Assembly (NCBI GenBank): GCA_010093995.1
Contig: ML992504.1
Coordinates: 1,663,394 to 1,727,393, forward strand
Reading direction: 5' to 3'
Source of the DNA: Elsinoe ampelina
Lineage: Eukaryota
DNA: 64,000 nucleotides
Every line of letters starts with the position of its first letter. Position 1 is the first letter of the stretch. The position numbers and the translations under genes are program-made. The notes under the pieces were generated by a model. That model made no database searches and was not told the DNA's origin. It saw only the letters and a program-made list of their open reading frames with translations. Of the stretch, positions 1-64,000 are shown piece by piece.

Positions 1-126
1 AGAGACTTGGGGAAGAAGCTGGCGGAGGGTTTCGAGGGAGGCACCGGCGCTGGAATGTGTCAGTATGCGAGTAATGAGGAAGACATCTGGTGACTAACTT
101 TTGCGACTGGTGCCGTTCGGTGCCAT
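1..126 (-). CDS. 5' end of an unidentified gene running off the window (MAPNGTSRKTPVPPSKPSASFFPKS...)
   Basis: ATG at 126, then a 49-nt intron 98-50 (GTTAGT...CTGAC...CAG), then an open frame to the window edge. Confidence 0.55.
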
Positions 127-712
127 GTTGTCCTATCTAACCAATAGGATCACACCCGTGTAATTGCACCAGAAAGAAGATCAAGAACGCAACACGATGC
201 CTTCAAGCGAATGAGAATCGAGTCGCGGCCTAGATTTCCGAGCACATGTCAACATGAGATGAGGTTGATGGCCGGGGAAGGCCGAGGTTCAGCCGATACC
301 ACAATCTCACGTGCGTCCAATTCGATTCTGCTCACTTGTCTATTTCTTGAACGAACTACATATTGAAATTTTGCTTTCCTGGTCGACAGTCGTCGTATGC
401 GTGGGCAGCATCTTACGCCCCACGTGCCCGGCTGTGGTGGGCATTCTCTGGAGCCTATCAGAAGATGCTACACGGAATGGAGTCGTTTTGCTTAAGCCAA
501 CGAGTTCAGTGTTTGGAGCACGATGATCTCGGTATTCTTTCAAACAGACGGGCGGATTTCATGGGAGAGTTTCTGCGTGATGACATTGACGTGGCCGAAT
601 GATGTGGCAGTATCAAAGGTTGGTGCTACCGTGTAACCACAACATTCGTTTTATTGGTTTGTAGCCGCCAGACACTGTGCAACCTCTCTTCTCACAGCAT
701 CATTTAACAAGC

Positions 713-2309
713 ATGGCGACTCAAAGACTTCTTCATCATCCGCGTGTCGTAGCACTGAGAAGGACCAAGATGTCGAGTCCAATACCCTACTCGGAAGAGC
801 CGTCAGATCTCGAGCTCGTTTCGCCGTCTGGTAGTACTTCTTCACCAGCTGGTAGTAATTCTCCTCCTGAAGATGACGAGATTCGAATGGACTCAGCCTC
901 TTCTGTCTTTTCGTCCGACGAGGTACCGCAGATCCAACTCGAGCCTGACAACAACGATGACAATGGGCCGATTTCACAGACGGCCAGGATGGTATCAAGA
1001 GCCGTCGGCGCATTGCATGTGGGCCTGAGCCGAAAGATGGACCGGAAATTTAGGAAGATGGATAGAAAATGGGACAAGAAGTTCGACGGTGTCGAGATTG
1101 AAGTCAGAGATGTCAAGCTTGAGCTCAAAGACGTCAAGGTCGATGTCAGCAACCTGAAGGTTGAGATGGCCAATATCCGAGCTCACCGCCACAATGCTGG
1201 TATAGAGATGCCGTTCGAGAGGATTCATGATATCAGTCGTGCTATTCTCGATACGGCCGGTACCGCTGGGCGAGCGAGCCTGCCAGAATCAGTCATGCCG
1301 AGGAGGCTTGACACCTGGTGGCATGCACTACGTTAGTCCTTGGTATGGTGTATCGCTCCTCAAGCTGACGTTAATAGGTCATTCCGAGGACAGGGTCGAA
1401 AGGCTTGCTGAAATCCTCATGTTCTTCGACAGTGACTGGTACGCCCAGTATGGCATCGATGGTATCCATCAGGATGAGCTGGGTGCCATGAAGCAGGTCG
1501 CACGAATGTTCGGCCTTAATTGGCAAGTCATCAGGAAGAACATGGAAGAGAGGGATAAACAGCTCGAGCAAGACGCCATCAAGGCGCAAGAGGCTCGAGA
1601 ATTTGCAGCCAGACGCCCTCAACTTGAGGCCGAAGTGAGAGCTTTGACCGAGAGATTCATCCAGAACAGGAAACGGAGGAACTCGGAATCGGATTCCATC
1701 ATCGATGGACCTCGCAAGTATCAGCGCCTGGCTGGTACACCTGTCGTCCGACTCGGCAGACATCCGATCGGCCTTTTCGCTGGCATGCGCCAACTACCGC
1801 CTCGAGACTTCTGCGACACAGCAGCATTCTTGTGCGACACAGGTCCTCCCACTGGCTCTGGTAGGCTGAGCTGGAGAGCGCCGCGATCCGACGATACTCC
1901 CCCGCCACAACTCAAGTTCGATCCTGCAAAGCAATTGCCCAGCTTACATAGTGCTGCGAGTTACCAGTCAACAAAGTCAGGGCCCGAAGCACCACGAGAT
2001 CACGCCGCAACAGACACTGTAAGGGGGAGCTACAACAGCCTGGACCCTGCTTCTGCTGAGGGACCTACCAGAGAACACTCGATCCGGAACAAGAGTGACG
2101 CGGCAGGGTCAAACTACACGACGGACAATAGCGTATCTATCTCCCTGAGGTCGAAGGAGAGTGGCCGTCAAGCTCCGCACCACAGAGGCTCGATGACATC
2201 GGACTCCGCATCCAAGCGGAGTAGACACTCTCACGGTTCCAGCTCGACGATTCGAGCGTCGACCGGTGAACGAGACCGGGCATTGGCGCTTGCTCGAGGC
2301 CGGAGGTAG
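713..2309 (+). CDS. Hypothetical protein with a heptad coiled-coil, a small helical domain and a disordered C-terminus (2 exons)
   Basis: ORFs 677-1336 and 1227-2309 join in frame through intron 1332-1377 (GTTAGT...GCTGAC...TAG). Start is ATG 713 or 770. Confidence 0.7.
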
Positions 2310-2569
2310 ACGCGGACTGATTCTTCGATAATGGCAAAGCAGCAGTACCTGACAGCTGCTGGTTATGCCTGAAGCTTGTCGGTATGGAGCAATATGAGTG
2401 AGCTCTTGCGATGGGGCAAAGCGGGATGGACTACTTACAAAGAGCCATACCCAGCTTCTCAGTTTCACTTCTCTTGCATGCCATGAGGTATTGGTAACAA
2501 CATTAACATTACTACATACTCTTCCATGGTATCAATCTGTCATCAAATCATATCCTCCTCAGCGCCACT

Positions 2570-2663
2570 CCCTCCCGACTCTACCTAACCAACTCTACCT
2601 TCCCAACTCTACCACCCCAACTCTACCTTCCCGACTCTACCTCCCCAACTCTGCCTCACCAAC
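2570..2663. repeat. Degenerate 13-bp tandem repeat (about 7 copies, consensus ACTCTACCTTCCCA-like)
   Basis: Repeated (c/g/a)actctacc units between two convergent genes, abutting the stop at 2656. Confidence 0.8.
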
Positions 2664-2928
2664 TCTTCTTCCCCTGCCCCGCATTCTCCACCCCGCGCTT
2701 CACACTGTTCGTCCCATCCTGCACCCCATTCCCCAACGAATTCAAAGCATCCCCCACCGGCTTGCCTGTGTTCCCCGTCGTGTTGGTGATGGTGTCCCCC
2801 AGTCCACGGCCGGCTGCGCCGACCACGCCGCCGGCGGTGCCGACTACGCCTCCCACTAGGTTGCCGACGGTGGAGGTGGCGGCGGTGGCGGCGCCCGTGA
2901 CCGAGTTTTTGGCGTCGTTGCCTGTCAT
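2656..2928 (-). CDS. Small Gly/Thr/Val-rich protein, 90 aa (LEA/stress-protein-like composition)
   Basis: AAAATG start at 2928; repetitive GGVVG/VGNLVG amphipathic pattern; single exon. Confidence 0.7.
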   Translation of the reverse strand: MTGNDAKNSVTGAATAATSTVGNLVGGVVGTAGGVVGAAGRGLGDTITNTTGNTGKPVGDALNSLGNGVQDGTNSVKRGVENAGQGKKSW

Positions 2929-3668
2929 TTTTCCTTGACTAAGATAGGTGGGTGGATGGTAGGTAGGTGAAGTTGTGGGTTTGCTGGGGGAGATTAGTGG
3001 GGTGGCTCGATGGTTGGGTTGCAGCAGAGGGGACACTGCGATGTAGAGCACTTACTATATCGTCAAATGTAATTTTGGTTTGACAGGAGGAATGTTGTTG
3101 TCTCAGTCCCAAACACAGACAGGCAAACTGAATATATACCCACCCAACACCCCGGCACCTGACGTTACGTCGCAGGGCTGCTGGACTGTCGATCAGTCGT
3201 GGATGGAGGGGCGAATTCCTACAGAAACCCTGCCCGATGACGTCGGGGCTTGCTTGACGACAGCGGCACCGTCACGCCAGGTCGTGATTGGTGCGAGAGT
3301 TGCAAATGTGTTGGTGGAGGCCTACTTGGCTTCGTTCATGGCACACGTGGTCTGGCTGAAACCTTGATTCTGGAAGCGCGGTGAGCATGGGAGATTTTGT
3401 CATGGGGAGTAGAGGTGGTGTTGTCGCTGACGTCCGGGGGTGGCAGATAAAGGTGTGATCGTGGTGAAGTGTATCGTGATGTACTACCTCACGTACTCTT
3501 GAGATGTGGATTACAAGTTTACAACACCTTCGTAAAGGTTAAGAAAGATAATGAGCGGTACACATTCAGCTTCAACAAAAACATTACATGTCATGATCGT
3601 TATCTCCCGTTCTGCCCAACGCCCAAAATCAAGCGCTATCAAAGCACCCTCCTCCCATCGCGCGAACA

Positions 3669-6377
3669 TCAAGAAAGCAGCATCATAATACAGAGACCCA
3701 CAGCTGCCACTACCTTGGCCTCAGCCACTCCGTCCTTGGGGCTGAGCCGCCCTCCTGCTCCTGTTTGTTGCAATGGCTTGGCTGTGCCAGACGCTTGGCC
3801 GCCCACTGCGTCGACCGTGGCGAGGAGGTCGGTGGTACCGCTTGCTTTGACTCGATTGACAAGGACGTCTTTGCTGACTGCTAGCTTGGCTACAGGAGCG
3901 ACGGTGACGAACTGCAGTATCGTTGTGGTAGACTTGTCGGTGGTGGTCATGGGGGTGACAGTCTGAGTGATGAGGATAGTCTCAGTCCTTGTGATAGAGG
4001 TTGTACGTGTGCTGTTTGCCGGGTCTGAGTGAGGATTGTAAAGGGTGTTGTCTGGGTTGAGAGCAAGGTTGACGACCGTGGTGTAATACTCGGTCGAGTA
4101 GGAGGTGGACCTCTCTTCTGAAACAGGGACAGTGACAGTCGCCTGCACTGTGAGGGTAGAAGTGAGCAGGACTGTACGAGTCTGCGATTTGGGATGATCC
4201 GAACATGAGACCACAGCTGGATCGCAAGTTGTGATAGTCTCTGTGACCACAGTCGAGATCGGGCTCGCAAAGGCAAGATCGATGGTTGTAGTGATCGGGA
4301 TCGTGGTAGTGATCGTCTGAAGTGCTCCATCCACGGTGATGGTAGACGTCACAGTGCTGGTCAGGGTGAGTGTCTGGAAATTCTGTCCGGCAGAAGGTGT
4401 AGCAGCGACTGTTGGAGCAGGAGTTGTAGCAGGACTCTCTGCTGGTGTCAAAGCAGGTGCCACAATATCAGATGTGGAAGTAGGAATCAAGACGTTAGTC
4501 TGTGTGTTGACAGCTTCGACACTGCTGCTCCGTGCGGTGGTCGCATTGCTGAAGGACGAGGTTGATTGAGCAAGAACTTGAGTGTCAGCAGCAGCGGTAG
4601 AGCTAGGCTCAACTGACGTGGAGCTATTGAGTCCAAGTGATGATGCTGTCAACGTTGGGAAGGAAGAGGAGGTAGTGAGGGTTTCGGAAGTGGTGGAGGA
4701 CTGGGTTGTCGGTGCGAACCCGATTTGGTCTGCAGCGCTGGTTGAGCTGGCCGGCAGCTCTGCAACAGCAAGTGACGCGGATGTTGTAGATGACTCTGAA
4801 GTGCTGGAGGTCGCAAACTCATCTGATGTGGTGGTAAGAGCAGGAGTACTGGATGGTGCATCAGAGCTTGTAATGGCCGAAGTGGTGCTCGACTGTGCTT
4901 GATCCACTGGGGTAAGCTCCTCAGCATCCTGGCGCTTCACCTTGAGCTTGGATGGCTGGACCGCAGCAGCAGCATCACAATCGGCGAATCGAGCATCACA
5001 GCCAGCCGGACTAGAGCAGACACTGTATGTCGAGGAGCAATGCCCGTCGATGCTATCTCGTCTCAGTTTCGAACCAATTATGATGTCCAGGAATACTCAC
5101 CTGCAGCAGGGTCCAAAGGTAGATCCAGAACAGGTCGTTCCAAAGTTTGGTCCACAGCGGCCGTCTGTAGAAACCGGGTTTGGTGGACAAGTACCGCACT
5201 TGACCTTTGGACTCGGGCAATCATCAGTGGTCGTGTTAATATAAGTCTTTGTCTCGGCGGCAGCGAGAAGCTTCTTGATCCAGGTCGGGTAATTCTTGCC
5301 GCAGACAACATTGCTCATGGCGTAAGTGGCTTCCCATAGCATGATTCCGCCGAACTTGGAATCGGAGTAATACTTGCGAATGAGGAGATCTGCCTCGAGA
5401 GGTGGTAGGTAGTAATCAAGAGACTTGGAGGCCATGGATGAGCCAGGAATGCCGATGTAGATCTTTGCCTTTTTATTGAAGAAGGGGACCTGCGACCATT
5501 TGGTATAGCTGATATCGATAGAACTTGCACCCTCGATATAGTTGACACCAGCTCGTGCGGAGCAGAGAGGAGTGTTGTAGAACTGAATGAAGAGCCAGTC
5601 AAACCAGGCGGTTTGGACAGCCTTTGCGAAATGGTCATCGGGAACGAGGCATTGAGGAGATCCAGAGATGTAATACTGCTTCGTCTTGTCGGTTGGGTAA
5701 AGCTTCTGCTTGAGTGTTTGGATCATCTTGACATATCCTCGGACCTTGTAGTTGTTGACTGGCTTGCCCTTGAACGTTGGAGCCTTGCTAATCTCGCTCT
5801 CGATATCAAAGTCGAATCCATCGACAACTGCAGTGCCGAAAGGACGAGGACCCTTGTCTGCCGTCCACTTGTCGGTGATAGGACCGAATGCACCCCAGAG
5901 GAAGTTTGCGAAGCTGACTGCACCTTGGTCACTGCCGATGAAGTAATTTGTCGGGTAGTCTCCTCCAAGAGAGAGGAGGACCTTCTTGCCGTATGTCGTC
6001 TGGCAAGCGGTAATATCGGGTCCAATATCCGGGCATGAAGAGAGTAGCTGAGTCTGGATATTATTCTTTGTCTTGTAGGTCGCTGCACCGCAGGCATTCC
6101 CGAAATCAGTTCCTGGCCATCCACCCTTGCCTTGATCGGGGAAGACATTAACGAAGCCGACAATGACTACATCGACGTTTGGGTTCTTGCAAGTCTCGAC
6201 GAGTCGCGCCTGGTATGGTCCATGACCCTGTTGCTTTCAGTCATATTCGTGTAATACAGGTCGTCAACCTACCCAATAGACGGCTACATTATTCTTCGCC
6301 TGGGCCTTGAATGCTGCCTCGGCGAAAGTAATTAGGATAGTAAAGACGGCGGTGAGCGCCACTGCGTATCGCGACAT
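3669..6377 (-). CDS. GH18 class III (subgroup B) chitinase: signal peptide, catalytic domain, 8-Cys CBM18/hevein module, long Ser/Thr stalk and hydrophobic GPI-like tail (3 exons)
   Basis: NVAVYW-G, KKVLLSLGG, catalytic DGFDFDIE (~5799-5822), SGSPQC, FDWLFIQFYN, GGIMLWE; introns ~6270-6228 and 5100-5053. Confidence 0.92.
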
Positions 6378-7559
6378 GTTGGATTTCAAATGAAAGGACG
6401 GCAAGATTGCCAAAGTGAATGGACGCGATGGTCTCGCTCAGAATTGAAGAGTAACAGTAACAGCGCAAAACGGTCACAAGACGTGGAGGCAGATAAGAGA
6501 GCTTAAGAGACAATGAGAAGATCCTTACCCCTCCTACGCGTCCGTGAGGATAAACAGGTCTTTCTGACATAGCGTGACAAGCATCGAAGCTAGACTGAGG
6601 CCCGTTGGAGGACAGATGAGCTTCCGACAACAGTGCGGGACAGACCGCGAGTGAAGGTGTACGTTTCAAAAGTCATTTTGATATGCCGGGGAGCAGATCG
6701 CAGGCAAATTGGAGCTTCCCCTAGAGAGACTGGACTGGGCGTTGCAACGGTCACGTCCAGATGTCGGCGCGAGCCTGTTCCGTGAACTGGTCGGTGACGG
6801 TGAGCTTAATCGATAAAGAGATGGCTGGCGGGTAAATCAACTGGTATATAATGATGGATGGATGGATGTAGTCGATGCCAATAGCTTGGATGGTTCAGGT
6901 GAGATGTGTCGGTAATGTCAAACCAGGTCAAGTGGAGCTCTGTGGATATCATGGCGGATGATCTGGCGTGTTTTGAATCCCTTATGCAATGCCGTTGTCG
7001 TATTCGCGACCCCTGGAAGCAAGACGTAGCGCAGTGACTGCTGTGGAAGGGTGCAGGAGAGTCGGGAGTGCTTCTGGTGCCATGCACGTCGGGGCTTGGG
7101 TATCGTGCGTGGACGCCGTTTGCGCTCCTGAAACTGTCGATAGGTGGTGGGATCCCTTTTTCAATGGCGAGGGTCGGATGTGAACTAGCAGTGTCTGTGA
7201 CGGCACGGCAATTGATTCTGACTAGTTGGTGATTTTGATGGATCTGATGATGAGTATTCGATCTTCTTGCTCTCGACTCTCTGGTTGCGTGCTGACTACT
7301 ACTTCGCAACCAGCATCAGACTCTGCGATCTCACAAGACTAGCCCAACAATCTGGAATGATTCCAAGTCCATTTAGTCATTTTTAAGTCGTAAAACAAAA
7401 AGGAAAAGGTTAGCAGTGTGCCTTGTGAAGGAGAATATCCACGTCGCCTCGGAGGTGTGTCGGAGCTCTGTTGGCCTGTGCAGAGGCGTCATCGATGCTC
7501 GATAATTTTTGATCTCGAGCTCCAGCAACACCTCCCACAACACCACCAACCTTTCCATC

Positions 7560-8492
7560 ATGGCGACTCCACGCACCCTCCGACCTGCAGCTCTCAAGCA
7601 ATTCTCCCAAACCTGCACACAATGCCGCCCCTCACCCCTCCGACACCGAACCCTCACCAACCTCCCGCGCCCCTCCCCAACCCTCCTCCCCCGTCCCTCC
7701 CCGCGCCTCTTCACCACCACCTCCCCCAAGCACTACAAATCCGTCGAAGAAGCCAAATCCCGGTACAAACTCGGGCCCTTCAGCTGGCAAGCAGGCCTCC
7801 TCTTCCTCCTCGCCGGCGCCGGCCTGACCGTCTACTTCCGCTACGAAAAAGACCGCATGGCGCGCGCCCGCATCGCCGAGCAGAACAAAGGCGTAGGCAA
7901 GCCCCTCGTGGGCGGCCCCTTTACGCTGACGGACACGTACGGCCGGACTTTCACGCAGGACGATCTCAAGGGGAAGTACAGCTTGATCTACTTTGGTTTC
8001 ACGAATTGTCCGGACATTTGCCCTGAAGAGCTGGATAAGATGGCGTTGGTGATTGACAAGGTCAAGGAGAAGCATGGGGAGGCTTTGAGGCCGGTGTTTA
8101 TTTCTTGTGATCCGGCGAGGGATACACCCGAAGTGATTGAGCGGTATCTGCAGGACTTTCATAAGGATATTGTGGGACTGACGGGGCCGTATGAGGAGGT
8201 GAAGCAGACTTGTAAGAATTACAGGGTGTATTTTAGTACGCCCGAGGTGATCAAGCCGGGTCAGGATTACTTGGTGGATCATTCGATATATTTCTTCTTG
8301 ATGGGTAAGCCGGGATTCATGGAGGATCGAGGAATTTACTGACAGTGGGCAGATCCGGATGTTGATTTCGTGGAGGCGATAGGGAGGAACTTCACAGTGG
8401 ATGGCGCGGCGAGGGTTATAACCGATCACATCAATGACTGGAAGGGAAAGTTGGATAAGACGTCGCCAGTCAAGGCGCCACCAGCTGCATGA
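7560..8492 (+). CDS. SCO1: Mitochondrial copper chaperone SCO1/SenC (2 exons)
   Basis: Basic presequence, one TM helix, YFGFTNCPDICPEEL (CxxxC), DYLVDHSI; intron 8305-8352. Confidence 0.96.
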
Positions 8493-8707
8493 CCAGGAAG
8501 CATAACAGATGATGAGCATATTGTATCATAGCTGTACAAAAGAATATACCCCATCTCCTGCCCAGAGCAGCTGGTCATCACCGACAGTACCGGGGTTGTC
8601 CTGGAAAGGTTGCTACATGATCAGAAGAATCCATTTCGCTGCGCTAATGAGTTTTGTGAGGTCTTAGAAGAAGTTCTAGGTGCAAACACAACAGGCCAGG
8701 GCAGCAC

Positions 8708-10258
8708 CTAGCCGTCGTTGGATGGGGCTGAAGTCTCCGCAGATGGCGCGACCTCTTCGCCAGGCTGGGGCTGCACATCCGCTGCTGCAGGTAGCGGTGC
8801 TTGCTCAATAGGCTGTCCTGCGAGGGGCAGGTCAGGGGAGCTGCTTGCCGTTCGAGCCGGGGGAGGTTCAAGGACGGGCGCGGTTGATGCTTCTATGGGT
8901 GCTAGTACTGGTGCAGGTGCATCGAGCATGGTCGTGTCAGATGGCAGTATGGGTTCAAGGGGCTGCGCCGGAGGTGGGACCGGTTCGGGTACAGCAGGTG
9001 TGTCCTGCGCAGCTTCGACCACTGCTTCCGGCGCAGGTACGACTGCTGCTTCGGCCACACTTTCCTGAAGCGGCGGGTCGACAGGCTCCGTCAAAGCTTG
9101 TGTGCTTGTGTTTGCTTGAGCCGAAAGGCTGGCATCGATTGGATGTGCCGTAGGGTTTTCTGTGCTGACCTTCGGTACTGGCGGCTCGACTGGAGCAGCT
9201 GATAGGGATTCGGTGGCTGTCGTAGAGGCTGGTTGGGAGGCCGGTACAGTCGTTGGTGTGTCTTGACCAGATCCTTGCACAACAGGAGTCTCGTCGCCAG
9301 ATACTTCGCCATCCTCACGATCTTCACCGTCATCGTCGCCGTCTTCTCCCTCGTCGCCGTCATCGCCATCCTCGTCATCTCCCTCCGCATGCGTGCCCTC
9401 GTGCTCTGATCCAGTAGGCGCTGACGCGGGCGTATCGGTTCCATTCGCCGTTGTTGGTGGAGCCGCTCCAGTTGCAGGTGCTGCGGCTTCGCCATTTGCG
9501 GGAGCCGGCTGAAACATGACCTTCTTCTTGCCGCGCCCTGGACCACCCTTTCGCTTTGGTGGAGGAGGCTTCCGTCTCTTGTTGGGCGTTGGCTGTAAGA
9601 GGTCATTCGCCACCACCTGACCTTCTGCATTTGCGACACCAATGCCCTCTACCACTGTGCCAGGTGCAAGCGTTGGAGCATCGACCATCGACACATCCTC
9701 ATCCTTGACCTCTCCTTCGACCACCTGACCTTCAGCAACAATCACTTCGTAGACTGTAGCGTTGCCGGCCGCATCAAGCTTTCGTACCTTGGCCGTACGA
9801 GTCGCCACTTGCGGGACTACCACCGGTGCTTCCACATAAGTGCTGGTCAGGCCTTTCCGTCGCTTTGCCAAATACTCGCGATCAGGTGTCTCTGCATGTC
9901 GCGGCGTTTGCGACCACTTCTTTGCGGCCCAGCCGACCTGGACAGGCCGTTCTTTGGGTTCCTCGTCGTCATCGACCTTTTCCTGTTCAGCCGGCTCAGA
10001 CTTTCGTTTCGCGAATCGTGGCTTCCGTGCTTCCCGCAATATCCGTTGCGTGAATTCTGATAACAAATTCGAGTCCTTTGGCATGGGTAATTCGGGATAG
10101 ACACAGTTGTTATCCTGCGGTGCTGCTTCTGGTGGCGGCAAGCCAAAGATGCCTTCGGTCTGTCGCCATTGCCTGACTGGTAGACCTTCAAAAGGATCGT
10201 TCTCTGTAGTGATACGTCCGGATCGATTGCTTCTGCCGGACGGTCGAAATGGTGCCAT
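8708..10258 (-). CDS. Conserved-looking fungal hypothetical protein with a basic NLS-like patch and an acidic/Pro-rich tail
   Basis: Long single ORF; ENDPFEGLPVRQWR, ELPMPKDS, REYLAKRRKGL, KRKGGPGRGKKKV; ATG 10258 is the likely start. Confidence 0.8.
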   Translation of the reverse strand: MAPFRPSGRSNRSGRITTENDPFEGLPVRQWRQTEGIFGLPPPEAAPQDNNCVYPELPMPKDSNLLSEFTQRILREARKPRFAKRKSEPAEQEKVDDDEEPKERPVQVGWAAKKWSQTPRHAETPDREYLAKRRKGLTSTYVEAPVVVPQVATRTAKVRKLDAAGNATVYEVIVAEGQVVEGEVKDEDVSMVDAPTLAPGTVVEGIGVANAEGQVVANDLLQPTPNKRRKPPPPKRKGGPGRGKKKVMFQPAPANGEAAAPATGAAPPTTANGTDTPASAPTGSEHEGTHAEGDDEDGDDGDEGEDGDDDGEDREDGEVSGDETPVVQGSGQDTPTTVPASQPASTTATESLSAAPVEPPVPKVSTENPTAHPIDASLSAQANTSTQALTEPVDPPLQESVAEAAVVPAPEAVVEAAQDTPAVPEPVPPPAQPLEPILPSDTTMLDAPAPVLAPIEASTAPVLEPPPARTASSSPDLPLAGQPIEQAPLPAAADVQPQPGEEVAPSAETSAPSNDG

Positions 10259-10560
10259 TGCTGATGGATGATTGAAACGCGGAGCTGAAAGCGCGAACTG
10301 GAACGCGAGGTTCATTGCGCCGGTTGAACCTCGGCTAATCGTGCAAGAATATGAGAACGGCTGCAATGCAGGACCCGTCACTGCTTGTATTGCACGATAA
10401 CGGTTGATAAGGACATAATTGTGGTGTTGAGATGCTTTACTATGTTACATGCTGTACATGACCATCTTTGCCCTTTCAACGAGCTGGTGGCAGCCACAGG
10501 CAGTGCTCTGCTTGGTATCTACAGACAACGCCCTCCCAATGTCAAAACATGATCGCTGCA

Positions 10561-11244
10561 TTAGTCGTACCTGCATCCATTGTCAGACGTGATCTAAACG
10601 ATCTTGGTAACCATGTACTGACCCTTGCTCCCTCGTCCGTACGATTCCACCCTCGTCTCCCTTCTGCTTTCCACTCTTTCCGCCTTCCACTACTAATCGA
10701 TCAAGCTGGAAGAATTGACTGACGACTGTTTGACGCTATGCACATGTCAGCCATGCTCTAGTATTTGCCCCACGATTCTCCATCCCCATGCCGCACCATC
10801 TTCGAGCCAGAGCAGCCTCTGACACGTGCAGCGTCTTCAAAGTATCGGTCCCCTGCCATATCTGTCCCCGCGATATACCGTAACTCAAAAATCCCTAGAC
10901 CCGCTGTCCAGGCTGTTCCTCTGCTCTTGTCCCATCACTCCCTCCAGATCGTAAAACTTACCTTTAGCATCTGTAGCTCCCGGATCCCATTCTGCATGAG
11001 TTCCTGTATCCGCCGCTCATCCGAAATTGTCGCATACTGCCGGAAAGCATCTCTCGTTCGTCTCTTAGCATATTCTCTGAAGTTGTAGTTTGCAAACTGT
11101 CGTCCTGTCCGTAGTAACGACCGATACTGTTACTAATCAGCCCATGTCATCCAGCTTATGTGTACGAGGGGGATCTTTGCGGAAACAAGATGTCGAGGGC
11201 GTTCTTACCAGCGATCGGACTTCATATGCTGATGCCGAAGACAT
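10561..11244 (-). CDS. ISD11: LYR-motif protein Isd11/LYRM4, Fe-S cluster biogenesis (4 exons; not in the ORF track)
   Basis: Spliced translation [41 protein letters not shown]...[24 protein letters not shown]...QG|YD*; canonical introns. Confidence 0.93.
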
Positions 11245-11840
11245 TGTGAGGGTGTATAATTGTCGCAGATGGACCCTTGGGAAGTTGTCTTCGCACTGAT
11301 GTAGTTGTCGTCTGAAGAGGGAAAGCGTCGGGGAGTACCGAATGAAGCTAGAGAGACCGTCTGGTAGTCTGGCGAAAGCTTCGTAAAGAACTAGAATCGT
11401 GTATGCGGATTGAGAAGAGTAGATGGGACAGCGATTGTGACATGAAATTTCCCTGCCATGAAGTCATCGCGAAATGTACGGTGCTCAGAAAGCCCAACTG
11501 TGCAGCCTTCTTGTCTTGTGCGAAATCGAGAGGTCCAAAATCTGCCTTTCTCCTTCTCCCACACGTGGAATCACGGTCTCAAGAGCTGTCCTACCATGCC
11601 CTATATTCAATCGGACCTCGAGACGTATTTCAAGCGTTGTTGTGGGATAGATTTGCTAATGTGTCTCACGTGTAGCGTGGGGAGCAAATCTCCTTGCCTT
11701 TGTTTGTCATGATGAGGATTGCGTCGACGGATGCGGAATGAGTACAATATTGACAACCAAAGAACGGCTAAACTAAGTATCTCCATCATCAGTTGACTGT
11801 CCAGCACCTCAACTGCCACACTATTTTCATACCTGCCAGG

Positions 11841-13349
11841 ATGGCGCACAGGAGAACCATTTTACAGATTGTATCAGGGTCCGAGGATGCTCACAACGCA
11901 CTCTGGCTGAACCAGACACACGAGCAGCGAGATGGAATGATCCAGCTCTCCTTTGAGTCTTTCGCTGAGGACGGCATCTTTCAAATTGGCAATTCTCTGG
12001 CTTCCGACATTGCCGTTGCTGGCGAAGATGGAGACGTCACTGATCACCACATCCAAATCTCTATTCATCCTTCCACTGGTATGCTGCTGTTGAGAGAAGA
12101 GTCCATAGCAGGAAGCTGTGTCTCGCCTCTTGGTGGGCAGGATCGGGGTGAGGAGAGACTGAAGTTCCGCCATGCATTCATCCCGATCCTACAGCCTCTG
12201 ACAATCACTTTTGGGAACAAGGATCGCTTGCAGTTCCATCTTCTACCAACTCAATTCCGCGCCGGTGCTGATGCTTGGGATGAGCCATTCCGCGAGCTAT
12301 ATCTGCCTGCCCATGGACTGGACCCCACCACGACATCCTACCAGGGTTCCAACTGTCGCTCAGCAATACCACTCCACACGGCGCATCACGAATTTGTCAT
12401 TCTGCAAGTGATCGGTCAGGCCTCAACAGGAACCACAAGGCTATGCATGAGGATGGCCGATGGCTGTCTGTTCGTCATCAAGGCACAGACCGACGAGTAC
12501 GAAATGATTGCTCACCGCAACATGTGGCATGTGAGTAGCCCTGGTAGTTTCGATGCAGCTCACTGACGGACGACGCAGCCAAATATCGTCGATCTGATTG
12601 AGGAGATTGTCCCTGGCGAAGACTCGTTCTCGATTATCGAGTACGCTCCGCACAGGTCTCTCGACGGACTGCTGAAGGAACAAGCAGGTGTTCCCCTTTC
12701 CAGAGATGTACTCTTCACGATCGCTTCTCAGATTCTCTCGGCTTTGTCCTACATGCATGAGCGTGACTGGATCTATCACAATGCTTGTCCGTCCAACACG
12801 CTGATCTTCAGCTACTCGCCTCCTCTGGTCAAGTTGTGCGACTTTCAAAACACTGTCGACATCTCAGACGGCATTCCTCCTGACCGCGGCGGCTCTCCCG
12901 TTGGTTATACCGCCCCGGAGAGGATCGACAATCCTACTAGTAAAGTCGACATCTATTCGGTCGGAGTCATCATCTTAAACATGCTCGGACACTGGCCATG
13001 GATGGACACGGATCCTGCTCAGGAGATAGCGGCTGGCCGGGATCCGACACAGCTTAACATGCCTGTCCTTGATGCCACGGAACTCAACGAGTATGGTGAT
13101 GCTGGGTTCGTCCGTCTACTTGAGGCAATGCTCGAACACGATCCCAATTTGCGGCCGGATGCGGACCAGTGTCTGGAAGCTCTTGCCGAGCTGGACAAGC
13201 ACCTTAAATCACCCCAACGTATGCGTTCCTGGATTCGCAGAGTGGACGCCAGCATTGCCACTATCCTGCAACCAAAGTCAGTACCAGAACCTGTCAGAGG
13301 TCGCCCCGGTTCACGCAGGACTCGCCAAGCTACCAGCGAGAGTTCATGA
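11841..13349 (+). CDS. FHA-like plus protein-kinase-fold protein, probable pseudokinase (2 exons)
   Basis: Intron 12531-12578; FVIK, HPNIV, GYTAPE and DIYSVG are present, but the catalytic loop reads YHNACPSN and DFG reads DFQ. Confidence 0.8.
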
Positions 13350-13498
13350 GGTGTGCTTGCTTCGGAATGTTTGCCTCCACATCCGGCCGAGCAAATAAAT
13401 GCTACATTCCTCACGACAAACATCCCACCTTCCAACTCCATATCAACGACATAGACTTCCTCCACAAATGCAAATCTTCCCCATCCACTCACTTCAGC

Positions 13499-14027
13499 AT
13501 GGCCAACACCCGCCCTTCCACTCGCTCACGCCACACCTCCCCTCAACCCGCCACCCTCTTCGCCCCCCGCTCACCTTCTCGCTCCAGCCGCTCTCGCAGC
13601 CGCCCCGTCATCCCTTCCCACGCAGGCGACGACTCCCGCTCAGGTCGTTCTCGCGACCGCCGCTCCTCAAGCCAGCAATCCCCTCGTCGCATCCAGAGGC
13701 AGGGGTCATCCAGTCGCCTGTTCGATGGCCCCAGATCACCAAGTCGCAGTCCAACTAAGAAGAAGCCTGGGTTCGTTACACGGAAGGGAAGCGGCAAGGC
13801 TGGCGATGGGTCAGGGTTTGATAGGTTTCCGTTGTTGTTCCCGCCCAGAGGACCGAGGGTGGGGAGGCAGTTGAAGGTATGTTGTGCTTGGTCTGGGAGA
13901 GGATGGTGCTGATGTCTTGCAGGTCGCGGAGGAGGAAGGTCAGGGGAGGATGTTCTCTTTCAGGTTCTTGAGGTCGGTGGTCGGGATTGGGTTGGTGTGT
14001 TGGGTGGTGGTGCGGGCTACTTCTTGA
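13499..14027 (+). CDS. Small Arg/Ser-rich protein with a C-terminal hydrophobic segment (possible tail anchor; 2 exons)
   Basis: ATG 13499; intron 13877-13922 (GTATGT...GCTGAT...CAG); exon 2 ends VGIGLVCWVVVRATS*. Confidence 0.5.
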
Positions 14028-17000
14028 GGCTGTTGTTGGAGGCTGTGGACACCTTCGTGGAGGATATTTGTAGCGTTCTCAAATTTGTTGCATCCTGTAT
14101 CTCCCATACTCTCCCGCTGCTGTCCCCGTCACATGCTATATCGTTGTTTGCTATTCTGTCGTGATCTCAACACTCTTGATATAGTTCCCCAGATTTGCTA
14201 CCATCTATCATTTGTCTTCACTATTCCGTTTGTGCTGCCCCCACGCTTCTCGTCGTCGCTTCCATGCCAAGGCTGGGTTCCTCCACCGTCGCTGCCCAAA
14301 ATTTATGATCACATGCCTGCCTCATGTCAAACAAAAACACATACTCACACTTGGACACATCTTAGAACACCCATCACTTCAATCACTTACAACTTCACCA
14401 ATACTTATCCGAATCACTCCAAGCTTAGCTCAAAAGATAGCCCTTGACCTGTGGAGTCAGGAAAGGGCAAAAGAAACGGGTCTTTCCGCGAATTGAACGC
14501 GGGACCTCACGCAGAATTGCTTAGTGTGCCCTAAGCTGTCTTACAGTCAGTATGGGTCTGTGGGGGCTTACAACCGGATGTCACGTACCGTGAATCATAC
14601 CACTAGACTGGTTTTGTTAGTGGATGTCCGTGGAGAGAGAGACAAGAGTGAATCTCACCCAAAAGACCGGCTTGTTGATGACGGCAGAGAGGTCAAAAAA
14701 TATATAATTCAAATTCAATACGTTACGACACACGCTTTGCATTGTAGCATGTATGACTCCCACGAGATTTCGATAAATCAGGATTTTGACATCTACGATT
14801 GGAATGATGATAGATTTGCTACACAACTTTGCTACAATTTTGGACTTCGCCATATTTCTGCACGCGAGGCAGGGCGTGCTGACCCATCTCCTTTCGACCG
14901 GACATGAGTCTACGTTCCTCATCGAGAGCATCTTTTCGAACGACCTCTTGTGGACTACATAATATCTGCTGATTCGGCATGGCTTGACATGGTCGAGTTC
15001 AGTGCAACTCTGATATCCGACTTTCCCACCTCTACACATCTTGAGACTTGTAGTCGGCCTTTCCGAGGAGACACCAGTGGCGTCTGGGGCAGCGTGACCC
15101 CATCGCATGACACATGTGGCCATAGTGGAAGTCAAGCACGTGGCAGTGGGCCAGTACCATTGTGGCGGGACTGTTCCAGCGCTCGCGGACTTCACATGTC
15201 ATGGAGAGGACCACTTGGCCATCCAGCCTGGAAACAACTGAGTGGGCTGGACGCGAGGGTACTTAAAGTATCTGGGCTTCACATGTGACATGTGACAGCC
15301 GGGATCCGCCTCACGGATGTATCAAGGGGCGAGAGCCAGTTGTCTTCCTCCGATGTACACATCACCTGTTCTAAGCACATCCACACCATGGACCAACCTG
15401 TGTGGTCATCGGCAACGGAGACTATACCCACAACTGAGGCGCATAATGTCAATCAGCCTCTGTGGCTATGGAGGAGCACACTGGGAGTTACGGGCCTGAT
15501 TTTCCAGCCAGCACAAGACGATTGTCTTTGAGCCTCTGGGTGAGACGTACGGGCCTTTCGATAGTAGGACGAATACCTTGATGATCGCACTGGTCTGCTT
15601 CGCTGAAAAAGTAACAACTCCTCGATGTGCATATCAGGCTTGAATACGGATTGCTCTCAGGTGGTCTCATCTCCGCCACTGGGTATGACATGTTGATGAC
15701 TCATTTCTATCATCGATGCACATACCATGCAATTTATGTAACTTGGCCGAGGGTCGGACCTTCAGCAGTTCCCTTGTATGGAAAACGGAGCGGGTCGATC
15801 TACTCTTTGGGCCGACCTTCTACTACGTCGTCACTACCCTCCTCAGCAGGCCTGTTCAACGCCAATCACCCCCTTCGTCAAAGAAGCTCTCCCTGACATG
15901 CTAGGGCTGGCTACTGACCTGGTCAACTTGAAACACCGAGTGCTTCTAGCCGTGTCGTTTTTAGTGGCCATGTCATCTGTCAGTCATTCGCACTGCTGGT
16001 GGAGAAACTGTGTTTACTGTCTCTGTCGTCAGTCCTGATCAACGCGGAAGCGGATACCCTATGTCTACCAGGCTTCACATTATCTCACAAAGGTCGGGAG
16101 TCACTGAAAGATTTGTTCGGTGGGGTTGAAGGTAAGTGGCGTTGTTTTATAGTCTGTCGCTCGGACTGCGCTCCTCATCCCATGCGAGAAGTAGATCGTC
16201 TGCAACGGGACGCCCGTCATCCCTTTCCTACATCGCACTTAGCCTCTTACTCCTTCTTGACGCTGCAGGCACATGAGCAGGCTTTCATCTGTGCCTCTTC
16301 GGAGCTTTGTGGCAAGGTTGTTTGACGCTGCGGGTTGTACTCGATCTGCACAGGACTGAAGCACTTGCACGAGTGTCGAATGTACATTTCAGCGCACAGA
16401 ACGAGATGCTATCTGAGACATACCTCCTTTGCTTTTCCCTGCCTAGAGCTGTCTTTCCCGCAGTTCGCTCGCTTTTGCGGATTTCCGATGGGACTTTGTG
16501 GGCCTTCCAGGTAGTCGTTGTTGACCTCGTGTCGGTAGGGACCGTAGCACTTGTTGGAACGTAAGATGTGCAGTCCGGTGCAGATGCTAGGTCGATGTCT
16601 GACATGTACTTTTTCTTTCTATTGCGCTTTATCTGAGCTCGCTGGAATGCGATGTCACTGCAGCTACGTTATATCAAGTCAGCGGGATAAGTAATGACAG
16701 TCCGCTAGATAACAAACCTTGTAACTGCAAGTGAGACCTGTAAATGATTTCCTATAGAATAGACATATCTTGGAGGTTCGACCCCATGCAAAGTGACTTG
16801 GATGCAAAGTGACTTGGATGCAAAGGGTTTGACTCGGGTGTGATGTAATGAAGCACCTGTTCAAGGTCGCTTCAGTAAAGGGCATCCCAGTGACTTCACA
16901 CACAGCATCGGTCTTTGAAGAGCGTTCTCGGCCAGGCTGGAGGAGGGCCATTCCATCGCTTTTATGAGCCGGCTACGATGAGGAGGCAGGAATGATGTGA

Positions 17001-17129
17001 GGCAACAAGATTGCGTTGGCATGCTGGACAGCCTACATAGTTCCCCCTCTTCTCTTAATTGATTACTAACTTCTTGTCACTGGTGCGAATCATTGGTGGT
17101 CCAGTCTGCTCAAGACCGCGGTCATCTCT

Positions 17130-18059
17130 TCACCCAAGGTCTGGCTTTCGGGCAGACACTGCAACATATGTCCACAACTCCTGGCCCCAGTAAGCATAGA
17201 CCGCTCCTACGACATGCGGAAAATGGTCTTTCAATCCAAGCAGACTGATAACAAGATATGGAAGGTACGCCAGGGCGAAGACGAGCCTCAAAGTCGGCTT
17301 AACGTTCTTGGTGTAATCTCGAATCGTGACATCTTCGAAGCCGGCCTGCTTGAGTTGAGTTTCCATGACGCCAGGTTCCCAGGCGTCGCAAGCAGGCATG
17401 GCTGCGACAGCGTTGAACCTATACCACATTTTCAGAAGCTGCTCGGAATTCTGCCTCTTCTGCCCTTCATCCATCTTCCCAGCAGGCAGATACCATCTTC
17501 GTCGTCTTGCGAAAGCCTCCACGTAGTCACTCAGCTTGGACTTGTCCGCTGTGTTGTATTCGCTCATAGCTAGACGTCCCCCCGGCCTCAATACACGGAA
17601 TACCTCGTTGAATACTTGTTGCGGGTTGGGGGCGTGAACCACTGTCCCCATCGAGTAGGCCCCGTCCAGAGAAGAGTCCCGAAATTCGCGGAGATCTTGG
17701 AAATCGCCCTTTCGTACTCTGATCCTATCCTGCATTTTGCGCTTCTGAATGTATTTCCGTGCCTTGTCTAGATGGTGGTCAACAAGGTCAATGCCCTCGA
17801 CTTCAAAGCCTCTCTCCACTGCATGAGCTGCCACCCTGCCTGCGCCGCATCCCAAGTCCAGAACTCGTGAGCCGGCCGGTAGATTCAAAATTTCAAAGAG
17901 GCGATCTTCCAACTCCTTCAAAGACGGCTGTAAAGGTATTGCAATGCCCCTTCCAGTGGCAGAGTAACCAAAGTGGCGGGTCTCACGGAATAACACGCTG
18001 TAGCCAATCCGACTTTCTGCTTTTTCGAAGAGTCGCACAACAGGATTTGGCTTGTCCAT
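17130..18059 (-). CDS. Class I SAM-dependent methyltransferase (sterol-MT/RebM-like), paralog 1
   Basis: ESRIGY, ETRHFGY, VLDLGCGAG, FRVLRPGGRL. The real start is ATG 18059; the ORF-track start at 18170 lies inside a TIR. Confidence 0.9.
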   Translation of the reverse strand: MDKPNPVVRLFEKAESRIGYSVLFRETRHFGYSATGRGIAIPLQPSLKELEDRLFEILNLPAGSRVLDLGCGAGRVAAHAVERGFEVEGIDLVDHHLDKARKYIQKRKMQDRIRVRKGDFQDLREFRDSSLDGAYSMGTVVHAPNPQQVFNEVFRVLRPGGRLAMSEYNTADKSKLSDYVEAFARRRRWYLPAGKMDEGQKRQNSEQLLKMWYRFNAVAAMPACDAWEPGVMETQLKQAGFEDVTIRDYTKNVKPTLRLVFALAYLPYLVISLLGLKDHFPHVVGAVYAYWGQELWTYVAVSARKPDLG

Positions 18060-18157
18060 GATTATTTTTGACGATGGCGGTGCTGCGAGGATTGGATGCA
18101 CGATCCGAATGGTATTGATTTGCGGAGCAAAGGGGTTGGGGAGAGGCGACCATCGTA

Positions 18158-21100
18158 TTCTTGTTCTCAAAATTAGTGGGATTGCTTGGCAGAATTTCGC
18201 CGTGTTTACTACTAAAAATTGCCTCCACTACCTAGTCTTTTAGCCATTATAGCATTACAAGCTAATTGAAGCCTTATTTATTCACCGGTATAGCCTTTTA
18301 AGGTGTTGTTAAAATGTCTAACGCGTTAAATAGTCTAATAACGCACTTATAATTGCATAATAAGGCTATATATAGCTAGGAGGCTACCGAGGCTCTTAGT
18401 AATCTAGCACTACTATAGACTTAATACTACGCTACTAATCTAGCTACTAGTCCTTCTAGTATATTCTCTAGTAAGGTAGATAAGAATTCTACTAAGAGTA
18501 AGTTAGAAAATAAGGCTAATAAGGCTAATAACTTAGTAGAGGTAAATCGTAACCTAGTAAGGTTTCTATCTAAGGATACCTCCCCCCTCTTAGATATACT
18601 ATCTTTATAAGATCTTTCTTAATTTAACAATCTAGATAGCTAGCTATCTTCTCTAAGGTATATTTATTTTAAGGATACTTAATTCCCCTTACTACTACTA
18701 AGTTATTATTACTTAATATATTTAATGAAGGGAAAGAGTCCCTAGTACTTTTCCCCTAAGGTATTAGCTACTCCTTAACTCTATTAAGTACTCTTAAAGT
18801 TAACTATAGTTACTAAGTACTAGAAGGAGACTCTAGAAAGAGTTAATAAAGAGCCTTAACTACTTTTAAAGAGTACTTATAAAGTTTAGATTAAGTAAAG
18901 AGTATCTAAATAACTATCTCCTCCTACGCGGCTAAGTTAGCTAAGTAAATCTTAGTATACTTTCTCCTCTACTAAAACTAAGACTATTAATAAGCTAATA
19001 ACTAAAGGGGCTAGTAAGGCTAAAAAGAGGTCTACTATAAAGAAATTAGCTTTAAAGAACTCTATAGTAGTAAATACTACGCCGCTATAGAACTAGCTAC
19101 TAAAGTTTAAGTACCTTAGTAGGTCTCGGCCTTTACTAAAAGAGGTATCTCCTCTCCCTTTACCTTCTTAGCCCTTATAGCCTCTAGTTATATCTCTATT
19201 AGTCTACTAGTTAGTAGTGTTTAGCGCTATAACTACTTAGAGCGAGAGTTACGTCGTTACTACTAATAAGGATCTAGCTTAGCTTAAGGTTAATACTCTA
19301 ATAGTAGCTAAGGACTATACTATTAAGGCTCGATTAGGGAGAGTAGAGCAACTATAAAGAATAGCACGTTTAAGTACTACTAGTACTAAGCCTAGTAATA
19401 GTAGTAGCTAGAGTAAATTTAATACTAACTAGCACTAGTAAGTTACTATTAAAGTAGCTAAATTAGCTTATTTAAATAAGCAGCGCGATATAAGGCTATT
19501 AGTTACTAATTACTAGTTAAACTTAGAGCAAAATTTAGAAGTGCTACTCTCTATAAGCTTCTTCTTTAACCTAGCTACTAGACCTTTCCCTTTCTCTATT
19601 ATAACTAACACTAGTTAAAACAATACTAATCTTATAGATAATGCTTATTAGAGGTCCTACTTAGCCTATAAGTAATCTTAGCCTTATCTAATTATAACTA
19701 GTATTACTTTTCTTAAACTTAGTAATTTTTAGTAGGTAGTAAAAGAGGTATTTAGGTGTATCTCCTCCTATTATAAATATTAAAGAGAAGGCTACGGGTG
19801 CTTACTAGTTAGTAATAAGTATAAACTACTTAGCCTTAACGTAATCCGCGTCTAGTAATTAGAGATAAAGGCTAGCTATAGCTTAATTATAGATCCTCTA
19901 AGAGTAGTCTTTAATTACGTTATAAGGGAGACTATAAAGAGAGCTAAGAGGTTATATTAGCGTACTAACGCTATAATCTCTTTATTACTAAATTTGCCTT
20001 AGTTACTCTTTATAAATCCGGCCTTATAGTAGTACTTCTTATTTAGTAGTATACTACTAGTCTCTCTACTACTACTAATACTATAATTTAACTCCCCTTT
20101 ACCCCCCCTTAATAGCTTAGATAATGCTAGCTTACCTCTTCTAGCTATTACTAAGAATAATAAGTAGCTAGAGTAATTTATTAAGGTCCTTATCTAGAAG
20201 TAGCTAGTTACTAAGAATAACTTATAGCTTATCCTTATAAGCCTCTAGCGTAACTATTAGACTCTTCGGATGCTTAAATACTAGCTTAAGGGAATAATAA
20301 AAGAGGTAATACTATAGCTTAGCCTATAAAGGATAATTACTTAAGAGATAGAAAGATTTATTAATTTACTACTAATTACTACTCTTAATACTTTATATAA
20401 TCTAAATATAGATATATAGGCGTAATAAGAGGCTTTTTCTAATTAATTTTATATATATTTAATAAGGTCTTTCTAAATGTATATCTACCTTTTAGAAGAG
20501 GTTACGAAAATTAACTCTATAACTAAAGTCTAGGTAACTCCTCTATATAAAAGTATTAAATTTGACCTTATAGTCTTCCTCTCTATATTTTAGTACTAGA
20601 TAACGCTACTACCGTATATAACGCTTTAATAGATTAAATGTTAGCTTAATTAGATTAAAATCTAGTAAATAAGGTAGAAGCTAGAGAGGGACAACTCTAT
20701 AATAGTAGTAAATATCGATAATAGTCTAGAGAATAATATTAATTACGTAAGCTAGTACTACCTTTTTTAAATCTCTTATCTCCTTTCTATAAGTGCTATA
20801 ATTATCTATTACTAGCACTAACTATAGCGCTAAATAAGCATTTATCTATAGTATTAGAGTAATCTCTAACTACTTATTAAATACCTCTACTACTACCGAG
20901 CCTTAGATAAAGAGTAGATTAGCTATAGAGCTATCTATATATAGCGCTAGAAGTAGTAACTACTAAGTGCCCTTTATCTTCTACCGGATATCGATAGCTA
21001 GAGTACTAATAGGTAACTAGCTATAACGCCTCTAGAAGGTTTTACTATTTATATATAACTTATTAACGAATATAAGCTAATCTATATAATAGGCCTTAAT

Positions 21101-21758
21101 ACTCTCTCTCTAAGCTAAGTACTTTAACTTATTATAAGCGGTATAGATGTGCTATTTAACCTTTTATAACTACCTTACTAAGTGTAGATAATAGCTAATT
21201 AATAACTAAGTAATATTTACTCTCTAATAGATACTATAGTACTCTACTATCTTATCTAAGAAGAAGTTATACTTTAAGGCTAGTAGCTCTAGTAAGTCCT
21301 CTACTATAGCTAGTAATAGGAGGCGTAGTCTACCTTATCTATTATACTCTTTAAGCATCTCTAGCTAGCTATAAGCCTTAAAGTTTATCTACACTTAATA
21401 GATAGAGGAGTGCCTTTTCTTAAGGTAAGGGAGGAAAGTAAATACCTCTTTAGGCTTTATACCCTTAGTAAAGAAGTCTAGTAACGCTATATAGTTAGTA
21501 TCCTCGAGGCTATATATAACTATAAGGATTGTGCTAAGGCTATAGTAATTTATGCCGGAGGGCTATAAAGAGGTTAGTTTAAGCTAGAGAATAACAAGGA
21601 GCATTATATAACTCTATACTACTAATTACTACAGCTTTAATTTCGACAGTGACGACGTGATAGCAATAAAGGATAGATTAATAGGTGCAAAAAGCGGAGT
21701 TTAGTGAGAATTTACAAACAAAATTGCCAAGCAATCCCACTAATTTTGAGAACAAGAA
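18158..21758 (-). mobile_element. Complete RIP-inactivated Tc1/IS630-like DNA transposon, element A (3.6 kb): transposase on - strand ~21560-20490, second ORF relic on + strand
   Basis: Perfect 34-bp TIRs TTCTTGTTCTCAAAATTAGTGGGATTGCTTGGCA (18158-18191 / 21725-21758); TA on both flanks. De-RIP motifs QLIFVDES, SVLVMDNCSTH, LPPYSPDFNPIE. Confidence 0.92.
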
Positions 21759-22224
21759 TACTTGAGCAGTGCCTGCAGATGAGGCAGCGCTTGGAACCGC
21801 CCACGCCTGTGACGCAAGGTTATGCTTCGGATGCATTGGTGAAAATGATCGGCATGCTCCTTCACGAGTAGCTCATGGCCAGTGCAAGTGGCGCAGTCAT
21901 GCTCGAATTGGAACGACAAGAGATGTGATCTATGCCGCTTTTGCCCCACAAGGGAGCTGGGCAGCGCCTACAGAAACGTTGCGTCGCTCTCTCATTGGTT
22001 ATGCATCGAGCATGTTGCACCTGCCAATTCTTGCCTATAGGTGCTGCAACAGTTGACTCTGTGCAACATGGTAAGACGTACTGTTGGACCTGACAATCTC
22101 CATCAGTTGTTTCAAGCAGCGCCAGGTCTTTGCTGCGTCTCATTTTTAGGCGACTTTGGTCAGAAGACCTTCTCTGAATTCATATCTGAACGACCACTTG
22201 TGACATTGAGCTCCGACCGTAGAC

Positions 22225-23148
22225 TTAACAGTGGGCCGCATAGCGCTGAAGCGTTCCCAGCGAGCTTCGCTCTTCTACATCAGGCTTCCTTGCCGATACT
22301 ACCACGAATCTCCATAACCGCTTCTTGAATGCTCGCCAGCCCAGGACAGCTCCGACCGCGTTCGAAAAGTGATGCTTGAGACCAAGGGCGGAAATCACAA
22401 GGTATGGAAAGAATGCCAGAACGTAGAAGAACCGAAGCATAGGCCGAATATTGTCCGACCAATCTCTCACTTCGATATCAACGAATCCTGCTTCGGCGAG
22501 CATGTCTTCGATGACACCAGGAGCGAACATTTCGCACCCAGGCATCGAAGCATATTTGTTGAACTCTTCTAGGGGCGCCACGATCTGGGAGCTCTGTCCA
22601 AGCTTTCCAACATGATCATACTCAAACATGGCCAATCTGCCTCCGGGCTTGAGTACACGATAGAATTCTCGGAAAGCTTTGCGCGGATCTGTGGCGTGGA
22701 CAACCGTCTCCATCGAATAAACGCCATCCATGGACGCGGTGTTGATGATGCCCTCGAGCTGCTGATAGTTGCCGCTTTGGACGTGTATTCGATCCTCGAG
22801 GCCAGCGGCGGCAATGTTCAACCTGGCCTTTTCCAGATGATGATCGACCAAGTCTACACCATGCACTTGCAGACCTTTTCGGGCCAGATGAATGGCGACT
22901 TTAGCAGCTCCGCTTCCGGCATCAAGGACGTGGTCGTCTTTCTTCAGGTTCAGGATCGCCGCGAGCCGGTCTTCCATCGCCCGGAGTGGTCCATTGAAGG
23001 GAAACGGCCAGTAAGTGTCCTCCTCATAATAGCCAAAGTGGCGAGTCTCGCCCAATACGAGTTTGTACCCTATTCGAGACTCGTACGAGTTGTAGAGACG
23101 TATGAGTGGAGTGGGTTTCTCAATCAAATGTGTCTTATCATCCGCCAT
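22225..23148 (-). CDS. Class I SAM-dependent methyltransferase (sterol-MT/RebM-like), paralog 2, 307 aa
   Basis: YESRIGYKLVLGETRHFGYY, VLDAGSGA, YSMETVVHA, YRVLKPGGRLAMFEY; intact single exon. Confidence 0.93.
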   Translation of the reverse strand: MADDKTHLIEKPTPLIRLYNSYESRIGYKLVLGETRHFGYYEEDTYWPFPFNGPLRAMEDRLAAILNLKKDDHVLDAGSGAAKVAIHLARKGLQVHGVDLVDHHLEKARLNIAAAGLEDRIHVQSGNYQQLEGIINTASMDGVYSMETVVHATDPRKAFREFYRVLKPGGRLAMFEYDHVGKLGQSSQIVAPLEEFNKYASMPGCEMFAPGVIEDMLAEAGFVDIEVRDWSDNIRPMLRFFYVLAFFPYLVISALGLKHHFSNAVGAVLGWRAFKKRLWRFVVVSARKPDVEERSSLGTLQRYAAHC

Positions 23149-23435
23149 GTTTGAGCCGGGTGCGTTCTGTGATGTAGTCCCAAGCAGATCTCAACTTCGG
23201 AACAACAATGCAGAACGACTGGATTCGATGACTTGAAAACCTCAATGTTGATGGCAAATGACAAGATCTTGCGCCGACGTTTCTGACGCGGCCAACTTGC
23301 AGCTTGCCATGACAAGCATTGACTTGAGCTGCGGCCTTTATTGATTGCCCGCACCGCCCCCAGCGGCAAGACTCGGACGTGATTGGGCAGATTGTGCTTT
23401 GCCCAGCACTATTTTTCAGCTTTTGCTCGGGACTA

Positions 23436-26400
23436 CAGCTGTTTCGGATTCAAGCCGGCCACCCCAGCCTTGGCGGAACGCTGAACGACCTTACGTCACC
23501 AAAATTGGCTGGCTAGAGGTCGAGATTGATTATTTGCCATATAGTTGTTTAAATAGCTAAATCTAGTCAGTTTTTGAAGCTTAAAAAAGGTATAATAGTT
23601 GTCTCTTTACTTCTATATATTGCTATAGTTACTTACTGTCTCGATAAGGCTAAGCTAGCTAACCTTATTATTCTTCTTACTAATAGCTATAGTAACTACG
23701 TAGTCTACTATAAGCTATATATTACTTACTTAACTATCTATAATATTTTACTATCTCTTAAGTTCTTTAGAGAGCTTTATTTTTCTATTTTAATATATAT
23801 TTAGTATACTTAGTAGTTTACTCTCTTCCTTAAGGCTTAGCTCTTTACCTACCTTACTAATATACTAACTACTTATCTCGATAAGCTATAAGATTAGCTA
23901 TTTAAAGAGCATAGTAAAAGGATTAAATTAACTACTATTTAGAAGGCTATTAAGTAATAGAAGTAGTCTTAAAAAGTTACTTAGAAAAAAGCTATAGAAA
24001 GAGATAAAGTTTTATATATAGTATAGTTAGAGAGGTATAAGAGCTAGCTAGCTAATATAATTGTTTACTTAGATAAATCTAGCTATAATAAGCGCTCTTA
24101 CTAGAGGTATTATAGCTAGTTACTAAAAGGTGTTAAATATAAGAATAGTTAGCTAAAGACTTATACTAAAAGGTAGAGCGTACTTCTAGCTATTATAACT
24201 AGAGGATACCTCGAAGGTACGCTTATCTATTATAGCTCGATTAAAGGCCTTATCTTCTAAGATTAGCTAGAGTATACTATACTACTATAACTCGAGCCTA
24301 GTATAATTATAGTAATAGATAATACGTTAATCTACTATATAGAAGAAGTATAAAGAATATTTAAAGAGTATAGATTATACCTTAAGTACTTACCTTCTTA
24401 TTTACTAGATTTTAATTCTATTAAGAAGAGCTTCTTAGTACTAAAGGTATAAGTAAAGAGGTATTATAACTTAGCCTCTAGCTATTAATCTTTTAGTAAA
24501 TTCTTAGCTTATAGAGTTAGTTAGTATAGTAGTAAAGGTACTTATAATTAGTTTAGGTACTATAGATATAACGTAGAGTAAATAGAGCAAATAGTATAAA
24601 GATAAAGGTAAGATTAAGCTTATAAAAAAAGTACTAAGTCCTTATTAAAAACTCTATACTACTAGTACTATAAGCCTATACTACTCTACTAGCTTATCTA
24701 AGCTAAATTATACTATCTAGTTTAGTAGCTAAGTTAGATTATACTAACTTATATACCGAGATAGAGCGCTATTTAGCTTAGCTACTAAGATAGAGTATTT
24801 TAATATTAGTATAAGAGTAGTAAATTAGATTTATCTTAGCTACTAAGCTAGATAGCCTATAGCTATATTAAGTTAAACTCTTTAGCTTTATTCTTTTTAC
24901 TTAAAGGCTTAAACTCTAAAGGCTTCTACTACTTCTTAAACCTTAATATCTCTCTCTTAATTCTTATAAGTAACTTCTCTTTTAAACTCTATAACTTAGT
25001 TTACCTCTTCTCTAAAATCTTATAAATACTATTAATATTAAATTTAGTATCTCTTAGGTAGTAGAAGGCTTAATTAAGCGCTATACGCTTGCTTTTAAAG
25101 GCTAGCTTCTACTTTAGATACTTAAAAAAGTTAAATAACACCTTAGTAGCGTTAAATTATATATATATTAGTAAAGATAGAGAAGTAGTTACTATGCTAG
25201 TATAAGGCTAAGAAGGAGGTAGTATACCTTATATATTTATATTATACACCTATATAGTTACTAGTAAGGTTAATAGTACTCTACTACTACTACTAAGCGG
25301 AGAGAGATAAGGCTACTCCTTCTTAGTAATAGTCCTATTAGTCTTCGATTTGCTTAATTTAAGCACTAGAGAGCTATAAGTTAAAGGGTCTAATATAGTA
25401 TACTTACTAGCTTAAGCTATAGCTATCTATATAAGCTAGATTAGACTATTAATTAGATAGTGCTCTTTATACCTATTAATCTAGTAAAGACACTTATAGT
25501 TAGAGTACTAGTTACTAATATACTACTAGTACTTAAAAGAAGACTCTTAATTACTTATTATAAATAATAAATTCGACTACTAGCTTATAGTTATACTTCG
25601 CTAACTACTCTAGCTAATATTAAGCTTTTTAACTTTATCTTTTAGTATAAAGGTAGATATAGTAGATATTATTTCTAGCTATAGAGGAAGGCTTACTAGT
25701 ATAGTAAGCCTTAGCCTTATACTTTATAAAGCTAGTAGAGGCTAAGGAAGTACTTATAAAGTTACTAATAGAGTTATTAGCTACTCTAGCTTTAAGAAGG
25801 TATACTATAAATCTATATTAAGCTTATTATAGCCTTCTTCTAACNNNNNNNNNNNNNNNNNNNNNNNNNNNNNNNNNNNNNNNNNNNNNNNNNNNNNNNN
25901 NNNNNNNNNNNNNNNNNNNNNNNNNNNNNNNNNNNNNNNNNNNNCTCTTTATATACCTTTCTATTATAGTACTTACTCTTACTAATAGTAATGCCTAATT
26001 ATACCTCTACCTTATACCGCTTAATATTTACCGCTAAAGGTACTACCTCTACCTATACTAAGGTAGAAGTAACTTCCTCTACCTTTACTAACTAGTATAC
26101 CCTTAACTTACTTAGTGTTAGTAAAGTAGTTATATACTAGCTAGAGTATATAGCGTTATAGTTAAGTAATTATATAGCTTAACTAGTAAGATTAGAGAGG
26201 CTATTTATATTATAAGGTATATAAGGATAGTTAATAGTACTAGCTATAGATAAGGCTTATAAGTAGTTAGGGTTAATAAAGAGGTATAAATAGCTTCTTA
26301 AAGAAGAAAGTAATAGTGTTACTAGCCTCCTTATACTAAGTCGAAGAGTTATACTAGAGTAGCCTCGAGGCTAAGGAGTCTTAAAGTAGTTATTAGTAAG

Positions 26401-26632
26401 GTATACTATAGAGTATACCTTTATATAAAGCTTAAATTAGTAGATATAGAGATAATTAACCAATTATAGTATATAGTTCTTTAGCTTTATATACAAATTT
26501 ACGGTAGCGACGAGTTATTTAAGCTCTATTAATCTATGACCTTTACCGCCTATTCAGCAGCCAATTTTTGGTGGTGCAGTCGCAAATCCGGTCGCCAAGG
26601 CTGGGGTGGCCGGCTTGAATCCGAAACAGCTG
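23436..26632 (+). mobile_element. RIP-inactivated Tc1/IS630-like DNA transposon, element B: DD34E transposase on + strand ~23700-24570, second ORF relic on - strand
   Basis: Perfect 40-bp TIRs CAGCTGTTTCGGATTCAAGCCGGCCACCCCAGCCTTGGCG; TA at 23434-35 and 26633-34. Literal IVIDNTLIYY...YLPSYLLDFNSIK is read as de-RIP VMDNASIHH...LPPYSPDFNPIE. Contains an assembly gap. Confidence 0.92.
25845..25944. other. Assembly gap (100 N)
   Basis: Run of N inside element B. Confidence 0.99.
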
Positions 26633-27182
26633 TAATGCGACTTGAACAGCGAACACACCCATCACGGCAGCATCTAACTATGCACAGGTCGCGACGATCG
26701 GTCTGACTGGCTCGCGTCTATCTTCCCCGACAGCTGGATACCTCAGCTTCAGCGCCTTGCCCTCCGAACATCCTGGCTACGAGGATGGAACCCAGCAAGA
26801 GCCCATCTGTTGGTCGCTGCGTTGAGTGCGCACTCGTTAGTGCATCACTCGTTTGCGTGTGCCATCGTTGGTCTGTAAACGAATGCGGTCATGGTGGAGC
26901 TCTTCATTCTCCATAGACCTCTTCGCATCAGCTTTGTACCACCATGCGCCTACGCTGTCCAAAGCGGCTAGCCCTCATGCAGACATTCACCATGGCACAC
27001 ATCGGGGGTCGCGATTGGTGCATAATGTCTGCACTGCCGTCCTTCATCTTCTATTCAATGTAATGGCGTCGATACGCGCTCGAAACTGACGCTACCGTGC
27101 CGCGAGAGCTTCACTGCCTTCCATTTCAGCACAGGTATCTGCTTATCCAGAGTTATGCTTTTTCACCCAAGGCGGGCATGTC

Positions 27183-28700
27183 ATGGCATCTTGCACAGCG
27201 TCATACGCTGTTCTCCTTTGTCTCGTTACCCTTTCTGAGGCATCCTGTATAGGCGCAAAAGAGTGTATAGAAACAGTGCGGAACGGAACTCAACCAGTAC
27301 AGAAGCAGGGCTATACACGCCAACCAGATGCAAGAGGAACGCTGGACATTCTCTGGAGTTGCAGTAAGTCCCACATGCCGGAAGGACGCAGGCAAGCCTG
27401 ATGACCACGATCAGTTTTCACTCTGTTCCTCTGCTCGTGGACCATTATCTGCACAAATCTCCCTGGAGTCGGCACATCATACGTTGTGACGTGGTGGAGG
27501 AAGTCCTGGTTGACACTACTGGGGCTGCTTGCTCCAGAATTCGTCTTTGGTGCTGCATTTATCCAATGGTCCACTGCTCGAACCTCTATGAAGCAGTTCC
27601 AAGAGTCTGGGTACAAAGACTGGACGATGACACACTCCTTCTTTGCAGACGCTGGTGGCTTTCTGCTGCATACTCGCGATTTCCCAGCCTGTCCGATCAA
27701 CGGACTCCAATTGCACTATCTTGTCATTCATGGCTACGTTCCATTGCCAGCTTTGACAAAGCAGCACATCGGCGATCGCAACAAAATGGACGGCATGCTC
27801 AGGCTGATCTCGCTCTGGCAAGTCTTCTGGTTCTGCTTCAACGAATTCTTCCGATTCCTTGACGGGATCCACATCACCGCTCTCGAACTCACCACGGTCG
27901 CCAATATCATATGCTCCGTACCCTCCGCAATGTGCTGGTTCGACAAACCCCAAGACGTCACCATGCCGGAGACCATCTTTTGCAAGACCACCATGGCTCA
28001 GATCCTCAAAGAAGCCAAATTCGGTAATCCCACCTCTCACTACCGCTACTCTCCTCTCGAGTTCATCGACCGCCGCGAATGGTCCTGGTCTCGCCAGTGG
28101 TGTCACTGGACCAACATTCTCCGCCATATGGGCATTGACTTTGTCCCCGATGCGACGCCTATCAAGCGTGTTCAGACGACCTATATCCGCGAGATCTCTG
28201 ACATCCAGTATTTCTTCGTCTGCGCCGTCGGTTTTGTCTACATGGCCATGTTCGTGCTGGCCTGGAACCACGACTTTCCCACCCGGCTCGAACAGCTGCA
28301 CTGGCGCTTCGCCTCTCTCGGTGCCATGGCTACCCTACTACTCTGTCTGTTCTTCGAGCGTTTGGGTTTTATTTTGTGGCCCGTTTGGCGAGAACGACTC
28401 ATGTGTCACCGTACGTACAGGAAGTGGCGGGCGAAGATGGATTGGCACCCGCAGAGGCCGTGGGAGAAGAGACTGAATACCAAGGTGTCGAATCTGGCAA
28501 GAATGTGTCGGAATAATACTGTTAGTCAAGACAGGGCTTTGGATGTCCCACTCAAGACGCAATTGCCGTTGTATTTCATTGGCTTCATGTACTTTTATAC
28601 GAGGGGGACCATGGCGATACTGGATATCATTGAGTTGAGACACATGCCCATTAGCGCCTACACGGAGGCTAGGTGGACGAGTCTATTGCCGCATATGTAG
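27183..28700 (+). CDS. Multi-pass membrane protein of an uncharacterised fungal family (2 exons)
   Basis: Signal-like N-terminus; RGTLDILWSC|IFTLFLCSWT, LLAPEFV, WTMTHSFFADAGGF, ITALELTT, WFDKPQDV, AWNHDFPTRLE; intron 27364-27414. Confidence 0.85.
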
Positions 28701-30487
28701 TGATAGTGAGAATGAAAACGATTATGACCCTCAATTTCGTGGACGCAGGGGCCAAACAAGCCACAAAGGCGCAGAGTGGCGACCTACACGACCTCCCCGG
28801 TGATGACGGCATTCAGAAAGAGAATCCCACCGCACAAGATCAGCACATTTCAACAGCTTTTCCTGGCTTCCTCTGAATCTACATTCGGTGACCTATCAGG
28901 TCCAGAAGGGTTGAGTGAGTTGGATTACCAACCTGAGGCAACACCCAACATCAATGCAAAGACAAAGGCCAAAACCAAGGTGAGGTCGTTGAGCAAGGAA
29001 GAACCTCCAAGCAAGCACACCACAAAGCCACCACGCCTGCCCAGCGAAGACTAAAGTAGCGAGCCCAATGAGTCCTCGGCCTAGTGAAGCGGTATACCAG
29101 CACTATATCCAGGTACACCTGATGTAGACTCATCAGGACTGGTTTTGCCCGGGTAGGTGCGGAAAGAGTGGTCAGGGAACAAGCACCCCATGAGCATCAT
29201 GAGCAGGAACTCGATCTGCGTCCAGATGGAGAGAGTCGTGCTCGCGGTGGGTGGCGAGGCCGTAGAGACCTCGGGGGTGAAGGCTGGTAGTTATGCCTGT
29301 AGGTGCGCTCGCTCGTCCACCAGCCCGGAGGGAACCATGTCATCTCAATTTGCTGTTGCTGAGGAGTGTAGATGTGTGATGCCAGCGTTCGATCAGAGAG
29401 CCAGCGATTGCTTTCATCGACGCTTTGAGGCGTTTTGGGTCATACGTTTGTGCTTGTCGTGATTTCTAATGCATGTAGTTGTGCATTAGATGTTGTGTAC
29501 TACTCCTCCCTTAGGAGTTATTACCTTTGCCCTGCTTATTACCTCCCTCCTCCCCTCTATCTCCCCTAGCAACTGCTACATATACCCCTACTGCCCTTAT
29601 ACCTCCTCAATTCGAGAAAATATATACCCCTCCCTCGCGTATAGATTATTACCTAGAGTACCGTAAAGGGATTTAGGCCAGAGCTTAGCGTGCTCGAGGT
29701 GCAATTGTAGGCTACGGAGGAGGGTCGTACTTAAGGTATGGGTATTAATAGGCCGTAAGGGAGGAGAGGTCAGAGGGGGAGGTGCGTAGGTGGTGTGTCT
29801 ATGTGTGAGGGCTCAGCTTGACCCTGGGTATGGCGAGAGTGCCAAACTCGAGGCGAAGTGGTCGCTGCAGCGGATATCAAGTTTCGGCTTGGACAACAAG
29901 TCCAGTCTCATTTGACATTTAACATTCTCCTTTTCTACAGCCCTCTACACACGATGCTCTACAAGCTATGATACAGCCGGTTTTCCACGTCCTCCTAGCC
30001 CAGCCTCCCTTCCTTCCTTCTCTCGATCCACACCTACCGCCACCTCTCCTCCCTGCCTCGACTCGTCAATCACCGTGGCCCCCTTTCAACCCGCCGCATT
30101 CGTCCAGAACAAGCGCATATCCAACGACCCATCCAGCCCTTGCGCAAGCATATCCAGTCTTTTTTGTGGCGTGCATCCAACTGAAAGTAAAGCAAAGCAC
30201 AAACTCCACGCTTTTCCGAGAGGCGTGTAGTCGTGATAGAAAGATACATAGCAATGAACCGTTGCCACCCAGTCGTCCGTGATCCAGTTTAGCCTTGTTT
30301 GTTCAAGTCGAAAACCAGTAAAGTGAAAGTAATGTCCCAGCCGTTTACTGCGTGACGATCGTGGCCCCTTATAGTCCATCTGTCCCAGCCTTGGTCTTCT
30401 CTCTCAACTTCTGCTGCCCAGGGTTGCCAGCAGGTTGACTTCGCGCTCACCAGCGTCGTGTGATTCCAGTCCAATGGAGTTGCGAGA

Positions 30488-32761
30488 TCATGGACCCTGC
30501 GCGCCAGGACTCAACACCCATCCCCCATCATCCTCCCTCCTTCTCACCCCGCCTTCCACCCTGACACCATCCTTGACCCACGCATCCCCCTCCACCCTCT
30601 CCATCTCCCACCTGCCCATCCGCACTTTTCTCAACAGTCCCTCGACCAACAGCCTCGCTCCCTCCCAACCCTTGCCTCGCTCTGCATCCCACTCACCCTC
30701 CTCGTCTCCGAAGCGGCACCAGATCCAGTCGCACCGTGCGATGCGGTGGGTGTTCTTGGTCCTGTCTGGTCGGCCGGGTGGTGCGTCAAAGGGTAGTCGT
30801 CCTTCCATAAGTGCGTAGAGAAGGACACCTAGCGCCCATGCATCAGTGCAGCGTCCGTCGTAGGGCTGCCCGAGAAGCAGTTCGGGGGCGGCGTAGTCTT
30901 CGCTTCCGCATCTGGTTGTCAGGAGGGGGGAAGCCGGCGGCGGAGGTATTTGCCGAGACAAACCCAGATCGGTGAGGGTGATTAGTGGGAAAGGATGGGT
31001 TTGCGGAGATGAAAGAGAGGAGGCGGAGAGTTGAGCAAAGGGGACATTGACGAGGACATCTGTCACGTTAGTTCACATCGGGAATAAAAAGAGAGATTGG
31101 GGGAAATGCATACTTTCCAGCTTGATGTCGCGATGGACGATCCAGTTACTGTGCAGATAGCGGGTCGCGGCGACAAGCTCGGAGAACATGCGCTGGACAA
31201 GGGGTTCGCGGAGGAGGTCGCGGCGTTCTGAAGCCAGAACGAACAAATCGCCGCCAGTGCAGTAGGTGAGGACGAGCAAGGTGCGACGGGGCTCTTCCTC
31301 CATGGCTTTGAGTCGGACAATGCTTGGGTGACTGACCATTTTGAGTATGGCAATTTCCCGGTCTAACGAATGCTTGATGCGCTCTTCATCAGCGCCGCCC
31401 GCAGGACCATGCTCGCATATCTTCACGGCCACGAGTTTAGCCGGGTCGAGCTTTGATTCGTCTATCGAGGTTGTAGGTGAGGATGGAGGGAGAGGTTGTG
31501 ACGTCGCTAAGAATACTTTGCTAAATGTGCCCTTTCCAATCATTTTGAGACTCCTCCACTTCCGTTTCTTACTAGGTGTGTTTGGATCCTTGGATAGCGA
31601 ATGCGCGCGAAAGTAGTCCACCCCTTCCTGCTCTTGCTCTTCTTCGCTGAGCTCCGACTCGGTGACGGATTTGTTGCTCGGAGGTGGGGAAGGTATCGTC
31701 TTTGCCGGGTCCGAGGAAGTCGATTGTACAAGACCCGACTTCGTGTGCCCTCTTCGTGAAGCCAGGTACTCTTCCCTGTGCATGCCCTCGTTCCTTGCTC
31801 CGATTGTGCGCGCCTCTTCCGGCTTCAACGAAGCAGCTCCCAGCGTTGCAACGCGTGGTCGGACATTCGTCAAAGCTTCGGGAACAAAGTCGCTTATGCT
31901 CCTATTGCGGCCATGTCCTTTGGACGATCCGTGACTCGAGGGGCTGGTTGAATGAGCAGCAGAAGCTTCTACAGCGGCAGGTAGCAAAGATCCATATTGT
32001 TTCTTCTTCCTCGGAGACCCGTGCGAATTGGTACTGTTGCTACGCGAAATTCCTCCTTCGATCGGAATAGGACGCGCGCCCAGGGTGCTCTGCAAACTAC
32101 TTTGTCTCGACGATCTCTTGCTCAGCGTGCGTTTCGGAGTTCCATCACCCGGATAAATCGGCGATGGCAAGGGCGTCAGATCGATCATTGCGCTCAGCGC
32201 GGGGGATGGGAGAGCCGAAGCAGGGGAAAGCGACGAGCCGTAATCGAAAGAGTGCGAGCCATGAAGCTGGCTGTTGTAGTTGCTAAAATACGAACTCATG
32301 GGAGAAAGGCCCGTAGGCTGGTGGACCTGGGTCGGGGAAAGGTGGTGGGCAGCCGCAACAGCAGCAGCAGCAGCAGCAGCAGTGATGGAAGACGTCGTAT
32401 CTTGGCTTGGCAGAGCTTTATCGAGCTGTGATAGGCCAAAGGATTGCCTAGCCGTCGGAGATAGATCTGTTTGGACTTGTAGATTATAGAGTGTTTGCGC
32501 TTTGGACTGACGTCGCTGGTGCAGTGCTTGGACGGGGCGGGCGGGCGAATGAACTATTTCGAGATGATGACCAGGATCCGTGGTTGTCACAGCTATGTCG
32601 TTTGCTATAGGCTTCGTACCATACTGCGCAACGGTGTCGGGTCCCTGAGTCAGTCGAGTCGTAAGCTCCACAGGGAGATCGGGCTGTGGCGCAGCTGCGA
32701 GGTCGTCGTCTCGAGGGCGTGTCGACGCGTGATGATGTCGAGGTATAGCTGCCTCAGACAT
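30488..32761 (-). CDS. Ser/Thr protein kinase, Prr1-like, with a long disordered N-terminus (2 exons)
   Basis: IGKGTFSKV, VAVK, HRDIKLE|NVL across an intron (~31112-31040), DLGLS, TTRCGSEDYAAPELLLGQPYDGR. Confidence 0.9.
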
Positions 32762-33648
32762 GGCGGAGGGGGGAGGGGGAGGAGGGGACTTTTGAGGATC
32801 AAGAGACGGGAGTCCTTGCGTCAGAACCGAAGGAGTGAAAGATGGGACGAATTTTGGGACAGAGGACAGGCCAGCCGCACTCTAGCGCATGAGAGAACCG
32901 TGCGTGAGGGCGTGGTCCCTGCTATTGGGTTGGAAGTCTGTCTGGACGTTGTCCAAAACGGGGAGGGTAATTAAAGAGCTGAGTAGAAGATGGTCGATCA
33001 GTGAGGCTGAACAATGTTGTGTACACCAGAGGTGGTAGGACTTGGTAGGCCTCGGTTGGAGGCGTCCACAATTGTGTTTCGACCTCGAGCCTGCTGACGT
33101 TTGAGGATCAAAGTATGTGTCTATTTATCCCAAAAGTGAAAACTACTCGATGTATCAAGCGAGTTGAACCTGTTTGAGCAAAGAATGGATCGAGTCTGTA
33201 AACTTGATCGTGCTTTGGGCCATCTGTATCATGTGTTCGCCACGTGGAGTTTGGATGCATGCAGAGGCAGTCACGAGATAGATTCCTTCCACTCAAAAAT
33301 AGAACGTGTCTTACGAAGCAGATTCTTATTCGTCAAATGGCATCGCTCAATAAGCCATGGGAAAAGTCGAGTCTAGAAAAGAAGAAGAAAGGCAATGAAG
33401 CGGTGCGCATTGTTCGAGTCTTCAACCATGCATGCACGCAGACGATAATGCTCGCAAGTCGAGAGATGCCCACTCAGCCCCCGAGGACTTCCAGAGGAAT
33501 CACGAATCGACGTCTTTCCGTCCCAATGATGCCCCAAACCCCAAGTGTTCCAAATGTTGCGAGATAATCGTTGCCTCTGCTGTGCCTCGCCAACAGTCGT
33601 TTCATTCTATGCGCGGAGCTGCTTCTACTCGTCGTCACATTGGTATCG

Positions 33649-34464
<816 letters not shown>

Positions 34465-35553
34465 GTTGTGTGTATGTGTGTATGGAATCTGTCGTGTGCT
34501 TCAAGGTCGAATTGTGTTTTCCCTTGCTCTTGCAATGATCGGCGCTCGCGGAGTATTTCTAGGTCGTTCCCTAGTGCAGATCGATTGGATCAGATTGTAC
34601 GATAGAGGATGACAATGCGTGGTGACCAGAAGGCTGGAATCTGTCAGCGCGGTGCAGACGTGTGGTGGCACGTTGATTGACGGTACCTGTACCGGCTTGG
34701 TCTGTGTAGCGATAGGATCGGAAGCGGGGATTTGCGATGACACCACGGATGGCTGCAGAGATGTCGCACAGGAGGTGGAAAGGTGGTACGGTGCCTGCAG
34801 AAGTGTTGTGGTACAGCTGGAGCTCTCTTGGAGACGAGAAACACGCCAGGCCTCGTCCTGTCAAGCGGTCCTTAGAGCCCTTGGTCTGCCTGCTTTCCGC
34901 ACGGACTGGAAGTGACAAGTAGGACCGAGATGGTGATTGGTGGGATACGAGGTCGTTTTGATGTCGCTGTCGTTCAGGAGATGTCGTGTCTGAAGCAATG
35001 GGCGGCGTGGTGTTTGTGATCGGGCGGACTTGTCTCGGGTAGAGGATGGGGAGGTGGTAGTAGCGCGCAAGTCAAAGGGTGGTTGAGAGGGCCATTAGTT
35101 TGGACTCAAGTTTGGAGAGGCAGGCTTCTGTGCCTGCTCTGGAGGGACGAGGACACAGCGAAAACGGTCGACGTTCAAACAGGGTTTAGGCTCATTATTT
35201 TATTCGCAAGTCTCCTCCAGGCTTTTCGCGCTTTCACTTCCCGAACTGGCATTTTCCGTCGTGAAGAACACCTCAGTGTCACCCCGGCCCTGTCGCCCAA
35301 AAGAATCCTTGTCCTTGCGGAAATTGCTCTGCATATGAGTCGTCCGGCTGGCTAATCGCACACGTCAATCACTCTGGACGCATGTGGATCAGACCGTTCG
35401 TCGCGATTGTGTACAAGCTATTAAGTATCTACTTGCAACTGGCCGCATATCTGCCGTACCGTCTGCATCTCTCCTTGCCCTATTTGCTTTGCACGTGAGT
35501 CATTACTGGCCATGGCTTCGACATGGCAATATCACACGGTCAATCAAGGGCAT

Positions 35554-37566
35554 TTAGGCGAACCTGCGACGCACTTTTGCGATCAGACTCTCCTTCGCTG
35601 GGCTTTGCTGAGCGACGACAGGGTCGGTGGCATCGGTTCCAGCGTGGTGGACCTCACCGCCGATCACAGTCCCCTTGACGCGCTGATCGACCTGATCCAA
35701 AGTTAGCGACGAAATATCTTGGTCGGCCTGGAGAACTTGCCTGGTCCAATTTGTAGTTCTTCATGAGCAAGCTAAGAGGCAGAATAGGAGCCGCGACACA
35801 CACAGCGATGGTCAACAGCTTGGTCATGGTCTCCTGGTAGGCTCTGTTGATTGCATCACGAGTGGGGTCACCCATTGGCCAGCCTGAGGATGCCAGAGTC
35901 ACATTGCCGTAGATGAGAGTAGCTTGATCGGCAGTCTCAGGTGGAAGGTAAAGTTGCAACTTGGGTAGCAAATTGCTTGTCCAGACAGCGCCCGAGATGG
36001 AAGAACCGACCGCACCACCAATCTCAAGGATGGTCAAGAAGACGGCCGTAGCCGCAGCGACCTGCTGATGGCTGGCCGAAGCCTGCACACCGAGTTGAGC
36101 GGGGACATTGAGCATACCACCGCCGATACCGACTGCGATCTGACATCCGACAAGAGTGCCAGTCGACGCACCGAATTGACGGTACCGCAGCATGAGGCCG
36201 ATACCAACGAGGTAGATGGCTGCACCAAGGGTAACGAAATACTTGTAGTGCTTGGTGTACTTGATGACGAAAGAGATGATGACCGAAGTGACTGTTGATG
36301 AAAAGGTAAAGGTCTGTGTAATGCGTCCGGCGGCGATGACGGATTCTCCTTGGACGACCAGGAGATAAGAGTAGAAGTATGGAAAGACGGAAAGATAGAA
36401 AGCCACTGGTAACGGTTAGTGGTGGTAATATTGATGCAAAGAGTAAGCTTACTAAAGTAGAAGAATGCAATGGCGGTACCCGCAAGCACGGTCTTGTTGG
36501 TGAACAAATTCTTGGGGAAGAAAGCGTGCGGTGCGAGCTTTGGGCTTCGCTCCCATATCGGGAATGCAATCAAGCAGACGATACCAATGACGATCATTGC
36601 AATCATGCTGGCATTTGACCAACCACCAGTTGCCCGAGCTGCCAGAGTCAAAGGAAGCAGGATGAGTGAGATGGCGGCCGAGAGGAGGAGGAGACCGAAG
36701 ACATCCAAGTCGTACCACAGACTGATGAAGACTTGCTTGACTGGGATGCCAGCGTATGGACGGGGTGGTAGAATACCTTGCTTGGCCGCCTTTCGGTTGT
36801 TCAAGAAGAGTGACAAGGCAAGAGGTAGGAAAGCGACAGGTAGGATGATGGTCCACATCCCATACCCCCATCTCCAGCCCGCACCAGCGAGAACACCGGA
36901 AGCGACTTCTGGGCCCACCCAAGTGGTGATCAAGTACGGAATGTCAGGGATCGTCGATACCAAAGCTCTGTTCAGCAGGTCGCTAGTGTCGGCGACAAAG
37001 ATTTGCTGCAGGATTTGAAGACCAGTCTGTCCAGCAGAGTAGAAGATGGCAGCAGAAGCATAAGTCCTGACGTTGTTGGATGCTGCCAGCATGATGTAGC
37101 CAATGACAAAGAGGAAGATGCAGATGCTGAAAGCCTCGAGACGGCCAAAGACGTCGGCGATCTTGGAGATGGGTGGTTTGACGACAGCTGGAATAGACTT
37201 AGCCAACAGCTCAGTGACCAGAGGGGCCTACTTACACAGCACGATCGACTGGACGACATAGACAGTGGCCAGAAGAGAGTGTGCCAGAAAGGCACTTGTC
37301 GCAAAGGGCGCAAAGTTGAGTGTGGTCTGCTGCTCCAGGGATGTGACAAATGCCATGAGGTAGATTGAGAAGTAGGCGATGAGAAGTGATTTTTTGGTCC
37401 ATGCTGTCGAGATGGCTTCGAGTCGCTTCACACCAGCCTGTGCAGAACCAAAGGAATCGGCAGAGCTAGAGGTCATGGATGATGAATCTGCTCCATCGAG
37501 GACAGGCTTCTCCATGTTGGTGGACGCTGTGGGCGCAGAAGGCCCAGCGTGTGTCGCGTCCGCCAT
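35554..37566 (-). CDS. Siderophore-iron transporter of the MFS SIT/ARN/Mir family (4 exons)
   Basis: QAGVKRLEAI, KIADVFGRLE, IFVADTSDLLNRA, WRWGYGMW, RDAINRAYQETM; the last intron is GC-AG. Confidence 0.92.
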
Positions 37567-37671
37567 GGCGATGGAAGTCTTGTATCGGCTCTCTACTAGC
37601 TCTATCCGGGTACCTGGAACTATATATGAACTGTTCAATGGCAATGGGAAGGGGTGGAATGGAAATGGTAG

Positions 37672-38104
37672 ATTGATAATCTAATCAGATGCGAAATTTT
37701 TTGGGATGAGAGGGAAAAAAGAGGTCATCAACGCCACGGATGGAAAGAGCTCTGACCGCAATTGAACTCCAGGTCATCGATCATGCTGATCTTCAGCTCT
37801 GGAACATGATCCGACATTTGCTTGGGACGCAGGGCAACAACCTTTGCGCGGCGAAAAGTGCCAGGATGCGGCACACCTTGGACATGACGCTCCTCTGGGC
37901 ATCGAGGCCATTTGGTTCGTGGTAGTGGCACGGCGACGAACCCGATGGAACAAACAAGCCTCGTAGCTTCAGATCGACCATGATGAGAGCAGGGATGGCA
38001 TGCATCCGAGGAAGAAAAGACGCAAGCCGGATGTCTGGGCATGATCAGAATCATCAGATTAAAATCTGATTTCATGTGGGATTGACCTTTTATCGAATCA
38101 GATC
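37672..38104. promoter_or_regulatory. Cluster of ATCWGAT/GATAA elements resembling iron-repressor SreA (GATA) sites upstream of the siderophore transporter
   Basis: GATAATCTAATCAGAT at ~37675-37690; ATCAGATTA, ATCTGATTT and TTATCGAATCAGAT at ~38050-38103; imperfect matches to ATCWGATAA. Confidence 0.55.
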
Positions 38105-39447
38105 ATCAGCGAGGCTAGAGTGAAAGAGGCAGTCATTGGCCATCCTCGGAGCCATTGTCATGTCTCGACTCGCGAACCAAGACACTGCCAACATCAAAAG
38201 GAAAAATGTTTTCAGTCGTCAGTGGAGATTTTTGACCATCTACTGCACCTGGCAGGCTTTTTTTGCGTGCTCGACTTGAGCTGGAAACTCTTTCGAAACA
38301 GCATCTATAGGATCCGTTCCGTCAGAGCGAATGCTCCAGCGCTAGGTAATTAACTTACCCCGAGCAAAGTCTGTCTGCTTGGGCCACTTTCCTGGGTCGT
38401 TGCTAAAGCGCCTCTGACCTCATCCTACTTTGGCACTCTCACTTCTGATGAACGTCCTAGGCCGAACCGTCTGATGACTCGAGGCAGCCGATGACATCTG
38501 CAGGTCACAGCGACAGTGTCCATGGGATATGACGATGCAATGGACGATTGAGCTACAAGGCTTGGGCTCCTGCATAAGGCAGACCTATTATACCACCGAT
38601 CATCTCCGCCGACCTGGACATGCCAGTGCAGCGACAAAGGTATGGACTCTCTTGTCCTACGGCATTTTCCGACAACATACTACTATAGCATACCAGCTCC
38701 CTGATCTTGGAAGATGATCCCCGCCAATTCACTCTATGGTCCAACGAGATCCGCATGAAGCCAGGCGACTTCCTCAGTGACGGCGGCTGGAGACAAGGCA
38801 ACCCCAGGGGACCGGCCCATACACACAAAGCCCAACACAAGCATCTATGGACATTGTGTCACAACAGCCTCCGTCATGTACAGAATATCAATCTAGCCTC
38901 GCATTGCCGACACTACGTTGAGTCGGTCCAATGTGCACCTTGTTATACTTCTGGTCGTCTGCACTTGCACTTGGTCAGCAACACGTGCAACAGGAAAAAC
39001 TATACCACGTCCTCCAATGTCAAACCGCAAACGAATCTTATACATTGAACCATGTCTCAATCTTGGCTTCTGGATCACAAGCCTTTTTGCCCAGAATGAC
39101 AAGAAACGGTGACACGTTCCGCGATTGTAACGGACATTGGCAACGTCTGCGTCTGGAGAAGTCCACCATCGACTTTTCGATGAAGACGCAATGCAAAGAA
39201 AGTTTACACCATGGTAGCCGTCCAACAGAAAGTACAGAATCTGGATCTTGTATCGAAAGCCACAAATACAATCAATACAGGACGGTTGATGTCGTAAGCT
39301 TGTGTGAAGCAAACTTGATATAAAGGTCTGTTCATCTGCAAGTAAGTAGATCTATCAGCACAAGCTCAGATCAAGTCTTCTCTACACTACTCAAGCACCG
39401 AATCATCCACTTGCTTTCTTCGCAAACCGCTCTCCACAACATCCAAA

Positions 39448-40137
39448 ATGCGCTTCTCAGTTGTCCTTCCCCTGGCTCTCGCCATGACTGTCGCAGCCGC
39501 CCCAGTCGACCAAGCCAAACGTCAAGTCCATGCTCCAGGAGCGCCTGCACCCTCCGCAAAGAGCACCACCACCACAGCCCGCGCCTCGGCCACCACCTCA
39601 GCCAAGCCCGTCGCCACCACTCCTGCAGCCGCCTCGCCTCCCGCAGCCAAGAGCCCCTCCCCATCCCCATCCCCATCTCCAAAGACATCCGCAGCCTCCC
39701 GCTCCGCCCCAGCCGCCTCCCAGGCCCCCGTCCCATCCGCCGCCCCAGGCCCAGCCAACCCCTCCGCCACCTCCGCCAAGCCATCAGCAGCAGCCACCAC
39801 CTTAGCCGCCGCCCCTCCCCCCTCCGCAAAGCCCACCACAACCATCACAATCCCCCACACCACCCCCTCCGCCGCTCCGGCCTCCAGCCCTCCTTCCGCC
39901 TCATCCGGCGCCGCTCCCCCACCCAAGAGCCCCGCCGGTCCAGCCAGTGCTAAGACCACCACTACCGCAGCTCAGACTACCCCTGTGGCTCCGCCGTCCA
40001 AGGCCCCGACTACTCCAGTCTATACTACCACGACAGCGGCGGTGGCGAAGCCCACGACGTCTCACCCGGCGGCGACGGCGGCGGCGGCGTCCGCTGTGCC
40101 CGGCGCTGCTGCGCCTCCTAAGAAGGGATCGCACTAG
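39448..40137 (+). CDS. Secreted Ala/Pro/Ser/Thr-rich mucin-like protein, 229 aa
   Basis: Signal peptide MRFSVVLPLALAMTVAA, propeptide ending in KR, no Cys, low complexity; TATAAA upstream near 39319. Confidence 0.85.
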   Translation: MRFSVVLPLALAMTVAAAPVDQAKRQVHAPGAPAPSAKSTTTTARASATTSAKPVATTPAAASPPAAKSPSPSPSPSPKTSAASRSAPAASQAPVPSAAPGPANPSATSAKPSAAATTLAAAPPPSAKPTTTITIPHTTPSAAPASSPPSASSGAAPPPKSPAGPASAKTTTTAAQTTPVAPPSKAPTTPVYTTTTAAVAKPTTSHPAATAAAASAVPGAAAPPKKGSH

Positions 40138-41481
40138 ATGGCATGAGGGGAGGCGCAGAGAGAGAAGGGGATAAAGGGTAGAGGAGATGGATGGCAAGGG
40201 GATTTCGATTCTAGAGTACCACCCTTCTGGGTTTTTGAAACAGGACTTTTTTGTAGATAGGGAGATAGGGGCAGAGACGAGCAGGCAGATAAGCCCAGTA
40301 CTTCAGGCGAATGGTAGAAAGGGGCGTATTCAATCTCTCATCATCACACTCAGTCTCTCCAATGTCTGGTGTGCTTCGCGCAGGTCGACCTGTACTTGCT
40401 GCCACGGAGTCGACTTGGCTACTGACTGTGAAGTGCTCCATGTCTCGCTGCTCCTGTCGCGGAAGGCATGGTAGTGGGTCACACCACACTCTGACCATAG
40501 GTGATGACCCTACCAAGCACTCACTGTCTCCAAGGAAGAGAAAGTCAGGTGTAGTCGCCATGCAAGAGATATAAACGATCGTGTATTGCACAGAAGCAGA
40601 AGCAAGCGGAGAGAAAGGAAGAAGTGGGTAGAGAGAAACAGGTAGAAGAGTGGATGTGTATGTGAAGCAAAACCCCTACATCCCATTCCCGCCGCCATGC
40701 TGAAATCTCTACGCTCAATCGATGGACAAGTATACTCGCTACGCTTGTTTGGCTTCACTGCCTTGTACGCTGATCGCTGATCGCTATGCACGTTATACAC
40801 AACCTCCTCCCCTCTCCTCGCCCCCCCTGTTCCGAGCAAAATCCGTTTTCGTGCATCGGATACCTCTGCTCGCTCGCTTTTGCCTCCATGCTGAACCTTG
40901 CGCCGAACACTACTCCGTGGTCCGAAAAATCCTACCATTTCAAGTTGCGTGGTGAGAGAAAAGGGTATCCTGTATGATATGTTGTGGTAGTTTATATGCA
41001 TCTTCGTCTTTCTTTTCTCCTCTTACATCTGTGTTGAAGCATCTACCACATCTTCGACTGCTCGGTCATTTCTCCTTTCTGGCAAGGTCGTCAAGAGGCG
41101 GAAGATCGGAGCTGCTACTGATGAATAGACGGCGAAGAGCGGGCAGGATGCAGTGGAGGACAGAGTTGATCCAGAACGTTGAAGAATTGTCGCCATAGTC
41201 GACCAAGCATGCGAGGATAGTGAGGCCATCCGTCAGTCCAGACTTCCCCTCCTCGCCCCACTCCATCTCCTCAACATATCTTTCCACCCAACAACCTGAC
41301 CCATCGCATCCTGCCGCTCCCCCGACCCCAATCTCTTTTCCTTGCGCAACTTTCCCTTCCCCACCTCTTCCCCCTTCGCCCTTCCAGAGTCACCCGTCCC
41401 CTCCCTGCCCAACACGCGATCAGCCTTCTCCGTCCCCGTCCTCTTCAAGCCTCCTATACCTGCAAATGCCAAAGCCAGGTC

Positions 41482-44283
41482 CTACCCGACTCTGCTCCCT
41501 CTCTGACTCCCCGCCCCTGGGCCGCCGCGTACACTCCCCTCCTCTTCTTCGATGACGTCGCTAAGTCGGGTAGGGTGATGATGTCGTGTCTGCAGTGTCT
41601 CCCACCCTCCTTGACCTTGACCCTGGCCTTGTGTCTGCGCCTGAGTCTGGCCAACAGAAGTGGTGGCGGGAGGAGGCATGCGACCACCACGTCCCGCTCC
41701 GGTCGGAGGGGGACCGGTGGAGGGGAGATCTTCATACACTTCCCCGCCTTCACCGTAGGTGTAGCCGCTTCCGCTGCCACTTGCTTGTCCAGGTCGATTG
41801 GCGACTGCCGATGCCAGAGCGGATGGGGGACTCGGCGCTTCTACGCCAACGTAGTCTTGTCTTCCGTCGCTGAAGCGGCCATAGCGGGCTGCATACTCCC
41901 TCTCGCGCTCGACGTCGGCTTGCACGTCGTAGTCGTCGCTTGCTTCGCTGCCTTCGATCCCGGGTCGTCTCGGTTCGTCAGGGCCGGGGATGCGACGACC
42001 TACTGTGCCGGAACCGGACGCTGATCCTACAGTGTCTGAAGGTCGACCAGACGGTCGATAGACGAGTGGTCGGCCTTCTGCATCCCGACGGAGGATGCCC
42101 CGGTCGTCGATCTCATACTCTGTACCTTCTGTCGAAGCGACAGATGATACGTACGAAGGCTCGCTGCGCAGATCGCGGGCGGCTCTCGAGGCGGCAGAGG
42201 GTGAAGCGAGACGGTTATCGTCCTGCGGTTGCTGGAGATTCGCAGAAGTGGATACTGGTACGTTCGGGTCGTGTAGGAGGGCAGATCGAGGCGGGTGCTG
42301 GTAGAAGCGCTCCGGAGCGTCTTCGTCGGTCGGTTGAGCTGTCAAGGCAGCAGTCTGGCCGGATCGAGTAGTGCCTGTCCGTTGCTGAGAGGGATTGGAT
42401 GACAATGGTGCCGGTCGTGCCACGGGAGGTATAGCAGTTTGCACACTGCCGCTCGTCGCTGGAGTGCTGCCTTCTGCATAGGGAGGGTAGGTGACTGCCT
42501 GACCAGCCAGACTAGGCATATCTGGCTCGTGATGAAGAGGCGGCATGCTCCTGTTGTCGCTGAAAGGATCCGTGTTGGCGCTCCCCGGCCGTTGATCATC
42601 GTAGTACTCTCCATAGCTCTGTGCTGCACTCGGCGCATACCTTGCCTCGCTGGTAGAGTATCCCGTCCGTCCATCTTGGCTAGCGGTATATCGTCCATCG
42701 CGAGTGTCCGGTCTTTGACTTTGACTGCCTTGCCGACTGACACCGGCAGATTGTGAAGCATGCATGGGCACGACCTGCACACCGCCAACGACAGTCGGCA
42801 TGCCCTCCTTAAGACTCATTGTGCGGTCCCGCTCTTCTTGCTCTCTCCGACCAAGCTCTTCCCAAGCTCTCCGCGCTTCGTCCTTGCTGATGTTCAACTC
42901 TCGTCGCATCTCGCGTAGCATCTTGTCCGCTCGCTCTCTTTCGCGTTTGACTTCCTCGATGTTCTGCCGTCCTTCTTCTCGATTCTCGCGTTCTGCTTTG
43001 AGCGCCCTTTCGAGCTCCGCTATTCGTTCCCTATCTTTCTCCTGCTCATTTCGCGTTTCGAAGAACCATCGCTGGAACTTTCTCTCACTGCTGGCGCGTA
43101 ACCGTTGAAGCTCCACCACGGCATGGAAAAGGTTGGCACCAGCAGCGGACAGATCGGTAATCTGCCGCGCCATGGCGGAAGCAGATGGGACGTTGCGGGA
43201 TATGGCTTCCTGATTTGACTCGAGCTTATGAAGCCAGTAGGAAGTCAGGCCCTCCCAGTGCGATGACAGCTGCTCCCATCGTTCGAAGGCGTGCGGGAAG
43301 GAGGACACATTCGATCTTGGTTGAGTGGCATTTGCCTGGTTCTGCGACGCTGTTGGCGCGGTAGGTGCGGACGACTGCCGGAGATTCGAGGATTGTACAG
43401 GCCTTCGAGCTGGTTGTGGTGCAGCTCGTGGCTCATCCATAGCTTTGGCTGAAGCTCTAGTCCTACCCAGAGGTTGTGAATCATCTGCTGTACCTCCCGT
43501 CGAAGGCGTCGGGTATGCCTGTTGTGAAGTCCTCATCGGTGTTCGTCCAGTCGAGACGGGTTCTGGTCTTTGCCCTGACGACTGTCCTGGTTCCCCCGAG
43601 ATCGGTCGAGACCGTGATGTGCTAGTTAGGGGTGTCACTCCCGCCGCCGCGGCGATTGCTCTCCTCTCAGCCGACCGTCTCCTCTCCTCCTTCTCCCTTT
43701 CTATCTCTTGTGCTTCTGCTCTTCTCCTGGCTTCTCGCTCATTCCTGTCCTTCATTATATCCCTCGGTGTCCTGACCGTCGACGATGATGCTTGTTGAGC
43801 CACAGGCACAGGGCCTGGTCCTCTCGAAGTGCCATTTGAAGCGCGCGCGTTCCCGAGCCCGCCCAGATCGGACATCTGAGCGTTCTCCTCGATCGGATCA
43901 GATGTGAACGGCTTCGGGCCGCGCAGGGCTTGTTCGACGGCGAAGAGGACCGCAGATCCTGTACGACTGCCGACACGAACAGCTGGGTGTGCCTTGATCC
44001 TAGTCGAGCTCTTCGACCTACCTTGTCCGTACTCGACGTGCTCTTGCGCCTGACTGCCAGAGCCGAGGGACTGAGATCGTTTGTGTCTAGGCTGTCTTGA
44101 ATCGTCCAATCGCTGGGTCCGGCGGAGAGGGTGAGATGAGGTGTCGGATGAGGTCGAGGGTGGATCGTTATTACTGGCGGCGATATATTCAAAGACTACA
44201 GGCCTGCTCTGCCTTCTGGTCGAGGTCGTAAAAGTTTCGTAACGGTCGTGGGGATCGTTATGTGCAGCACGTTGGGCCGACAC
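41482..44283 (-). CDS. Large fungal protein with a central coiled-coil domain; 5' end uncertain
   Basis: 933-codon ORF with FPHAFERWEQLSSHWEGLTSYW and DLSAAGANLFHAVVELQRLRASSERKFQRWF; no in-frame ATG until MSDLGG (~43875), so an upstream exon is possible. Confidence 0.8.
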   Translation of the reverse strand: MSAQRAAHNDPHDRYETFTTSTRRQSRPVVFEYIAASNNDPPSTSSDTSSHPLRRTQRLDDSRQPRHKRSQSLGSGSQAQEHVEYGQGRSKSSTRIKAHPAVRVGSRTGSAVLFAVEQALRGPKPFTSDPIEENAQMSDLGGLGNARASNGTSRGPGPVPVAQQASSSTVRTPRDIMKDRNEREARRRAEAQEIEREKEERRRSAERRAIAAAAGVTPLTSTSRSRPISGEPGQSSGQRPEPVSTGRTPMRTSQQAYPTPSTGGTADDSQPLGRTRASAKAMDEPRAAPQPARRPVQSSNLRQSSAPTAPTASQNQANATQPRSNVSSFPHAFERWEQLSSHWEGLTSYWLHKLESNQEAISRNVPSASAMARQITDLSAAGANLFHAVVELQRLRASSERKFQRWFFETRNEQEKDRERIAELERALKAERENREEGRQNIEEVKRERERADKMLREMRRELNISKDEARRAWEELGRREQEERDRTMSLKEGMPTVVGGVQVVPMHASQSAGVSRQGSQSQRPDTRDGRYTASQDGRTGYSTSEARYAPSAAQSYGEYYDDQRPGSANTDPFSDNRSMPPLHHEPDMPSLAGQAVTYPPYAEGSTPATSGSVQTAIPPVARPAPLSSNPSQQRTGTTRSGQTAALTAQPTDEDAPERFYQHPPRSALLHDPNVPVSTSANLQQPQDDNRLASPSAASRAARDLRSEPSYVSSVASTEGTEYEIDDRGILRRDAEGRPLVYRPSGRPSDTVGSASGSGTVGRRIPGPDEPRRPGIEGSEASDDYDVQADVEREREYAARYGRFSDGRQDYVGVEAPSPPSALASAVANRPGQASGSGSGYTYGEGGEVYEDLPSTGPPPTGAGRGGRMPPPATTSVGQTQAQTQGQGQGQGGWETLQTRHHHPTRLSDVIEEEEGSVRGGPGAGSQRGSRVG

Positions 44284-45656
44284 GTTGACCGGCGTGCAAC
44301 GGAGATGGGGTCTTCCACGTTGCTGAACTCAAATTGCAATGTTGGAGGTCTGTAGAGGTATTCCCAAGCTCTTGTGAAATTCAATGGCGTAGGTGAGGTT
44401 GAGCAAACCAGGTGAAGCTCAACCCACAGGCTAGGATATGCTGTGAGAACGATTCAGCGGCGGTGGAGGATTGTCCCGGCAATTGGGAAAGCTGGAATGA
44501 GACAAGGTCAGCGACGAATCCATGTTAGCAGCAAGGTCGCGAGTATGTTTGCGCGCGCAGAATTATTCGAGGTGGCCGGGAAGCGCATGACATGGTGAAG
44601 TTATTGCGGTGGCTGGGAGCGCGAACACACGTACCTTATTCGCCCGAAGCAAATATTATGACTGTCCGCGAATGAGGCGCCGAATGAGATGCAGGATATT
44701 ATTGCTGTTACTCCCGCGACCCAGACAAATGATCAATGCGCGCTATCGACTGTGCGTTGTCAAGTTGTGAGCGAGTGAAGGTCTTGTAGTTGTCTTCGGA
44801 GACGGAGGAGGTGCAGGCGCGACGCAAGTATGCGCCGGACCTCTGTCGCAGATATTGGCCGACTTGAAATGGTCGCTGGAGAGGAGACAGATGCTAGACG
44901 GCAGCGATTGAGCGCTTACAGCTTTCATATTCGTGTAGATGGGAATTGTCCTGTCGAGTTGATCGGGCAGCTGCTCTTTGGAGAGAAACGCGCAGGCACT
45001 CTACTCTGAGACGCGACCAGGTTTCAGGATATTGGGCTATTATTACAGGTGCTCGAAGCGTCCGGGCTGGCTACAGTCGATACTGGGTAGTAGGGAGCTG
45101 CTGTCATCGGGCAGGAACATGTGCGGTGAAGGCACATGCAAGTCGATGTGAAAAATGATGGCATACATAATTGGCTTCTGCCAACGCAGCACCCGTCGTC
45201 GATGGCATCCACGGTTCTTGACCGTAGATGCCCTGGTTCCATCTCGACGGGCCTTCCGAGCTTCCGCAGGTGGCGTCTCGGTTGATGCTTTGTTCAAGAT
45301 GCACTGTTTGACAGGAAATGGAGGTCCGACTCGGAGAAATAATGAGACAATAAAATTCCAACGGTCGAGCATGTCCACATGACATAGCTCTGGTCTGCCC
45401 CTCTGTTCCTGACGAGCCTCTTGTCTGGAACACGATGGCACCAAAACCGTAGCTACAGATGGCCACCCGCCAATCAGAGGACAGAATCGACCTGTCACGA
45501 TCGGCCGGGGAAGATGCTCCCATGGCTCCACTCCAACCAGGAACGCAGAGACAGATTTCACTCTTTCAGTCAATTTCTGTTCCTGATTCATGTCTCTGTA
45601 TACAAGACTCTCTCTCTCTGGTAGTACACGAGCGTTCACTTCTCGAATCAAAGTCA

Positions 45657-46812
45657 TCACACCATCTCCTTCCCCTTCCTCTCCTGCACCACCGCCACAG
45701 TAACATTCACCTCATCCTTCTTCGTAATCCCCCCCATCCCCAACCCCGTCGGCCCATCAAACACCTCCTTCTCCCCCATCCTACTCTTCACCATACTCTT
45801 ATTCCCGCTCTTGCCCCTACTCTTCCCATCACCATACGTCCGCCCCGCACTGCTCGCCCCATAACTCGTCATCAACCTACTGAACCAATCACGAATCAAC
45901 GGCCTCAACGTCGCGAAACTCGCCGCCGCAATCGTGATCCCCGCCTCCATGGTGCTGTACCTCGCGATCAACACGCGTTGCTCGTTGAGTGTCTGCCACC
46001 CCAGGCCGATGTAGGTGATCACCCTCAGGACGGACGCGGCGGCCCCGACGGAACCGAAGCACAGCAACGCGGATGCCCAGATCTTGTTGCGTTTGCTCAT
46101 GGAGGCGCCCCAGATAAGTTGCACGCACAGGATGGCGAAGACAATGTCCACAAGCATGTTGCAGACCGACCAGGCGATGGAGATGATGTTGGTCGTGTGG
46201 AGCAGGTTGCACGTGCCTTTGCTTTCTTCAAGGAAGGTAATGCCGCAGGTCGGGGTGAAGCCGAGGTAGACCAGCCCGACTAAGGTGGAGATGCCGAGGA
46301 GGATCATGATGGTGTAGCGTTGCCAGCGGGAGGAGCGGGAGAAGAGGTTGAGCATGAACAGCGTGAAGGAGGTTTTGCAGAAGATGGTGCAGAGGACGTA
46401 GATGGCGTTGTATGCCGTGAGAGCTTGGGAGATGGGGCCAAGGGTTTCGTAGTGTGCCCGGAAGAGAGCGCGGAAGTCGCGGCCGAGGAGGAAGATGGTG
46501 GCTGTGAGGCCGGCGTAGAGGCCCTGGGAGGATTAGCTGGAGATGGTGGTTGAGGGGAGGCAGGCTTACAAAGGCAACCAGGATACACCAGTCATCGGCG
46601 CGAAAGGCTTTGAGCGTGACGGCCTTGACCCATACGCGGAGACCAACGGCGATGATGCACACAGTACCAAGTGCTACGCCCCATTGCTCATTTTGCGCGT
46701 ATTGACGGTCGAGATGGCGGAGGAGGACAACTGGATCCCATCCCTTGTGAGCCTCGGCAATGGTGAGCTCGAGCTCGCTACCGAAAGAAGAAGATACAGT
46801 CTTGTCGCTCAT
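45657..46812 (-). CDS. PTH11-like (fungal rhodopsin-domain) 7-TM integral membrane protein without CFEM (2 exons)
   Basis: LRVWVK...ADDW, CKTSFTLF, WSVCNMLVDI, ASVLR, EAGITIAAASFATLRPL; intron ~46568-46523. Confidence 0.88.
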
Positions 46813-48266
46813 GTTGATGTCCCGTGGGTAAGGGAGGAGAAGCTTGAGTGTCCGGCCCTGTGGCAAGAATGCCGAGAGCGTCCTTCTTAACGTTTATCCA
46901 TCATGCATGAACACATGGACAGGACCAGGGCATGCGATGCCAAGCTATGGGCGGTGGTGGTTCAATATCGTTGGGTCTGGGCAGCGGTCGTCTGGTACAG
47001 TATGTGTTTCCGTGTCTCGGTTGCCCCGTCTTGAATCGCCGTTGTGTTGGTACCTGGAAGCTGTATTGAAGGACGCCCATGGCTTGCGAACACAACACGG
47101 ATCGACTGGACGCCACAAGGAAGACGTGGCATGTGAAAGTACAGCATCAAACCCGTACACATCCTACCAGACTGTCATGGACTATTCAGTGCAGTTCCAT
47201 TGATTGAGGAGAGGCTCTCCAGAAGTCCATAGCACCTCCAGACCAATCCCAAGCCCGGCATCTCCCAACAAGCTCCTCAGCCCAGAGATCCCAAGCGTGC
47301 TTTGCTGTGCTTGAGCACCCGCACCAAGGTCTCGGATTCATCAAGCCCTTCGGGCGAGACGTTCCGAATTCCCATCCAACGGTCGTCCTTGCGAACGACT
47401 CGATGCCCAACGGTCGTTCGCATTGGACCAAAATGCCCAGGGCTTGGTATCTGTCTGTATTCAGACCTCACAGCCATCGGGCGTGAGCCTCAACTTGTGT
47501 AAGCAAGTGATAGAGGTGTCTTAAGGGTTTGACTTTCGCCGCATGAATGGGTAAGGTGACTTGAGCCTCATGCGGAGTTACTGGTGTCTGTCCGGTAGGC
47601 CGCGAGAGTTCTAACACAGCCGCGGGATCTGGGGTGCGAGAGTATGATTGGGATATAGAGTGCTGGAAGCCATGCAGGCTGTAGAGAGCGCCTATCTCCC
47701 ATCGTTGTCTGCTGGTTTCGACAGATTCTGGTGCTCCAGATGAGACCGTCCAAGCATTCCCTCCGGCCGTACACATCCTTTCTTCACCAACACCTCAACG
47801 GTGTCAAGCGGAATGCATCTCCCATCCTGCAAGACCGGGGCCAGAGTGCTCCCAGCAGAGACAAGAAGGAGATGGGTAAGGTCTCCTGGTTCACCTCCCC
47901 AGGCGTTTTTCAAGGTCGTTGAAACCTTCCAATTCAGCCGCCCAATCGTCCGGAATCACCACGTCAACGGTCTGCCAATCGGTCAACCGTTGAATACCTG
48001 GACCTACATTGGGCAGAGAAAGTCATTTTGTCCCATCGATATGGACTGGATGGCTGAGCTCGGAGAAGTGACGGCGACTTCCTCGGTCACGTTCCACACA
48101 GGCTGATTCCTCTCCACCGGCCCCCAAACCTAGTAGGTTGCAGACACAGTGTCGGAAGCGGGAAGCAGTATCCCAGCCTTGGTTCAAGACATTCATACAG
48201 TATTGACAACATCATCTACGTACAGCTCGCTCGCTTCTGCTTGCCCTCCTCACTCGAACCCGGACA

Positions 48267-50411
48267 TCAGAAATCCGTGTACAATCTCGTCATTCCAGGG
48301 CGGGACTCATCAACGCTCTTGACTTTACGGTGACCGCTCGGGCCTCTTCTATTCGTGGACACAGTCTTGCTCGGTAACGCAGGTGGCATCATGACTACAC
48401 CGTTTCCTTCCCAGAGTCCAGGGGCGTTATCTCCGAGAATGACAATCTCAATCTTCTCTCCTCCTGGGTAAGCAGGCGGTAACGATATCTTACGTTTTGT
48501 CGTTTTGGTAGAGACAGAGGAGGATGTCGAGCTGGATTTCGTATGACGAGGTTTACGTAATTTGGGTGATGTCTTCTCTGCTGGCACCGCTTTTGTAGAA
48601 GGTACAACCGGCATCCAATTGGGGTGCTGTGCGTTGAGAGATGAAGTCCGAGGTGGATACTGCGGCTGACTAGCAGACTGTGCTCTCCTGTGTGTCCGTC
48701 CAGACTCATCGTTCATCTGCTGTCGTATTGACGGTGGAAGCTGGTCGAAAGGTACTGGCTCAGCAAGATCGTTCGAATGTACCCGTCGATGCGAGCTGCG
48801 AGTTTGTGATCTTACTTGGTCCCTCGAAGACCTCCCAAAATCTGACGGCGATGACGTTCGATTGGAAGGTTGCTGCAGCTGGTCGGAGAGAGCAAGACCA
48901 GCCAGGTCATTCAATTGACCTGGCCGGCGCGTGTCGTGATGTCGTGATCGTTCTTCCTCCCACGCAAGTCTGACAGGAGCCGGTGATGGAGCCAGAGGAT
49001 CAGAAGGCCGTCGGGGTCGGACAGGTATTTGCCTACCAGTGTCGTATTTCGTGTCACGCCCAGATCTTGTGAGTATAGAATCACTCCCGCCATGTGCACG
49101 CCGGGTGTGACCCTTGTGACCAGATTGAGAGCTAGCTGGGAAGAGCGAGAGTTGAGCAGAAGAAGTGGCTGGCTGATGCGTGTGTCGATGTTGTGTAGTA
49201 CTATGTAACTGCCTCGTCCCATTTTGTAAAGCAAAATCGCGGATAGAAATTTCAGAACTTTTGGTATCTTCGTAATGCGATCGAGACGGCCGTGAGGCGA
49301 CGTCATGACCACTTGTGAGAGCCTGCATTGTAGGTGAATGTAGGCTGTGACCCTTTGCCGGGGGCGCGTTACTGTTGGATGAATTAGTACGGCTATGACC
49401 ATGTTGATGGTGACCACTGTGATTGCGATTGTGGCGGTGGCTTCGACGCACGTAGTCTGATGTGTTCTTGTTCACACTTCTTACCGCCCCAGTCTCCGCC
49501 CTCTCTTGCGCCTCCTTCATGATCCAGACACCACCGCTTGTGCCCAGTCGTGTCGCTCCGGCTTCCAGCATCTTTATGGCGTCCTCCAATGTCCGGATGC
49601 CTCCTGAGGCTTTGACTTGCATTTTGTGGACAAGAGTCTTCGTGGTAGGCGGTCCATTCTCGTCAATGGGTGTCGCTGGAGCCTCGACGGCGACGCCAGC
49701 TTCTGTGACCAGAGCTTTGTATTCTGCCAGCAGACCATTGCCTGCCCAACCTCCTACTGCTGCCTCCCCCAGTACTTCACAGCAAGCACTCATGAGCCTG
49801 ACGTGCTCAACAGTCGCGCCATGTCCGAGAAAGCCAGTGCTGGTCTTGATAAAATCGAAAGAAGCTGCTCGGGCAAGCACAGCGGCGGCAATGATCTGAG
49901 AATCGTCCAATTGACTCGTCTCCAGGATGAGCTTGAGAAGAACTGGATGTGGGGCCACACTTCGAATAGCTGCCAGCTCAGTGTAGACCTTTCCGTACTC
50001 CTTGGCGAGGAGATGTGTTCGATTGAGTACCACGTCCAGCTCAGTCGCACCATGAGATACCGCGTGTCTTGTCTCGGCCATCTTTTCTGACAGGTCGTTC
50101 TCGCCGGTATGGAAGCCCACCACCACCGCGACCTTTACAATTGTGCCCTTGACATTGTTGACGGCTTGTTGTGTGTAGTTTGGTCGCACGCAGACAGAGG
50201 CGAAGCCTGATACTCTAGCTTCACTGCAGATCTCATCGATCTGGGCCTTGGTTGCGTCGAGCTTGAGGAGGGTATGGTCGATGGTCTGAGCAAATGCTGG
50301 ACTGTCGAATGCTGGAACTGCCTTTGCAATCTGGGAGACTGCAGGCTTGACGACATTTTCGGTGGCTGCAATGATAGACGACCATTCCTGGTCAGTATAT
50401 CTGGTCGTCAT
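48267..50411 (-). CDS. deoC: Deoxyribose-phosphate aldolase (DERA) with a ~400-aa low-complexity C-terminal extension in the unspliced frame
   Basis: IDHTLLK, ASVCVRP, VVGFH, GATELDVV, LKLILET, FIKTSTGF, VKASGGIRT, GATRLGTS. Confidence 0.93.
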   Translation of the reverse strand: MTTRYTDQEWSSIIAATENVVKPAVSQIAKAVPAFDSPAFAQTIDHTLLKLDATKAQIDEICSEARVSGFASVCVRPNYTQQAVNNVKGTIVKVAVVVGFHTGENDLSEKMAETRHAVSHGATELDVVLNRTHLLAKEYGKVYTELAAIRSVAPHPVLLKLILETSQLDDSQIIAAAVLARAASFDFIKTSTGFLGHGATVEHVRLMSACCEVLGEAAVGGWAGNGLLAEYKALVTEAGVAVEAPATPIDENGPPTTKTLVHKMQVKASGGIRTLEDAIKMLEAGATRLGTSGGVWIMKEAQERAETGAVRSVNKNTSDYVRRSHRHNRNHSGHHQHGHSRTNSSNSNAPPAKGHSLHSPTMQALTSGHDVASRPSRSHYEDTKSSEISIRDFALQNGTRQLHSTTQHRHTHQPATSSAQLSLFPASSQSGHKGHTRRAHGGSDSILTRSGRDTKYDTGRQIPVRPRRPSDPLAPSPAPVRLAWEEERSRHHDTRRPGQLNDLAGLALSDQLQQPSNRTSSPSDFGRSSRDQVRSQTRSSHRRVHSNDLAEPVPFDQLPPSIRQQMNDESGRTHRRAQSASQPQYPPRTSSLNAQHPNWMPVVPSTKAVPAEKTSPKLRKPRHTKSSSTSSSVSTKTTKRKISLPPAYPGGEKIEIVILGDNAPGLWEGNGVVMMPPALPSKTVSTNRRGPSGHRKVKSVDESRPGMTRLYTDF

Positions 50412-51632
50412 GTTTGATGTCGTCTGTCCTAGCCGTCCAGATACTTTCGAGGTACTCTGCTAAATTTCTATGCTTCTGGTGACGGCTGCGATCTACCCCG
50501 ACCGTTCGACCGTTGTAGAACCCTGTGTTTCGGATCAAGGTGTGTATGTCATAGCAGCCTACCTTGAATCAATGTCCTACAGGAGAAGAAAGAGTCCGTT
50601 ACAGGGGGAATGGAAATACTCCTGCCGCCGGGTGACGACAGAAACGCAAACAAATGCAAGTGCCGCGCCCTGACCACGCGACATGGTCGCCCAGAGAAGC
50701 ACGTCAAAAGCGAGGGGAACCCTCCTTTCTTGGGCACCAGAAGTCATGTTGTGATCGAATGTGGCAAAGTAGAGCTCTAGGCTCATTCGACTTGTATGGG
50801 CAGGCAGGCAGTAGCTCGTGCGGGCGGAGCGGCTATCGACCTAGTCTACCATGTGGAGCTGTTCTTGGTTCCGCAGAGATCGAATTGTCAATGCGTAATC
50901 AAGCAAAGTCGGTCATTACAACGCCGAAAGAAGGACCGTGGAAGGATATGTCACAGATACCATGCGTGGTACGATTATGCATGAGATCGAGATAAAGTGT
51001 CGAGGTCGACGTAGGGACTGCACTTCTGACAATTTCAGGAAGGTCCATCAAAGCGAGGTGAAACCATACAATCCTGCGTGCACGACTCGTTGGCGAAAAG
51101 GCAGTCTGGCCTCATCAAGCTCTCATCGGCGAGATGCGACCGACAATGACAGTCCAGCAGGCGAGATGCGAGGTAGAAGCACGTAAGATCATGAAACATA
51201 TTCACGTAGAACTGAAACAGGTTGCTTTGACTTTGCTTTGATAGACGCCTTTCTATGCTCGGTAGGTATCCTTGACAGCATCATCCACGAGATCATCATC
51301 TGTGTAGCCGTCTCTCCTCCACAGCTTTCTTTAATGAAATATCCCACGTTGATCACCAGATCAAACTCGACACGCAAAGACACTCCCCCAAAACGAACGA
51401 AGAGTGCCAGGAAATGCGATGCCAGCTGGGATATCCGGAACCCCCGTCTCGTCTTCCGTACTGTACAGTTGACTTTTCGAGCTCCCTCTTCTATCCTCTC
51501 GCATCGCAGCGCAAAATGCAAAGTATCCGCAATGCCCATGTGTCGTGCCACATCACTTGTGATCTGTCTCAGACCGGCTGCCGGGTGGCGAACTGTCCAG
51601 ACGATCACTCCATCATCCTCGACATGAATTGT

Positions 51633-52123
51633 CTACTTTCTCCTGAATGAGCAGCCTTCAGTGAGTCTGGCTTTGCCACCAGTAGGCTGGCAGAGGACCT
51701 GAGAGCAGCCTGCGCACACAACGACGGTTTGGGCGTGTGAGAAGACAGTGGTGATGGTGAAGCAGCCGGGGCACTTGACGTCCATGAAGAATGAGCGGGG
51801 AGCTGGGACAAGAGTCTGGAGCAAGCGTTAGATGCTGCAAGGGAAGTTTTGTGGCAGGTGAGTGGCGGTCTGCATACCTTCAGCTTGTGCTTCTTGAGCT
51901 CCGCCTGGGGAGTGGGGTTGAGGAGATCGACGGCGAGAACCTGAAGATAAAATGTCAGCATAACGCTCTAGGGCAGTGAACGATCCGCTGGTAGTCATGC
52001 GAGTCCATATCAAGGTTGTGTTGCAGTCCTGCCTCTTGTGACCTTCACCCATTGACGATTCTGCAGCGCTTCCGAGATCTGAACCCCGCTCGACTTGACG
52101 GCGTATTCGAGGCCACTCACCAT
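51633..52123 (-). CDS. RPS27: 40S ribosomal protein eS27 (3 exons; first exon is ATG only)
   Basis: [51 protein letters not shown]...GCSFRRK. Confidence 0.98.
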
Positions 52124-52739
52124 CTTGTCTGATCAGTGATGGATTATCGAAAAGGTATCTGAGTCGATGGTATTGGTTTGGTGACTTTCGAGATGACTTT
52201 TGATGCGGCGAAGACGGTTCTCGTTCGTGCAGATTTGAAAGAATCGAGGTCGCTGTGGAGATGGCAAAAAGGACTGTGTGGCCTTGGCGAAAAGATTGAA
52301 AGTGGAGGTCCGAGCGCCAGATGGCACGTGCCATCTGAGACTGTCGCCTTGCGACTTTTTACTCACACACTCAATTGTACGACCACAAACATATGACACA
52401 CATCCCATTTCAAGACTTATGCCAGCCTGGTAATATGATTGGACCACGCGATACTGTCGAAGGTTTCAATTCATCCAAGTACAACCGCTGGCCAATATAA
52501 GCTACTCTGCAGCGACTAGTGAAAATATCAACGAAACCGAGAATAGTGATATCGTACAATCAGACGCATCGCAATGTCATACTTCGTGAACCATGAGTGA
52601 GTCGACTTCAGGGGGGAACAGCACGTCGTCCTGCTTTCCTCAGTCGTCTGTCTCGGGTTCTGGTTCCAGTGGTCGTTTTCGTTTCTCACCTCGCGATGGT
52701 GCTGCCCGCCCTGCCATTCTAGTGCCCAATGGATTGTAC

Positions 52740-54722
52740 TCAAGCGGTTGGAAAGTTTCCTCTGATTGCAAGAAGTGCGATGGATTTGATTGTGCACTGG
52801 ACATTGTCAGTCTCTCGACATAAAAAGCTTCTGCACCAAGCGCACCTAGACCTCAAACAGGCTGCCCCTATGGGCCGTACGTTTGTCGGATCCCTGTGCT
52901 GCGCCATGTGATTCTGGTACTTCAGATGATGGCTAGTGAGCCGGATCTGAAGTGTACCGGGACCATCATGAGATGAGGTACTCGACTCAACAGTTGGCGT
53001 CTCCTCAGCCTGCACCATCTCTGGTTCCTCATAAGGAGCTGCAGCTGGTATCGCTTGTGCATCCGGCAGCGTCCCTATGCCATCGGGCAAGGAGCCGTGA
53101 AGTTCGGTTCCGGACGTCGACGCCGCAAGGTGCGACTCGATGTGGCCATAATTGTTGTAATCCGGCATCAGGTCCACCAGACTATTTTGTGAATCAATTA
53201 TGTAATCTATCCCCTGGTTTGAGCTATGCTCTGTGCAAGATTGCGGAACATAGGAGTTGGGAAGCATCCCCCCCGGAGTACCGAGAAACTCAACGTTGCT
53301 TGCAAATTGAGGCTGTAAGTTGCCCTGCTGATAGAAGGTGTCGATTGGAGTTGGCAGTGCTGGCTGGCTTGAAAACGAACCAGCTCTTGGCCATCCGTTG
53401 AAGTGATATGGCTCCAAGTCGGCCAGCTGGGGATCGTCCCCAGGTTGTACGGGAAGCCATTGCGGGTACAGCACGTGGTAATGGTTCCTGGGATGCTCAG
53501 CGTCGTCCATGTTTTGAGATTACGGGGATACTTACCCATCACACGCGAGACTAATGATTGGCATGGTCAATGATTCCAACCCTGTCGGGCCGTTGTAGTT
53601 CATCATTGGGCGGTCAGTAACATCCACCACATGAATGCAGATTTTGAGCATGTCTGCGAGGGCTTTGAGACCGACAGCATCGATGGCTTCGACTCGGTCG
53701 ATCCTGGGTGCCTCCGCACTTCCTTGTACGAGACCTTGGTTCCCATATCGCTGACGATTTTGGCTGATGAAACAAGACAGCATGGTCTTGAACCTCGTTA
53801 GAAGTAAATCAGCACTGAAAAGAGGATGGCGTACCTCGAAATAGCCCAAGATCAGAGTGACTTGTCGGTCATCATTGAACAGACGCATCAATGCAGGCTC
53901 TGTGTCCCGAATGCTAGTTTCAGAAGCAGTACTAGAATTACGGCGGATGGCCTTGAGAATTTCGGAAGTAGCGCTGCGATACTCTCTGAATCGCGGTGTA
54001 TTGAACAGGCCGGCCTTGTAGACATCCCGCTCTCGATCACGGATGTTCATCCACACGAGATCAACTTGTTGGTAGTCAAGTGTTTCTGCGACATGCTCGA
54101 AATATCGGAAGAGACAAGCTGAACAATGGTAAGTGGCTGTATTGACACTTGCTTCATTTCCGTACCGAACAGTGCCCTGTCGCCGACTCCATGGCAGCGA
54201 CGACGATCCTGTGAATGGTCAGGAGCAAGAAGAGCAGTGTGTCAAACATGACTAACCGCACTTGTGATGCCCAAGATTTCCAGGTTGTTGTGGAAGGGTT
54301 GCTTTCGATCGATAAAACCATGCTGATGAAATTAGTAATATGTTCAAGAACGAAAGCATGGCATCTCCGAAATGGAGATGAAGTAGTCAGTAATTAGAGT
54401 TCAGGGTAATACGGCATGAAGTCTAAACATGCTTTCTTTCACTTACCTGCCATGTTCCATTTTCAGCCTGATTCGAAAGGGAAGTGGTTTTGAATTGCTC
54501 TTGCATTCCGTCCATTGGAAAGGGTCGAGTGTGAGGATCGTAGGAATAGCGAATATGTTGGACAGATTGGTGTCGATTGAAGGGCTGCTGTGTCGTATAT
54601 GACGACGGAGCAGTTCGGCAAGAAGAAGCGCCATGACCAGGATAATACCACGTCGGCTGAGCGCTCGATCCATTGTAATTTGACGGCGTGTCGAAAAAGT
54701 ACGTTGGCTGCATTTGCTGCAT
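52740..54722 (-). CDS. Divergent otubain (peptidase C65/OTU)-like protein lacking the catalytic Cys (about 6 exons)
   Basis: Spliced RRCHGVGDRALFA|CLFRYFE, LMRLFND, AIDAVGLKALADML, PIISLACDG|NHYHVLYP; five GT-AG introns keep one frame. Confidence 0.72.
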
Positions 54723-55860
54723 ATTTTTGCGCTCCCCGATGCAGTAGCTCCGCTTGGCGTGGTTGAGGTACCTGAACAAGCGTATAGTCGTATCTGATCT
54801 GCAAAGGTAGTATGATGAGACTCGACAGTGATTGCCAATAAGCAGGAAAAGCAGGCAGAAGGTTGACCGACCGTTGTGACTCGTCGATGAGTCCTCGCTG
54901 CATGGCGGACCCGAGAGATTGGAAGCAGGCGATGCTCGGTAGATAAGTGGCATACGTCCAGCACCGAGGGCATCATGACACTGAAACAGAGACAAAGGGG
55001 ACCATGAGATCAAGGTCCGTGTGGTTGCAACCAAGGGGTCAAGATGGTACCGAGGGAGTGGTTGGATCTCTCGATCGAAGCAATCGACTGGACAGTGAAA
55101 TCGACTGGATATCCTCTTCACTGAGACCGGAGACTAGCGTTACATCGTGGGAGGGTTGGGACGAGATTTGTGTTATGGTATGACAGGCGAATCCAGGCGC
55201 TGACAGCGCCGAGGGAAAGAATTGACAGATGATGACTTTGTGCTACAGTAGAAGAAGGGAGGTGGATCATGAAGGCTGGCTAGCAAGTGAGTGACAAAGT
55301 CTGTTCAAGTTGTAGATACTACTAGCAAAGAACGTTAGATGCTCCCCGAGAGTAGTAAATGTCTTGATTGGTATCCCGACACAGTGGACCAGCTGAATGT
55401 GCAGCGCTTGTCGCTTCCAAGGTGCATGGGCAATGGCCGAGTATCGGATCTGGTCTGCCGCTGCTGGCGCCATCCATCGTGTGGCAGGCCGCCATTGTCG
55501 GTATCCACTCGACTGCCGACGCGGCCCTCCAATGACGAGTGATGCAGCTAGGTATCATGCCTGGTTGTCCGTCTGTAACACGACCGCCAAGCGGATGTGG
55601 TGCGCGTGCCGTCAGAACTCCTCCCGTGACACTCTTTCACTGTCCTGCCATTCATTTGAAATGGCTCTATTCTTCAGCAAATCATTTTCTTTGCGTTATC
55701 ATATCTGTCGTGAGTGTGCTGCGATGTTTGGTCTTAGACACCCACTGCGATGAGTGGATTGCCCCGAGGAAAACCGATGGTAGCACAAGACCCCGCTCCT
55801 AGACAAGGATCTCAAAGATTTGATGCGAATTTTGTCGTTAATCCCATGCAGCCACTCCGG

Positions 55861-57512
55861 TCAACGAACAAGCCCAATCCCAGCGGAACGGTGCGGTTTC
55901 CTCCGGAGTGGAGGTCCTGCCCGTCCTGCAGATGGAAAAATTGATCCTGGATGGGATGCGCTGTCTTCTCCACGGAAAGAATCCCCGTCAGCGAGGACAA
56001 AGCTTGCCAAGGAGCGGATGGCTGTGGTCCACTCCGCGACGGCGCGAGTACGATCCTTGTCGGCGCTGCTTTCGATCTCAACAGTGCCAGCGTCCTGGTT
56101 GATCTTCCCGCGTAATTGCTTGTCCATGATGAGAAAGCCGACGATTTCCTGCACCTCGTGGGCGGAAATTTTTAGCTGCTTCGCAACGAATGACAACCTG
56201 AACCTGGTGTATGGAGCCACTAGTTTGAGCACGGCCTTGGTCCGCATGTTTCTTGTGACTTCGTCGATGTTCTCGGCGATGAAGGAGTCGGAAAGGAGAT
56301 CCTGGTTTTTTTGCAGAATGTTCTCGTATCGATGAATGTCGTCTCTCTGATACGCATCGACAAGTTCAGTCATTGCCGCGATACGTGGATCGTTCCTGTA
56401 GGGCTTCGTTTCTTGAGAGTCGAAAGGGTTGATGTCCGATTTCATCAGCATAGTCGTCAATACCAGATACTTGAGAACCTGGATACGCTGTAGTGATCCA
56501 GCCTCATCGTAGAGGCTGAATGATTGGAAGAAATCGCTCTGTGCCTCCTTCCAATTCTCTGGTACGATGTAAGCAAGGGACTGAGCAGCAAAACCGGGTC
56601 ACCTGCCTTCGCTCATATGCATCTTGCCGCCGCATTCTCGGATAATCCCCATAATCTTTGGATGTGGGACCGCGGAGCGAACCTTGAGCGCTCTTTGATA
56701 CAATGCCTAAATCATGGTGAGACATGTCAAAGATGGAGGGATCGTATTCGCATACCTTCAGCCGCTTGTTGTTTCTTGTCTCGGCATACATCAGGATTTC
56801 CAAGGCGTAGACCTCCAGCGAATAAGTGCCCTTACTCGGATCATCCGAGCCGTCCTCCCTTTGGCAAGCTTTGTGCAGCTCTCGGACTTTGTCTGTCAAC
56901 CTTCGGTAGTCTTTCTGGTCCAACCATAGTCTCGCAAGCTTCGTATTAGTCTTGAGCCAGAGTCTTTCGTTGTTTGTGCTTTGGAATGATTCCAGCGTCC
57001 TAGAATAGAACTGCTCCATGCACTTGTTTGCCTCGTCATTCTCGGCGTTCTTTTCGATAAAGTCCAGCATGTTGTTGATAGACTTTTCGGAATAGTTGCG
57101 GGTGACGGCCGACTTGACATAGGTGAGTAGCTCTTGGTAATGTTCCACAGCCTGCAATTGTCAGTCGAAGTGGGTATGGGTGTACTTGTCCTCGCCTACC
57201 TTTTCATATCTGCCAAGCTTGAATTCCAGTTTGATGGCCTGCTTCAAGCCCTTGAAACCCCAGTCCCCCTTTTCCGGTTCGAGAGCAGGGACGCCCAGGA
57301 ATTCATCAATCGCTTCCTCCGGGTTGTCGGCCTTCATCTGCTTGGCGTTGTAGTACTTGTTCTCGATATCGACATCTCCGCCTTGGTCCTCATCTTCGTC
57401 CTCGTATTCGAAATCGTAGCTTGAATCACGTCAGCTGAGTAGCGAGACTAGGTATAGAAGCTACCTACTCCTCTTGCTCCGAATCCTGCATAAAATCATC
57501 GTCGTCAGACAT
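55861..57512 (-). CDS. CSN2: COP9 signalosome subunit 2 (PCI domain), multi-exon
   Basis: [73 protein letters not shown]. Confidence 0.96.
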
Positions 57513-57812
57513 GCTGAAGCTCTGTATTCACAGATCAGGGCAGAGGTCGCAACAGGTGTGGGTGGTAGTTGGGAGAGATGGTGAGGTGAAGCTGAATCGC
57601 AAGGTATGCGGCCAAAGTGCGAGAGTTCAGAAGCTGCGAAGACGCGGCACTGCTGCAAAAATGACCAAGTCTCACGTGTGATTGAACTCTTGATGATGAG
57701 AAACATGAAGCCGCGGGCGAAGCTGTTATCGGCATGTCGGACTTAACGAAGCGGCCTGTCCCGCTTTTTATTCTTGTGCCCAAAAATCGCGGGATAAGCT
57801 TGGCATTTTAGA

Positions 57813-58854
57813 TAGCTGCACCCACCAAAATCCACCAATATTAGCCTATTTCGTGAATTACTTATCCATCTCGTATCTATTTAAAGCCAAACTGGTCTAT
57901 ACTATTAATCTATCTTAGAGACTAAGTTAGGCATCTATCTAGCGTAAACTAGACTCTATCTAGAACACAAACTAGATACAAGCTAGATTAACACCTTATA
58001 GCGCCGAGACTATCTTAGCTATCTATCTAAGATTAATACAATCTCTAAGCCTTTTTCGAGGATAGAAGAATAATAGATAGTATATATAGGCTTATATCTT
58101 ACCTCTTATATAGTACTATTAGCTATTAGTGCAAAAATTAGTATAATACTAGCTATATTAAGCTTCTAATAGCTCTCTAAGATAGAGGTTAGCTAAAGAC
58201 CCTTACTAATAAGATACTTAATAATCTTAAGTAGCTTATAGTAGATAAGCCTAATATATACTTAGATAAGTATATAGAGTACCTTAAGCTTAAATAGGGA
58301 GTATTAGTATTATAATCTACTATTAGTTATAGCCTTCTTTCTCGAGATTTACTACTTAAGGTAATAGGTTAGATTACTAGCTAGAGGGACAAGGAATTAT
58401 ATAGTACTTAGTATAAGAACATTAAGCACTATTAGAGTAACTAGCTTGTCTTTATTAATAAGGCTATAGTAAGTAAAAGGTGCTTAATAAGGCGCCGAGG
58501 TTATACTATACAAGGTACACTAGTAGCGGATTAGATAGACTAGTATATTAGTAAGTACTTCTTAGTACTTCTAGCTATTACTAAAGAGAGGTAGTTAAAG
58601 AATCCTATAGTCTTCTAAGGCTTAATTACTACTAAGATCTTTAAAGATTAGTTTTACGATTAGTTTTAGAACTACCTAATACTATAGTATATACCTTTTC
58701 TAGGCCTATAGTTAGTAGTAGTATTAGATAATTACTTAATTTATTAGCGTAAAGTAAGTAAAATCTAATATAAGTAAGTACTAAGCTAATACTTTAGGTA
58801 CTTATATATATTACTTATAGTTATAGGGTTACTATTATCTTTCTACTAGCCTAC
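57813..58854 (+). mobile_element. Left part of a third RIP-mutated Tc1/IS630-like transposon (element C), cut off within the catalytic domain; left boundary approximate
   Basis: De-RIP QLVFIDEA, VVVLDNCSIH, intron 58754-58797, then ...IIFLPAY ending at 58854 without the expected SPDFNPIE. Confidence 0.8.
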
Positions 58855-61800
58855 GTTACGAAAGTCCTAAGCGTAGAGAGTTAGAATATTAGGTTTCTCC
58901 GTATTAAACTAAGTTTAACTACGTTAGGTCGCTACAAACGCACTATACCTACCTAAATTTAGTTAAACGCACTGTACCTACCTAATTTTAGTTAAACGCA
59001 CCGTACGTGCCTTAGATTAGACAAACGCTCTACTTGCTATAACTAGAATAGATGTAGAAATTAATAAGCATCTTCCGGAGAAAGCTCTCTAAGCTAGTAT
59101 TATTATAGATCTTGTCCGCTAGATAAAGGGGAAGTATATACTCTATATTATTAGAGCTCGGTATAGAAGCACTTTTACTATAATAGGAAAGTAGACATTA
59201 TACGCCTTATTCTCTAGCTTACGACATAAAACCCTAAACTAATATATACTTATTCTAACTCTATTTTATCGTCTCTACTTAGTTGTCTATTAAGGTATAA
59301 GATGTCTCTAAAGATAAGTACTTTTACGCAACTATATAGCTAGTAACAAAGGTTAACACTAACGAAAAGCGCCTCTATTGCCCTATAGCCTACGAGTTCT
59401 ACTATCTAGTAGCCTATATTGTCGATAATATAAAATAAGCTTATAGAGGAGCGTTTATAACTTAGGCTCGTAGATATAAGAAAGCTTTTCCTAAGAAGGA
59501 CTTAATTATTATAGCTAAGTACAGTTACGACATTAAGTATAAATACCTATAGACCTATTCTAGTACTTAGAAGTCGTTAGTAACGTAGGAAGAGAATAAC
59601 GATAGGAGCTAGATATACTACGTTAATAGTAGCTATAGTAGCGAGGCTATAGCCTATTCTAAGAAGATTAACACTAATATAGACAGGTACGGGAAATATA
59701 ATAGACATTTAGTTTAGGCTAAGCTAATCCCTCGTTTACTAACACGGAATAGTATACTTACTAGAAGAATAATTCTAGAGCTACGAAAGACTACCTAGAA
59801 AAGTAAGATCTAATAGATATCGGTATAGTGTCTAAGTAGCCCTAGAGATAGTACTAAGGATATAGTAGTCTAAACAACAGCTCGAAGGCGATTATAGTAG
59901 AGAAGTAAACGCTCTTTCTAGGAAGTTTAAGATTTACTCTAACTACCTATCTACGAGGTTATTAGTAAGGAGGTAATTAGTAATAATAAGAGGCTCCTTC
60001 TACTTCTTACCCTTCTCCTCTACCTTACCGAGCTTAATACTAGCACGGCTATAGACACTAGCGAAGGTAGAGGTAGTACGCTTCTTGCTTTACTAGCTCT
60101 CGGCGCTAGTTATAGTAGTTGTTAGAGAGGTAATAGAGGTAGTGTCTAGGTTAAGATCGCGGCACTTTATTGCTATATATTAAAGATAAGGTTACCCCGA
60201 CGCGTACTAAGCTTCTAGTAATAACCTATAGTCGTAGCTATATACGAGTAATAGTAGTTACGGAGGGAGCGGTAGTAGTAGCTTCGGTTATAGTATACCT
60301 TACTATAGCGGAGAGCAAGGAGAAAGGTATAGAGGAGAAAGAGAGTATTCCTCTCTCGGAGGTAGGTACGATAATACTTTTTCCTACTATATCCTACCGC
60401 CCTACTATTACTACTACTAAGTAGTAGTTATAGTAATAGCGCGTGTAGGATAATCTAGTATATAATCTTATAGACAGGATTTGTCGTACATATATTATAC
60501 ACTAATAATCTTATAAGGAAATACTTATAACCTATATAGATATAGAGGAGACTTTAGAGAATAAGGAAGAGGCTACTTGCTATACTAAAGGGTAGCTTCT
60601 TCCTCGACTCGTTTCCTACGTATAGTATATATATAGAGATTAATAAGAATATTCCCTAGCGGGTCTTCTAAGCTAGTGTTATTATAGATCTTGTCCGTTA
60701 GATAGAAAGGAATAAGTCCTTAGTAACTGCTCTAGTAGTATCGAGTAGATCCCTACGATATAATAGCAAATAGAGTAAAGCACTATCGTCTATATCGGAG
60801 TCTTATTAGTAAACTTATTATAGAGAATAAACTTTCCTCTTAGACTACTAACTCCGTTAGTAAAACTAACCTAAAGATAACTTACTAACCTAAGCCTTTT
60901 ACTACTGTTGCTAAATACTTAGGGTATGTCTTAAGCATCTTAAAGACTAACTTCTATAACGCCTCGCTATAATTTCCTAAGCTATTATAATTAGTAAAGG
61001 AATAGACTAACTCTTTAGCGTAAAAACTACGTAAGGTACCTTAGGCTACAAACTCTATATAGTTTAGGGACTAACCTAATAATATATAGGTGTAAACTAA
61101 CTAGTTAAGGTAATACCTATAGAAGTTATTATAACTCGCCTACCTAATATAGTCTAGTAGTTGACCTAAGTGTACCTAAGCGTTAGGCTATCGACATAAG
61201 AGACAATTGTTCTAGCTACGAAAGAAGTACTCTAGCTTCGTTAATGTCTACTATGCTTACTAACTACGCCTAGGGATCTTAACCTCTCTCGTTTTAAAGC
61301 CTTAGCTAGGTAGAGCTATTTAGACTCCTATAACTTATTCTATAGTATGTTATATATGTTAAAGTCGGCTGTGTTATTAATGTATATCTAGCTATATAGC
61401 CTTGTTTTATCTACCGGTATAACGTAGATACTATAGTAGATTTACGAGGTAGAGTAGATACGCCTACTAGTAAGGGCGTTCCGTCTAGCTCGCGCGCGTC
61501 GATTTGTCTAAGGCTTAATTAGTGTTATGCTATACTCTCAATTAGCTACTCTATCCGGCCGAGTAGGCTAATATAGATCTACTAGCGCTCCTATGTAGTA
61601 TAGGCGTTAACGCCGGCCCGATCTACTAGACTAGAAGCTATCCTCTATAGTTATTATAAATATAATACGAGCTAGTAACTTACCTTATAGGCTATTAGGT
61701 AATGCTTCGTTAGTGCCTTCGTCGTTTGTTGTCTATTCTTATACCTAGAGCTAGTCTTGTCTCTTATTGCTACGTATCCTCTACTATTTAGTTATACACT

Positions 61801-64000
61801 AGATAAAGTCTTATTCGTCTATATTAGGATTATTAGAATTATAGTTAGATAGTTTTCTATACTTTAAAGAATAGTAGAACTTAACGCGGAGGTCGCTTAC
61901 CTAGGAAGAATCTAGTTTAAGTCTATTAGGATCTAGTTTAGCGTCGAACTAATTAGAGTATTTAGTTCTCGAGTTAGAGCCTATGTCGGCTATACCTTAA
62001 TAAGCCTCGCGGATAAACACCGCTATTACTTGCTATAGCAATAGCCTAGGTAGCATATTAATAAGCGCCTCTAGTTCTCTTACTATACGCTATATAGCTC
62101 TCTTCTTAGCGCTAGGCTAGCCGAACTAAGAAGTAACATTTACCGTATTACTTACGCTAACTAGCGTACTCTAGATCTTAATTAGTTTAGTAGCTAATAG
62201 CCTAACTAACTTCGAGGGGTTATCGAATGCTACTAATATATTTGCTAGTTTAGTGTTATAAGTAGTAACCTAGTCTTTCTATCTAGCCTTCTTATTCGTA
62301 AGTTTAAAGGCGTCCTTAATAAAGCGTATATAATTATGCTCTAAATAATTAGAATCGAGGCTAGTAACTACTCTAAAATTATAGATAGCCTTTGAAAAAT
62401 GTGTTATTAAGTGCTATTTCGGAAAGTTAAAGTCGCTCTCTTCTTTCCTATCGCTATAATAGGCCCGGAAGGTTTCTTTATACTTATTTATCCTAAGTGT
62501 GTCTTAGCCTAGTAATTACGTACTAAGTTAGTATATATCTCCCTAAGGTCGTTCTAGCTTATTTAAGTATCTAGTAGTATATACTTAGTTAGTAGAGAAG
62601 GCACTAGCTACTAAGATTATAACACCTCTAGAGAAGTGCTTAGTATAACTAGCGTAACTAGCACCTCTAGTACTAGTATACTCTATAACTCTTTAATAAT
62701 AAGCTTAAGAAATTAAACCTTAATATTACTATAAAATTGTAGCTACTACTTAAGCCTATAATAGAAAGAGCTAAGAGTATTAAAATCCTTAAAGACTACG
62801 TATAGTTTAAGGGTGTTTATATAGTTAAAGAGTTTAGTATTACACTTCTTAAAGTATAGCTCGACTTCCCTTTTACTACTAATCTAGTCGACGAGGTAGC
62901 TTAAATCTAGCTAGATATTAAATAGACTATTACTAGTGTTACTAGTACTCTTTATAGTGTCGATTATATCTCTATTAAGATTAGTAATTCACTATAAAAG
63001 GAAATTAATAACCTATAGCTACGAGGAGGCTAGTAGTAAAGCCTCCTACTAGCTTAATATCTACTAACCTCTTAGTAATGACAACATAATACTATAAGTA
63101 CTAGAGGTGTTAGAAATAGAGTACTAGGTACCTTTATAACTACCTAAAGCTCCTTATAGTGTTTATTAATTTATATTACTATCTTATAGTACTTAGAGAG
63201 GTTATTAGAGATTACTCTTAGTATAAGTATAGGTTCTTAGACTATTAGTATTCTTAGCTCTCTTTTTTAGCTATCTTAGTAGAGTCTTTTTAATAGCCTT
63301 TATAACTAGCATATTCTCTTCCTTACTAGTTTCTATAGTTATAGCTTAAGGTTTACTTCTCTTATAACTAGTTAGTAGTTTTAAATAAATAGGCTTAGGC
63401 TCGAAGGTTAATAGTAGCTTACTAGCTATTAAGTAGCTAGAGTAATATAAATTACTTAGAGAGTGTTTAATAGGCTTCTCTAATACTAGAGAGTTATAAA
63501 ATCTAATACGAGATAGATACGAACTAGATTTAGTTAAGCCTTAGTTTAGATTAGTTATGTAATCTTAGTACTATAGCCTAGGCTTCTAGCTACTTTACTC
63601 TCGATATTATATGTGCTTTATATACTAGCTTTCTTCTTCTTCTTCTAAGTCTCGATATCTTAATAAATAGACGTAATTAACTTCTTATCTTACTAGTTGT
63701 AATTACTATATTAAGACTTCTAATAACTATAACTAAGTAATAGAGCTATTAAACTATCTAGTTATTCTACTACTTACGTAACTACTAATAACTACTACTT
63801 ACGAAGAATTAAAGAACTAAAGAAGAAGCTATTATAACTATAGTTCCTATATATACTATAATAGATCCTTACTACTACTATATAGATTAATACTATAAAC
63901 TCTAAAGATATAAGAAGAAAGTAATAAGTCGAGTTATAGACGACTTCTAAAGGAAGTAGACCTAGAGTGGTTTTTAGGTACCTAACGCAACCTAAATAGA
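58855..64000 (-). mobile_element. RIP-mutated Plavaka-type (CMC/EnSpm-related) DNA transposon nested in element C; transposase relic ~63900-61340
   Basis: Minus strand ~62435-62250 reads DFNFPK*HLITHFSKAIYNF...LEHNYIRFIKDAFKLTNKK (Plavaka FNxPKxH...ExxH...K.A...TN); C-terminal YINNTADF; subterminal repeats. Confidence 0.78.
58936..59028. repeat. Three tandem 29-bp subterminal repeats (AAACGCACTRTACCTACCTAAWTTTAGTT; third copy diverged)
   Basis: AAACGC recurs at 58936, 58965, 58994 and 59023. Confidence 0.9.

Follow-up and report, generated by a model that had tools for sequence, protein, structure and literature searches.

Convergent second-gene relics in RIP-mutated Tc1-like elements of Elsinoe ampelina and an intact counterpart in Elsinoe fawcettii

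Results

Elements A and B

The window, i.e., the whole 64,000-nt stretch of Elsinoe ampelina DNA analyzed here, contains two TA-flanked, heavily RIP-mutated Tc1-like elements with perfect TIRs, which we call A and B. Their limits are as follows.

18155-21761: element A, 3607 nt, bounded by a 37-nt perfect inverted repeat
18155-18191, plus strand: left TIR of A, TA target duplication at 18156-18157
21725-21761, minus strand: right TIR of A, TA at 21759-21760
23434-26634: element B, bounded by a 42-nt perfect inverted repeat
23434-23475, plus strand: left TIR of B, TA at 23434-23435, then CAGCTG...
26593-26634, minus strand: right TIR of B, TA at 26633-26634

An annotation made earlier from the letters of this DNA (hereafter the sequence-only reading) had described two Tc1/IS630-like elements with unrelated TIRs, which agrees with the TA flanks, the perfect TIRs, and the failure of blastn to match the TIR of A with that of B. 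A transition-tolerant alignment of A and B at the DNA level likewise returned nothing collinear above shuffles. Both interiors are strongly RIP-like: GC content is 0.25-0.39 inside the elements vs ~0.52 outside, and the RIP index TpA/ApT is 2.15 in A and in B, with (CpA+TpG)/(ApC+GpT) at 0.20 for A and 0.17 for B. Please note that a 100-N assembly gap lies in B at 25845-25944, i.e., the 3.2 kb given for B are nominal; contigs from sequencing runs enter it by 74 and 70 letters from either side, and none bridges it. In each of four runs, such contigs fill all 28 bins of 23416-26663; contigs of runs under three organism codes cover B exactly from TIR to TIR, and the two bins flanking B are covered in only one of the four runs, the source-like X1. 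ORF2, the second gene described below, belongs to a repeated, mobile unit.

Transposase relics

20447-21604, minus strand: transposase relic of A, aligned core 21541-20587, ORF limits approximate
23607-24483, plus strand: transposase relic of B, Pfam DDE_3 at 24060-24461

About 1 kb of transposase is found in each element at these positions, as had been claimed. Pfam DDE_3 was matched in B (E 1.5e-9, 38.3 bits vs a cut-off of 28.6) and is the sole match in the 12 frames of A and B; the relic of A alone matched no Pfam family. By RIP-aware alignment the two relics are clearly homologous (score 171.3 vs a null of 31.2±3.8, reached by 0/100 shuffles), and a RIP-aware codon-likelihood scan prefers minus frame 0 of A in all seven windows of 20555-21754. 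Plain tblastx of A vs B gave only a 30-residue transposase match at E 0.003. As counted from the A-B alignment, 34 residues separate the second D from the E position in B; A and element C (see below) have 18 extra codons there, which would be either a short intron or added spacing. Within its length class, the protein collection gave nothing for the RIP-mutated A transposase, and no intact transposase was retrieved. Of the features of the IS630-Tc1-mariner superfamily, the DDE_3 transposase is present (in B by Pfam, in A and C by alignment far above shuffles), the TA duplication stands at the TIRs of A and B, and C has a TA ahead of its TIR-like end. A single gene between the TIRs is not what was found: A contains an ORF2 relic of ~700 codons, and homologous relics are present in B and C.

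ORF2 of element A and its counterpart in Elsinoe fawcettii

18314-20419, plus strand: ORF2 relic of A, ~701 codons without introns; 54 stops in frame face aligned residues of P0001

The read-through translation of this relic, searched with phmmer, retrieved one protein among 1,835,955,588 representatives at E 3.8e-74, namely P0001, a 701-aa hypothetical protein of Elsinoe fawcettii (the citrus-scab fungus). In the RIP-aware alignment, residues 1-698 of P0001 are collinear with A 18314-20405 in a single frame, scoring 1182.5 vs 41.8±5.2 for 50 shuffles, with the other five frames at 38.1 or below. Thirty-eight of the 54 stops stand opposite Q, R or W of P0001, which is what C-to-T and G-to-A changes would produce. 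This alignment identifies a true coding sequence in the ORF2 of A. Base composition by codon position and stop counts did not separate its sense frame from the mirror frame (48 stops in 629 codons of plus frame 0, 52 in 628 of minus frame 2); the codon-likelihood scan preferred plus frame 0 in 13/16 windows of 18155-20704. Consideration was also given to one long same-strand gene in A, for which an antisense helical region scored 43.6 (1/60 shuffles reach it), and this was overruled by the likelihood scan and the P0001 alignment.

P0001 and a second protein, P0002, are 92.7% identical, both open, and located on E. fawcettii contigs of 3599 and 3600 nt, the contigs that encode KAF4546859.1 and KAF4546860.1. 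Only from these lengths, set against the 3607 nt of A, do we infer that the intact ORF2 lies beside a transposase inside TIRs. As read from their open frames, intact ORF2 genes persist in E. fawcettii, where these copies are filed as ordinary hypothetical proteins. When whole P0001 was the query, two proteins were found among the 8000 candidates scored in its length class, itself and P0003, both from E. fawcettii; residues 455-701 found only P0001 itself among 3323 candidates of their length class. Of 207 pattern matches to P0001 among metagenome contigs, 0 were confirmed, and a 21-mer from the TIR of B gave 0 matches. The protein collections and metagenome contigs searched yielded neither a free-standing ORF2 homologue nor a host-gene relative. 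It should be kept in mind that the query of the wide HMMER search was the RIP-mutated ORF2 of A, and more remote relatives of the intact protein could therefore have escaped detection.

The ORF2 protein

The ORF2 protein is largely disordered and rich in Ser, Pro and Lys. It has a basic stretch, KKRK, and three blocks that are conserved, among them the Cys/His block (C-x4-C-x6-H-x-C-x6-H) and a helical block at the C terminus. P0001 and P0002 differ at 51 positions, which are unevenly spread: 33 in residues 1-250, one in 251-400, seven in 401-450, three in 451-575, and none in 601-650. That two copies are open could result from recent spread and is not necessarily a sign of selection. When A is compared with P0001, compatibility reaches 0.76-0.88 in blocks 126-175, 451-475, 501-525 and 601-675, vs 0.20-0.36 in the linkers.

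Residues C480, C485, H492, C494 and H501 of P0001 are all kept or RIP-compatible in A; in B this is true of C480, C485 and a conserved EHY, within which the H501 position falls. The de-RIP pattern put forward by the sequence-only reading (C-x4-C, C, H, W, G, DP) has its counterpart in P0001, which has the Cys/His block and W...DPP at the aligned positions. Its proposal of zinc binding is compatible with C-x4-C-x6-H-x-C-x6-H, but no zinc-finger family was matched by the block in Pfam, PDB or named clusters; by eye, the block may resemble WRKY-GCM1-like domains. For P0001 as a whole, Pfam gave 0 families at E up to 1, sequence and profile searches of PDB gave 0 matches or one noise match at E 0.7, and Atlas gave unnamed fungal clusters at 0.92 with no match to a named cluster; residues 280-560 had no named look-alike in Atlas. 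A SAM domain is hinted at for the C-terminal helical block by an Atlas feature score of 0.89, which is below the lead threshold (cluster 42% SAM_1), with no Pfam match. Two single-sequence AlphaFold runs reached mean pLDDT values of 39.6 and 42.7, models too poor to compare.

ORF2 of element B

24904-26277, minus strand: ORF2 relic of B, in pieces, split by the 100-N gap
26277-26040, minus strand: N-terminal piece, marginal, 6/200 shuffles reach its score
25531-25099, minus strand: Cys/His block, significant
25036-24904, minus strand: C-terminal helical piece, not significant

In B, minus-strand frames are best in 9/9 windows of 24784-26544, which, with the plus-strand preference in A, bears out the proposal that the rest of each element is a coding relic convergent with the transposase; the peptide strings quoted for it are present in their frames in both elements. 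That A and B share a homologous accessory gene was supported only indirectly. The direct alignment of the two ORF2 relics, the check suggested at the outset, failed on these two RIP-mutated copies: it scored 35.1 vs 29.5±4.1, a value reached by 19/200 shuffles, the pairing ranked seventh of 36 frame pairs, and plain tblastx on the ORF2 pair named in the earlier reading gave E 6.7. Intact P0001, in contrast, aligned with the ORF2 of B over the Cys/His block at 68.0 vs 35.7±4.9 (0/100), and a profile of P0001 and A matched this block on the minus strand of B at 73.5 vs 36.2±4.8 (0/200). As a decoy, 3.75 kb of other RIP-mutated DNA was scanned in six frames with the C-terminal half of this profile, and the best score was 43.9. 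By these alignments the ORF2 of B is homologous to that of A, a relationship visible only through the intact protein or the profile and extending over ~150 residues, part of them low-complexity. The helical end segment ascribed to both elements is present in A (P0001 619-690), but not above chance in B, where it scored 28.6 (22/200 reach) and 27.6 (41/200 reach).

Element C

57769-57803, plus strand: left end of element C, TA and then TIR-like sequence, 22/30 bases as in the TIR of A
58052-58763, plus strand: transposase relic of C, RIP-aware score 227.1 vs the A transposase, null 30.2±4.0
62514-63522, minus strand: ORF2 relic of C, corresponding to P0001 residues 112-445, convergent with the C transposase

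By these matches, C is a third, A-like element with the same convergent pair of relics. Its ORF2 relic has a profile score of 104.9 vs 40.8±5.1 (0/100), and its transposase match ends shortly past the second catalytic D. C is disrupted, with 3.7 kb of unassigned sequence between the two relics and a right end outside the window: P0001 residues 446-701 had no significant match in 58764-62513, and no inverted partner of the left end was found up to 64000, where the window ends. Pfam matched 0 families in six frames of 57801-64000.

Discussion

The element layout, the coding nature of ORF2, its homology across A, B and C, and its place inside the repeated unit are shown by the results above. Our explanation as a whole, to which we assign a probability of roughly 0.6, is that of a two-gene Tc1-like lineage with a helper ORF2. 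In this explanation, the region contains dead, RIP-mutated copies of a TA-inserting lineage with a DDE_3 transposase within IS630-Tc1-mariner, whose unit consists of two inward-facing genes between TIRs with their 3' ends nearly meeting: a transposase of roughly 350-380 residues and, read from the opposite end, an intronless ORF2 of ~700 codons. Families A and B share this layout despite their different TIRs and diverged transposases, and the A-like C likewise. An intact ORF2 in the citrus-scab fungus, combined with relics in each element, argues that the lineage is built from two genes rather than one. The Tc1/IS630-like clade with a conserved second, convergent gene that the sequence-only reading had envisaged has accordingly gained an intact 701-aa counterpart, a homologous Cys/His block in B, a third element, and a unit that recurs in other runs.

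As to what ORF2 might do, for which the sequence-only reading had suggested candidate roles in targeting, regulation or evasion of silencing, we tentatively favor, at somewhat less than even odds, an element-encoded nuclear helper, putatively zinc-binding, over a passenger. Such a helper might bind DNA or chromatin via the Cys/His block, self-associate via the helical block, and assist or tune the transposase at element ends or targets, similar to the Myb-like second protein of PIF/Harbinger. The stronger version, in which this fungal lineage is an obligate two-component system whose transposase needs a 700-residue partner with an orphan zinc-binding module of a fold and family not yet described, the E. 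fawcettii copies being open and possibly active, is possible but doubtful.

The lack of a recognizable transposition-related domain in Pfam, PDB and named clusters would also fit a gene of host or foreign origin that an ancestor of these elements picked up once and that has since travelled with them without contributing to transposition, and so would the mostly low-complexity composition of ORF2 and its much faster evolution compared with the transposase (A-B 171 vs 68-74 for the ORF2 block). We consider such a passenger unlikely, given that position and orientation of ORF2 are kept across three diverged types of element whose TIRs differ, that conservation is block-wise, and that no free-standing homologue came from the collections and contigs searched. 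A long disordered protein that has a basic stretch and whose conserved blocks are small might instead serve the element against its host, outside the chemistry of transposition, by damping silencing or recognition by RIP, or else act as a self-regulator that holds back the transposase. RIP by the host is evident in these elements, and intact copies still persist in one species; yet all three copies in the window are RIP-mutated regardless, and we regard such a role as rather improbable.

A different concern is whether ORF2 is confined to A and C, the match in B being chance or composition in AT-rich, RIP-mutated DNA and its extra 2 kb something else. The non-significant direct A-B comparison and C-terminal segment of B, along with an aligned stretch that is partly Ser/Pro-rich, speak for this. 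Against it, the profile stands 7.8 standard deviations above codon shuffles and beyond anything in the decoy DNA, the match falls on the strand and frame independently preferred by the codon-likelihood scan, and it is collinear with the marginal N-terminal match, which makes chance a very unlikely explanation.

Tc1/mariner stands in textbooks as the minimal transposon, with a single gene and two TIRs, and is widely used as a tool because it is minimal. Conservation of a second gene across three diverged fungal families would mean that the superfamily can evolve a multi-protein design as well, and ORF2 would then be an orphan protein family whose connection to transposition or genome defense can be tested. 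The two-gene layout would also explain how these elements escaped standard annotation; the published E. fawcettii analysis gives only 0.37% TE cover, and a term search finds neither mariner nor transposon in it (PMC7259788). In more general terms, junk-looking AT-rich relics can be tied to an intact gene by read-through search and RIP-aware scoring.

Comparison with known systems

In full-text literature searches and in passages of PMC3441728, PMC4112212 and PMC5751038, no account was found of such a second gene in a Tc1-like element of fungi. Multiple coding sequences do occur among relatives. The Dici elements of the yeast Diutina catenulata are fungal ITm elements with a TA duplication and more than one CDS, which their authors regard as unusual for the superfamily; the three CDS encode an orphan of 143-146 aa, a transposase of 473-477 aa, and a degenerate, homeodomain-bearing transposase copy (PMC13469147). 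By comparison of descriptions, the present elements differ in having a single additional gene, whose 701-aa product shows neither a transposase nor a homeodomain signature in Pfam; P0001, with 0 Pfam families, corresponds neither to a degenerate transposase with a homeodomain nor to a ~145-aa orphan. The ciliate TBE and Tec elements are ITm-related, DD34E, and carry additional ORFs, with a zinc-finger protein in TBE (PMC7325037). Again by description, they differ in host (ciliates) and in having three ORFs, very long TIRs (Tec), and a recombinase (Tec).

Canonical Tc1-like (DD34E) elements, such as impala in fungi and Tc1 in animals, are 1.3-2 kb long and have one gene. Like the elements described here, they combine a TA duplication with short TIRs and a ~350-residue DDE_3 transposase, and the D-E spacing of 34 in B is the canonical one; A and B, in contrast, are 3.2-3.6 kb long with a second, larger, convergent gene, and A and C have the 18 extra codons between D and E. 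In PIF/Harbinger, a DDE transposase of another superfamily and a separate, Myb/SANT-like DNA-binding helper are encoded in one element with a 3-bp TSD. Neither its DDE_Tnp_4-type transposase, nor the 3-bp TSD, nor a Myb/SANT-like protein was found here, where only DDE_3, TA flanks, and a P0001 without a Pfam family are present; PIF/Harbinger is a functional analogy for the helper mechanism proposed for ORF2. If the obligate two-component system were true, it would be the first Harbinger-style helper in the fungal IS630-Tc1-mariner superfamily.

Two RIP-mutated elements and their surroundings

The GC content of the window is about 52%, with three AT-rich islands, and perfect inverted repeats delimit two of these as the Tc1-like copies A and B, each flanked by TA on both sides. 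A 100-N assembly gap lies inside B (25845-25944).

Elements A and B and their GC-normal ends
18155-21761, element A, perfect inverted repeat, arms 37 nt, length 3607 nt
18155-18230 and 21640-21761, GC-normal ends of A
23434-26634, element B, perfect inverted repeat, arms 42 nt
23434-23530 and 26540-26634, GC-normal ends of B

The terminal inverted repeats (TIRs) of A and B had been regarded as unrelated, and blastn of one against the other indeed returned no match; by eye, the inner ends of both read CTTGGC. The interiors bear the signature of RIP, the C-to-T or G-to-A mutation of repeats (TpA/ApT of 2.15 in each; (CpA+TpG)/(ApC+GpT) of 0.20 in A and 0.17 in B).

At the ends of both elements, the outermost 80-120 bases, TIRs included, are of normal GC with identical arms, while the interiors are RIP-saturated; the ends seem to have been spared by RIP. 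By eye, a further inverted motif, CACCAAAA(A)TTGGCTG, occurs at both ends of B (23497-23512 and 26556-26577), ~60-80 bases in and inward of the 42-nt TIR, and a similar CACCAAAAT is found near the left end of C, the A-like copy at the right edge; these may be putative subterminal binding sites. A solitary 30-base site in GC-rich DNA (53357-53386, minus strand) shares 23/30 bases with the B TIR; a whole-window search at up to 8 mismatches gave no partner, and the site could represent a solo TIR, a footprint or a single MITE end. Two tandem paralogous intact ORFs of ~308 aa (17130-18059 and 22225-23148, both minus strand) have A between them, with B downstream of the second; the two ORFs have similar N-terminal motifs and, by eye, a methyltransferase-like GxGxG stretch, and neither looks RIP-mutated.

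Transposase relics

A Pfam scan of 12 read-through frames, with X at each stop, had a sole match, DDE_3, on the plus strand of B at 24060-24461 (E 1.5e-9; 38.3 bits versus a cut-off of 28.6). Since ordinary comparison is nearly blind in RIP-mutated DNA, we wrote a RIP-aware, codon-level Smith-Waterman comparison in which every TA is allowed a CA or TG ancestor; scores are log-odds summed across the possible ancestral residues, and the null comes from codon shuffles. The transposase relics of A (minus strand, 21541-20587) and B (plus strand, 23607-24483) scored 171.3 against 31.2±3.8 for shuffles (0/100 reach), an alignment which doubles as the positive control of the method.

By our own count on this alignment, 34 residues separate the second D from the E position in B, and 18 more in A. 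A and C both have 18 extra codons relative to B between these catalytic positions; in minus-strand sequence the extra stretch (A 20690-20770, minus strand; C near 58740-58763) opens GTAGTA and closes CTAG, possibly a short intron or a DD52E-like spacing.

A second gene facing the transposase

Stop counts leave the plus-strand frame inseparable from its mirror frame. A codon-likelihood scan that allows for RIP, with 8496 codons from long ORFs elsewhere in the window as its training set, gave a clearer answer.

Frames favoured in the codon-likelihood scan
18155-20704, A, plus frame 0, 13/16 windows
20555-21754, A (transposase), minus frame 0, 7/7 windows
24784-26544, B, a minus-strand frame, 9/9 windows

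These preferences indicate that a long relic ORF (ORF2) opposes the transposase in A and in B, bearing out the tail-to-tail arrangement of the sequence-only reading. The read-through translation of 18314-20452 in A had exactly one phmmer match among 1,835,955,588 representative proteins, P0001 (701 aa; E 3.8e-74; query 36-693 on P0001 36-693). Both P0001 and P0002, which share a cluster, are 'hypothetical proteins' from Elsinoe fawcettii and lie on contigs of 3599 or 3600 nt, close to the 3607 nt of A. The RIP-aware alignment of A with P0001 runs through residues 1-698 in one frame (18314-20405) with a score of 1182.5, versus 41.8±5.2 for 50 shuffles. Among 689 aligned positions, 199 are identical, 368 fit TA-context de-RIP and 421 fit any C-to-T or G-to-A change, and the 54 stops in A stand opposite Q (15), R (13) and W (10), among others. 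These results identify ORF2 of A as a genuine gene, and the counts make A a diverged, RIP-killed relative of the Elsinoe fawcettii gene rather than a copy. The C-x4-C...C...H...W...DP pattern once reconstructed for A agrees with P0001, which carries a Cys/His block and W...DPP at the aligned positions.

Another Elsinoe fawcettii protein, P0003 (615 aa; contig of 48,978 nt), joins ~200 Lys/Arg/Glu-rich residues unrelated to ORF2 to ORF2 residues 13-395 (86% identity). It looks like a chimeric gene model, so that a shortened ORF2 copy has entered the annotation within an ordinary gene.

Comparisons with B (profile, P0001 + P0002 + A relic)
A versus B, ORF2 directly: 35.1; null 29.5±4.1; 19/200 shuffles reach
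25531-25216, minus strand, P0001 alone (470-583): 68.0; null 35.7±4.9; 0/100 reach
25531-25099, profile (P0001 470-622): 73.5; null 36.2±4.8; 0/200 reach
26277-26040, N-terminal piece: 41.1; null 32.1±4.1; 6/200 reach
Helical tail: 28.6; null 24.2±3.7; 22/200 reach
Helical tail, profile: 27.6; null 24.7±3.9; 41/200 reach

A shared ORF2 in A and B, as had been claimed, stands through P0001 or the profile, but not through direct alignment, where the pair ranks 7th among 36 frame pairs. RIP-mutated DNA from elsewhere (3.75 kb, six frames) served as a decoy, on which the C-terminal half of the profile scored 43.9 at most. Strand and order also agree for the N-terminal piece, though it is marginal, and most of the protein's middle block would lie inside the assembly gap of B. 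The helical end segment attributed to both elements corresponds in A to P0001 619-690, but in B it is matched by too many shuffles. On balance, the ORF2 relic of B is very probably homologous.

In the right-hand island, the left end of C is at 57769, with TA and a TIR-like sequence sharing 22/30 bases with the A TIR.

Relics in C
58052-58763, plus strand, transposase relic, versus A transposase 227.1; null 30.2±4.0; the match ends just past the second D
63522-62514, minus strand, ORF2 relic, P0001 112-445; 104.9; null 40.8±5.1; 0/100 reach

ORF2 residues 446-701 did not match significantly anywhere in the AT-rich 3.7 kb between these relics, nor did any Pfam family; by extrapolation, the right end of C is apparently slightly past base 64000. 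The left end and both relics show C to be A-like and disrupted, its two genes convergent as in A and B.

Contigs of four public runs (one source-like, three under two further organism codes) were compared on 23300-26750. All four cover 28/28 bins of 23416-26663, and the two flank bins around B are covered by the source-like run only; judged by this coverage, ORF2 belongs to the mobile unit. The differences are mostly transitions (X3: 367 versus 78 transversions), an excess which would be expected of one family's differently RIP-mutated copies.

The reading frames of P0001 and P0002 are both open; 51/701 residues differ between the two, unevenly spread.

Differences between P0001 and P0002 (P0001 residues)
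1-250: 33
251-400: 1
401-450: 7
451-575: 3
576-600: 3
601-650: 0
651-700: 4

Compatibility of A with P0001 is 0.76-0.88 in 126-175, 451-475, 501-525 and 601-675, and 0.20-0.36 in the linkers. At the level of these comparisons, ORF2 is demonstrably a genuine coding sequence, conserved block by block, in three diverged element types.

Possible role of ORF2

By sequence, ORF2 is an orphan. Up to an E of 1, P0001 matches no Pfam family; ORF2 has no relative in the PDB, none outside Elsinoe fawcettii in two word-seeded searches, none in metagenome contigs and no named look-alike in the Atlas, where its C-terminal part gives a sub-threshold lead to a SAM-domain cluster (0.89); single-sequence AlphaFold produced no usable model. 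By eye, the Cys/His block resembles what we take to be a WRKY-type C-x4-C motif.

The body of the protein is long and disordered and includes a basic stretch; the protein also has a small Cys/His block and ends in a helical block. From these features, together with its obligatory position within the element, we read it as an element-encoded nuclear helper, which would bind DNA or chromatin, might self-associate, and could assist or tune the transposase as the second protein of PIF/Harbinger does. We give this composite reading a probability of roughly 0.4. That ORF2 is instead a passenger gene seems to us unlikely, and a host-directed or self-regulatory role somewhat more so. The nuclear helper is the reading we prefer.

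Relation to known systems

The elements described here constitute a TA-inserting DDE_3 lineage whose unit consists of two convergent genes. They share target-site duplication, TIRs and DDE_3 with Tc1-like elements, but depart from the one-gene organization of the latter. A full-text literature search, not extending to Repbase and Dfam, yielded no description of the two-gene layout or of the ORF2 protein. Multi-ORF ITm elements as such are already known: ciliate TBE and Tec are on record (PMC7325037), as is yeast Dici since 2026, whose authors consider an extra CDS unusual for the superfamily (PMC13469147). The extra genes of TBE, Tec and Dici differ in kind from ORF2 (PMC7325037, PMC13469147).
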